From: a virus
Lineage: Duplodnaviria; Caudoviricetes
Direction: 5' to 3' (one strand)
DNA length: 64,000 nt
Virus record (IMG/VR): IMGVR_UViG_3300038968_000070
Location: 1-64,000 of that record
Shown in pieces: positions 1 to 64,000 of this stretch (position 1 is the first letter of the stretch; each line of letters opens with the position of its first letter). Made by a program: the position numbers and the translations under genes. The notes beneath the pieces are model-generated. The model had not been told where the DNA came from. It did no database searches and saw only the letters and a program-made list of their open reading frames with translations.

Positions 1-747
1 TTCCGGCGCCGGCGGCGTCTCGGCGCGACGAGCCGTAAGGGCCCGCGCACCGGCGCCGTCGAGATCGACATCGTCGAGATCAACAAGCGCGTCGAGCAAG
101 CGCTCCGTACGATGACGCCGTGCTGGTCGAGGAAGGAGGGCATGTACCTGCGACCGGAGTCCGAGGCCATCCTTGACCCGGTCATGGTCCGTGACGCGCG
201 CACGGGCACCAAGCGACGCGTGCAGGTCGCCGTGATGCCGCTGGAGAACCCCACCGGCGGCGGCGCCCTGGCGACGCAGATCGACGAGCGCGGACGGCTC
301 CTTCAGACCGTCGTGCTCACGCCCGATGCGGACCTGTGCGGCAAGGTCCCGGCGTGGCGCAGCTTCATTCGCAGCGTCCTCGCGCATGAGCTGGCGCACG
401 CCGCCGACCCGTGGCTCGTCGAGCAAGCGCGTGGACGGTCACGCGTCAAGCGCGCCGGGCCACGGCGCACTGTGCCGGGGTCGCGTGCGTACTACAACTC
501 GCCCGAGGAGATGATCGCGCACATGGCGGAGGTGCAGGACCAGCTCCGACGCTTCGGCTCGCAAGTCGACTGGTCGGCATCGCCGCCCGAGATCTTGCAG
601 CAATCCCCGCGCTTCCAAGACATCGAGCCGATGCTGACCCCCACGAGTCGTCGCCGGTTCCTCAAGATGGCGGCGCGCCTGAAGGATCAGCAGAGCGGCA
701 TCGCCGGCCCGCGACGGGTTCGGCGGCGATCGCGCACCCGATCATGA
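1..747 (+). CDS. Zincin-like (HEXXH) metallopeptidase-domain protein with Arg-rich termini; 5'-partial
   Basis: Frame open from base 1 (FRRRRRLGATSRK...); LAHELAHAADP motif plus downstream YYNSPEEMIAH; C-terminus SGIAGPRRVRRRSRTRS. Confidence 0.7.
   Translation, partial: FRRRRRLGATSRKGPRTGAVEIDIVEINKRVEQALRTMTPCWSRKEGMYLRPESEAILDPVMVRDARTGTKRRVQVAVMPLENPTGGGALATQIDERGRLLQTVVLTPDADLCGKVPAWRSFIRSVLAHELAHAADPWLVEQARGRSRVKRAGPRRTVPGSRAYYNSPEEMIAHMAEVQDQLRRFGSQVDWSASPPEILQQSPRFQDIEPMLTPTSRRRFLKMAARLKDQQSGIAGPRRVRRRSRTRS
728..743. promoter_or_regulatory. GATCG-N6-CGATC palindromic site (first of 8 copies)
   Basis: gatcgcgcacccgatc just upstream of TGA-TACGGT -10; identical copy at 2597-2612. Confidence 0.65.
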
Positions 748-760
748 TACGGTGGTGCTC

Positions 761-979
761 ATGGGAGCCCTCACGAACTTCTGGCACTCCGAGAAGGGCC
801 TCGCCGGCGCCGTCCTCATCGTCGCCGCGACCGTCCTCGTCGCCCTCGGCTACATGACCGTCGAGGCGTGGGACGGGTACACCAAGTGGATCTTCGGCAT
901 CTTCGTCGCCGGCAAGACGGTGCAAGGCGCCGTCGCCACCGTCGCGACCAAGAAGACCGAGACGCCGCCGTCGGGCTGA
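761..979 (+). CDS. Small membrane protein (holin-like or virion membrane protein)
   Basis: 72 aa, two hydrophobic segments, charged C-terminus; ATG 7 nt after a TACGGT -10. Confidence 0.6.
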   Translation: MGALTNFWHSEKGLAGAVLIVAATVLVALGYMTVEAWDGYTKWIFGIFVAGKTVQGAVATVATKKTETPPSG

Positions 980-985
980 CGGGCG

Positions 986-2575
986 TCAGGCACCGACGCG
1001 CGTGAGCTGATCGGGGTCGGTCTGCGGCAGCGCCGCGTACGCGAACGCTCCGGCCGCACCGACGAGCGTGTCGTTGATCGTTCCGGTGACGGTCGTCCCG
1101 TTGACCGGCCGGACGATCGCGCCGTAGCTGGCTTCGATGCCGTAGCCGACGTTGCCCGTCCCCGTGACGTTGTTGAGCGTCAACGCCACGGGATTCGAGG
1201 CGCCGACCGCGCTCGCGGCGCAGTTGTTGATCGTCGAGTTGAGGAGCCGGCTCACGCCGAACCGCGCCTGAACGCCGTTGCCGGTGCCGTTCACGATGCG
1301 AAGGTTCTGCCCCTCGTACGTGTAGCGGCTCTCGACGTTGCCGCCGCCGAAGGCGTTGCAGCCGTCGATGATGTTGCCGATCCACTCGTTGAGCCCGCTC
1401 GCACCGCTGCCGTGGCAGAGGAACGAGAGCGCGCGGAAGAGCGATTGCTGGACCGTGCACGTCGCGCCGTTCTGCGCGAACGTCTGCCCGACCAGGGCGC
1501 ACCCGTCGATCGTTACGATGCCGGGGCCGGCTTGCAAGTCCATGCCGGCGATGCGGCAGAGCGTGAAGTTGACCGGCGCCTGCGGCCAGACGGTGATCGC
1601 GGCGGCCTTGGGGCCGTTCGACGCGATGTTGATCCCCTGGATCGTCCAGTCGCACAACGCGTTGAGGTAGATCGCTTGCTCTTGACCGTTGGCGGCGTCG
1701 CCGTACTGCAACGTCGCACCGGGGTCGTAGACGCCGACGGGCCCGGTGAGCCCGACGATGTTCGCGACCTCGACGGTGTTCGGGCCCGCGCCGCCGGTGT
1801 TGCTCTGGATCGCGCCGTACTCGCCGAGCACCGCCCCCACCGCGAACTTGTCGCGCAGCTCGTTGGCGACGAGCGCGTTCGAGACCGTCAGCTGCAAGAT
1901 GCCGTCGTCGGCGTTGAACGACGAGCCGGTGACGTCCAGCGCCGTGTAGAGCGTCAGCTCGCTACGGAGCTGACGGTGATGGCGCGAGTAGAAGTTGTTC
2001 GGCGACGTCGCCGTGAAGTCGATGTCGAAGCTGACCCCGCCGAGGGTGATCCCGCCGAGGTTCAAGACCTCGTCGGCGCTGATCGTCATCCCGGTGATGT
2101 CGATGACGATCGGCTGGTTGACCGACGCGATCGGGAACTGCCGGAGCGCGCGGCCGAGCGTCGCGAACGCCGTCGCCGGCGTCCGGCCGTCGTTGCTGTC
2201 GCTGCCGGTCGTCCGCACGTAGTAGATGAGCGCCGGGCTCCCGTACGGCGCGATGTAGTCGGGCGGGACGTACGTGAGGCTCACGCCGCGGCTGATGAAG
2301 GGCTTGCCCGTGAGGTTCTTCGACCCGTCGCCGAAGACCCGCTCGATCGTGTGCCACAGCTCGCATAGGATCCGACAGTCGGCCTCGACCACGCCGTTGT
2401 TGATGACCGTGACGGTCGTTGACGTCGACGAGACGCAGTCGAAGTCGGGGTTCTCGATCGAGATCGCGTCCGGTGCGAAGGGCGCCCCGTTGAGGTTCAG
2501 GTTGTGCGGGAGCGTGGCGGTGTCCCCGGCGGCGACACTCGCGAACGCCAGCTGAGCCTTCAACGTGGTGGCCAT
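986..2575 (-). CDS. Virion spike/receptor-binding protein with right-handed beta-helix
   Basis: Start re-assigned to ATG 2575 (MATTLKAQ); YYVRTTGSDSNDGRTPATAFATL motif; Asn/Gly-rich beta-helix-type C-terminus; N-terminal domain shared with 40218..43640. Confidence 0.65.
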   Translation of the reverse strand: MATTLKAQLAFASVAAGDTATLPHNLNLNGAPFAPDAISIENPDFDCVSSTSTTVTVINNGVVEADCRILCELWHTIERVFGDGSKNLTGKPFISRGVSLTYVPPDYIAPYGSPALIYYVRTTGSDSNDGRTPATAFATLGRALRQFPIASVNQPIVIDITGMTISADEVLNLGGITLGGVSFDIDFTATSPNNFYSRHHRQLRSELTLYTALDVTGSSFNADDGILQLTVSNALVANELRDKFAVGAVLGEYGAIQSNTGGAGPNTVEVANIVGLTGPVGVYDPGATLQYGDAANGQEQAIYLNALCDWTIQGINIASNGPKAAAITVWPQAPVNFTLCRIAGMDLQAGPGIVTIDGCALVGQTFAQNGATCTVQQSLFRALSFLCHGSGASGLNEWIGNIIDGCNAFGGGNVESRYTYEGQNLRIVNGTGNGVQARFGVSRLLNSTINNCAASAVGASNPVALTLNNVTGTGNVGYGIEASYGAIVRPVNGTTVTGTINDTLVGAAGAFAYAALPQTDPDQLTRVGA

Positions 2576-2629
2576 GCCCGCTAGCGTATCACGTAGGATC
2601 GCGCACCCGATCCGTGGTAAACGTCGAGC

Positions 2630-2995
2630 ATGAGCGAGTACAAGGTCGACCGTCGCCCGGACGCGCCGTTCGCCGATCAGATCGGCGACCTCCCCGACGA
2701 TGCCAGCGACGCGCGTTGGGAGTACCGCCGCGTGTGCGCGGAGCGCGCGAGCCGCGGGGACGACCTTCGTCCCGGCGAGACCGAGGTCTACGACCACATC
2801 ATCAACCTGATGTGGACGGCGATGTCCGAGGACGAGCAGATCGCCGAGCTGGACGCCGCCCCGGTGTACGGGACGTTCGACGTGAGCGATGTCGCCGAAG
2901 GCACGCCACCGGTGCTCGGTGCCATCGCCGAGCCGACGCCGATGCCGCCTGCGGATGACGACACCGCCTTCGACGACGATGACGGCGCGCGATGA
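2630..2995 (+). CDS. Acidic hypothetical protein
   Basis: High-GC3 frame, Asp/Glu-rich; divergent from the spike gene. Confidence 0.6.
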   Translation: MSEYKVDRRPDAPFADQIGDLPDDASDARWEYRRVCAERASRGDDLRPGETEVYDHIINLMWTAMSEDEQIAELDAAPVYGTFDVSDVAEGTPPVLGAIAEPTPMPPADDDTAFDDDDGAR

Positions 2996-3164
2996 GCGCG
3001 ATCTACAAGGTTCTCGAAGCGATCCAACGCCGGCTCCGGCGTTGGTACAACGGCAAAGGCGACACGGAACGCCGCGCCGGAAGCGATGAGCTTCCGCCCT
3101 CGTCGGAGAAGCCGGCCGACGATCCGAAGTGATCGCGTGACCGATCGCTGGTAGCCTGAGAGGT

Positions 3165-3782
3165 ATGACCCGCGGCACGCGCCTAACGCTCACCCGTCAA
3201 GAGATCGTCGCTCGCGCCCTCTTCGGGCTCGTCGCCGTCCCGCCCGCGCCGGCTGGCGCACCCGGCGACGCCGGCGGCCGCCCGGGGCACTACCGCCTGC
3301 CCTACCCCAACGGGGGTGACGACCCGACGAGGGGCTTCGGCCTCAACCAACCGCACTGCTTCGCGTGGGCGTACGGCGATCGTACGCCCGTCGCCGACTG
3401 CATCGGCTTCGCGCTCTACTGCCTCGGCATCGACCGCAAGCAGCCGGGTTACAAGGGCCTGAACGGCGAGTGGTTGAACTGCGCGGCGATCGTCGCCGAC
3501 GCGCAAGGCGCGTGCAAGTTCTTCACGCGCATCAAGGAAGAGGACGCGCTCCCCGGTGATCTCCTCGTCGACGACAAGCACGTCGGCGTGATCGTCCGTC
3601 GCGCGCTCCACTGGTTCGTCGACACCGACGGCGACGGCGTGAAGGACAAGGGCGAGGAGCGCGACGAGGACATCCTCGTCATCGACTGCTCACCGCGACA
3701 CGGCCGCGAGTCCGCGATCGGCCTCGGTCACCGCTGGTCGAGCAAGTGCATCGTCGCGCGCGCGGTCTGGCTCCCGGCGTGA
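3165..3782 (+). CDS. NlpC/P60-CHAP-like cysteine hydrolase (putative endolysin/cell-wall hydrolase)
   Basis: ADCIGFA (Cys), LPGDLLV, HVGVIV (His), VIDCS in NlpC/P60 order. Confidence 0.6.
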   Translation: MTRGTRLTLTRQEIVARALFGLVAVPPAPAGAPGDAGGRPGHYRLPYPNGGDDPTRGFGLNQPHCFAWAYGDRTPVADCIGFALYCLGIDRKQPGYKGLNGEWLNCAAIVADAQGACKFFTRIKEEDALPGDLLVDDKHVGVIVRRALHWFVDTDGDGVKDKGEERDEDILVIDCSPRHGRESAIGLGHRWSSKCIVARAVWLPA

Positions 3783-3967
3783 TGGCGCGGCTTCACTCGG
3801 GTTGGCTGGTCATCCGCGGCGCGTGCCTCATCGTCTTCTACATCTTCATCGTCGGGTTCATCTTCGAGATCGACCGTGAACTGCCGCCTTGAGATCGCGT
3901 GCGCGATCCGGTAGGCTATCTCCTGAACAACCGGAGCGTTTCGCTCCACTCACACGGAGAAAGACCC

Positions 3968-4438
3968 ATGGCCGTCACCGCGACCCTCGTCAACGTCACC
4001 CCGAACGAGATCGTCTACCTCATCAACAACGCGGCGACGCTCGGGACGTCGCTGACCATCCCGGCGACCGGTGGCGCGACGCCGGACCTGGCGACCGACT
4101 GCGTGGACGACACGTGGGGCCGCGCGGCGTGCTCGCGGCTGCGTCAGGTCTGCCGCGCCGGCCTCGACGGGCTCGGCGCGCAGGCGGCGGGCGGCTGGAA
4201 CCAGGCCGAGACCCGCGACCTCCTCCTCGGCAACGGCGCCACCCAGGCCGGCGGCCCGCTCATGCCGCGCGCCGAGATCGACCTCCAGCCGCTCAACGGC
4301 GTCGCCGGCGGCCCGCTGGTCGAGGCCGACGTCGACGTCGATGCCAACGGCATCCCGGAGATCAACATCACCGCGGCTGCGGTCGCCGGCGACTGCATCA
4401 TGCGCATCCGCCTGCGTTCGACGCCCGGCGTGAAGTGA
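3968..4438 (+). CDS. Putative structural protein
   Basis: MAVTATLVNVTPNE...; GGAGA RBS; own promoter and strong terminator. Confidence 0.55.
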   Translation: MAVTATLVNVTPNEIVYLINNAATLGTSLTIPATGGATPDLATDCVDDTWGRAACSRLRQVCRAGLDGLGAQAAGGWNQAETRDLLLGNGATQAGGPLMPRAEIDLQPLNGVAGGPLVEADVDVDANGIPEINITAAAVAGDCIMRIRLRSTPGVK

Positions 4439-4460
4439 CCTGATCAGCGCAGTCGCGTAG

Positions 4461-4498
4461 CGCCGACGTCGGCTTTGCCGGCGTCGGCGTTTTGTTTT
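4461..4498 (+). terminator. Rho-independent terminator
   Basis: CGCCGACGTCGGC-TTT-GCCGGCGTCGGCG hairpin followed by TTTTGTTTT. Confidence 0.8.
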
Positions 4499-4508
4499 CG
4501 GACCAGCG

Positions 4509-5294
4509 TCACCGCGCGCTCGCGGCGAACGCCTTCTCGTACGCCTGTAGCGCCGCCTCACCCATCAACTCGGCGGCCAGCTGGCGGCCGCCTGCGAGCG
4601 TGTAGTCGAGCGGCCCGTCGAGCACGCGCCCGGTCTTCTCCTCGACGCGGAACGGTCGCGCCGGGATCGATGCGTTCGTGTCGTGGACCATGGCGACGTA
4701 CGGCGTGTTGACGACGCGGACCGCGGCGCGGTCCGCGGCGCGGTGGACGATCCAGTCGCCGATCGTCCCCCACCGCGCGGCGTTGGGGTGGCGGCTCTTC
4801 GACGGCGTGAACGGCGTGCGTTCCCAGAGCGATCGACGGACGGTCGCGGCGCCGTCGATCACGTGTGCGTGCGTCGTGAACACCAGCGTGCGACGGTACG
4901 ATCCGATCAGCTCGTGGTAGTGGATCGCGTCGGGCCCGAGGATGTCGACGTCTTCGCTCAGGTGCCCGTAGACCGCCCGCAGGCGGTCGGGCGAGCACCA
5001 GTCGTCGTCGTCCCAGAACGTGAACCAGGGCGCCGACGCCGCGGCGATGACGGCGTTGTGCTTGTCGGGGACGGTCTTCCACGTGCCCGCGATGACCTTG
5101 ACGTGATCGGCACCGAACCGCGCGTGCAGCGGCGCCAGCTCGGCGGCCGTCAGGTGATCGCCGTCGTCCGTGGCGATCACGACCTCGACCGCCGGCGGGT
5201 CGACCTGCGCCGCGAGACATTGAAGCGCGAGCTTGCGGAAGTGCAACCGAGACGGCTGCGTGATCATGACGACGCTGATGACCGGGGGCGGCAT
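4509..5294 (-). CDS. Glycosyltransferase family 2 (GT-A fold)
   Basis: ISVVMIT start, EVVIATDD, FTFWDDDDWCSPDRL DxD motif. Confidence 0.8.
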   Translation of the reverse strand: MPPPVISVVMITQPSRLHFRKLALQCLAAQVDPPAVEVVIATDDGDHLTAAELAPLHARFGADHVKVIAGTWKTVPDKHNAVIAAASAPWFTFWDDDDWCSPDRLRAVYGHLSEDVDILGPDAIHYHELIGSYRRTLVFTTHAHVIDGAATVRRSLWERTPFTPSKSRHPNAARWGTIGDWIVHRAADRAAVRVVNTPYVAMVHDTNASIPARPFRVEEKTGRVLDGPLDYTLAGGRQLAAELMGEAALQAYEKAFAASAR

Positions 5295-5347
5295 TCGCGA
5301 ACGAAGCTATCACATCCCCACGACAGCTGACGTAGGGGTGTGCTAGG

Positions 5348-5360
5348 TTCTCATACGAGG
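5348..5360. promoter_or_regulatory. TTCTCRTAYGAGA-type operator overlapping a -10 box
   Basis: ttctcatacgagg; related copies at 8119, 8444, 14672, 20043, 33349. Confidence 0.6.
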
Positions 5361-5368
5361 TTCGAGCC

Positions 5369-5782
5369 TTGTCCCACGAATTCGTCTACTGCGAGAAGTG
5401 CGGCGCGCGCGGCAATCGGCCGCTCACCCACTTCGCCCCGCCTGCGTGGCTCTACATGGAAACGGTCATCGAGACGCCCAACGGACCGACGGCGACCGAC
5501 AAGGTCATCACGTACGCCTGTAAGCCCGAATGCGCGCAGGCGCTCTGGCGGGAGGGCCCCGGCCCGCAGGTCCCCGGTGTCGGCGACCTCGTGAACCAGG
5601 CGATCAAGCGGCTCGAAGCCGGCCTCCCGCTCGACGTCCCGGCGGCGCTCAGCGAGCACGACGTCGCGCGCATCGCGGCGAAGGTCGAGGCGGCGAAGAA
5701 GCGGCCGCCGTGCATCTTCGCCGAAGGCTCTTGCAAGGCCGCCGACTGCCCCGAGCATGGATGGGTCCCGAGCGATGGGTGA
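5369..5782 (+). CDS. Hypothetical protein with Cys motifs
   Basis: CEKC, CKPEC and C-terminal C..CPEH; high GC3. Confidence 0.55.
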   Translation: MSHEFVYCEKCGARGNRPLTHFAPPAWLYMETVIETPNGPTATDKVITYACKPECAQALWREGPGPQVPGVGDLVNQAIKRLEAGLPLDVPAALSEHDVARIAAKVEAAKKRPPCIFAEGSCKAADCPEHGWVPSDG

Positions 5783-6107
5783 CGATGACGCGTCGCACAT
5801 CGGCGTGATGCCGCCGACGCCGGGCCGGATGGTCCGTGTGATCGGTCCTGGCTTCGACGCCCCGGCGGTCATCGTCGGCGGTCCACACGAGGCGACGGAA
5901 TTCGGCCCGCTCGTGTTCGATGTTGTCGTCTTCCAAGCTGGCTACACACGCGTCGGCTACCTCGGCGACACGAGCGACCTCGGCGCGTATAACGGCGTCG
6001 TCCCGGCGACGGTGCCGCATAAGACGACCCGCGACGCCGCCGCGGCGGCGGCGAAACCGCTCAGCATCGGTCCGTGCTACTGGATCTGGCCAACGGAGAC
6101 CCCGTGA
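5775..6107 (+). CDS. Hypothetical protein
   Basis: Overlaps neighbouring genes; PTPGRMV...WIWP. Confidence 0.5.
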   Translation: MGDDDASHIGVMPPTPGRMVRVIGPGFDAPAVIVGGPHEATEFGPLVFDVVVFQAGYTRVGYLGDTSDLGAYNGVVPATVPHKTTRDAAAAAAKPLSIGPCYWIWPTETP

Positions 6108-6676
6108 GCGACAAGGACACCAACGACAACGACGGCGGCATCGTCACGAGCGCGACCGGTGGCAAGGTCTACCACCAGCCGGACGAGCCGGCGACGCCGC
6201 CGCTCGCGCTCGAACCGCGCGAGCAGCTCACGCTCGCGACGGACACGCCTGCGTTGCCCGAGGCGCCGCCCAAGCGTACCGTCGGCCGCCCGGCCGTCCG
6301 GGGCAACCGTCCGCGCGCGAGCGACGGCGCGTCGCTCAAGCTCGTCGCCGCGCCCGCGGCGCCCGTACCGCCACCGCCCGCACCCCCGCCGGTGGCGAAC
6401 GTCGCCGTCGACGACGTCCGCGCGCGCGCTCGCGCCATCGTCGATGCGGCGCGGCTCGTGCGCAAGGTCGACAAGCACGACCCGACGATCGAGACGATCG
6501 AGATCCGGCGCCGTGCGACGGAGCCGGTCGGTGAAGCCGGCACCTTGACGACGTACACCGGCGACGAGGCGCTCATCGAGCTGGCGCAGTTCTGCACCGA
6601 CTACCTGATGAGCATCGGTTACCTGCCGCCGCAGGTCGACGAGTATGCCTACGTCGACGAGAACGACGTGTCGTGA
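6104..6676 (+). CDS. Hypothetical protein (Pro/Ala-rich)
   Basis: GGAGA RBS, GTGA overlap with the previous gene. Confidence 0.55.
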   Translation: MSDKDTNDNDGGIVTSATGGKVYHQPDEPATPPLALEPREQLTLATDTPALPEAPPKRTVGRPAVRGNRPRASDGASLKLVAAPAAPVPPPPAPPPVANVAVDDVRARARAIVDAARLVRKVDKHDPTIETIEIRRRATEPVGEAGTLTTYTGDEALIELAQFCTDYLMSIGYLPPQVDEYAYVDENDVS

Positions 6677-6717
6677 CTTCGAGGTGCACCCGAAAGCCGA
6701 TGACTACTACCGCAACC

Positions 6718-7032
6718 ATGTCCCGTAAGCGCACCACGTCGCCCCGCAAGCGCCTGAGCGGCAAGGCCGTCGCCGCCGTACGCGCGCGTATGGGTCTCTC
6801 CGTCGCCGACTTCGCAGCCGCGCTCGGCGTCTCACTCGCGAGCGCCTACCGCTGGGAAGCGACGTCGTGGCCGAAGCTGCGCCCGACGCCAGCGGCGCTC
6901 GTCGCGGCGCTCGCCGCGATGCCCGACGCCGCGCTGAAGGCGCTCGGGCAGGAGATCACCCACGCCATCGCGGGCGGCGGCCCGTTCGGCGCGTCGCGGC
7001 TGGTCCTCGACGCCGTGGCGCCGCGCGCGTGA
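6718..7032 (+). CDS. XRE/Cro-family helix-turn-helix protein
   Basis: VRARMGLSVADFAAALGVSLASAYRWE. Confidence 0.8.
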   Translation: MSRKRTTSPRKRLSGKAVAAVRARMGLSVADFAAALGVSLASAYRWEATSWPKLRPTPAALVAALAAMPDAALKALGQEITHAIAGGGPFGASRLVLDAVAPRA

Positions 7033-7322
7033 TCGATCATCACCGGCTCCGCGAGATTCGCGATCGCCGTCTTGCGCGTACGTGCGTTGTGTGTGGCGTC
7101 TACGTCTACACCGAGCCCGTCATGATCGACTACATGGTGGACGACGCGGTGTGGGAAGCCGCAGGCTTTACGAAGACTGACCTCGCGTGTCTCGGCTGCT
7201 TCGAGAACCGGTTGGGCCGCGCGGTCGTCGAGACGGACTTGACCAACGCGGTCGTCAACCGAAGCCTGCGATGGATGATCAGAAACGGTCACGCACCGTG
7301 GCGATCACCGCGCCTTTGGTGA
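7029..7322 (+). CDS. Hypothetical Zn-binding protein
   Basis: CVVC ... YMVDDAVW ... CLGCFENRLGR. Confidence 0.55.
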   Translation: MIDHHRLREIRDRRLARTCVVCGVYVYTEPVMIDYMVDDAVWEAAGFTKTDLACLGCFENRLGRAVVETDLTNAVVNRSLRWMIRNGHAPWRSPRLW

Positions 7323-7334
7323 CGGCGGGCTGAG

Positions 7335-7550
7335 TCACTCGGGCCAGCCGGCAGCCTTACGACAGGATCGACATGTCACGCTGCGCTCGGTGGCCGGGAT
7401 CCGCGTGTCCCAAGCGATCGTTGCACCGCACAGCGCGAACGGGCGCGTGCTGTGTCCGCTGAGTCGGACGGGTTGGAACCCCGGCCCGATGCGTCGTACG
7501 TGGACCACGATCGCGGCCACCGTCTCGCACGTCACCATGTTAGCCGTCAC
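7335..7550 (-). CDS. Small hypothetical Zn-binding protein
   Basis: H...LCG...VTCRSC; downstream of the tRNA. Confidence 0.45.
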   Translation of the reverse strand: MTANMVTCETVAAIVVHVRRIGPGFQPVRLSGHSTRPFALCGATIAWDTRIPATERSVTCRSCRKAAGWPE

Positions 7551-7568
7551 GGTCGTTCATCAGGTCAT

Positions 7569-7645
<77 letters not shown>

Positions 7646-7652
7646 ACAAGTC

Positions 7653-7940
7653 TCGTGTGCTCGACGCCGGCGACCAAACGACGGCAGGGATGCCAACCCC
7701 TGCAAGGTCGTCTCACGTTCGCGTTATTCAGTCAGGTCGAGGCGTCCCTCTTACCGGAGTAGTCACTGGTAGTAGATTTTTCCCCCGGGCCTCTTCTCTC
7801 GACGGACCACCGTTCTCATCGAGTCCGAGCACCTTACGCTACAAGCGAGCCTTCCAACCGCCCAAGGTGTCTGCGCGTGCCTTCCCCTCGTGACAGGGGA
7901 CTTCGGCCACGTTGCCTAGTCGACGGCGTCCAGCACACGA
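7653..7940 (-). ncRNA. Unannotated ~290-nt multibranched structured RNA
   Basis: About 27-bp closing stem whose G-U pairs are valid only on the minus strand; at least 5 internal stems; no high-GC3 ORF; ends 7 nt before tRNA-fMet. Confidence 0.7.
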
Positions 7941-7941
7941 T

Positions 7942-8072
7942 TCGGTTGTCAGAGGTGAGGCCCCGGCGTCCCCCTACCTTCTGCCGAAGCACAGGGACGC
8001 CGGGGAGTGGGTACCTAGATGAAATGACGTCGACGGGGGTTTCCGTTATGAGTGGTAACCGTCGACAACCGA
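7942..8072 (-). ncRNA. Unannotated ~130-nt structured RNA
   Basis: TCGGTTGTC/GACAACCGA closing stem, 12-bp CCCCGGCGTCCC/GGGACGCCGGGG stem, hairpin with ACTCATAAC loop. Confidence 0.55.
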
Positions 8073-8085
8073 CCCAGGTGCGAGC

Positions 8086-8130
8086 GTTGTCGCACGCACG
8101 CGCGATCCTGTCAACGTTTCTCGTACGAGA
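8086..8130 (-). promoter_or_regulatory. sigma70-type promoter for the ncRNA-tRNA unit with upstream palindrome
   Basis: TTGACA (8114-8109)-N17-GACAAC; perfect palindrome TCTCGTACGAGA at 8119-8130. Confidence 0.55.
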
Positions 8131-8133
8131 TTT

Positions 8134-8427
8134 CTAACCGTCCGCGTCGCCACGGACGCCGGGCATCGTCGTCCCGACCTCGCGAAGCGCCGTCTGGATC
8201 TTCTTGAGCACGGTCGTGTACCCGCGCCGCATCCCCTCGTGAAAGCCGTCGTAGTCGGTCGGCGTGCCGTCGCCGCCGGTCACGACCGACAGCCGCTCGC
8301 GGATCACGAACCGGAAGTATTCCGACGGCGACATCTCGTAGCCGACGTCCGCCGAGAGCGCGGCGCGGTCCAGCTCGATCTTGCTCTCGGTCTCGTCGTC
8401 GACTTGGAAGGCGTACACGCGGGGCAT
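8134..8427 (-). CDS. Putative ribbon-helix-helix DNA-binding protein
   Basis: MPRVYAFQVDDETESKIE...MSPSEYFRFVIRERL: beta-strand plus two helices pattern. Confidence 0.5.
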   Translation of the reverse strand: MPRVYAFQVDDETESKIELDRAALSADVGYEMSPSEYFRFVIRERLSVVTGGDGTPTDYDGFHEGMRRGYTTVLKKIQTALREVGTTMPGVRGDADG

Positions 8428-8519
8428 GGAAGCGCTTCGAGCTTTGCATACGAGGACGGCATCTCGCAAGCCGGCGGCGTCGAAGGCTCGGCCCGAGCGT
8501 TCGGCACCCCCGCCCGCGC

Positions 8520-8945
8520 GCGCGGATCCGAGGCGCGCCGCGCCTCTGGATCCGGAGATCCCGGCGGAGATCCGGCCGGATCCGGATCCGGCCGGATCTG
8601 TAGGATTCGGATGTGAATCCGATACAATTCGGATGTGAATCGTAAGGGTCACGACAAAATGGCGTAGCTCGGACCCCCGGATCCGGCCGGATCCGCTCGG
8701 ATCCACCCCGGGCCACAACCCGGAAAAACCCGTGAAATTGCCGCTACTTATCCGAATCCTATCCGAATTCCAGGGTAAGAATTCGGCTATTTTCCGAACG
8801 AATTCGGATAGTTGCCGGATTTTTTCGGCGCCACGGTCCGGGGGATCTGCCCGGAGCCGCTCGGAAAAAGTGCAGCTAAATTCGCAATGATTCCGAATAG
8901 TTATCACTTTTATCTTACTTTCCAGTTGCAGCCGGATCCGCCAGG
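8520..8945. repeat. Non-coding GATC- and repeat-rich region (putative origin or terminus)
   Basis: About 12 GATC; GATCCGGCCGGATC x3; 15-nt direct repeat ATTCGGATGTGAATC (8605, 8627); many ATTCGGA/TCCGAAT copies; locally AT-rich. Confidence 0.6.
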
Positions 8946-9001
8946 GGTTACAAATTGACTTGCCCGGCATTTCTCACCCCGGGCAGGAAGGCAGACACCC
9001 C

Positions 9002-10828
9002 ATGGACACCGGCCCCGAGATCGAGATCGAGCTGTACGACACCCCCACGAAGGCCCCCGTTACCGCGCCCGGCGCCGACCGTGCGGCGGCGACGCCCCCC
9101 GCCGTGCTGGCCACGGCCGCGACGTTCCTCGTGTGGTTCGTGGTCTACTTCGGGCGCCTCGGCGCCCGCGTCGCCGCTCGTGAGCGTGCGGAGGCTGCCG
9201 CCCGCCGCGCGACGCTGGCGCCCGCGCCCGTCGCGCCCGCGCCCACGGCGCCCGCCGCGGCGCCCGCCGTCGACCCGCTCACCGAGGCGCGCGAGGCGCG
9301 CGCCGCGTGGGAGGCGGCGGATCTGCGCTGGGAGGCGCACCCCCGCGACGGGTGGGCCGGCCTGGTGTCGCCCTTCCTGCGGGGCTGGGACGGCCGCGAC
9401 TGCCGTGACGCGCTCAAGCGCGCTGGCGCCCGGTGGGACGCGGGCGCGAAGTGGTGGGAGTGCCGCGTCGCCGCGGTGCCCGCCGTCAACGAAGTGTGCG
9501 CGCGCTACTACGGGCGCGCCCCGGTCGCGTTCGTCGAGGCGCCGCGCATGACGGCCGCGCCCGCGGCGCGTACCGCGACCCCGCCGCGCGGCGTGCCGAT
9601 CTCGTCGCTCGTGCCGCAGGGCGCCCCGGCGCGTACCGTCACCCTCACGAACCCGCTTTCGCAGCGGGAGCCGCTCACGCTGGACGCGGCGACCGGCGAG
9701 CGCGTCACGGCGCCGCCCGCGCCGCGCACCGACGTCGCTCCCGCGCTCGCGGCGGCCCTCGGCGAGACCACGGCGCCCGCGCCGACGGAGCGCCAGGTGA
9801 TCCCGACCGTGACCGCGAGCGCCAGCGACAACGCGGCGGCGATCGAGCGGCTCGCGCTCGCGAGCCGCGCCCGCCGCACGAACGGCGCCCGCCGTACGGT
9901 CGAGACCCCCGAGCAACGCGAGCGCCGCGAGCGCCTCGCTGCGGACATCGCCGCGCGCCGCACGCTGGACAACGCGATCACGGTCGCGCTCGCCGGCAAC
10001 CCGGACGGGGAGTACCCGCACGGTTGCCTCGCGGCGTGGCACCCGTCGGGTGAAGTCCGCTGGTCCGTCGTGGCCGACGCCGCGGCCGCGGCCGGCGTGT
10101 CGCCGCCCGCCGAGCGCTCGCTCCGGGCGATCGCCGCTGACGCCGTGCGCACCATCGAGGGCGGCGGGCTGCGCGTGTCGGTGGTGAAGCGCGGCTCCCG
10201 GTGGGCCGTGTACCGCCCCGCCCGCGTGACCGAGGCCGGCGCCTCGGTGGGCGAGGCGCAAGTGGTCGCCGAGCTGCAAGGCGACGCGCTCGTCACCGAC
10301 GGCCCCGAGGATCTCTGCGCGACCGTCCGCGACGCCTTCAACCGCGCCCGTCGCGAGGCGGTGATCGGGTCGGCCGAGGTGACCGCATGGCTCACGGCGA
10401 TCTGTCACCAGCTGCGCGGCGTGTCGACCGTCTACGGCCGTTGGATCCCGCCCGGCCGCGCCACCGACACGTGGCGCCGCGTGACCGAGGCGCTGAACGC
10501 CGCGCGCCTCCCGCTCCCCTCGCGCCCGGCCGCCGTGGCAAGCCGCGCGGACGTCGCCGAGGAGATCGCCGGCGGGCTGCGCCGCGAGATCGAGGCCGAG
10601 GTCGCCCGCATCGCCGAGGACGCCGCCCGCGAGAACTACGGCACGCGCGCCGCGGTGTCGGCGCTCGTCGACCTGGCGGCCCTCCGTGACAAGGCGCGCA
10701 TGTACGCCGTGATCACGGGCCCCGGCGCGCTCGATGCCGCGCTCGCGCAGATGGACGCGCTCGCGGCCAAGCTGGAGCCGCTCGCGGATGACACGTCGCA
10801 GCGCGGCGCTGCGCTGGAGCTGTACTAG
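9002..10828 (+). CDS. Large hypothetical early protein
   Basis: AGGAAGG RBS; N-terminal hydrophobic segment; ALKRAGARWDAGAKWWE module; helical C-terminus. Confidence 0.65.
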   Translation: MDTGPEIEIELYDTPTKAPVTAPGADRAAATPPAVLATAATFLVWFVVYFGRLGARVAARERAEAAARRATLAPAPVAPAPTAPAAAPAVDPLTEAREARAAWEAADLRWEAHPRDGWAGLVSPFLRGWDGRDCRDALKRAGARWDAGAKWWECRVAAVPAVNEVCARYYGRAPVAFVEAPRMTAAPAARTATPPRGVPISSLVPQGAPARTVTLTNPLSQREPLTLDAATGERVTAPPAPRTDVAPALAAALGETTAPAPTERQVIPTVTASASDNAAAIERLALASRARRTNGARRTVETPEQRERRERLAADIAARRTLDNAITVALAGNPDGEYPHGCLAAWHPSGEVRWSVVADAAAAAGVSPPAERSLRAIAADAVRTIEGGGLRVSVVKRGSRWAVYRPARVTEAGASVGEAQVVAELQGDALVTDGPEDLCATVRDAFNRARREAVIGSAEVTAWLTAICHQLRGVSTVYGRWIPPGRATDTWRRVTEALNAARLPLPSRPAAVASRADVAEEIAGGLRREIEAEVARIAEDAARENYGTRAAVSALVDLAALRDKARMYAVITGPGALDAALAQMDALAAKLEPLADDTSQRGAALELY

Positions 10829-11013
10829 GCGCGCCCACGCGGCGCCGTGCGCCGCGCGACGGCCGCGCCGTCGCCCGTCGGGGGAAGCGCATCGGGGGTG
10901 TCCATGGCCCCGAGCGCGAACCGTGAGAAACCGACGGGCGCCGCCTCGACCGCCGCGCGCCGCGCGAGCGCTGCGACACCCCTTCCCCACCCCCGACCAG
11001 GAGAGCAACGCCC

Positions 11014-11565
11014 ATGGCCACTACCCCGACCCCGCAGACCACCCCGCGCCCGGCGACGGCGCCCGACCCCCGCACGGCCGTCGCCGCCCGCGACCGCGGT
11101 ACGAACGGCTGCGACCGCTGCCGCGAATGGGAGCGGCTCAAGATCACGCACGACGGCGGCCCGCCCAACCCCGATCTCGCGTGCGGTGACTGCGGCGAGC
11201 GCTCGGTGCGCGTGCACCGGCTCGTGCTCGCCGAGATGACCGCGGCGTGCGCGCCCGACGCGCCGACCCCGCCCGGCACGACGGTCATCGTCGTGCGCAC
11301 GCTCAACTACTACGGCGCCGGCCCCACCGTCGCCGCCGCGCTCGCCGAGTGCCGCAAGGCCGGCGGCGCGCGCAACCTGCGCACGCACGGCTACGTCGCT
11401 CACCGGCTGCCCGATGGGATCGTCGAGTGGTCGATCGGCGCCGTCGACGGTCACCTCTCGTGGTCGTGGGGCGACATCGACATGGGCGGCGGCCAGGCCG
11501 GCAAGCTGCCGGACGCAACGCTCGTGGTCGACAAGCGCACGAAGCGCGCGAAGGGAGGGCGGTAG
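11014..11565 (+). CDS. Hypothetical protein
   Basis: AGGAGAG RBS; CDRC and CGDC motifs. Confidence 0.6.
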   Translation: MATTPTPQTTPRPATAPDPRTAVAARDRGTNGCDRCREWERLKITHDGGPPNPDLACGDCGERSVRVHRLVLAEMTAACAPDAPTPPGTTVIVVRTLNYYGAGPTVAAALAECRKAGGARNLRTHGYVAHRLPDGIVEWSIGAVDGHLSWSWGDIDMGGGQAGKLPDATLVVDKRTKRAKGGR

Positions 11566-11567
11566 TC

Positions 11568-12044
11568 ATGCGCCCGGACGGCGCCGACGTCGCCGACGTC
11601 GCGCTCGACGTCGCGCGCTCGCAGCGCATCGAGCGCGACGAATTCCTCCGCGTCGTCGCCCTGAGCGCGCAGGCCGCGCAGGCGTTCGCCGGTCGCAAGG
11701 ACGAGCCCGAGGATCTCGGCCCGCCCGTCTACCCCGACCGCTACGCCCCCGGCGCGCGCGTGTGGGGCTTCCGCGCCGTCGAGTGCGCGGTGACGATCGA
11801 GTCGTCGCTCGCGCTGGCGCAGCCGGCGACCGACGCTGAGCGCGCGATGACCGTCGACGAGTGGGACACGCTCCGCGCGCTCTGCGCGATGCAGGCGGCC
11901 GCCGAGGCGCAGCACGCCACCGACGCCCGCGCGCGGGGGAGCCGCTCGGTCACGGCTGAGCACGACGCGAAGCGCTACAGCGCGCTCGCGGTGAAGTGCG
12001 AGGCGCGCATGAGCGCGCTCCGCGCGGGGCGGGTGATGCCGTGA
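11568..12044 (+). CDS. Hypothetical protein
   Basis: GGAGG RBS; high GC3. Confidence 0.55.
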   Translation: MRPDGADVADVALDVARSQRIERDEFLRVVALSAQAAQAFAGRKDEPEDLGPPVYPDRYAPGARVWGFRAVECAVTIESSLALAQPATDAERAMTVDEWDTLRALCAMQAAAEAQHATDARARGSRSVTAEHDAKRYSALAVKCEARMSALRAGRVMP

Positions 12045-12736
12045 TGACCGTCTATCAAGCGCGCGTCTACGACGCCTTGCGGTGGGTCGCGCAGGAAGCG
12101 ACGGCGCTCAAGATGACCGGCCACGCGCTCCCCGACGGGTCGCGGCTCCGCGAAGCGCTCGCCGCGCTCACGGAGGCGTACGCGGCGTCGGCCGACGACG
12201 GCGACGAGCGCGCGATGGCGGCGCTCCGTGACGCCGCCGTCCGTGCGCTGCCGCTGCTCTGCCGGCTCGGTGACTTCATCGGCAACGGCCCCGTCGACCC
12301 GTACAACCCCGATAGCCTCGGTGAGCGCTGCGACGTGATCGGCGCGCTCCGCGGCGCGCTCGCGGCGCTCGGTGTGCCCGAGGGCGAGATGGCGCCGACG
12401 CGCGCGGCGACCGCCGATCGCACGGCGCTCGTCCGCGAGCGCATGAGCGCGCTCGACGCCGCGCTCCGCGTCGTGCTCGACGCCGCCGAGGCGGCGATCG
12501 ACGCGCACCCCGGCCTGACCCGCGCGATGCGCGACGTGCCGGACTTCGTCGCCGCCGACTACACCGCCGAAGTCTCGCGGTGCCGCCTCGGCTACACCGT
12601 GGCGTGTCAGGTCTACAGCGCGACCAACAAGCGCACGCGCACCCCGACGCGCATCACCGGGTTCGGCGAGACCCTCGCCGACGCGATCGTGGCGTTCGAG
12701 GGCGGGCTCGACGCGTGGGCGGTGGTGCTCAAGTGA
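12044..12736 (+). CDS. Hypothetical protein
   Basis: Stop/start overlap; high GC3. Confidence 0.55.
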   Translation: MTVYQARVYDALRWVAQEATALKMTGHALPDGSRLREALAALTEAYAASADDGDERAMAALRDAAVRALPLLCRLGDFIGNGPVDPYNPDSLGERCDVIGALRGALAALGVPEGEMAPTRAATADRTALVRERMSALDAALRVVLDAAEAAIDAHPGLTRAMRDVPDFVAADYTAEVSRCRLGYTVACQVYSATNKRTRTPTRITGFGETLADAIVAFEGGLDAWAVVLK

Positions 12737-13092
12737 ACGCGCAAGAGCGCGCGGCGTTCGCCCGCGAAGCGGCTGCGATGGACCGGCTGATCGCCCGTGA
12801 GCGCGCGAAGCTGCCCACGGTCAAGGTCGAGCGCGCGCTCACGCGGACGCACTACGACACCGTGCGCGGCTGGGAGGTCTTCCACGTCGGCGGCGACATG
12901 GTCACCGCGCGCGACATCGCGACGGTCGTCGGCTGGTGCCTCGCGCGCGACGGCGGCGAGGGCATCGGGGTCACGGTCGTGCGCGGCGCCGCTCACTTCG
13001 ACGGTGTGGGAGTGTTCCACGAGGGCACCATCACGATCACCATCTCGGCCGCGTGCGCGACGCGGCTCTACTCGCCGACGGGGGTGCTGTGA
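12733..13092 (+). CDS. Hypothetical protein
   Basis: GTGA overlap; high GC3. Confidence 0.5.
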   Translation: MNAQERAAFAREAAAMDRLIARERAKLPTVKVERALTRTHYDTVRGWEVFHVGGDMVTARDIATVVGWCLARDGGEGIGVTVVRGAAHFDGVGVFHEGTITITISAACATRLYSPTGVL

Positions 13093-13394
13093 TGCCGCCG
13101 CGCACGACCGACCCGATCGCCGCCGCGACCGTTGATGCGACGCGATGGTTCAACGAGAACACGATCCACGCCGCGCGTGACTACCTGCACGCCGCGCGTA
13201 GCGGTGTCTCGACGCTTCCCGACGAGGCGCTCATCAACGCCATGGGCTCCACGTGGGTCATGAAGCAGGCGACCGGTCAGGGGCTCGGGGACTTCACCGC
13301 GGACGCGTGGGAGCGCTACGGCCTTCCGTGGTGCTGCGCGTACAACGACGCGTACCTCGCGGCGCTCGAAGAGCTGCTCAAGGAGCACGTGTAA
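13092..13394 (+). CDS. Hypothetical protein
   Basis: TGATG overlap; high GC3. Confidence 0.55.
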   Translation: MPPRTTDPIAAATVDATRWFNENTIHAARDYLHAARSGVSTLPDEALINAMGSTWVMKQATGQGLGDFTADAWERYGLPWCCAYNDAYLAALEELLKEHV

Positions 13395-13675
13395 TGCTCG
13401 TCTACGACCCCAACAAGCGCGCGCCGATCGGCCCCGGCCTCTATGCTACGCCGGTCCCTGCCCCCGACGTCGCCGATCGCGGCTGGGAGATCGCCGTCGT
13501 CGACGACGGGCGCGGCAACTGGTGGGTCATCGTCAACGACGGGCTGACCGTCCACACCGGGGCGACGTGGAAGCGCGAGAGCGACGCGCTCGTCGACGTC
13601 GATCGGATGATCCTCTGGCTGCTCGACATGGGCGAGTTCGCGCGGGCGCGCACCGGCGCTGCGGGGAGGAACTAG
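13394..13675 (+). CDS. Hypothetical protein
   Basis: AAGGAG RBS, TAATG overlap. Confidence 0.55.
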   Translation: MLVYDPNKRAPIGPGLYATPVPAPDVADRGWEIAVVDDGRGNWWVIVNDGLTVHTGATWKRESDALVDVDRMILWLLDMGEFARARTGAAGRN

Positions 13676-13677
13676 AG

Positions 13678-14250
13678 ATGCCCGCATCCGTCAACGAACG
13701 CCGCGAGGCGCTCATCGCCCACCTGACCGCGCTCGCCGCTGACGATCGGCGCGGCACCGTCGGCACGGTCGCTGACGCTCTTGGCGTCAGCACCACGACC
13801 GCGCGCGGGATCCTCGACTACTTCGCCGAAGAGGAGGGGCTCGTCGCGTGCTACCGCGAGCCGCGCGGGCGTCACGGTACGTGGATCTGCACGTACGAGC
13901 TGAACCCGCCCGACGAGCGCGGGACCAAGGCCGAGCGCGCCGCGCGCCGCACCGAGCGACACGAGGCGTCGATCGCGCTGTGTCAGCGGCTCAATACGCA
14001 GCTGAAGGCGCTCGGGATCACCGCCGAGGCGACGGAGGAGTGGGACGGTGGCGCCGAGTTGTCGACGCTGGCGCTCGATGACCTGCGGCGCCTGGTCGAC
14101 GCACTCGCGGCGTACCGACACACGCACGACGCCGACTGTGCGTCGTTCCTGCGCGCCGACGGTACGTGCACCGTCTGCGGCGTCGCGCACGGCGAGCCGT
14201 GCGGCGCGTGTGGCGGACGCGGCTTCCACGTGGCGGGGTGCACGGCGTGA
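13678..14250 (+). CDS. Winged-helix HTH protein with C-terminal Cys motifs
   Basis: TVGTVADALGVSTTTARGILDYF; CTVC and CGAC. Confidence 0.55.
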   Translation: MPASVNERREALIAHLTALAADDRRGTVGTVADALGVSTTTARGILDYFAEEEGLVACYREPRGRHGTWICTYELNPPDERGTKAERAARRTERHEASIALCQRLNTQLKALGITAEATEEWDGGAELSTLALDDLRRLVDALAAYRHTHDADCASFLRADGTCTVCGVAHGEPCGACGGRGFHVAGCTA

Positions 14251-14646
14251 GGAAGATCGCCCACCCGAGCCCGGCGCCTACGGCGCCGTCTACGCCGCCC
14301 GCGGCGCTCACCGGCACGGTCAGCGGCATCTGCGGCGCGCCGCCGGGCGGCTGTGGCGGCGGGCGCCGTCGCCGCGTCACCGCCGAGGCCGACCGCTGGG
14401 GGCACGCCTCGTGCCCGAGCTGTGGGTCGGAGCTGATCCGGGTGCGCCCGTCGCCCGGTCCGGTGCAGGTCGACGAGGCGGCGCTGCGCGTCGAATTCGA
14501 CACGACGGATGACCGTACGACCGTCGCGCGCGAACTGCCGGTGTACCTGGACGTTCGTTGGGGCGACCGTCGGCGACTCGCGAACGGTCGGAGCTGGGCG
14601 CCGCTCACGCGCCGCGAACCCACGAGCGAAGTCGCGATCGCGCCGC

Positions 14647-14684
14647 TTGACACCGAGCCCCGCTAGCCCTATTCTCATACGAGA
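14647..14684 (+). promoter_or_regulatory. sigma70 promoter with overlapping operator
   Basis: TTGACA-N17-TATTCT; TTCTCATACGAGA at 14672-14684. Confidence 0.7.
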
Positions 14685-14743
14685 GCGCAAACCGCGCTCA
14701 CCGCCGGCCCTAACCAACCCCGGCGAGGAAGGACGAGTAGACC

Positions 14744-15010
14744 ATGAGCGAGTACATGTTCGGTGTGTCCCGCATCAAGCCCACCCGTCACGCTGCGCGC
14801 CTGATGACGCGGATCGCCAAGCGGCACGGCGCCACGCTCGTCGAGGCCGACATCCCCGGCACCGGCTACCAGCGCTGGTACGCGGCCCCGAACCGCGGCG
14901 AGCCCTTCGACCGCGCGCTCGCGCGGGCCGTGCGCGACGACGAGCGCGCGGCGGGGCTCGTCGACGACAACGACGAGCTGGCGGTCTCGTACCGGAGCGT
15001 GCGCCGGTGA
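14744..15010 (+). CDS. Hypothetical protein
   Basis: Purine-rich RBS; high GC3. Confidence 0.55.
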   Translation: MSEYMFGVSRIKPTRHAARLMTRIAKRHGATLVEADIPGTGYQRWYAAPNRGEPFDRALARAVRDDERAAGLVDDNDELAVSYRSVRR

Positions 15011-15357
15011 GTAACTACAACGTCACCACGACGGAGATCGAGATCGAGCACGGCGACCGCTACGGCGTCGAGGACACGTCGCAAGAAGAGCGCTGGTGCG
15101 AGACCTGCGGCGTATGGGAGGCGGAGAACTACGAGTGTGAGGCGCGCAAGGCGGCCCTCGAAGCCGAGGAAGCCGAGGAGCGCGAGGCGCTCACCCGGCG
15201 CACCAAGCTGATCTGCTCGTGCGGCAGCTTCACGTGCGGTGCGATCGTCCGGTTCGGCCTCAGCGTCCCGACGTTCGAGGGCGACATCCAGCCGATCCCG
15301 TCGCAGCACGTGCGCGACATCCGGGCCTTGGAGATCAAGGCCGCGGGGGGTCTCTAG
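15007..15357 (+). CDS. Hypothetical protein
   Basis: GTGA overlap; acidic, Cys motifs. Confidence 0.5.
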   Translation: MSNYNVTTTEIEIEHGDRYGVEDTSQEERWCETCGVWEAENYECEARKAALEAEEAEEREALTRRTKLICSCGSFTCGAIVRFGLSVPTFEGDIQPIPSQHVRDIRALEIKAAGGL

Positions 15358-15404
15358 ATCATGGGCGGAACCATCTTCGTCGGCGACGCCATGGAGGATC
15401 AACC

Positions 15405-15794
15405 GTGACCCTCCCCCTCCGCTCCATGACCATCGACCGCATGGGCAACATGAAGATCCGTGTCACCCCCGGCTCGAACCACTGCGGCGCCGCCGACAGC
15501 GTCCGCCCCGACGGGACGATCAACCTGCGCTACGTGCTCCGCGTGCAGTGCGCGCCGCAGACCGACGAGCGCGGGTTCCTCTTCGATCAGGCCGCCGTCG
15601 ACCGCTGGCTGCGCGCCGTCGCCACCGAGCAACCGACGTCCCTGTCGTGCGAGCTGCTCGCGCGCGACCTCGCCGAGCGCTTCATGAGCAAGCTCGTGCG
15701 CGAGCGACCAACGTGCGCGTTGCAGTACGTGAGCCTGCGGCTCGCGCCGTTCCCGTACAAGGCCGGCGTCACCGTGGAGTACGGGGCGCCCTAG
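15405..15794 (+). CDS. Hypothetical protein, possible QueD/PTPS-like T-fold
   Basis: GGAGG RBS; DERGFLFD and TSLSCELLA recall the PTPS G-x-x-x-D and T-x-E-x-LA motifs; no HGH metal motif. Confidence 0.35.
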   Translation: MTLPLRSMTIDRMGNMKIRVTPGSNHCGAADSVRPDGTINLRYVLRVQCAPQTDERGFLFDQAAVDRWLRAVATEQPTSLSCELLARDLAERFMSKLVRERPTCALQYVSLRLAPFPYKAGVTVEYGAP

Positions 15795-15889
15795 CGCGGC
15801 CCGGCCGCCCCGCTTCCCGAGGCGTATGCCTCGGTGAGCGAGTCGACTGGATCGAGCACTCTTCAACCCTCGACAGGAGAACCGACACC

Positions 15890-16339
15890 ATGAGCAAGCC
15901 CGCGGGCACCTTCGCCCTCTTCACCGTCCCCGGCGGTCACCGCTATTTCAAGCGCGCGTCCGACGGCGCGATCTTCCTCACCGACGACTCGGCGCAGGAA
16001 TACTTCCCGGTCGCGGTCGATAAGCCGATCACGGTCGGTGCGGGCGGCATCCGTATCCCGCTCGCGGGACCCTACGGTGTGACACCGGCGGACGCGCGCG
16101 AGGCCGAGATGTGCATCAAGCACCTCGGGATGTCGGTCCAGATCGGCGACACGGTGCTCGAAGACACGCTGCCGTCGCGCCTCAAGCCGTTGGCGGCGAT
16201 CGGCGATGTTCGCGTCGAGGCTGCGCTCGTCGCGTTCACGCGCGCCGCGCACGACATGACGCGGCGACCGAACGCGGGCGACCCGATGCGCGCGGGTGTT
16301 CGCGCGGTGCTGATCACCGTGCTCGGAGAGCAGTCGTGA
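15890..16339 (+). CDS. Hypothetical protein
   Basis: AGGAGA RBS; high GC3. Confidence 0.55.
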   Translation: MSKPAGTFALFTVPGGHRYFKRASDGAIFLTDDSAQEYFPVAVDKPITVGAGGIRIPLAGPYGVTPADAREAEMCIKHLGMSVQIGDTVLEDTLPSRLKPLAAIGDVRVEAALVAFTRAAHDMTRRPNAGDPMRAGVRAVLITVLGEQS

Positions 16340-17224
16340 AGCGCGCGCGGATCGCGTCGCTCGCGCCGACGCTCGACCAAGCCCCCGACGAGCGCCGCGC
16401 GATCGTCGAGTGGCCGTCGACGCCCGACGGCAAGCCCGTCGCCGGCTGCGTCGTCAGCGCCACACGCGCGAGCGACGGCACGCCGATGCTCGACGTCATG
16501 GACTGCGACCCGGCGATGCGTGTCCGCGTCGTTTGGGACAACCTCGCGCGGATGGCGATCAGCGACGCCGCGCTCGACCGTGCGCTCGCCGTCATGGGCT
16601 ACCGCCCGGCCTACCCGAGCGAGCACGAGCGCGCCGTGAAGCGGAAGGAGATGCGCGCAGCGATCGAGGTGGCGGTCTACGGCGAGCCGCAGGGCTTGTC
16701 CGCTTCGCGCACGCTCGCGGCCGCAGGTGAGATCGTCGACAACGCGCTCACGCATGAGACGCCGCCGTGCGCGGCAAGCATGGGCTGCCTCTGCGCCGGT
16801 CACGCGCGCGGCAACCCGGCGAGCGCGTCGTGCGACACGGTCGAGACGGCACCGACGGGCTCGTGCGAAGCCTGCGGTCGTGACGACGTCTTCCTGACGC
16901 CCGACGGCAAGCTCGTCAACCACGACGCGGGTGATCCGATCATCGATCCGTACAGGTCTTGTGCCGGCAGCGGTCAAGTGCCGGCAGCACCCGAGCACGA
17001 AGACGTCACCTACGTCTGCGTGTGCAGCTATCGTCTGGTTCGACGGGCCGTCGCGCGTTCGTCTGACGATCGAGCAGTTCGCCGACGCGGCTGATGCGCT
17101 CGTCGCTGCGGGCTGGAAAGAGATGGACGGTGGGCGGTTCCGCCGGACGACGACGCTGAAGGCGCTGCCGCAGGTGCTCATGCGGGTCGGCGAGCTGCTC
17201 GCCGAGAAAGGGTCTGCACCATGA
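16336..17224 (+). CDS. Hypothetical protein with an apparent +1 frameshift near 17020
   Basis: Coding bias moves from frame 16336..17094 to frame ..17224, which overlaps the next gene by ATGA. Confidence 0.4.
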
Positions 17225-17805
17225 TCCGTGGACTTCTCTTCAAGCACGTCACTGGTTGGGACACGATCCCCGCCGATACCAACCACACCGACCCGAATCG
17301 CTACGCAGGTGTCGTGACCGGCGCGGTCGTGCCCGTCATCCTGCACCCCGACGAGCCGGGTGGCGACACACAGCTCCGCGCGCTCTACGCGGCGATCGGC
17401 TGCGACATGATCGAGCGCGTCATCCTCGACGCCCAAGGCGACGCGGCCGAGCTGTACATCGACGAGGAAGGTCTGCTCCGTCAGGCCCCGCCAAATCGCA
17501 TGTGGTCGTATATCATGCCCGACGGCGACATCGCACAGGGCTGGTACAAGATCCTCGGGCACGCCGTCGCCGTCGGCGTAGACCGCGCGCGCGGTGTCCT
17601 TCGCACGCCGACGCTCGAAGAGGCGCACCTCGCGCTGGGGCTCGCCTCGGAGATCACCGATGGGCCGCGTGATCGCGTCGCGCTTCGTCGCTGGCTCGAA
17701 GACGGCGTGCCGTGGGTGGGCGCCGAGGTGGTCGAAGCCGGCCCGCGGCCGAGCGCCGACGCACGACCGATCGAGCTGTACCCGACACCGCGGGGGCGGG
17801 CATGA
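17221..17805 (+). CDS. DUF3846-like phage protein
   Basis: LYAAIGCDMIE...LYIDEEGLL...N...ILGHAVAVG. Confidence 0.55.
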   Translation: MIRGLLFKHVTGWDTIPADTNHTDPNRYAGVVTGAVVPVILHPDEPGGDTQLRALYAAIGCDMIERVILDAQGDAAELYIDEEGLLRQAPPNRMWSYIMPDGDIAQGWYKILGHAVAVGVDRARGVLRTPTLEEAHLALGLASEITDGPRDRVALRRWLEDGVPWVGAEVVEAGPRPSADARPIELYPTPRGRA

Positions 17806-18119
17806 GCGCGGCCAAGAAGCGTATCCGCCGCGACGCGCGCGAAGCCGCGTTCGCGCGGGACGGGCACCGCTGCCGCGTCTGCGGTGACGTCGGCGCCGAC
17901 GCGCACCACATCACGCCGCGCGAGGAGATGCCGAACGGTGGCTACGTCGCCGAGAACCTGATCACGCTGTGCTCGACGTGCCACGAGGGCGCCGAGGCGT
18001 GGCTCGCCGGCCGCGGACGCGATGACATGTCCGACTCGGCCTTTCGACCGACGGCGCTCTACGCGCGCATCGGTTCAACCTACGACCGCGCCGTCATGGC
18101 GTCGAGGAATCTCAAGTGA
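17802..18119 (+). CDS. HNH endonuclease
   Basis: RDGHRCRVCG...AHHITP...NLITLCSTCH. Confidence 0.85.
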   Translation: MSAAKKRIRRDAREAAFARDGHRCRVCGDVGADAHHITPREEMPNGGYVAENLITLCSTCHEGAEAWLAGRGRDDMSDSAFRPTALYARIGSTYDRAVMASRNLK

Positions 18120-18376
18120 ACACCCGCGCCCCCGCAGCGCACCCGCGCTCCGCCCCCGCCGACGCGCCGACCGTCGAGGCACGCGCGACGTCCGGCGCCG
18201 TACGTCGCATCGACATCCACTGGCACGCCGAAGGCGAGCACGGCGCCGAGAAGGCGACGATCACCGTCTACCGCCGCAACGACGGCGTGCCGATGATCGA
18301 CGTCGTGACGTCCGACGGCTCGCCGGTGGTCGTGAGCTACGATGGGGCGATCGACGGCGTCGAAGAGGTCGAGTGA
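18116..18376 (+). CDS. Hypothetical protein
   Basis: GTGA overlap; high GC3. Confidence 0.45.
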   Translation: MNTRAPAAHPRSAPADAPTVEARATSGAVRRIDIHWHAEGEHGAEKATITVYRRNDGVPMIDVVTSDGSPVVVSYDGAIDGVEEVE

Positions 18377-18708
18377 TGTCGGCTGCGCCAAAGCCGAACG
18401 CCGACACCGTCCTCGTCGAGATCATGTCGATCGAGGCTGTCGTGAACATCACACGCGGGGTCATGGGCGGCGATGTTACTGACGAGCTTGCGCGCCGCGT
18501 GGCCAACGCGCGTGAGGCGGTCGGGCCCCTCACTGCCGGTGAGTTGCACGATGGCGTCGCCGCCCTCTTGCGCGCCGTCGAAGATGTGCGCACGAAGGCG
18601 GGTGCGCTCCCCGAGCACGAGGCGGCGCCGCTACTCGACCGCGTCGCCGGGCTCAGCGACTCCGTCGAGGAGCTGTCGCAGCTGCTCTTCAAGAGAGGGC
18701 GCGCGTGA
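18376..18708 (+). CDS. Hypothetical helical protein
   Basis: TGATG overlap; GAGG RBS. Confidence 0.5.
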   Translation: MSAAPKPNADTVLVEIMSIEAVVNITRGVMGGDVTDELARRVANAREAVGPLTAGELHDGVAALLRAVEDVRTKAGALPEHEAAPLLDRVAGLSDSVEELSQLLFKRGRA

Positions 18709-18712
18709 AGCC

Positions 18713-19075
18713 GTGATCGTCGTCTACGAAGACGTCTACGGCCGTACGCTTCACGGCGTCACCGATGACCCGCACGGGCTCGTCGCCGAGCTGGTCATGG
18801 CCGGCTTCGTGATGATGAAGCACGCCGCGACGGCCAGGGTCTACGACGAGCGCCGCTCTCCGCACCCACTGACGATCGACGCTGCGGCCGTCAAGTGGTG
18901 GGTCGATTGGTTCAAAGTCTTGGAGCGCTTCCGCACAGCGACGCGCGAAGAGATCGAACACGAGGTGCGTGCGAGCAAGAAGCTACGCGCCATCGAAAAC
19001 GTTGTAGAGCGCATTCTAACCGAGCGCCGGCGCCGCTGGCCGCTCGACGAGGTGAACGATGTCGAAGCAAGCTGA
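18713..19075 (+). CDS. Hypothetical protein
   Basis: GTG start after GAGGG; high GC3. Confidence 0.45.
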   Translation: MIVVYEDVYGRTLHGVTDDPHGLVAELVMAGFVMMKHAATARVYDERRSPHPLTIDAAAVKWWVDWFKVLERFRTATREEIEHEVRASKKLRAIENVVERILTERRRRWPLDEVNDVEAS

Positions 19076-19427
19076 CACGCTCATGGACGACTTGCGCGAG
19101 CTGCTCCTCAAAGCGCTCGCCGACGCCGACGCCCCTGGCAAGGTCGTCAACCCGGTCTTCGACGCGCTTTTGAAAGACCACCGCACGGACTTCTGGGAGC
19201 TGATCGAGAACTTCTCCAACGAGCAATGGTCGATCGGCACGAGCGACGGCTGCGTGACCGGGCTCAGGCGCGCGCGCGAGGTGATCCTCGCCGCGGCTGG
19301 CGAGGCGTTCGCGGCGCGCAAGGACGACGACGCGCACGGGCTACGGAAGGCGGCGGCGTTGCTCGACGCGGAGGTGACCAAAGCTGAGGCGCGAGCGAAG
19401 ACGGCTCGGAAGGAGCGCGGGGCGTGA
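19059..19427 (+). CDS. Hypothetical protein
   Basis: GAGGTG RBS; high GC3. Confidence 0.5.
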   Translation: MSKQADTLMDDLRELLLKALADADAPGKVVNPVFDALLKDHRTDFWELIENFSNEQWSIGTSDGCVTGLRRAREVILAAAGEAFAARKDDDAHGLRKAAALLDAEVTKAEARAKTARKERGA

Positions 19428-19656
19428 CCGTCGGCCGCGAGCGGTCACTCCCGATCATCCGCTGGCCGGGTGCGCTCAAGATCTGGCACCGCGACGGCGA
19501 CTTCGTCACCGTCGACGTCGAGAACCACAGCGTCGAAGACGTCCGCGAAGACCCGTACGCGGACGACGACGACGACGACTGAACGCGCACCCCGGCACCC
19601 CCGAGCACCGCTCGGTTCTGTCGGACCCGTATGTAACACTCTCGCCTGAGAATCCT

Positions 19657-20007
19657 ATGCTCGTCAAGATCCTCACCGCTGTCATCACCGTCGCGATCCT
19701 GATCGTCGTCTTCGTGCCGATGATCCCGTCGCAGCTCGACCGCGCCACGAGCGCAGCGTTCCACTGCGTGAAGTGCAACCGCGGCTTCCACAGCGCAGAG
19801 ACGTTCACGTGGCATCAACAAGCGATGCACCCGGAGCTGGCGATCGCCGAGATCGACGCCGAATGCACGGTCGGTGAAGCGCGTGCGTACGCCGCGATCG
19901 ACATCGCGCCGGCGCCGCCGTCTACGCCGGCCGTGGCCGACGCCGGCGTCGTCGAGGTCCGCTCGGGCGGTCGCGTCTACCGCGTCATCACCGGGGGTCG
20001 GAAGTAG
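19657..20007 (+). CDS. Membrane-anchored hypothetical protein with C2H2-like motif
   Basis: N-terminal TM segment; FHCVKCNRGF...HQQAMH. Confidence 0.55.
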   Translation: MLVKILTAVITVAILIVVFVPMIPSQLDRATSAAFHCVKCNRGFHSAETFTWHQQAMHPELAIAEIDAECTVGEARAYAAIDIAPAPPSTPAVADAGVVEVRSGGRVYRVITGGRK

Positions 20008-20025
20008 ATCGCTCACGCGATCCCT

Positions 20026-20056
20026 TTGCGAACCGCCTCGGCTTCTCGTATAAGAA
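20026..20056 (+). promoter_or_regulatory. sigma70 promoter with overlapping operator
   Basis: TTGCGA-N17-TATAAG; TTCTCGTATAAGAA at 20043-20056. Confidence 0.65.
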
Positions 20057-20081
20057 ACCTCAGACCAGGACGGAAAGACCA

Positions 20082-21287
20082 GTGAAGGCCCAAGAAACCC
20101 TCTCCCTGCACCAGACGGCGATCGCCGTCGCTGCGTGCGCCCGCGCGGGCTACGTCCCGCTCGTCATCGGCTCGCCCGGCATCGGCAAGACGTCGCTCGG
20201 GCGCGCCATCACCCCCATGATCGGCAAGGCGCTCGGGTACACGAACGGCGACGGCTTCGAGCTGAGCGTGTGCATCCTCTCGAACCGCGACGCGCCCGAC
20301 GTCGGCGGCTACCCGGTCATCAAGAGCGACGACACCGTCGAGCTGAAGCTCTTCGGCTCGCTCAGCGAGAGCGCCAAGCACCCGCGGCTGCTCCTCCTCG
20401 ACGAGTTCCTGACGTGCCCGCAGGCCGTACAGGGCCCGGCGCTGCGGCTCACGTTGGAGCGCGTGGCCGGCGAGGTCCCGCTCCACCCCGACACGCGCAT
20501 CATCGCGATGGCGAACCCGCCCGATCAGGCGCCGGGCGGCATCCAGCTGACGGCGGCGCTCGTCAACCGCCTCGTGATCCTGCACTGCACGCCACGCGTC
20601 GACGAGGTCGCCGCGTTCTTCTGCGGCCGCCCCGAGGCGGATCTGACGACCGCGCTCGACCTGCCCGACGACGCGTCGTTCAGGGCGCGCAAGGCGCACT
20701 ACATGGACGTCGCCGGCATCCTCTTCGAGTCGCGCCCCGACCTCCTCCAGTTCGACCCGCCGCCGGCGTCGCTCAGCGACGGCGAGCCGTTCGCGTCGCC
20801 GCGCGCCTGGGAGATCTGTTGCTCGGTGCTGGCAGCGCTCCCCGAGGCGCACATCACCACGGTCACCGACGTGACGCGCGCGCTCGTGCTCGGGGCGATC
20901 GGCCCCGGCGCCGGCATCCCCTACCTGACGATGCTTCGCGCCCGCGTTCACCTGCCGACGGTGGCCGAGGTGCTCGAACAGCCGGACAAGGCCCGGCTGC
21001 CCGACGCGTCGGCGAAGATCGACGTCAACGGCAAGATGGTCGCGGTCGGTCGCGACATCAACTTCGCCGCCATCCCGCTCGTCATCGAGGCGGCGCGCGT
21101 GGACACGTACGCCGCGTGGGTGTACGTGAACCGCCTGCCCGACGAGATCATCGCCGCCGTGGCGAAGGGTCTGGCCGCGAAGGTCAACGCGCCTGGTGGC
21201 AAGCCGTCGAAGTGGCACGTGCAGGGTCAGCAGATCATGCTCAAGACCGTCAACAAGCTGGCGGACACGACGCGAAAGGCGTCGTGA
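20082..21287 (+). CDS. MoxR/dynein-related AAA+ ATPase
   Basis: Walker A GSPGIGKT, Walker B LLLLDEF, sensor IIAMANP, ALVNR, SPRAWE. Confidence 0.85.
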   Translation: MKAQETLSLHQTAIAVAACARAGYVPLVIGSPGIGKTSLGRAITPMIGKALGYTNGDGFELSVCILSNRDAPDVGGYPVIKSDDTVELKLFGSLSESAKHPRLLLLDEFLTCPQAVQGPALRLTLERVAGEVPLHPDTRIIAMANPPDQAPGGIQLTAALVNRLVILHCTPRVDEVAAFFCGRPEADLTTALDLPDDASFRARKAHYMDVAGILFESRPDLLQFDPPPASLSDGEPFASPRAWEICCSVLAALPEAHITTVTDVTRALVLGAIGPGAGIPYLTMLRARVHLPTVAEVLEQPDKARLPDASAKIDVNGKMVAVGRDINFAAIPLVIEAARVDTYAAWVYVNRLPDEIIAAVAKGLAAKVNAPGGKPSKWHVQGQQIMLKTVNKLADTTRKAS

Positions 21288-21372
21288 TGCGCGAGGCGTG
21301 GCTCGACGTCGCGCTCGGAGTGGCGATCGGCCTGATCGTCGCGGTCGTGATCGCCGTCGGCCAGTGTCGAGG

Positions 21373-21978
21373 GTGACCGTGGCGGAGAAGCGTCGACAGG
21401 CGGGGAAGATCGCGCCGCGTGCTGGGCGCGCGTGGCGAACGCTTGGGTTGCTCGAAGACGCGCAACGTAAGCTGCGCAAGCTCGCGCCGCCTGAGGCGCC
21501 ACCAGACGCGATCGCGATCTGGCACAACGCGCTCGCGGAAAACGGCGTCACACCGACCGCGTTCGAGCTGATCCCGTTCGACGGTGTGCCGCACATCGTC
21601 AACCGTCTCTATGTACGCTTCGAGCATCGCTACGCCGACCTCGACGCCGTCACACACGAGCTGTTCGGACGTCGCCCGTTCCTCTACGTGCGCGTCCGCG
21701 TCTTCCACGATAGCGCCCGTGCGACGTCGACGCTCACGTGGTTTCCCGATGCCAACAACCACGCCATGGCCGAGCTGGGCGGCCTCGCGACGCCGGTCCT
21801 CGGCATCCGCGCGTTCCTGATCGAAGCCGAACAGCTCGTCACGGGCGAGTCGCGCGCGGTCATGCTCGGGAACAAGTTCGTCGGCACGGCGCGCAACCCG
21901 AAGTGGGAGGCGCGCGACGCGATGGCGACGTCGTGCGGGCAAGCGTGGGCCGACTTCGACGCGAAAGGATTGCAGTAA
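21373..21978 (+). CDS. Hypothetical protein
   Basis: High GC3; lies between the AAA and VWA genes. Confidence 0.5.
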   Translation: MTVAEKRRQAGKIAPRAGRAWRTLGLLEDAQRKLRKLAPPEAPPDAIAIWHNALAENGVTPTAFELIPFDGVPHIVNRLYVRFEHRYADLDAVTHELFGRRPFLYVRVRVFHDSARATSTLTWFPDANNHAMAELGGLATPVLGIRAFLIEAEQLVTGESRAVMLGNKFVGTARNPKWEARDAMATSCGQAWADFDAKGLQ

Positions 21979-21981
21979 GCC

Positions 21982-23238
21982 ATGTCCAAGAAACCCCACC
22001 CCGTCGTCGCCCGCTGGAATCAACTGCGCTACGCGCTGTGCTGGAAGTCGCAGGTGCTCGCGCCGGCGCTCGCTGCGCTCTCGATCCTCGAAAGCCCGAA
22101 GTTGAACGCGATCATCCCGACGGCGGCGATCGACAACCGCGGGCGCTTGTACGTCAACACCGAGTGGGCGAGCAAGCTCGACGACGGACAGAGCAACTTC
22201 GTCATCCTGCACGAGTGCCTGCACCTCGTGCTGCGGCATTGGGAACGTCGCGGTAGCCGCGACCCGTACCTCTTCAACGTCGCCGCCGACCTCGTCATCA
22301 ACGACGCGATCCCCAAGCTGGGCTCGCTGGGCGCGGCGCGCCCGGAGAAGGGCCTGTTCCGCGACGTCCACACACCGTGGATCGCGGAGAACCTCTCCGC
22401 CGAGGAGGTCTACGAGCTTCTCCGCGCCAATCCCGACAAGCAGCCCAAGGGCGACAAGGGTCAAGTCGGCGCCGGTTGCGGCGTCGAGATCGTCGCCGTC
22501 GACGCCGACGGCGACCCGGTCGATCAGAACGGCAACAAGATCGGTGACGACAAGCTCGCCGAGATGGGGCTGTCGCCCGGCGAGTGGAAGAACATCGCGC
22601 AGACCGTCGCGCAGCTCGCCAAGCAAGCAGGGACCTCGGGCGGCGAGGCGCTCGCGCCGCTCCTCAACATCCCGCCGAGCCGCGTGCAGTGGAAGGCGCT
22701 CCTCCGCGACCTCGCGGCGGCCGCCGTGTCCCGTGCCGGGCGTGACGTCGTCTCGTGGGCGAAGCGTTCGCGCCGCGCGCCGCGCCAGATCATCCTCCCC
22801 GGGACGCGGACGAACGACGTCCGGCTCGCGATCATCATCGACAGCTCGGGCTCGATGAGCGACAACGACCTCGCGGCCTGCGTCGCCGAGACGCACGCAG
22901 CGGTGAACGCCGCCGGGATCTCGGCGTACCTCGTCGTCCATGATCATGAGGTGCGGACGAAGGCGTGGATCACGCCCGGCAGCGGCGTCACCGAGGTCTC
23001 GAAGAAAGTCATCGGGCGCGGCGGGACGCTCTTCGGCGAGGCGTACGCCGCCGTCGCCGAGTGTCGCGAGAAGTTCGCCGCCGTCGTCCACTTCACCGAC
23101 GGATACCCCGGCGATGCGTGGCCGGCGAAGCCCGGCAACTGTGGCCGTGCGGTCTGCGCGCTGACGCCGGATGGGTTGCAGGCGGGGATCCCCGACGGTT
23201 GGCGGGTCGTGCCGATCGAGATCCCGGGGCGGGTGTGA
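21982..23238 (+). CDS. Metallopeptidase-VWA domain protein (DUF2201-like)
   Basis: ILHECLHLVLRH, FNVAADLVIN; MIDAS IDSSGSM, GRGGT, FTDG. Confidence 0.85.
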   Translation: MSKKPHPVVARWNQLRYALCWKSQVLAPALAALSILESPKLNAIIPTAAIDNRGRLYVNTEWASKLDDGQSNFVILHECLHLVLRHWERRGSRDPYLFNVAADLVINDAIPKLGSLGAARPEKGLFRDVHTPWIAENLSAEEVYELLRANPDKQPKGDKGQVGAGCGVEIVAVDADGDPVDQNGNKIGDDKLAEMGLSPGEWKNIAQTVAQLAKQAGTSGGEALAPLLNIPPSRVQWKALLRDLAAAAVSRAGRDVVSWAKRSRRAPRQIILPGTRTNDVRLAIIIDSSGSMSDNDLAACVAETHAAVNAAGISAYLVVHDHEVRTKAWITPGSGVTEVSKKVIGRGGTLFGEAYAAVAECREKFAAVVHFTDGYPGDAWPAKPGNCGRAVCALTPDGLQAGIPDGWRVVPIEIPGRV

Positions 23239-23624
23239 TGGCGGTGTGGTGGTGCTGTGCGTGTGGTATCAGCCGCAGCGTTAGCGGTATGTGCGCGCGT
23301 TGCGGTGACGAAGCTGTGTTCGGCACCTCCGAATCGCCGCCGTCACCGCGACACGATCGCTGGCCGCGCCTGACGCAATGTGCGCTCCGGCCACAGGAAG
23401 ACGTCGTGGCTATGCTGCTCCGCGAAGCGGAGATCACCGACGAAGACCTTGTCACGATCGTGCGCACCACGGCACTGCACGTTTGCACCGTCACCAGTGG
23501 GCGCTTGCGCGCCAACAACACCGTCGAGGACGAGGCCGCGTTCGGCGCGGTCGTGAACGCAGCGGCCGACGAGCAAGAGCGACGAAACGCGGTGCGATCG
23601 CAGCCGGGCGAGCTATCCCCATGA
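23238..23624 (+). CDS. Hypothetical protein with Zn ribbon and shared C-terminal module
   Basis: CCACG...CARCG; NAAADEQERRN. Confidence 0.45.
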   Translation: MAVWWCCACGISRSVSGMCARCGDEAVFGTSESPPSPRHDRWPRLTQCALRPQEDVVAMLLREAEITDEDLVTIVRTTALHVCTVTSGRLRANNTVEDEAAFGAVVNAAADEQERRNAVRSQPGELSP

Positions 23625-23793
23625 AGAACATCAAGCTAACGCGACAAGGCGTTCGAGACCTCAACGACCCGCCGACCAACGCGCGCGGCCCGCAGCCCAA
23701 GCTGTGGGGCAAGCACTACTGCGAGACGACCGTCGGCATCGACGAGTTCGGCCGGACGTACCTCTACTGCCGCGGTTGCGGCTGTGAGATGCC

Positions 23794-24513
23794 ATGAGCG
23801 CCGCCGTCAAGAAGCGGGCAGCGTCGCCACGCGTCGAGGTCGCCCCCGGCTACGTCGTCATCAACATCAGCGGCGCGTCCGGCGGCGTGACGTACACCCG
23901 CCAGGCGGTCAACACGAAGACCAAGCGTCACGCCAAGTCGACGACGTTCATGAACGTCATGCACGTCGATCACGAGGCGCTGGTCTCGGAGATCAACGCC
24001 GTCGTCAAGAAGGTCGACGACACCGTGCTTCGCTCACGCTGCGTCAAGACGAGCTTCGGGCACTTCGTCGCGGAGCGCGACGTCGGCGGGTTGCGCGCGG
24101 ACGTCGCCGAGCTGCGCGCACGCGTCGACGCGCTCAACATCGCCGCCGCCGGCGCCAAGAGCAAGCACCGCGGCCGCGTCGGCGTCGTCATCGCGCAGCT
24201 CGACGTTCGGCACCCCGACGTCGTCGGGGAGGTCTCGCGGACGATCATCGAGATCCTGACGGGGCTTCGTGACGCCCTCGCCGCCGGCGACATCGACGAC
24301 GTGACCGACAAGACGGGCAAGGTCGTCCACCGCAACGCGATGAAGCCGCTCCTCATCCGCGCCAAGAACATCGAGAGCATGGTCACCGGCACGTCGGCGA
24401 CGGTGCTCCACGCCGCGCTCGACCGCGTACGTACCGCGCGCGCCGAGGTCCGCGAACGAACGGGCGAGGTCGACTTCTCGGCGATCGACGTCGCGATCGG
24501 GTGGTTCTCGTGA
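23794..24513 (+). CDS. Hypothetical protein
   Basis: High GC3; near the AAA/VWA pair. Confidence 0.55.
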   Translation: MSAAVKKRAASPRVEVAPGYVVINISGASGGVTYTRQAVNTKTKRHAKSTTFMNVMHVDHEALVSEINAVVKKVDDTVLRSRCVKTSFGHFVAERDVGGLRADVAELRARVDALNIAAAGAKSKHRGRVGVVIAQLDVRHPDVVGEVSRTIIEILTGLRDALAAGDIDDVTDKTGKVVHRNAMKPLLIRAKNIESMVTGTSATVLHAALDRVRTARAEVRERTGEVDFSAIDVAIGWFS

Positions 24514-24579
24514 TCGACTTCGTCGCGTTCAAGTCCCCTGATCAGCGGTGGGAGATCATCGACCACTTGGTGGAGCGGT

Positions 24580-24888
24580 ATGCCTAAGAAGAAAGTCACG
24601 AAGCGGAAGGCCACGACGACGGCGCAGTGCCGCATCGTCGGCACGAAACCCAAGGGCCTCGGCGCGGCGATGTTCCCCGCGCACGTCGTCTTCACGTTCG
24701 AGGTGACCGACGACGGCGTCGAGGTCACGGGGTTCCGCGAGATCGCGGCGCCCGGTGCAACGGGCGCGAGGCGCGCGCTCTACGCGAACACCAACATCCC
24801 GAAAGCCGCCGTGAAGCAAGCCAAGCGCGAGATCCTCGACGAATACGGCGACCGCTGGACGTTGACGGCGGTGGACGTGAAGGCGTGA
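24580..24888 (+). CDS. Hypothetical basic protein
   Basis: GGAG RBS; high GC3. Confidence 0.55.
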   Translation: MPKKKVTKRKATTTAQCRIVGTKPKGLGAAMFPAHVVFTFEVTDDGVEVTGFREIAAPGATGARRALYANTNIPKAAVKQAKREILDEYGDRWTLTAVDVKA

Positions 24889-25217
24889 AGGTCACACCGA
24901 TCCCGTCAGCTGACCCGCTCGTACGCTGGCACGAGGCGCTAGCGTGTCACGGGACGATCGTCGCGTTCACGTGGAACGCCGCCGTGGGGATGCCGGTAGC
25001 GTTCACGCTCATGACCAGCGAGCACGTCGCACCGATCGAGGTCTTCGTCATAGACGCGTACGCGGTGTCGGTCTTCCAAGGCGCCCGCGGCAAGACGATC
25101 ATCTTCGGCGGCAACACCCCGATCACGCAACGGCGCCCCGATGAGCTGATCGAACACATCTTGGAGGGCGCCGACGCACATCGACCGCTCGTCTACGTCG
25201 AGGGGCCGTATCGATGA
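24885..25217 (+). CDS. Hypothetical protein
   Basis: GTGA overlap. Confidence 0.45.
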   Translation: MKVTPIPSADPLVRWHEALACHGTIVAFTWNAAVGMPVAFTLMTSEHVAPIEVFVIDAYAVSVFQGARGKTIIFGGNTPITQRRPDELIEHILEGADAHRPLVYVEGPYR

Positions 25218-25867
25218 CGCCACCCGGCCCGCGCCCGTCGTCGATCGACACCCTCGAAGGCTGGCACCGCAGCTTCGCCGCGGTCGGCATCGTGCCGGTT
25301 CAGCTCTCGTGGGAGGATCTCGCGCCTGCGCCCATACGGCACCCTGCCGATCTGCCCGCGCTCACCGTGAGCTGGTTTGCCGAACCGACGACCAAGGTCT
25401 TCCTGATCAGCCGCGGCATGAATGCGTACGTGTGGGTCGTCGACTACCGGCTCATCAGCCACCCTAACGCGCGCTGGGTGCAGACAGCCGACGCGCCTGA
25501 CAAGCTCGCGCTCGTCCAGTTCCCCGGCGCCGGGACGTGGATGATCCGGGCGCACGGTTACAAGAAGCCCATCGCCGTCGCGATCTTCACGCGTAGTCCG
25601 AAGGAGCTACCGGTGATCCAACGCCGCGCGCGGGAGATCGCCGCTGGCTTCGGGCGCGCGCCCAAGCCGGTGAACATGCGTGCGATCGTGGAGCGCGCAC
25701 GGTTGCTCAAAGTTTGGGCGAACATGCCGCAGTTCAACCCGTCAGCGGCGCAACGAGACGTAACGGTGTGGCCACCACCCGGCGTCAGGTTCAGGCTGAC
25801 GTACACCCTACCTAACGGCGCGCGGGTCACCTCGAAATCGTGGCACCCACCCGAGGTCGATCTGTGA
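25214..25867 (+). CDS. Hypothetical protein
   Basis: GAGGGG RBS, ATGA overlap. Confidence 0.55.
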   Translation: MTPPGPRPSSIDTLEGWHRSFAAVGIVPVQLSWEDLAPAPIRHPADLPALTVSWFAEPTTKVFLISRGMNAYVWVVDYRLISHPNARWVQTADAPDKLALVQFPGAGTWMIRAHGYKKPIAVAIFTRSPKELPVIQRRAREIAAGFGRAPKPVNMRAIVERARLLKVWANMPQFNPSAAQRDVTVWPPPGVRFRLTYTLPNGARVTSKSWHPPEVDL

Positions 25868-26521
25868 TCGGCCGACATCACCGGTCGCCGCAGGAGATCG
25901 CCGACGAGATCGCGACGCACGCACGTGGGATCGCGCGCGAGCTTGACAGCTCGGGGCGGCGAGGAGTAATCTCCTAGGAAGTAAGTTTTAGTTCTAAAAC
26001 AGGGGGTCGGCTCCAAGGCCCGCCGACGTCGACTTTCAGAGCTTTCTCATGTTGGAGATCTACGATACAACCGTCGCGCTCACCGATTCGGATGATCCGA
26101 GGCGGATCCGAGCCGCTTCCGAGGGGATCACATCGATGCCACCGAACAACCGAGGCCGATCGACGACGGGGCGCGCCGCCGTTCCGTACTATCCGAGGGC
26201 GCAACACATCGAGGCCGCGAAGCACCTGCGGCTCGTCGTCACGCGCTACATCAACGATCGCGCGACGCTGAACGACATCCGTGAGGCGATGGCCAACCTC
26301 GGCGCCGTCGCACCGGTGCCGGGCGACAAGAACTACCGCGAGCCGAAGACGTGAGAGTCGTCCTTCGTATCGACGTCACCGACGAGCAACGCGCCGCCGT
26401 GCGGCGTTCGGAAGGGCGATCCGGACTTGCGACGCGATTCGAGATCGCGTCGATCGTGGAGATGCTGATCCAGCAAGAGCTTGCCGAACGCGTCGCCACG
26501 TACCGCCGAGGAAAGTAACCC

Positions 26522-26896
26522 ATGCACACGTTCCACTTCACCCGCGAGGCGTTCGTCAACGATGCGAGCGGCTGCGCGTACAAGCGCACGCTCCACGTCT
26601 CGGTCAGCCACAATAGCGATTGGTCGGGCGACGCGATGATCTCCATCGTCGCGACGCCGAGCGACCTCGACGAACACGCGGCCGAGCGATGGTACAACAC
26701 GATGCCGGCGCACGAGCGCGTGAAGCACCGGACGGAGGCGAGCGTCGACGCACAGGCGTTGCTACACGGCGACGTCGACCCGGGCGGCCTCCCGCCGCTC
26801 GCCGCACGGGTCCTCGGGCCCGCGATCGCGCAGGCGGTGTGCCGCTGCCTACACATGAAGGCGGTCACCGCAGCCGAGGGTGTGTGGCTGCCGTGA
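26522..26896 (+). CDS. Hypothetical protein
   Basis: GAGGA RBS; overlaps the recombinase start. Confidence 0.55.
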   Translation: MHTFHFTREAFVNDASGCAYKRTLHVSVSHNSDWSGDAMISIVATPSDLDEHAAERWYNTMPAHERVKHRTEASVDAQALLHGDVDPGGLPPLAARVLGPAIAQAVCRCLHMKAVTAAEGVWLP

Positions 26897-27840
26897 TCGA
26901 CCTCCTCAAGCTCATCAACGACGCGAAGAAGCTGCGGCCGCTGACCAAGCAGTCGTACGCCAACGACGTCCGCCAGTGGCTCGCGTTCGCCGGCAACGAC
27001 CCGCAGAACTGGACCGCGCTCACCGCGCAGGCGTTCTACGATCACTTGATCGCGAGCGGCATCGCGATCCCGACCGCCAACCGCATGATCACGGGCGGGC
27101 TCGCGTTCGCGCTCGGGCGCGCCCACGCGTTCTATGGCATCGCGAACCCGATCGCCGCCGTCGACCGCTACAAGGCCCCGGCGCGCGCGGACGGGGCGCG
27201 GAGCGCGCTCAAGCCCGCCGCGGCGCGCGCGCTCATCGCCGCCTGCGAGGGTGCGGGGCTGCGCGACCTGCGCGACCACGCGATCCTGACGGTCGGGCTC
27301 TACACCGGGATGCGGCGGATGTCGCTCATCTCGATCGACCTCGAAACGATCACCGACCACGGCGCGTTCGTGACGCTGCGAGTCGTGTTGAAGGGCGGCG
27401 ACCCGTTCAACGTCCCGCTCGACAAGCGCGCTTGGGATCTGACCGCGCGATACCGCGACGCGCTCGCGAAAGCACGCGGGGACAAGTTCGGCCCGCTCTT
27501 CACGCGGCTGCGCCCGCAGGTCACGAGCGACCCGCGACGCGGGTACCGCGTCGAGGGGCGGATCACCGAACAAGGGTTGTTCCTCGCGCTGAAAGAGCGC
27601 GCCGCCGCCGCGCACGTCGATAACTTCATGCCACACGTCTTGCGTCACACGTTCGTCACGTGGTGCCGCGGTGAGCCGGCGCGCATCGAGCCGCAGTTCG
27701 TCGCCGCGATCACCGGCCACGCCGAGGGGCGAATCAGCCATCCCTCGGTGGCCCTGTACACCGACACGCGCGCGCTCGCCGCCGACGCCTCGCGGCGCTG
27801 CTACGAGGCGATCACCGCCAAGCTGGGAGAACAATCGTGA
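26893..27840 (+). CDS. Tyrosine recombinase (XerC/D-integrase family)
   Basis: RDHAILTVGLYTGMRR, KGG, PHVLRHTF, ITGH, LY catalytic set; SAM-like N-terminal domain. Confidence 0.9.
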   Translation: MIDLLKLINDAKKLRPLTKQSYANDVRQWLAFAGNDPQNWTALTAQAFYDHLIASGIAIPTANRMITGGLAFALGRAHAFYGIANPIAAVDRYKAPARADGARSALKPAAARALIAACEGAGLRDLRDHAILTVGLYTGMRRMSLISIDLETITDHGAFVTLRVVLKGGDPFNVPLDKRAWDLTARYRDALAKARGDKFGPLFTRLRPQVTSDPRRGYRVEGRITEQGLFLALKERAAAAHVDNFMPHVLRHTFVTWCRGEPARIEPQFVAAITGHAEGRISHPSVALYTDTRALAADASRRCYEAITAKLGEQS

Positions 27841-28127
27841 GCGACGACGTCAAGCAGCGCTGCCCGCACGACGGCGGCGCGTGTCATCACAAGTGCGCGC
27901 GTCAATGCTACCGTGCGAGCCCGCGCGAGTGGGCGCGGCGCGACCGCGTGGCCGAGGAAGACTGCGAAACCGTCGCGCACGTCGGCCCTCATTGGTCCGG
28001 GCGCCCGTCGACGGCTACACCCGCGACCTCGACGGTCACCCTCACGCTCACGTGCACGCTCGAAGACGCTGCGAAGGTCAAGCTCTTCGAGAAGCTGCGT
28101 AAGCTGGGCTTCCAGGTGAAGGAGTAG
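27837..28127 (+). CDS. Hypothetical protein
   Basis: GGGAG RBS; Cys/His-rich N-terminus. Confidence 0.45.
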   Translation: MSDDVKQRCPHDGGACHHKCARQCYRASPREWARRDRVAEEDCETVAHVGPHWSGRPSTATPATSTVTLTLTCTLEDAAKVKLFEKLRKLGFQVKE

Positions 28128-28133
28128 ACCGTC

Positions 28134-28520
28134 GTGACGAAGCGAGACCAGCACTTCAAAGTCGGCGACACCGTCGACTACTACAAGAGCGGCTACTCTT
28201 CGCGCCGCGCGACAATCACGCGCCTGAGCGAGCACACGATGTGGCTCAGTGACAACCACAAGATCAAGCACACGATCAGGGGATGGCGGGGCGTCACGTT
28301 GGTCACGCAGGCGAAGCTCGATCACGAACGCGCACACGCGGCGTGGCTGAGCCGCAAGCCGACCACGCGACATGCCAGGCTCGAATACGGCACCTACGTC
28401 GTGAGCGTGTCGGGGAAGACGGCGACCGAGGTCATCGTGAAGCTCGAAGACGCCGACAAGGAGATCCGCACGCTCGCGGAGTGGGCGGCCGCGAAGCCCA
28501 CGATGGAGAACGAACCGTGA
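28134..28520 (+). CDS. Hypothetical protein
   Basis: AAGGAG RBS; FKVGDTV start. Confidence 0.55.
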   Translation: MTKRDQHFKVGDTVDYYKSGYSSRRATITRLSEHTMWLSDNHKIKHTIRGWRGVTLVTQAKLDHERAHAAWLSRKPTTRHARLEYGTYVVSVSGKTATEVIVKLEDADKEIRTLAEWAAAKPTMENEP

Positions 28521-29380
28521 AGAAACGCGAGAAGATCCAGTTCGGCGGCGGCGGCCTCCCCGGCGACAACGCCGAGACGCACCCGAGCTTCGGTGTGGTC
28601 AGCCTCAGCCGGGGTCAGTGGTCTGGTGGCGGCGTCCAGCTCTTCGGCTCGCCGCTCGAAGCCCACCAGACGACGATCGCACTGCGCGTCTGTCGCGCCG
28701 ATCGGTCGCACGCGCTCGGGTCAGAATGGATCCACGGGCGTGACGCAATCGTCGAGGTGCTGCTCTCGCCGATGCAGTACGCGGAGCTGCTCACGACGAT
28801 GAACGTCGGGCAGGGCGTGCCGTGCACGATCCGCCACGTCCAGGGCGAAGACATCCCGGAGCTACCGCGCCTCACGACCGAGCGCGCGAACGTCAAGGAC
28901 GAGTTCAAGCACGAGATGCGGGATCTCGGCGATCGGCTCGACAAGTTCGCAAGCGAGGCGACGGAGATCCTCACCAAGAGGGGTGACATCAAGAAGACCG
29001 AGCGTGAGGCGCTCCACCAGCGCATCAAGATGCTCATCCAAGACGTCCGCTCGAACATGCCGTTCATGCTCGAACAGTTCGACAAGGCGACCGACCGCGT
29101 GACGACGGCGGCGAAGGCCGACATCGACGCGTTCGTGACGACGGCGGTGACGATGCTCGGGTTCGACAAGCTCGAAGAGCTGCGTGCGGCGCTCGCCTCG
29201 GCGAAGCCGTCCGCGCCGCCGGCGATCGAGGCCGCCGACGAACCGCGCGAGCGCGGCGTCTATCTCGAAGGCGACGGGAGCGCGCGCGGTGCGTTCCGCT
29301 CACCGCACGACCGCTGCCTCGGCAACTGTAGTCGTGGTGGTGACGGGCCGCCCTGCGGCAAGTGGGGTTGTCAAGGATGA
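28517..29380 (+). CDS. Hypothetical phage protein
   Basis: GGAG RBS; ETHPSFGVVSLSR...LFGS...VGQGVPCTI. Confidence 0.6.
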   Translation: MKKREKIQFGGGGLPGDNAETHPSFGVVSLSRGQWSGGGVQLFGSPLEAHQTTIALRVCRADRSHALGSEWIHGRDAIVEVLLSPMQYAELLTTMNVGQGVPCTIRHVQGEDIPELPRLTTERANVKDEFKHEMRDLGDRLDKFASEATEILTKRGDIKKTEREALHQRIKMLIQDVRSNMPFMLEQFDKATDRVTTAAKADIDAFVTTAVTMLGFDKLEELRAALASAKPSAPPAIEAADEPRERGVYLEGDGSARGAFRSPHDRCLGNCSRGGDGPPCGKWGCQG

Positions 29381-30282
29381 CCACCACCCGCGCAGAGATC
29401 CGCCGCTGGTTCGACAACGCGAAGGCCGCCGGTGCCACGCACATGCTCGTCGTCTGCGACACGTTCGACTACGACGACTACCCCGTCGACGTCATGCCGG
29501 GTGAGTGCGTCCGCGCCGTCGCCGCCGCGCACAACGGCCCGAACATGACGCGACTGATGGAGGTCTACGCGATGCACCTCGACCGCGAGACACAGCTCGC
29601 CGAGGGCCGCGCGTTCCACTACGAGTACCCACCGGCGGCGCCGCTAGTGGCGCAGCCGCCACCGCGAGGATTCCCGATGAACCCAACCTACTTCGTCTGC
29701 TTCACCCACACGAACGGCGACGGCAACGTCGTCCGTGCTGCGCACCCGTTCGATGAGCTGCAAGAGGCGCTCGACGCGTTTGCCGACGCCACCATGAACG
29801 GTGGCGGCAACGTCCGACTGTTCCGCGGCGAATGGCTTCCGACGAAGGTGACCGCGTGCGTCACGAACGTCCGTGTCGCCGAATCGACCCCCGTGGCGGC
29901 GCGCGACACGGAAGCCGCCGCGATCGCGACGTTGTCGGCGCTCGCGCTACCGGGTCGGCCGCGCTCACGCGCGTCGGCGCTCGCGCCCGCGCCCAAGACG
30001 CCGTCGAACGGCGCCGCACCGAAGCCGCGCGGGCGGCCACCGTCGCCTGCAACGCAGCGCGCGTGGAAGTCCCAGCGCGTCGCCCGCGCGGCCGCGGTGA
30101 TTCGCAACCGGCTCGAACGCGCCAAGGGCACGGTGCCGACGAGAGATCTCGTCAACATCGCCGGCCACGCGCGCGAGGCGCTCCACTACGGGCTGTCGAA
30201 GCTCGCACGCGACAAGATCATCGAGCGCGTCGTGGTGAAGGGCGTCGTCAGCTATCGCCTCTGGCCCAAGGTCAAGGAGTGA
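29377..30282 (+). CDS. Multi-domain hypothetical protein with C-terminal winged helix
   Basis: ATHMLVVCDTFDYDDYPV N-domain; C-terminal PTRDLV...LSKLARDKIIERV...YRL. Confidence 0.55.
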   Translation: MTTTRAEIRRWFDNAKAAGATHMLVVCDTFDYDDYPVDVMPGECVRAVAAAHNGPNMTRLMEVYAMHLDRETQLAEGRAFHYEYPPAAPLVAQPPPRGFPMNPTYFVCFTHTNGDGNVVRAAHPFDELQEALDAFADATMNGGGNVRLFRGEWLPTKVTACVTNVRVAESTPVAARDTEAAAIATLSALALPGRPRSRASALAPAPKTPSNGAAPKPRGRPPSPATQRAWKSQRVARAAAVIRNRLERAKGTVPTRDLVNIAGHAREALHYGLSKLARDKIIERVVVKGVVSYRLWPKVKE

Positions 30283-30470
30283 GATCAGATGAGGCATACA
30301 TGATGGTCGAGGTTCGCGAAGCGCGCACGCGGGTCTTCGCGCAGCTGCGCAAGCGCGACCGCGACCTGAACGCGCTCCCGGCGCAACCCAACTGTCTTGA
30401 CGATCACGAAGAGGTCTACTGCGAGACCGTCGACTAGACGGTCACCAACGCCGAATCAATGGGGGGATAC

Positions 30471-31100
30471 ATGTTCGGTTCCAACAACGACGACGGCAAC
30501 GATCACGACAGCGACGGGGTCCCGCGGCCGATGGTCGCCATCATTCACGCCGAGCCGACCGACAAGACGATCCGCGGGTTCGCCTTGTCGATGGACACGG
30601 CCGTGGTGCTCACGACGTCGGCGGACATGCCGACTGCGGCGATGCCACAGGGCGACGTCGCCGACGGCTCGATCGACGCGCCGGGGCGGCTCGCACCCGG
30701 CGTCCCGATCGCTGAGGACGACGCGCCGACGATGCAGGTGACGCCGATGGACGTCGGCTATCGCTACGCGGTGCTCCGTCAGCTCGCGGTCGTCATCGCA
30801 CAGGGCGGCCACACCGGGGGCTTGCCGCGGGTGCGTCACGTCAACGGGATGCTCCCGTTCGAGGTGACGACCACACCCGACAACCGTGATCGCGTCACGG
30901 TCGTCATCCGTCGCTGGCGTGACGTCGCGGCGTGGGTGCGCCAAGCCGCGCTCGACGACTTCGTCGTGCTCAAGGCGTCGTTTCAGGGCTGGCCTGACGA
31001 GGTCCGCACCGGCGCGCGCGCCGTGCTACGTCAGATCACCGAGGCGTGTCACAAGCCACCGGCGTACGCGGCCGACGGCTTCGTATACTTGTCGTTGTAG
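30471..31100 (+). CDS. Hypothetical protein
   Basis: GGGGGGA RBS; high GC3. Confidence 0.5.
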   Translation: MFGSNNDDGNDHDSDGVPRPMVAIIHAEPTDKTIRGFALSMDTAVVLTTSADMPTAAMPQGDVADGSIDAPGRLAPGVPIAEDDAPTMQVTPMDVGYRYAVLRQLAVVIAQGGHTGGLPRVRHVNGMLPFEVTTTPDNRDRVTVVIRRWRDVAAWVRQAALDDFVVLKASFQGWPDEVRTGARAVLRQITEACHKPPAYAADGFVYLSL

Positions 31101-31109
31101 GAGATCACC

Positions 31110-31799
31110 GTGAGCCTGACCGACGAGGAACTGACCGCAGCCGAGGCGCACGCCTTCCGCCAGGACGGGTGCCCGTGTGGTGTTGCGAGTCGAGTCGCGC
31201 AGCTCGCAGCCGAGGTCCGCTCCCTTCGCACCGACCTCTCCCTAGCCAAGAGCGAGGCTGAGGCAGCGAGGGAGGAGAGGAACCGCTACGCCAAGTCGAC
31301 GACGCACGAGAAGTGCTGGCAGAACGGCATCGGCCTGATCGCCAAGATCGAAACTCTGGAGAAGGAGCGCGACTCCCTACGCACCCAGCTTGCCGAGGTG
31401 ACCGCACAGCGGGATGAGGCGCAGGCGCACCGAGCTGCGACCAACGAGGAGATCAAGAAGCTGCACGCGGTCATCAAGTCGAAGGGGTTCTGCGTGGAAG
31501 ACTCGGTCTCGCTGCACGAGATGCGCGCCGAGGTCGAGCGCCTCACGGCGTGCCTGGAGGAAGAGCGTACTGACCACGAGGAGACCGCCCGCCTCTACCG
31601 CAGCGCACGGGACCGCGCCGAGCGCCTACGGGCGGACCGTGGGGAGGGGAGGGTGGTGACGATCGATGACGAACGACTCGACGAGATGGCGCGTTTGCTC
31701 GGCGAGTGGAAAGACGCGGCCCCGTCGATGCTGAACCGTTCTCCGTTCGAGTGGGTCTGCGAAATCGTGCGGGCCTTCGGCATCAAGGTGAAGGAGTGA
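31110..31799 (+). CDS. Coiled-coil hypothetical protein
   Basis: AGGAG RBS; Glu/Arg heptad pattern. Confidence 0.55.
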   Translation: MSLTDEELTAAEAHAFRQDGCPCGVASRVAQLAAEVRSLRTDLSLAKSEAEAAREERNRYAKSTTHEKCWQNGIGLIAKIETLEKERDSLRTQLAEVTAQRDEAQAHRAATNEEIKKLHAVIKSKGFCVEDSVSLHEMRAEVERLTACLEEERTDHEETARLYRSARDRAERLRADRGEGRVVTIDDERLDEMARLLGEWKDAAPSMLNRSPFEWVCEIVRAFGIKVKE

Positions 31800-31801
31800 C
31801 G

Positions 31802-32707
31802 ATGCGTGACCTGCTCCCATGCCCGTTCTGTGGTGGTGAGGCCGAGGTCGAGCGTCGTGGCACACCCCGGGTCTCGTCGATCGTCGCCTGCACCGACTGC
31901 GGCGCTCGCGTCGAGGCCAACCTCGTCGGCGACGACAGCCTCCACTGGAACACCCGCGCCGCACCCCCTCTCCCCGAGGGAGAGCACGCTACATGGTGCC
32001 CTCAGTACGGCCCGCGCGTGGCAGTCGACGAGGACGGGTGTTGTGCCTCGTGCGGGGCGGACGCGACTGGCGAGGGTGCCGACCGGGCCATCGCTGCGGT
32101 CGCCGAGCTAGAGCGGATCCGACGTGAACTGTCGCGCCTCTCCGAGCGGCTGGAGGACACGTTCATGGGCGGCTATTCCGACCCGCGCGACTTGGGGATC
32201 TTCCGCCACGGCATGGGGACCGCCGCGACGTGCATAGAGGCCGTGCTGCGCGGGGATCGGAACCAAGCGCCGATTGTTCGGCCTCTCCCCGAGGGAGAGC
32301 CGGCCGCCGCCCCGGCCCCGGGGGTAGTGCTCTCGGCTGATGAACGAGAGGCGATCGAATGGGCGAGGCGAATCATCCCGAACGGGACCGGGCGCAGCGA
32401 CCTCGCCAAGAGGCTGACGGCTACCGCGATCGCCGTCCTCGACCGCCTCCTCTCTCAGCCCTCCCCGCGTCCCGCAACGCTCACGGTGGGAGCAGCGTTG
32501 ATGCTGCCGGAGGTGCGGAGCGGGGAGAAGTGGTTCGCGAGCACGACGAAGGACGGCACCGCTTGCTTCCTCGTCGATGCCGGGGTCATCCGGTGCCGCA
32601 TCCGACTGACGCACGACTTCAACAACCGGTGGCACGACACCAAGCTGTCGCTTGCCGACCTCGACGCCGAGTGCACCCTCATCCCTTCCGAGAGGACGAC
32701 GCCATGA
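31802..32707 (+). CDS. Protein with N-terminal Lar-like (restriction alleviation) Zn ribbon
   Basis: LLPCPFCGGEA...VACTDCGA...WNTR. Confidence 0.6.
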   Translation: MRDLLPCPFCGGEAEVERRGTPRVSSIVACTDCGARVEANLVGDDSLHWNTRAAPPLPEGEHATWCPQYGPRVAVDEDGCCASCGADATGEGADRAIAAVAELERIRRELSRLSERLEDTFMGGYSDPRDLGIFRHGMGTAATCIEAVLRGDRNQAPIVRPLPEGEPAAAPAPGVVLSADEREAIEWARRIIPNGTGRSDLAKRLTATAIAVLDRLLSQPSPRPATLTVGAALMLPEVRSGEKWFASTTKDGTACFLVDAGVIRCRIRLTHDFNNRWHDTKLSLADLDAECTLIPSERTTP

Positions 32708-33204
32708 GCGACGACTGTGAACGCTGCGGTCAGCCGGTTGCCTCGTACGAGGAGGTGGATGCCGTACTCGACACACTGACCCGCGAGGATCGCGCGCGGT
32801 ACCGCGACGTCGTGGCGCCTCTCCTGCGTGAGAAGTTCGCCGGCCGCTGCGACGGCATCGCGACGTGCGTGGCCGTCAACTGGCGCGAGAGGGCGCTGGC
32901 CGCCGAGCGCGAACGTGACGAGGCGGTGGCACGGGCTGAGAGGGCGGAGGCGGAGTGCGGGGAGATGCGGTTGCTCGCGTGCGCGCAACGCGAACCGACT
33001 GCCGCCGAGGTCGGGATGATGGCCGGGATGTTCAAGCTGGAGATGGCCCGCGAGAACGGCGAGGAGCTGTCCACGCGCGTCGGCACCCGTCGCTGCGCCC
33101 GCTACGCGCTCATGCGTGGAGCCATCCCGCCAAGCGAGACCGAGTTCCGCGCTGCGCTCGACGAGTGGCGGCGCACCCGCCAGAGCAAGGAGCCGACGCC
33201 GTGA
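32704..33204 (+). CDS. Hypothetical protein
   Basis: GAGGA RBS; CERCG. Confidence 0.5.
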   Translation: MSDDCERCGQPVASYEEVDAVLDTLTREDRARYRDVVAPLLREKFAGRCDGIATCVAVNWRERALAAERERDEAVARAERAEAECGEMRLLACAQREPTAAEVGMMAGMFKLEMARENGEELSTRVGTRRCARYALMRGAIPPSETEFRAALDEWRRTRQSKEPTP

Positions 33205-33326
33205 GCATCGAAGTCCACCACGGGATCCTCACGTCCATCGTCACCGAGGCGCACAAGAACGGATAGCCCGGCCTCGTCACGGTCGAGCGCCGGGCATGAC
33301 CGCAGCGGAGAGGACCGTGGTTTCGT

Positions 33327-33361
33327 TTGCGAGGCGCTGAAATCACGTTTATCATACGAGA
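33327..33361 (+). promoter_or_regulatory. sigma70 promoter with overlapping operator
   Basis: TTGCGA-N17-TATCAT; TTATCATACGAGA at 33349-33361. Confidence 0.65.
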
Positions 33362-33369
33362 CGACCAGC

Positions 33370-34437
33370 ATGACCTACGATCTACGCGAGACGCCTGCGA
33401 CGACGCCGGCGCACACCGACGTCACCACCAGCGGCGCGTCGGGTAAGCGAGCGCGCACCGATCGCCTACCGTCGACCGGCTTCCCGCTCGTCGACGCCAA
33501 GCCATTATGCGAACAACCAGGACAGGAGGGCGCCGCGGGCTGCAATCTCGACAAGGACGATCGGATGAAGCTCCTCATCGTGCTTCAGACCGGTCTTCTG
33601 ACCGCCATGGATAACTTCCGCGACGCGATCCAAGACGCGCGCATCGAGAAGCTAACCGCCACTGAACACGGATGGGGCTTCCTCGAAGAGTTCCTCTTCT
33701 ACTCGATCTCGGGGCCGCTCGTCGGCGTCGCGACCAAGGCGGCGATGCACGTCGCGATACGTGGCGCCGCGCGCATGGCCGAGACCAACCTCGACACGGT
33801 CACGTTACGCCTCGCCAAGCTCGACGAGAAGACCGTGCAGGGCGCGATCACCAACGCCAGTCGCGGCGCACGGACCGCGCTCAAGAAGGGGCGTACCGGA
33901 TTGTCAGAGGGCAACAACGGCAAGGCCGCGTTCCTGCAACAGCTGCGTGAGGGCATCAAACCGTTCATCGACGGCATGATCTCGCGCGGCCCGGCCGAGT
34001 GGGACGACGACACGTTCGTCGCGATCGCGCACGGCTACCTCAACGCCGAAGACCACACGGTCGCGCACTACGCCGCCTACATCGAAGACATTCTGGCGCG
34101 ATTCGACGAGAACCGGCTCGACGACGTCGGTCGGAAGCGCATCGAGGGCGACGGACCTGGCTTCGACGTCAAGGAAAACCAACGCGGGCGTCTCGTGTGG
34201 GTCCAGCGCCCCACGTCACGGAAGCTCGCCATGTTCGGCGGCCGCACCGGCAACGACTTCGTCCGCTGGGTCGACGGCGACTTCGAGACGCTCGCGCTGA
34301 ACCTCTACCGCGAGCGCAGCGGCAAGGAGCCCGACGAGATGACGATGGACGGGTTCCGGTCGTCGGTCGCAGACGGGGGCAAGGCGCACGACGCCGACGC
34401 GGCGTGGCTCGACGCGTTTCTTGGAGGTGGTCAATGA
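33370..34437 (+). CDS. Hypothetical protein
   Basis: 355 aa, high GC3, own promoter. Confidence 0.65.
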   Translation: MTYDLRETPATTPAHTDVTTSGASGKRARTDRLPSTGFPLVDAKPLCEQPGQEGAAGCNLDKDDRMKLLIVLQTGLLTAMDNFRDAIQDARIEKLTATEHGWGFLEEFLFYSISGPLVGVATKAAMHVAIRGAARMAETNLDTVTLRLAKLDEKTVQGAITNASRGARTALKKGRTGLSEGNNGKAAFLQQLREGIKPFIDGMISRGPAEWDDDTFVAIAHGYLNAEDHTVAHYAAYIEDILARFDENRLDDVGRKRIEGDGPGFDVKENQRGRLVWVQRPTSRKLAMFGGRTGNDFVRWVDGDFETLALNLYRERSGKEPDEMTMDGFRSSVADGGKAHDADAAWLDAFLGGGQ

Positions 34438-34832
34438 GGCTTGAGCATGTCATCGGCGGCGCGGCGGTCGTCATCACCCTCGGGGTGGTCGTCCAGGTCT
34501 GTGCCCAAGAAGGCACGACGCGAAAGGCACAGAGCCGTCAGCTCACCGAGATGGCCGACGACAAGGCCACGGTCTGCGCCGCGAGCCGCACCTCCGCTGC
34601 CGTGATCCTCTACGCGCTGCGTGACGACGACACCGTCGATAGCGGCGTCGCACAGGCGCAGCTCCTCACGACGTGGATGCCCTACTGCGCTGGTGAACGG
34701 GGCACGAAGCTCGCGCGCGAGATCAACGACGCCGTCCTCGTCAGCATCCCGCGATCGAAGACCGACGTGCCGCCGTCGCTCGACGTCGAGCGGATTCGTC
34801 AGGCGCTCACCGCGTTTCGGGGTGAGCAATGA
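34434..34832 (+). CDS. Membrane-anchored or secreted hypothetical protein
   Basis: GGAGG RBS; N-terminal hydrophobic helix. Confidence 0.55.
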   Translation: MRLEHVIGGAAVVITLGVVVQVCAQEGTTRKAQSRQLTEMADDKATVCAASRTSAAVILYALRDDDTVDSGVAQAQLLTTWMPYCAGERGTKLAREINDAVLVSIPRSKTDVPPSLDVERIRQALTAFRGEQ

Positions 34833-35962
34833 ACGGCCACCTGCCGTGGTGGAAGGTGCGCCCACGCGGGCGCGAGGTGATCGACGGCACCGTCGTCGTC
34901 TACTGCGTCCTCTGCGACGCGCCGCTCGCGTGCACAACGATCAACGGCCGCCAGGCACCGCCGGCGGCGGGGACCCCCGACCACCCGTGCCTGTCAACCC
35001 GCTCAAACCACGGAAGCTGACGAAGAACCACGAAACGGTCCTCGCCAAGCTCCGTGAGCACGGCCAATGGCTCGTCCACGCCGACTACAACATGCTCGGA
35101 GCCGGGTGTCACTGGCAACACCGTGAGATCTGGCGCACGCGCGAGTACCTCAACACGCTCGTCCTCCGCGGGCTCGTGCGCAGCCGGCGGTTACCGCTGC
35201 GGCCGCAGATCATCCAGTACACGCTCGTGCCGGCGTGCGACGGCGCGCGCCCGTGCCGAGCGAAAACGACCCTCCGCGTGTGCGTCGCAACCCCACGGCA
35301 GTTCTGTCAATGCTGCCCGAAATGCCGCCGGAGCTGTGCGAGTGGTGGCTGAGGCTGTCGCACCCCCACGGTATACTTTCGACGGAATGACCGCGCCCGT
35401 CGTCTCCGTGCCCGCTCGCCCGTTGCCTCTCACGTACGCAGAGGGTGCCGATCTGCGCTCAAGGATCGAGCACGCGATCAGCGGCGCGATGAGTGCGTTC
35501 CTCGACGCGAACGTCGTGCGTGACACGCGCGGCACGCCGATTGGCGGCCCCGACCCGCGCGCCGTCCAGGCCGAGACGGTGCTCGTCCTCGCCCGCTGGC
35601 TCGCGCGCGCGGGGCTCGACCTCGTCGACGCGCGCGTCTTCGAGGAGAAGCTGCGACGGCTCGAAGCCGAGCTGGCCGCGCGCGGCCGTCGCCGCGGGGC
35701 GAATTGGAAGGACCCGGGGACGGGCGAGGCGTGCTTTTGGACGACGCACGCACGAGGCATCGAGGGCGAGACGTGCGGCGGCTGCGGCAAGCACATCCGC
35801 GACCACTACGGCAGCACCGAGTATCGCTGCGAGCCTCGCGCCGACGCGGTCGGCACGGCGCCCGGCAACACGCGCACGGCGCTCTGCAACTGCGGCAACG
35901 CCGGCTGCGTCGGGACGGGCGACCCCGACTGTCGCCACAACATCACCATCTGAAGGGACTGC

Positions 35963-36568
35963 ATGATCACCCCTTGGCCTGCGCAACCGCCGGCGCACCT
36001 CGACTACTCCGGCCACGGCTGGCTGCTCGACGAGAACAAGCGCGTCCTGTCGATGTTCCTCAATGACACCACGAAGACGATCGTCGAGGTCGGGACGTGG
36101 CTCGGGTTGTCGGCGCGCTTCATGCTCGACCGCGCGCCGAACGCGACGCTCTTCGCCGTCGACCACTGGAACGGCTTACCGCTCGTCGAGTGGAAGGGCT
36201 TCGGCCTGCCCGAGAGCGAGTGGAAGAAGCTCGCGCCCGATCCGTGGGCGCAGTTCGTCAAGGACAGCTGGGGCTACCGCGGCCGGCTTCGACCGGTGCG
36301 CGCCGACTCCTGGGCCGGGCTCGACTATCTCGCGACGCTCGATCTCAAGCCCGACCTCGTCTACATCGACGGTGGTCATGGCTACGAGCGCGCGCTCGGG
36401 GACATCCAGCGCGTGCGCGCAGTGTGGCCGAAGGCGATCATCGTCGGCGACGACTGGACGTGGCCGGGGGTGCGGCAAGCGGTGACGGAATTCTTCGCGA
36501 ACCCGCGCGACCCGTTCGCGGTCCCGTCGTACCGCGTCGACGGCAACGTCTGGTGGGTGGAGCCTTGA
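35963..36568 (+). CDS. Class I SAM-dependent methyltransferase (Methyltransf_24-like)
   Basis: IVEVGTWLGLSA, AVDHW, DLVYIDGGHGYE, IIVGDDW. Confidence 0.85.
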   Translation: MITPWPAQPPAHLDYSGHGWLLDENKRVLSMFLNDTTKTIVEVGTWLGLSARFMLDRAPNATLFAVDHWNGLPLVEWKGFGLPESEWKKLAPDPWAQFVKDSWGYRGRLRPVRADSWAGLDYLATLDLKPDLVYIDGGHGYERALGDIQRVRAVWPKAIIVGDDWTWPGVRQAVTEFFANPRDPFAVPSYRVDGNVWWVEP

Positions 36569-36746
36569 TGGCCTTCCTTCGCAGCATCGAGAGTCAATGC
36601 AGCGAACCCGGCTGCACCAAGCGCGCCATCGTGCAGTTGATCGACCGCTGGAACGGCGAGCGCGGCAAGTATTGCAAGCGCCACGGTGAGCGCGCGTGCC
36701 TACGCCAGACGCAGTCCGAATTCGGCAACGACGGCAAGGTGCGCTG

Positions 36747-37550
36747 ATGCGCATCACGTTCACCTGCGTCATCCGCACGACGCCGGCGCGCCGCACGCTC
36801 GCTGACACCGTCATCCGGCTTCTGGAGTCGTACCAAGACCGCGTGCCGCCGTTCGAGATCATCCTCGCGCTCGACGCCGGCAACGACAACTGGACGCCGT
36901 ACCGCTACACGACGACGGCGCCCCGTCAAGGCCGCGAAGCCGTCTGGCAACAGCTCCACCGCAAGTACCTCGGCGCGTTCGTAGCTGCGCGCGGCGAGTG
37001 GATCGTCTGCGTCGACGACGACGACTGGTTCAGCCCCGAGCGACTACGCTACCTGCCGGTCGCCGAGGCCGACGTCGTCTACACGAACCGCGTCTACGTC
37101 CACGAGCTGCGCTCGATCAGGCGACGAACCTACCGCCGTGTGATGCACCCGCCGGGCTTGCTCGAAAGCACGGTCGCGTTCCGGCGCGAGCTGCTCGACC
37201 GTCGCCCGCTCGTCGAGCCCGAGCTGGGCTTGTGGGTGCAGAAGCTCAAGCGCGACGGCGCACGCGTCGAAGAGCGCTTCTGGGACCACGTCATGTTCCT
37301 ACACGGCGACAACGCCGACCTCGCCGCCGGGCGCGACGGGCTGCGCGTCAGCTCCGACGACACCGTCCTCGACGGGCCGGCGGAGTACACCTGCGTCGGC
37401 AACCGCGGCGCGGTGCTCGACGTGATGGGCGAAGACGCACTGCAAGCGTGGGAGCGCGCCGCCCCGCCATGGGCCGGCTGCGACGTCAAACCATTCTCGT
37501 CGCGCGCGTGCGAGCGCGGGACGCGAGGCTGCGAGGTACGGCATCGATGA
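36747..37550 (+). CDS. Glycosyltransferase family 2, paralog of 4509..5294
   Basis: WIVCVDDDDWFSPERL; shared C-terminal VLDGP.xY...MGE.ALQA. Confidence 0.75.
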   Translation: MRITFTCVIRTTPARRTLADTVIRLLESYQDRVPPFEIILALDAGNDNWTPYRYTTTAPRQGREAVWQQLHRKYLGAFVAARGEWIVCVDDDDWFSPERLRYLPVAEADVVYTNRVYVHELRSIRRRTYRRVMHPPGLLESTVAFRRELLDRRPLVEPELGLWVQKLKRDGARVEERFWDHVMFLHGDNADLAAGRDGLRVSSDDTVLDGPAEYTCVGNRGAVLDVMGEDALQAWERAAPPWAGCDVKPFSSRACERGTRGCEVRHR

Positions 37551-38026
37551 CCAACGCGCTTTTCTTCGGCTGTTGGAACGAGCCGGGGCACTACATGTTC
37601 ACGCCGACGGGGCAGACCAGCTACAACCACCCGTTGGAATGCCCCGAAGGGCACGACGGCGGCCACCTCGACGGCGGCTACGCGCCACGCGCTGGTTACA
37701 AGGGCAGCGTCCGCGGGAAAGCGGTGTGTTGGGTCGCGCAAGGCGGCGCCGATCAGAAGGCGCGGAACCGGATCGGGTTCGACAGCACCGAACATCCGCA
37801 GGGCCACTTCCTGCGGCATGAGCACGGCGGCTGGACGTTCATCTCGTGGTGGGACCGGGCGCAGGGCGACGCGCGCAGCGCGTGCAACAGCACGTTCTTG
37901 CTCAAGGGGTCGCACACGAGCGACGACATGCGCTTGGCCTTGCTCGAACACTTCCCGCACGTGGTGCGGAACCTCAAGCGCGCCGGCGTCGAGCTGGTCG
38001 AGGTCTTCCCGATCGAGAACCCCTAG
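37547..38026 (+). CDS. Hypothetical phage protein
   Basis: LFFGCWNEPGHY...GWTFISWWDR. Confidence 0.55.
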   Translation: MTNALFFGCWNEPGHYMFTPTGQTSYNHPLECPEGHDGGHLDGGYAPRAGYKGSVRGKAVCWVAQGGADQKARNRIGFDSTEHPQGHFLRHEHGGWTFISWWDRAQGDARSACNSTFLLKGSHTSDDMRLALLEHFPHVVRNLKRAGVELVEVFPIENP

Positions 38027-38059
38027 CAAAACCGCTACGACCGCTGTAAGATTGCCTAC

Positions 38060-38716
38060 ATGCACGCCTACGACGTCCTCGGCGCGGTCGCGTCCAGCTT
38101 CACGTGCGGGTCCAGCGGGGTCTGCATCGGTTCCACGAGCGGCACCCAGCGCGCGTTCATCGAGCTGCAAACGCAGATCAACCGCGTCGGCGTCGGCTAC
38201 GGCATCTCGCGCATCGCGACCGACGGGAAGATCGGACCGGCGACGTTGACCGCGATGGTCAACTTGGCCAAGGCGATCTACCGCAAGCACGGCGCGACCA
38301 CCGACCCCGAGATCGAACAGGTCATCTTCGGCTACGGCGACGGTGCGCCGACGTCGACGCGCGACCTCGCGCTGTCGGCGGAGCGCATCACCGACGCGCT
38401 CACGCGTGACGGCGTACGCGCGCAGACGTGGAGCGTCCTCCAGACCATCAAGGACATGGCGCAACAGGTGGTGACGAGCGGTACGGTCTCGCCGAGCGTC
38501 CCGCCGCTGTCGCCGACCACGACGCCGGTGAACCCGAACACGACGACGGTCGTGGTGTCGCCGGGCGCGCAGACGCCGCAGGCGCCGACGTCGACGTGGG
38601 TCTACCCGCCGACGGCGCCGTCGTCATCACGCTTCCCGGTCCCGACGTGGGCGATCGTCCTCGCCGGCGCGGTGCTCGTCGCCGGCATCGGCGTCGCGAT
38701 CGCGGCGCGGCGTTGA
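38060..38716 (+). CDS. Membrane-anchored protein with peptidoglycan-binding-like domain
   Basis: ELQTQIN...IATDGKIGPAT motif; Pro/Thr linker; C-terminal TM followed by RR. Confidence 0.6.
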   Translation: MHAYDVLGAVASSFTCGSSGVCIGSTSGTQRAFIELQTQINRVGVGYGISRIATDGKIGPATLTAMVNLAKAIYRKHGATTDPEIEQVIFGYGDGAPTSTRDLALSAERITDALTRDGVRAQTWSVLQTIKDMAQQVVTSGTVSPSVPPLSPTTTPVNPNTTTVVVSPGAQTPQAPTSTWVYPPTAPSSSRFPVPTWAIVLAGAVLVAGIGVAIAARR

Positions 38717-38720
38717 AGAG

Positions 38721-38792
38721 AGCCCCGGGCACGAGTCGAACGTGCGACCTCGCGGTTAGAAACCGCGCGCTCTAACACTGAGCTACCGGGGC
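38721..38792 (-). tRNA. tRNA-Arg(TCT), atypical
   Basis: GCCCCGG-TA-GCTC AGTGTTA GAGC-G-CGCGG TTTCTAA CCGCG-AGGTC-GCACG TTCGACT CGTGC-CCGGGGC-T; no D-loop GG, no encoded CCA. Confidence 0.75.
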
Positions 38793-38798
38793 GTGTCG

Positions 38799-38871
38799 CG
38801 GATCTCCCAGGGCTCGAACCTGGCCACCGTCGGGGCATTACTCCGACGCGCACTCCATCGTGCTGAGATCC
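38799..38871 (-). tRNA. Non-canonical tRNA with 9-nt anticodon loop AGTAATGCC
   Basis: GGATCTC-A-GCAC GATGGA GTGC-G-CGTCGG AGTAATGCC CCGACG-GTGG-CCAGG TTCGAGC CCTGG-GAGATCC-G. Confidence 0.65.
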
Positions 38872-38876
38872 AGAAG

Positions 38877-38948
38877 GGCCCTCGCGGGGAGTCGAACCCC
38901 GGCCACGCAGATCATTACTCTGCGCGCTCTCCACTGAGCTACGAAGGC
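38877..38948 (-). tRNA. Non-canonical tRNA with expanded anticodon arm (AGTAATGAT) and C73
   Basis: GCCTTCG-TA-GCTC AGTGGA GAGC-G-CGCAG AGTAATGAT CTGCG-TGGC-CGGGG TTCGACT CCCCG-CGAGGGC-C. Confidence 0.75.
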
Positions 38949-38950
38949 AT

Positions 38951-39031
38951 TGGTGGGGGCGGCCAGCTGCAAGCTAGCTCCTCGGTCGAGGCGCGAAGCC
39001 CTTCCCTTGTGCGTGCGTACACCACGCCCCC
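38951..39031 (-). ncRNA. Degenerate tRNA-like RNA with encoded CCA
   Basis: Perfect GGGGGCG/CGCCCCC acceptor stem + A-CCA; T-like arm GCTAG CTTGCAG CTGGC; extra arm CCTCG/CGAGG; weak anticodon arm. Confidence 0.55.
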
Positions 39032-39039
39032 GAAGACGT

Positions 39040-48204: not shown

Positions 48205-48947
48205 CAGTGCACCGGCTCCTTCCACAAGCCGCTCAGGTAGACCCGCACGGTCATGTCGACGCCGAGGTGCGCGAGCGTCACCGCGAGCGCGTCGCACGCC
48301 GGCCGGTGCTGCGGCTCGACGATGCCGGCGAAGCTCAAGTTCTCTCGCACGCGGATCGGTATCACGAACGTCCGCCCCATGTACGCTTTGTCGAGCTGGT
48401 CGTGCGTACGCCCCGGCGCGCCGGGCGGTGGCTGCGGTTGCCGCGGACCAGGCGCACGACCGATGCCCGCCGGCGGCGCCATCGACGGTGCGCCGGGGAT
48501 CTCTTCCTCGGGCGGCTTGAGCGGCGTCACGCGGAGCAAATCAGCCAACGTCGAGACGGCGCGGGTCTTCTGGTTGTAGTCAAAGCGCACCGCCGTCGTC
48601 TCGAAGAAAACCTGCGCGGCGTCACTCTCGATCACCTCACGCGGCGCTACGACGGCGGCGCGCCAGGCGAAGACGAGAAACTCGAAGGCCTGCGGTAGCC
48701 CCATGTGGCCGGGGCGCGGGAGCGACGAGTCGGTCCACGTTGCGATCCGGCCCGACCCGGAGACCGTCTGCGAGCGCGCATAGCTAAACGCGTCGCGCGG
48801 TGTGCTGTAGAAGTCACCGACGCGCGGGACGAAGTCGACGCTACCCCACTGATCGCGATCGGACCAGTCCGCGACGGCGATGACCGTCCCGTCGGGCAGC
48901 CGGAGCGTTGTCGTCCCCGGTGCGATGCCTACGGTGCCGTTGCCCAT
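48204..48947 (-). CDS. Possible single jelly-roll capsid-protein paralog
   Basis: All-beta pattern; AT.TD...G..GLP..FEFLV, IPIRVRENLSF, VRVYLSGL..P motifs recalled from putative jelly-roll capsid proteins; unverified. Confidence 0.4.
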   Translation of the reverse strand: MGNGTVGIAPGTTTLRLPDGTVIAVADWSDRDQWGSVDFVPRVGDFYSTPRDAFSYARSQTVSGSGRIATWTDSSLPRPGHMGLPQAFEFLVFAWRAAVVAPREVIESDAAQVFFETTAVRFDYNQKTRAVSTLADLLRVTPLKPPEEEIPGAPSMAPPAGIGRAPGPRQPQPPPGAPGRTHDQLDKAYMGRTFVIPIRVRENLSFAGIVEPQHRPACDALAVTLAHLGVDMTVRVYLSGLWKEPVH

Positions 48948-48955
48948 GCTCGTTT

Positions 48956-49007
48956 GTCATATCAGAACCCTCCGACAGAACCGGCTGTCGGAGGGGCGTG
49001 ATAGACT
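48956..49007. promoter_or_regulatory. Back-to-back TGTCGG-N10-(-10) promoters
   Basis: Minus: TGTCGG (48977-48972)-N10-TATGAC; plus: TGTCGG (48986-48991)-N10-TAGACT. Confidence 0.6.
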
Positions 49008-49379
49008 CTAGAACCGCTTCTTGATCGCGCCGTAGCCCCGGTACGCGAGCGTCCCGGCCGCGAACGCGAGGATGCCCCACCCGATCGCGCTCGCCGTGAA
49101 GTCCGCGAGCGGGCTTGGCGCGTCGCCGCTGCCCTCGCTCCACACGTCGCCGACGGGGCCCGCCAGCGCAGGGCCGGTCAGCCACTTCCCGCGATCGTCG
49201 GCGCCCTTGAGGGGCGTGTCGGCGCAGCCGCAGATCGTGCGACCGTCCTGCGTTTCGGGCCAACACCCCGACGGACACGTGGCGTACGCCGCCGTGCGCG
49301 CGCGCCGCGTGAACGTACGACCGAGGAAGCGGCTGATCGCGCCGCTACGGGCGCCATCGAGCGTGATGGTGGTGGGCAT
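49008..49379 (-). CDS. Small membrane-anchored virion-type protein
   Basis: Cys cluster; LDGA/LKGA/LAGP motifs; C-terminal TM followed by KKRF. Confidence 0.6.
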   Translation of the reverse strand: MPTTITLDGARSGAISRFLGRTFTRRARTAAYATCPSGCWPETQDGRTICGCADTPLKGADDRGKWLTGPALAGPVGDVWSEGSGDAPSPLADFTASAIGWGILAFAAGTLAYRGYGAIKKRF

Positions 49380-49421
49380 GTCCTGTAGCTTACGCTACCG
49401 CTCGGCCAAGCTCAATCAGGC

Positions 49422-49443
49422 TGTCGGAGGGGTCTGGTAAGCT
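49422..49443 (+). promoter_or_regulatory. TGTCGG-N10-TAAGCT promoter (RecA-NDp/PafBC type)
   Basis: Exact match to TGTCGG-N10-TAnnnT. Confidence 0.6.
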
Positions 49444-49453
49444 CGACAGCGCC

Positions 49454-49648
49454 ATGGCCACCATCGAGATCTACAAGGACAAGCGAGGTGAATTCCGCTG
49501 GCGTGCGACGTTCCGGGGACGGACCCTCGCTGACTCGGGGGAGGGGTACAAGCGACGCGCGACCGTGCACGGCGCGCTGAGGCGCGTCTTTGGGTACGAC
49601 TACACGGTCTACTACCGCGTCAAGGACATGACGCGACCGCGCCCATGA
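49454..49648 (+). CDS. DUF1508/YegP-family protein
   Basis: IEIYKDKRGEFRWR...LADSGEGYKRRA. Confidence 0.8.
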   Translation: MATIEIYKDKRGEFRWRATFRGRTLADSGEGYKRRATVHGALRRVFGYDYTVYYRVKDMTRPRP

Positions 49649-50086
49649 GCTTCATCGAGGGCGTCTTCGTCGGCGTCGTGCTCACCACCGCCATCGCCGG
49701 CGTGATCGCGTCGACCTGGAACCGTCGTCGCTAGGGCCGCGGGCACCCGCGCTCGGGGCTCCACGCCCACGCGATGAGCACGAGGTGCCGGCGCGTCGGG
49801 CGGCCGTGGCGATCACGGCGCGGCTCGCGGCCGCGTCGCCGCTGCGCCTTGCCGGCGCATCGCCGGCTCGGGCTGCGCGATGCAGCTCGGGTTGAGGTAG
49901 CGTCGCGTCACACCCGCACCGCGTTCGCGCGCGAGATGTTGCGGCCGGAGAGGATGCACCGGTTGCGCGGGTGGTCCCACGTCCCGCCGCACATGACGTG
50001 CGCGGCGCCGCACCCGACGTGGTCGAGGGCCATGACGAGCGACGCGAAGCAGCGACGACACCGCCACCGGTCGGCGGCGACGGTGC

Positions 50087-50233
50087 TCACCGCCGACGGC
50101 GCCGCTTGGCGCCGGCCAGCGGGCCGCACGCCTTCAGGTAGTTCACGAGGGCCTGCGGGCCCTTGTCATGCGCGCGGCGGTACGCCTTGGCGCTGCACTT
50201 GGTGCGGGAACGGAAGCGGCGGCGGTAGCCCAT
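50087..50233 (-). CDS. 48-aa protamine-like basic protein
   Basis: MGYRRRFRSRTKCSAKAYRRAHDKGPQALVNYLKACGPLAGAKRRRRR; ATG 6 nt after TGG-TACGGT. Confidence 0.65.
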   Translation of the reverse strand: MGYRRRFRSRTKCSAKAYRRAHDKGPQALVNYLKACGPLAGAKRRRRR

Positions 50234-50237
50234 GTCA

Positions 50238-50648
50238 CTACCGTACCACGCGGCGCCGCGCGCGTGCGCGCCCGATCGCTCGCTTCTTCGGTCGCTTCCT
50301 GTAGTGCCGCTCGCGAGCGCTGTCAGTCTTGTCGATGCGCGCCTCAGCGGCTTGTCGTTCATGCTGTAGTAACGTGATACCGCACTTGTCGAGACGGTGA
50401 AGATGCGCGTTGTACTCCATGTTCGGCAGCACCCCGTCGATCTCCGCCGCGGTCTTCCACTCAGGCGCCCATACGCGCATCGGCACCTTGGTAGCCTTGT
50501 AGCGAACGGCTTCGTGCCCGATTTGCTGCCACCGCTGACCGATGCGCAGGTTGTTGGAAGCCTCACCGCAGGTCTTCGCCCGCACCGCGCGCTCGAACGC
50601 GCGCTGCGCTGTACGGAGCGCCTTGAGAACGTCGGCGACGGGTGACAT
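50238..50648 (-). CDS. Basic protein with Arg-rich tail
   Basis: Ends RKRPKKRAIGRARARRRVVR; leaderless-type start. Confidence 0.6.
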   Translation of the reverse strand: MSPVADVLKALRTAQRAFERAVRAKTCGEASNNLRIGQRWQQIGHEAVRYKATKVPMRVWAPEWKTAAEIDGVLPNMEYNAHLHRLDKCGITLLQHERQAAEARIDKTDSARERHYRKRPKKRAIGRARARRRVVR

Positions 50649-50877
50649 GCGATCAAAGTCTACCAGGCTGACGGACCCATGCGCTAGACTCGCCGTCGAC
50701 CATGAAGCGCGTCGAGACCACCAGTCGCATGTCTCACAGTCGCAAGCGCGGCGAGACGCCGTCGGGCGTCTCGAAGGTCAACGGGTGGTTGAAGCAACGG
50801 GTCGCGCGGCTGCGCCGGCGAATGGAACGGCGCGACGTCGAGGACGTGCCGACGCGGTTCACGCGGGGCTGGGCGGA

Positions 50878-51201
50878 CTAGCGCGCGTTCCACGCGGCGC
50901 GACGCTTGCGCTGTTGCTTCCAGCGCAGGTGGTCGACCTTGCACGTCGCCTGACGGAGTCGCCCGGCCGGGATCTCACGCCCGCCGAAGTCGATGAAGAT
51001 GCGATGCTTGGCGGTCTTGTAGCCCTTGCCGCCCTTGACGCCGCGCTTGACGATCACCTTCCAGCCGTCGACCTTGAAGACGCCGTGGACCGACGCCGGG
51101 ATCTTCGAGCCCTCGAAGCCGAGAGCTTGCCGGATGCGGCCGGTCGCGGTGTACTGCCACTTGCACGGGTTGGTCGGCAACGGCGGGTACTTGTAGCTCA
51201 T
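50878..51201 (-). CDS. Basic hypothetical protein
   Basis: Lys/Arg-rich; ATG 7 nt after TAGGCT. Confidence 0.6.
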   Translation of the reverse strand: MSYKYPPLPTNPCKWQYTATGRIRQALGFEGSKIPASVHGVFKVDGWKVIVKRGVKGGKGYKTAKHRIFIDFGGREIPAGRLRQATCKVDHLRWKQQRKRRAAWNAR

Positions 51202-51268
51202 GCCGTCGAGCCTACAGCGGCGAGGTCGTCGACACCAGGACGTAGCAGGTCGTGTCGTCAGGCGACGT

Positions 51269-51466
51269 TCAGCGTCGTCGGCACGCCGACGCGGCGGCGG
51301 CGAATCGCGCCGCGTCGAACCGTGGGTTCTGCCGCGCGAAGTGATTGGCCACGCCGTGGATCAGCTCCGACGACGCGCGGTGGTTGCAGAGCAGGTCGGC
51401 GAGCGCGACGAAGTCCTGCTTCGTCGGCGCGCCGAGGGTTCGCGACTTGCGCTTACGCTTCGCCAT
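51269..51466 (-). CDS. Small basic protein
   Basis: MAKRKRKSRTLGA...QNPRFDAARF; GAGGA RBS. Confidence 0.65.
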   Translation of the reverse strand: MAKRKRKSRTLGAPTKQDFVALADLLCNHRASSELIHGVANHFARQNPRFDAARFAAAASACRRR

Positions 51467-51476
51467 GGTGTTCCTC

Positions 51477-51728
51477 TCAGCGCTTGAACTTGATACCGGG
51501 GCAGTCCGCCCGGAGCTGCCGCTTCGCGTCGGCGCGGTCGCGTGCGCGGAGGAACGTGCCCCAATGCGTCTCCGAGTCGACCTCGTAGACCGGCGCGCCG
51601 ACGCCGAAATACTTGCCGCTGTCGCGGCTGTAGCCGCCGGCATCGAGGTAGACGCGCCGGAGCGAGACCGGTGCCGTCGGGCACTTGTACCGCGGGATGA
51701 CGGCACCGAGGCGCCTGCGCTTCGCCAC
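51477..51728 (-). CDS. Small basic protein
   Basis: MAKRRRLGA...RVYLDAGGY...YFGVGAPVY. Confidence 0.65.
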   Translation of the reverse strand: MAKRRRLGAVIPRYKCPTAPVSLRRVYLDAGGYSRDSGKYFGVGAPVYEVDSETHWGTFLRARDRADAKRQLRADCPGIKFKR

Positions 51729-51731
51729 CGA

Positions 51732-52040
51732 TCAGCCCTCGATGTTGCGCTTGGCGAACCAGACGCCGGCGGCGACGCCGACGATCGCCCCGAGCACGCG
51801 GGCGATGCCCGCGGCGCCGGGCACCAGGGGTGCCTGCAACCCGGACAAGCCGGGCTGCGTCATGAAGCCGGCCGCGCTGCCGACGGGCGTGAACTGCCCG
51901 TCGAAGCTCTGCTCGGGGCTCCACCCGAACGCGGAGAAGCCGCCCCCGCCCGACGGGTACGTCGGGTAGTAGCGGATCTTCTGGTTCGGGTTCTGGGGCG
52001 CCTGGTGACGATCCTGGCGCCACCGCGTGGCGGACACCAT
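51732..52040 (-). CDS. Small membrane-anchored protein
   Basis: AAGGAG RBS; GLSGL motif; C-terminal TM. Confidence 0.6.
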   Translation of the reverse strand: MVSATRWRQDRHQAPQNPNQKIRYYPTYPSGGGGFSAFGWSPEQSFDGQFTPVGSAAGFMTQPGLSGLQAPLVPGAAGIARVLGAIVGVAAGVWFAKRNIEG

Positions 52041-52104
52041 GAGGGTCTCCTTGCGCCGTGGGTCGTTGTCGAGCTACACCGCGAACGCGTCGGTCAGGAC
52101 GCGA

Positions 52105-52236
52105 TCAGCGACGGCGGCGGCGGCGACGGATGCACTTGCCGCGCTTGCCCATCTTCCAGCCGGGGCCGCAGCCACCGGAACCGAGACGACGGCGACGACG
52201 CCGACGGGAACGACCGAGGAGATTGATCTTCGCCAT
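52105..52236 (-). CDS. 43-aa protamine-like protein (not in ORF track)
   Basis: MAKINLLGRSRRRRRRRLGSGGCGPGWKMGKRGKCIRRRRRRR. Confidence 0.7.
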   Translation of the reverse strand: MAKINLLGRSRRRRRRRLGSGGCGPGWKMGKRGKCIRRRRRRR

Positions 52237-52486
52237 GGTTCGAGGATCGCATGACCGATCCGGGGCGTCAAGGGGTTAGCGCCGTGCGCGCCCGGCACGC
52301 CGCCGACGACCGTAACCGGGCCCCGTCCGCGTGTTCGCCTGGTACTCGTCGGCGAGCCTGCGCAGCTTGCACGCAGCGCACGCTGCCGTGCCTTCACAGC
52401 CAGCTGCGTCGAGCACGGCGTCGATCGCCTCGAAGAGCTGCCCACGCAGGGTGTTCAGCTTGCGCGCGCGGCGTCGCTTGCGGTCT

Positions 52487-53494
52487 TCAGTCGTCAACAT
52501 CGTCCTCATCCGGCGGCGGAACGTCGTCACGCATCGGCGGCCACGTCTCCATCGACACGCCGTCGGCCATCGCTTCGAGCGCCTTCGCCGTCACCTCCGC
52601 GGTCTCGCGGATCGTCTTCGCGGCCTTGCGCAGCTTCGCGGCCTGCTTCACCTTCGCCACGTTCCATTCGGCGGCGGTGTCATCGTCGACCGGTTGTGCC
52701 ATCGCCGCACCGACCGTGGCGATCTTGGCGCCCTCGGCCGTCAGCTGCGCGCGCACCGTCGCTTTCGCCATGTCTGCGTTGGCGTCCTTCACGGCGGCCC
52801 ACAGATCGGTAGCGGGCGCGCCGACGAGGATCGGGTACTGTTGCATCCGGCGGCGCTGCATCGAGTAGTCGCCGCCGTAGCTCCCGTACGTCCCTTCGGC
52901 GGCGCTGTGAAACGCGTACGAGACGTCGAAGCCCGCGGTTGTCTTGTGCAGGATGACGTCCACGGGGATCGTGACGAGCGCGAAGACGCGTTTGTCGCCG
53001 GGCCGCTTACGCGACATGAACGGGCGCTCCTGCCACCGTTCGAGCCCGTGCGCACCCGATTCGACGACGGCTTGCACGTCCCGCGTGAGTTGATGGAGCA
53101 GCGGCGCGACCTCGACCAGCCGTTGACGCAGCGCCTCGGCTTGTTCGATCCGGTTCGGTGCGTCGACGACCTTGCGGTCAATCACGGGCGTCGGCGCGCA
53201 GTGATCCGTGCGCGCCTTCGCCCACGCGATGTAATCCGGGACGAGCAACCGGCGCACGGCAGTGGCGAGGTCACGACCGACGCGCCCCGCGTATTCGAGA
53301 TCCATTTGCTTGCGCCGTCGCTCCGCGGCGTCATCAGGCCCACCACGAAGCCGCCCGTCTATCGGCTCCACCGGCAACCGTTCGAGCTGCGCGACGATGT
53401 CGAGCACGCTCTTGAGCTGCGGGGCGTCGGTGGCAACCGCGGCGAGGTCGGACTCCGCCAACGGCGTCGTGCGACGCTTCGTCTTTGACTTCAT
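52487..53494 (-). CDS. Hypothetical protein
   Basis: 335 aa, high GC3, acidic tail. Confidence 0.6.
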   Translation of the reverse strand: MKSKTKRRTTPLAESDLAAVATDAPQLKSVLDIVAQLERLPVEPIDGRLRGGPDDAAERRRKQMDLEYAGRVGRDLATAVRRLLVPDYIAWAKARTDHCAPTPVIDRKVVDAPNRIEQAEALRQRLVEVAPLLHQLTRDVQAVVESGAHGLERWQERPFMSRKRPGDKRVFALVTIPVDVILHKTTAGFDVSYAFHSAAEGTYGSYGGDYSMQRRRMQQYPILVGAPATDLWAAVKDANADMAKATVRAQLTAEGAKIATVGAAMAQPVDDDTAAEWNVAKVKQAAKLRKAAKTIRETAEVTAKALEAMADGVSMETWPPMRDDVPPPDEDDVDD

Positions 53495-53507
53495 CGTCGT
53501 CCGCTCT

Positions 53508-54479
53508 CTACAGCGCGTTGCGGTTGTTCGACGCCCACGGCGGCGCCGGCAGGAGCGCCTTCTTGCCCGTCTTCTCTTCGAGGCGCGCGGCGAAGATGCG
53601 CTTGATGCGGTTGTAACAGGGCGACCGGTCGGTCTCGCGCAGCGAGCGCCCGGTCAACCACGTGAGGTAGTGCGGGTCGGCCGAGAGCGCCATGAGCAGC
53701 TCGGTGAAGGTGTCCTTCGTGATCTTGAGCGTCTTCGCCGAGTACGGCGTGACGACGAGCCGCCGGTAGAGCCACATGCAGAGCGTCATGTTGAGGTTGA
53801 GCCACAGCCGGTGGTACTCGGCGTCGCGCCCCCACGCAGCCATCGCCAGCTCCAGAAACTCGATCATGCGATCGGCCTCGTCGGTGGTGAACGACTGCGC
53901 GATGCGCAGGGCCGAGTCACCGCCGGCCTTCGGCGTGTCGGGGGCCGAGCCGATCCAGCACCGGAGCGCGGCACTCATCGACATGACCGGCGACTTGTCG
54001 CCGCGGCGGATCTGATCGTAGCCGAGGAACGGGCAGTGCCGGCGCAGCTTCGAGAGCGCGGGGTTCGACTTTTCGAGCCCGCGGAGGACGTCGTCGGGCT
54101 TGAGCGCGACCATGTGGCTGTTGAGCCGGACGAACTCCTCGCCCATCTCCGCCATCGAGTCGAAGTGGAGCACGCGGACGTCGCAGTAGCCGGTGAGGCA
54201 CTCGCTGATGAAGAACGCCTCGCGCCGGTGCTGACCGTCGATCAGGTATTGCTGCTTGTCGAGCACGCCGATGACGATCACGCCGGGGATGACGCCGCCC
54301 GACTCGCGGATCTCGTTGGCGCACTCGCGGACCTTGTCGTTGATCTTGAGCGGGCGCTGGAACGGCGGGTCCTTCAACGCCTTCAGTCGGTTGATCGAGA
54401 CCTCCCACGTGTCCGTGGTCGTGCGTGTGGTCTTCTCGGCTTCGGTAGACGGCTTGACGAGCTTGAGGTGTTCGGTCAC
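53508..54479 (-). CDS. DGQHR/ParB-Srx-like domain protein
   Basis: FQRPL...YLIDGQHRREA...FVRLN. Confidence 0.7.
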   Translation of the reverse strand: MTEHLKLVKPSTEAEKTTRTTTDTWEVSINRLKALKDPPFQRPLKINDKVRECANEIRESGGVIPGVIVIGVLDKQQYLIDGQHRREAFFISECLTGYCDVRVLHFDSMAEMGEEFVRLNSHMVALKPDDVLRGLEKSNPALSKLRRHCPFLGYDQIRRGDKSPVMSMSAALRCWIGSAPDTPKAGGDSALRIAQSFTTDEADRMIEFLELAMAAWGRDAEYHRLWLNLNMTLCMWLYRRLVVTPYSAKTLKITKDTFTELLMALSADPHYLTWLTGRSLRETDRSPCYNRIKRIFAARLEEKTGKKALLPAPPWASNNRNAL

Positions 54480-55152
54480 GGCTTATTTCCTTCGTTGACG
54501 ACGCGCGCCTTCGGGACCGCCGACTCCGGCGCAGCTGGCGCGAAGCCGCGCTGGTACGCCCAGAAGAGGAGCAGCGCCGCCCAGCCGATCGGCCAGACCG
54601 CGTTGCAGATGACGACGCGATCCGGCAGGTTGAGCGTGTCGCAGCCGTACCGCGCCGTCGCGCGTCGGTTGAGCACACCCGCGACGTAGACCCAGCCCAT
54701 CGCGAGGGCGACGAGCACCAGCACGGTCACGATCGCGATCACGCGCGCGTCTCCTTCAGGTGCTTCCGGGCGGACCACAGGAGCGCACCGATCGTTGCGA
54801 CCGACGCCGCCAGGGTGACGCCCAGCTTCACAGGACCGCCGAAAAAGTGGAGGAGGTCGGCGATCACTGCGCCGAACCACAGCCCCGACAGACGCGCCCA
54901 GAACCGCGACCGCTTGTGAAGCGCGATGAGACGTTCGAGCGCCACGATCCGATCGGCGACGTCTGTCGACGTCGCGTACGCGCGCCGGGCGCCGGCATGA
55001 CTCGTCAGGTCGATGACGTCCATCGCCCACTCCAATATTGGAAACGCATGTTCACCGTACGTAACCCCGATCGCGGGCCACGTCAAGCGAAGATCGAGAT
55101 CGTCCCACCACTCGGCGATTCTAGCCTGCGAGTCCGACAGGCGGACGGGGCG

Positions 55153-55578
55153 TCAGCGCGGGGCATCCGGCGCGAGCCGATTCAGGAAGGCTTTCACGTG
55201 CGGAAACACGAGGTAAGTGCTCGGGACGCAAGGCAACCACTCGACGGCGTGGAGCGGTGAGACCCAGCGCAGATCGACCACCGAATCGCTCACCGCCGGC
55301 ACGAGATCCCCGAGGATCACGTGGTAGAGCGAGATCACCACGGGCGACTCCAGATCGAACGTCACCCGCGCGATCCGCCGCCCGACACGAGGGCTGATGC
55401 CCAGCTCCTCTTGCCACTCACGCCGGAGCGCGACCTCGTCGCCTTCGGCGCGCTCGACCTTGCCGCCGGGGTACTCCCACATGTTCGGGCGACGCTTGTC
55501 GGGCGGTCGCAGCCCCATGAGGGTATTACCGTCCTTGTCGACGGCGATACCTGACACGACGCGTAGGCGTTGGATCAT
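55153..55578 (-). CDS. Nudix hydrolase (MutT-like)
   Basis: WEYPGGKVERAEGDEVALRREWQEELG Nudix box. Confidence 0.9.
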   Translation of the reverse strand: MIQRLRVVSGIAVDKDGNTLMGLRPPDKRRPNMWEYPGGKVERAEGDEVALRREWQEELGISPRVGRRIARVTFDLESPVVISLYHVILGDLVPAVSDSVVDLRWVSPLHAVEWLPCVPSTYLVFPHVKAFLNRLAPDAPR

Positions 55579-55937
55579 TCGCGAGGGCCTTTCTCGTCAG
55601 CACGGTCGGCCAACTCCGCGAGCACGTCACCGTGACATGGAAGCGGCGCGCAACAGCACCCGAGGATGCGGCCGCGGATCTCGGGGAGCCGCGCGAGCAG
55701 ACGCGGCTGGTTCAAGATCCACTTGCGGTACGCCGCGATCACGTCGTGTCGGTCGCCGTCGACGCCGATGCGAAATGGGTTGCCCCAGATCGACCCGCGC
55801 ATGATGTTGACGTGGAATGCGTGTCGACGCTTGTCGACGACGCGCGTGATGCACGGACGCACGACGTCCGCAGCGTCGAAGCCGCAGACGACGCACGTAT
55901 CGCCATCGAACGTGTGGGTTTCGAGGTCGGTGATCAT
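55575..55937 (-). CDS. DUF4326-family protein
   Basis: RGSIWGNPF...LGCCCAPLPCHGDVL. Confidence 0.8.
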   Translation of the reverse strand: MITDLETHTFDGDTCVVCGFDAADVVRPCITRVVDKRRHAFHVNIMRGSIWGNPFRIGVDGDRHDVIAAYRKWILNQPRLLARLPEIRGRILGCCCAPLPCHGDVLAELADRADEKGPRE

Positions 55938-55981
55938 CGTGTCACTCGCCGTCGTCGAGATGAATGAGATCGCTCACAGGA

Positions 55982-56854
55982 TCATTCACCTCCACCCGGC
56001 GCCGGCGGTGGCGGAAAGTTCGCCGCGGCCCACGCGAGCAACGCTTCGGCGCGCATCGAGCTGGCCTTCTGGCAGAGCAGCTTCACATGCGGCGGGAAGT
56101 CCTGCTTCTGCATCCACTTCAGGTAACCGCCGGCGGTGGCGGCGATCACCGGCAACGGCGTGTCCTTGTGCTTGCCGAACGTCATGACGATCGTCGGCGG
56201 CGCGCCGGGCCCGTTCGTCCAGACCCACTTGAAGTGGTTGGAGCCGCCGAGCCATGTCTTGCGGTCAGGGTCGCAGAGATCGGCGATCTCGCCCCAATCC
56301 TTGCCTTGGAGCTGGAACGCGTCGATCATACCGAGCGCGACGCGACCCGTCGCGGCGATGTCGGCGACGGCGCTGTGCGCGTTGTCGAAGTCGCCGCCGG
56401 CGAAGCGGCGATGCGCCTCGGCGAGACCGCGCGGCTCGTGACGTTGCCACAAGCGGTACGGGTCGACGATGTACTTCTTCGAGAAGTCGGGCGCCGGCGC
56501 GTTGATGCGCTGGAACTCGGCGGCGAGCATCTCCAGGTCGAAGGCGATGTTGTAGCCGATGAGGACGACGGCTTCGTCGAGGAGGTCGGCGATGCGATGC
56601 GCGAGCGCCTTGAAGGGCGGCGCCTTGTCGAGCATCTCCATCGAGATCCCGTGCACCTTCTGTGCGCCGGGGTGGATCGGCGCGTCGGGCTTGAAGCGCC
56701 ACACCGTCGTCGGCGCCGGGATGACGTCGCCCTTGTCGGTGTACGTCTCGAAGCCGTACTGGACCGCCAACTCGATGACCTGATCAGTCGCCTTGTTGGT
56801 GCCCGTCGTCTCGGTGTCGATGACGAGGACGCTGGTGTCGAGATCGTCGTTCAC
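55982..56854 (-). CDS. DEDDh 3'-5' exonuclease (DnaQ-like)
   Basis: IDTETTG, GYNIAFD, AHSAVAD; C-terminal FGKHKD module. Confidence 0.9.
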   Translation of the reverse strand: MNDDLDTSVLVIDTETTGTNKATDQVIELAVQYGFETYTDKGDVIPAPTTVWRFKPDAPIHPGAQKVHGISMEMLDKAPPFKALAHRIADLLDEAVVLIGYNIAFDLEMLAAEFQRINAPAPDFSKKYIVDPYRLWQRHEPRGLAEAHRRFAGGDFDNAHSAVADIAATGRVALGMIDAFQLQGKDWGEIADLCDPDRKTWLGGSNHFKWVWTNGPGAPPTIVMTFGKHKDTPLPVIAATAGGYLKWMQKQDFPPHVKLLCQKASSMRAEALLAWAAANFPPPPAPGGGE

Positions 56855-57235
56855 GGCTGCTTGAACCCGAGAAGGAAACGCACACCAACCGTGTTGACGA
56901 TCGCGGGACGCCACACCTCGCCGCAGAAGCCGTCGTCCATGTCGCTCATGACGTCACCGACGGCTGTGCCGCCATCGCGAGCAAGCCCTGCGTGTCGTCA
57001 TACAGGAACGCCACACCGAAGTTTTCACGCGTGACGGCGTTGACCGCGGCGAGCGGCGCGCCCTTCACGCTGTTCGTGGTGCCGCCGACCATGTAGAACG
57101 TCATCAAGAACGTCGTCACGGGCTTACCCTCGACGCGCTCGGGGGTGACGGTGAACGTCGTGACCTGCGACGGAATGACGACGGTCACACCGTTGGGGTC
57201 GTTGCCACCGCCCATGGCGATGAACTCCTTCGACA

Positions 57236-57877
57236 TCAGCTTGCTCTCCTCGGGATCCACCGCATCGCCTTGACGATGTTGATGACCTCGTTCCAGTCGT
57301 TCGTGCGCAGGCCAGACCAGTCCGGCCGCGCGAAGTCGTCGGCGTTGACCGCATCGGGGTAAACCGGCTTCGGCTTGACCGCGTCGGCGTTGTACGGCTG
57401 CGCCCACAAGATACCCACACCCTGTGGATGCGCGCGCTGCCAGTTGATCACGTGCTCGGGCTTGTCGTCGACGAAGACGTCGCCCTTGACGAGATGCTTC
57501 GCTTCGGTGTGGACGATCTCCTTGCGCGTGAAGCCGCAGTGCTCGACGAGCCACGCGTCGCGCTCCATCACCCACGGCATCGAATTGAACGGCGACGTGA
57601 GCGGGTGGACGACGGCGTGTTCGCGCAGACGGATCACGGCGTCGGGCGCGAACGGGTACGGCGGGAGCGCGGCGCACCACCCCGGCTGCTTCCACGCGTG
57701 GGTCAACTTCGCCATCTGATCGGCGTCGAGGTTGAAGCACGTCTCGAAGTGCCAGTTGACGATGTCGTCGTGCGTGCCGGCGATGCCGAAGAGGTCTTTC
57801 AGCGACTTGAGCGCGCCGGCGATGAAGTTCGCGAGGACGCCGTCGCAGTCGAGGAGGACGGTGGGCTTATTAGTCAT
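57236..57877 (-). CDS. 5'(3')-deoxyribonucleotidase (HAD, NT5C family)
   Basis: LLDCDGVLANF, LTSP, DVFVDDKP, QPYN. Confidence 0.85.
   Translation of the reverse strand: MTNKPTVLLDCDGVLANFIAGALKSLKDLFGIAGTHDDIVNWHFETCFNLDADQMAKLTHAWKQPGWCAALPPYPFAPDAVIRLREHAVVHPLTSPFNSMPWVMERDAWLVEHCGFTRKEIVHTEAKHLVKGDVFVDDKPEHVINWQRAHPQGVGILWAQPYNADAVKPKPVYPDAVNADDFARPDWSGLRTNDWNEVINIVKAMRWIPRRAS

Positions 57878-64000: not shown

Follow-up and report, generated by a model that had tools for sequence, protein, structure and literature searches.

The phage RNAs closest in kind to the one described here are GOLLD (RF02032) and ROOL (RF03087), which are phage-encoded, often lie beside tRNA genes (GOLLD env-38 is next to a tRNA-Met), and combine many helices, kissing loops, and A-rich elements with a function that is not known (bioRxiv 10.1101/2024.12.08.627333). 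The tRNA region of phage T4 likewise yields two small stable RNAs, RNAC and RNAD (species 1 and 2), whose roles are not known (PMC3014915). The present RNA differs from GOLLD and ROOL in size (about 290 nt, versus 580 to 800 nt), in architecture, and in being very rare (three copies). T4 RNAC and RNAD measure about 120 to 140 nt; like them, the present RNA probably matures by processing of a tRNA-containing precursor, but it has no sequence relation to either and also occurs without a tRNA. Two other systems resemble it in the stem that closes the fold. In rRNA operons, the stalks around 16S and 23S rRNA are cut by RNase III; here, too, a long imperfect duplex (21 to 26 bp) flanks a putative stable RNA that would share its transcript with a tRNA, and the duplex drifts in sequence while its pairing is kept, but its outermost 9 bp are conserved as sequence, which is unusual for a stalk that is merely thrown away, and its cleavage is presumed. 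Retron msr-msd RNAs, which often reside in phage-related DNA, are structured noncoding RNAs closed by a long inverted repeat (a1/a2); the present RNA is also closed by a long inverted repeat, but no reverse transcriptase occurs in the phage or beside any of the three copies. The RNA fits the loose kind of phage tRNA-region stable RNAs (T4 RNAC/RNAD, GOLLD, and ROOL), although its third copy has no tRNA, and we rate it as a new family within that kind that belongs to none of these. Our main reading, to which we assign a probability of roughly 0.6, is that the locus is the gene for a stand-alone, compact noncoding RNA representing a new and rare family in a small clade of high-GC phages of 124 to 132 kb.

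The DNA analyzed (the window) spans the opening 64 kb of an IMG/VR phage record that is 123.9 kb long and has direct terminal repeats and a G+C content of about 68%. Along the minus strand, an operator and a TTGACA box are followed by a leader hairpin, an extra hairpin, the RNA (7940 to 7653), and a tRNA-Met (7645 to 7569), the last lying 7 nt downstream of the RNA (Table 1). The coordinates and strand given in the preliminary description were correct: 7940 to 7653 folds on the minus strand behind a closing stem. A scan for sigma-70 consensus promoters did not call the candidate promoter region.

Table 1. Positions of the RNA, its structural elements, and neighboring features (window coordinates unless a contig is named)
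Feature	Position	Strand	Remarks
Structured RNA	7653..7940	-	288 nt, first to last base of closing stem P1
tRNA-Met(CAU), initiator-like	7569..7645	-	ARAGORN; Rfam tRNA, 61.4 bits
P1, 5′ strand	7914..7940	-	P1a 7932-7940, P1b 7924-7930, P1c 7914-7922
P1, 3′ strand	7653..7679	-	P1c 7671-7679, P1b 7663-7669, P1a 7653-7661
P2 hairpin	7879..7907	-	GCC/GGC + UCCCCU/AGGGGA; five pairs changed on both sides, 100% of cells paired
P2 loop GUCACG	7889-7894	-	Invariant
P3 hairpin	7859..7877	-	7 bp; two pairs changed on both sides; in MFE folds of L036 and G001
P3 loop ACACC	7866-7870	-	5′ partner of kissing loop PK1
P4, 3′ strand CCUU	7704..7707	-	Pairs with AAGG 7850-7853; long-range, encloses inner domain
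P9 hairpin	7684..7703	-	GCAGGG/CCCUGC, loop GNUGGCAN; two pairs changed on both sides
Inner domain	7718..7842	-	Exactly 125 nt in 3/3 phages; closed by P5, holds P6/P6a, P7, and P8
P5	closes 7718..7842	-	GCGU/ACGC + GGU/ACU (GGY/RCU across copies)
P6a hairpin	7798..7823	-	CUCGAUG/CGUCGAG; three pairs changed on both sides
GGUG in P6a loop	7808-7811	-	12-nt loop; 3′ partner of PK1
P7 stem	7754..7788	-	CCGG/CCGG; 27-nt loop with invariant GAAAAA and ACCAGUGACU
GUGAC in P7 loop	7762-7766	-	Complementary to P2 loop GUCAC; candidate PK2
P8 hairpin	7739..7750	-	Invariant loop GACG; 3/4 pairs changed on both sides
Extra G+C-rich hairpin	7961..8005	-	Between leader and RNA; window phage only, absent in L036 and L042
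Leader hairpin of transcription unit	8029..8066	-	Kept in L042, L043, and L036; one compensatory change
Candidate promoter region	8086..8130	-	Conserved across window, L042/L043, and L036
Weak -10-like hexamer	8086-8091	-	Part of candidate promoter region
TTGACA (-35 element)	8109-8114	-	Conserved, as is operator
Palindromic operator TCTCGTACGAGA	8119-8130	-	Abuts TTGACA box
G001 copy	L010:268-587	-	320 nt, directly upstream of tRNA-Met
L036 copy	L036:8791-9080	-	290 nt; no tRNA anywhere in 21.8 kb

Three copies of the RNA were found, all in related high-GC phages. Besides the window copy, there is one in G001, a 126.5-kb IMG/VR relative with 70% PolA identity that was located by a PolA scan, and one in L036, a Logan contig that was reached through a homologue of the 622-aa neighbor of the RNA and comes from a relative whose PolA is 86% identical. 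The two homologues share 65 to 68% overall identity with the window copy and with each other, and, unlike the RNA itself, their flanking genes cannot be aligned: in G001, only the RNA and the tRNA align, and the open reading frames (ORFs) in the first 20 kb of the window have no relative within 10 kb of the copy. There is one copy per genome, with no second copy detected in either full genome by pattern scans and the covariance model. That model (R1, built on the inner domain) scores 122 to 150 bits on the three copies and yielded no further matches.

Wider searches recovered little else. IMG/VR scans with single proteins from two neighboring genes found no relatives, and the PolA scans found four only, one of them a full genome; exact-pattern scans of IMG/VR viral contigs with conserved blocks of the RNA matched G001 alone. 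A pattern scan of JGI metagenomes, with a pattern blind to L036-like copies, gave five matches, all of which proved on alignment to be due to chance, and two pattern scans of GTDB genome contigs found no copy. Among the Logan/ENA contigs with homologues of the 622-aa neighbor, L036 alone carries the RNA, which is absent from L024-L035, L037-L041, and L044-L046. A separate difference among these phages lies in the UDG-PolA fusion (60734-63517, minus strand), which has 927 aa in the window phage and about 1300 aa, including a LAGLIDADG_2 domain, in relatives of 99% and 86% identity (P0002 and P0004); the longer form suggests an intein or homing-endonuclease insertion that is missing from the window phage.

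The fold consists of P1 and a five-way junction (P1, P2, P3, P4, and P9), from which P4 and P5 lead to a 125-nt inner domain organized around a four-way junction (P5, P6/6a, P7, and P8). P1 forms 25 pairs over 27 positions, interrupted by GxG and UxC mismatches, in agreement with an initial proposal that the ends pair over about 27 bp; the three G-U pairs that had been held to work only on the minus strand all lie in P1c and would indeed be A-C on the plus strand. Across the three copies, P1 measures 21 to 26 bp. P1a, its outer 9 bp (UCGUGUGCU/AGCACACGA), is nearly constant apart from a single U-A to C-G replacement, whereas P1b and P1c are unrelated in sequence from one phage to the next yet pair in every one, so that the inner 12 to 17 bp are kept as pairing only and conservation of sequence is limited to P1a. 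Such conservation fits a recognition site better than it does a stalk that is discarded.

Several of the internal stems proposed from the window alone are borne out by covariation, namely, TCCCCT/AGGGGA inside GCC/GGC (P2), GCAGGG/CCCTGC (P9), and GTCGAG/CTCGAC (P6a, with three covarying pairs). Two are not: the outer ACGAC/GTCGT stem is lost in the homologues, as is CGGAC/GTCCG, which is also incompatible with GTCGAG/CTCGAC. A third proposal, CACCTT/AAGGTG, stands in part, as it pairs in all three sequences, but a nested alternative is better supported. The CACCUU/AAGGUG pairing is used in the MFE fold of the window copy and carries one compensatory change; the nested P3/P4/P5 fold is lower in energy in each of the three copies and is part of the MFE folds of both homologues (L036 and G001), and we adopted it. 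It is possible that CACCUU/AAGGUG is an alternative conformer and that the center of the molecule takes up two conformations. P4 has 4 bp in the window copy, 6 of 7 in L036, and 8 in G001, with extensions that differ among copies. Also set aside were the stems GGAC/GUCC and UCG/CGR of the P6 region (displaced by the covarying CUCGAUG/CGUCGAG), a GCG/CGC hairpin in the P3-P4 linker, and the idea that AUGAG/GUGAG mimics a start codon for the tRNA-fMet anticodon, the bases in question being paired inside P6a.

Covariation further indicates that the P3 loop kisses the P6a loop: this contact (PK1) reads CACC/GGUG, CGUC/GACG, and CAUC/GAUG in the three phages, and two of its four pairs covary. The candidate second contact, PK2 (GUCAC/GUGAC), is invariant, and covariation thus speaks neither for nor against it. 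The P9 loop contains UGGC in all three copies, which is complementary to a GCCA 3′ end; pairing with the GCCA end of a tRNA with discriminator G73, of which the odd tRNAs elsewhere in this phage would be examples, is a speculative lead only.

Folding energies favor the minus strand (-129 kcal/mol, z = -2.85, versus -112.7 kcal/mol, z = -2.31, for the plus strand), and the z-scores across the three copies are -2.85, -3.08, and -4.30; as such values are moderate on their own in a genome of 68% G+C, the weight of support rests on the homologues. The full model comprises 67 pairs, with the parts of P1 that MAFFT misaligned left out, and every helix was checked letter by letter. Bearing in mind that the model derives from the same three sequences on which it was tested, 96.5% of its cells are paired, versus 38 to 43% when the partners are slid, and 21 pairs are changed on both sides, versus 7.6 ± 2.2 in shuffles (0 of 500 reach this value) and 2 in every slid control. 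Among 55 hand-checked core pairs, 25 vary, 19 of these being compensatory, 5 wobble-only, and 1 broken. A scan independent of the model, in which a helix had to keep at least four consecutive pairs in every copy and to covary at two or more columns, returned five helices (P2, P6a, P8, P9, and the contact between the P3 and P6a loops), against 0.48 expected (maximum of 4 in 200 column shuffles). Wobbles in the helices amount to 12 G-U versus 1 A-C in the minus-strand sense, an excess that points to a single-stranded nucleic acid of that sense; the RNA is read from the minus strand.

A protein-coding signal was sought and is absent from both composition and substitutions. Codon-phase G+C (GC3 phase) is lost over 7330-8130, which argues that this stretch is noncoding, and the same follows for the RNA from the even spread of substitutions over codon phases (34/30/27 and 27/33/30) and from the sizes of the indels among copies (32, 1, 2, 2, and 1 nt).

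Comparison with known families was equally without a match. Rfam 15, which covers GOLLD, ROOL, RNase P, tmRNA, SRP, 6S, YrlA, HEARO, group I and II introns, and small ribozymes, gave no match overlapping the RNA when the whole window was searched at the gathering score, and at an E value of ≤10 there was none to the minus-strand RNA in the window copy, L036, or G001. The only overlap at E ≤ 10 is with radC on the plus strand of G001 (12.6 bits, versus a gathering score of 40; E = 8.4); it lies on the opposite strand and is read as a chance match. ARAGORN reported only tRNAs in the window and L010, nothing in L036, and no tmRNA. With all three copies lacking a family match, compensatory changes abundant, and no coding signal, the initial view of an unrecognized, highly structured RNA and possible new class of noncoding RNA is upheld.

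Individual candidates fared no better. A retron RNA was rejected because there is no reverse transcriptase in the phage record (PF00078 had no match in all 123.9 kb, with positive controls) or among the predicted genes that adjoin the L036 copy. A bacterial Y RNA (YrlA-like) was rejected because Rfam gives no match and the phage has neither TROVE (Rsr) nor RtcB genes, a search that covers phage genes only, so that a host Rsr is possible; neither homologue has the Y-RNA-like Ro site of P1c. With the RNA alone as query, blastn found no match in GenBank phages, PLSDB plasmids, or E. coli genomes. A possible resemblance of GUAGCGUAAGG and CCAGUGAC to parts of rRNA was likewise dropped; blastn against E. 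coli genomes, including their rRNA operons, returned no match.

Comparison of the surroundings shows how the RNA relates to its tRNA neighbor. A promoter-like region and leader hairpin are common to the window, L036, and L042/L043, the last being a closer relative whose upstream RHH-like protein is 86% identical. After this leader, the window has the extra hairpin, the RNA, and tRNA-fMet; L036 has the RNA alone; and L042/L043 have tRNA-fMet alone. With G001, this makes four layouts: leader-RNA-tRNA, leader-RNA, leader-tRNA, and ORF-RNA-tRNA. Many syntenic relatives have neither RNA nor tRNA, and there an HTH gene abuts the RHH-like gene. Given this variation after a common leader, the RNA is an independent accessory module whose association with the initiator tRNA is common without being obligatory. 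A tRNA-Met follows it directly in two of the three phages, and its fold is conserved. The position for cotranscription with the initiator tRNA that the preliminary description pointed out is present in the window phage and G001 but is not a defining trait, since L036 has the RNA without a tRNA and L042/L043 the tRNA without the RNA.

Several further observations concern these loci. The compensatory change in the leader hairpin (compared with L042:5600-5775 and L036:9100-9160) is from U-A to C-G. Where tRNA-fMet follows (window and L042/L043), the leader loop contains the anticodon-loop sequence of that tRNA, CUCAUAAC; in L036, which has no tRNA, CUCAUAAC is missing from the loop. The tRNA-Met of the window phage has three G-C pairs in its anticodon stem, leaves position 1:72 unpaired with A1 opposite A72 (C1xA72 is usual in bacterial initiator tRNAs), and has an encoded CCA; that of G001 has U38 in its anticodon loop. 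Directly upstream of the RNA, G001 has an Arg-rich ORF of 48 codons (L010:600-760, minus strand) ending in seven Arg, whose product may be a small basic RNA-binding peptide, and the operator is partly retained ahead of this ORF. In RNA-less relatives (L026:9500-9990), an AT-rich stretch followed by tandem GGATCCGGCC-like repeats sits between the RHH-like gene and a 623-aa gene.

Other explanations of the locus differ in what they make of these features. The two loop-loop complementarities, one of them covarying, could instead join separate molecules, with CACC/GGUG and GUCAC/GUGAC pairing in trans to assemble a ring or cage as in ROOL and GOLLD. The tRNA-Met setting resembles that of GOLLD env-38 and ROOL, the study cited for these RNAs (bioRxiv 10.1101/2024.12.08.627333) found that supposedly intramolecular kissing loops were intermolecular bridges, and covariation is blind to the distinction between cis and trans; however, a 290-nt RNA is far from the 580 to 800 nt of those RNAs, neither of their models matches, and both kisses link an outer hairpin to a hairpin of the inner domain, an arrangement compatible with a single compact fold as well. 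We consider such self-assembly unlikely. It is a little less likely still that the RNA is a cis-acting leader, either a riboswitch-like sensor or a processive antiterminator of the put/EAR type that controls downstream genes. Its position 150 to 200 nt downstream of a conserved operator/promoter-like region, together with two mutually exclusive central folds that each show covariation, would suit such a leader, but the downstream neighbor is a different one each time (tRNA-fMet, tRNA-Met with an ORF of 42 aa, or a DUF551 gene at a distance of 150 nt), there is no terminator or expression platform after the RNA, and the long closing stem insulates it from its flanks.

A ribozyme that cleaves itself or acts on the unusual tRNAs of the phage, a ribozyme being among the possibilities raised in the preliminary description, would fit a fold that is compact, complex, and pseudoknotted, unpaired nucleotides that never vary, and a tRNA neighbor in a phage with aberrant tRNAs, but none of the observations points to one, and it is improbable in view of the lack of any match to a ribozyme family at E ≤ 10, the absence of RNase P P4 and CR-I/CR-V signatures, and the L036 copy, which has no adjoining tRNA. 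An element acting at the DNA level (a MITE-like insertion with terminal inverted repeats, a cruciform, or a recombination site, with an incidental RNA fold) would account for the conservation of the outermost 9 to 11 bp of the inverted repeat as sequence and for a module that occurs whole or not at all and has a different context in G001. Against it are the single copy per genome and the lack of copies in phage, plasmid, or E. coli collections, the absence of a target-site duplication, the 12 G-U versus 1 A-C wobbles, and compensatory changes in eight internal hairpins plus a loop-loop contact, for which a transposon end has no need; we regard this explanation as very improbable and rejected a MITE or other transposable element, as there is one copy per genome and the stem beyond its outer 9 bp is kept as pairing only. 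Least credible, with a chance close to negligible, is a fortuitous fold of G+C-rich intergenic DNA or a small protein gene: the z-scores are moderate and two of the three copies have an open antisense frame, but covariation is well above controls, substitutions are even over codon phases, indels are not multiples of three, and there is no GC3 phase.

Under the preferred reading, that of a gene for a stand-alone noncoding RNA, the product is probably a trans-acting, stable RNA module that is excised from a precursor. Transcription would proceed from a repressor-controlled promoter about 150 nt upstream, and the RNA would be made within a stable-RNA precursor consisting of the leader, the RNA, and then the tRNA. 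By analogy with rRNA operons, a double-strand-specific nuclease of the RNase III type would cut the long P1 stalk, and RNase P would free the tRNA; the ends of the transcript, cleavage by RNase III, and how stable the RNA is are all inferred. A second clamp, between the P2 and P7 loops, may form. The mature particle would act in trans, neither by antisense pairing nor by regulation in cis, and its invariant loops and junction strands (GAAAAA, ACCAGUGACU, CUGAAUAACGCGAA, UGGCA, and GACG) would offer a host or phage factor a surface to bind. More speculatively, the RNA might represent a new functional class, a compact particle held together by two loop-loop clamps and made in a repressor-controlled early unit shared with the initiator tRNA, that is either catalytic or binds the ribosome, an initiation factor, RNA polymerase, or an RNase. 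This proposal is quite doubtful; if it is true, the particle and the initiator tRNA might retune host translation initiation toward the leaderless mRNAs of the phage.

Large, intricate RNAs without a known role are rare, and past cases turned out to be ribozymes, riboswitches, and, recently, RNA-only cages. At about 290 nt (125 nt for its inner core) and with a tertiary contact backed by covariation, the present RNA is of a size that suits probing, crystallography, and cryo-EM. Its natural presence/absence polymorphism in otherwise syntenic phages would, given a host, make a loss-of-function comparison straightforward. Finally, the RNA adds to growing evidence that the tRNA regions of phages hold many uncatalogued stable RNAs.
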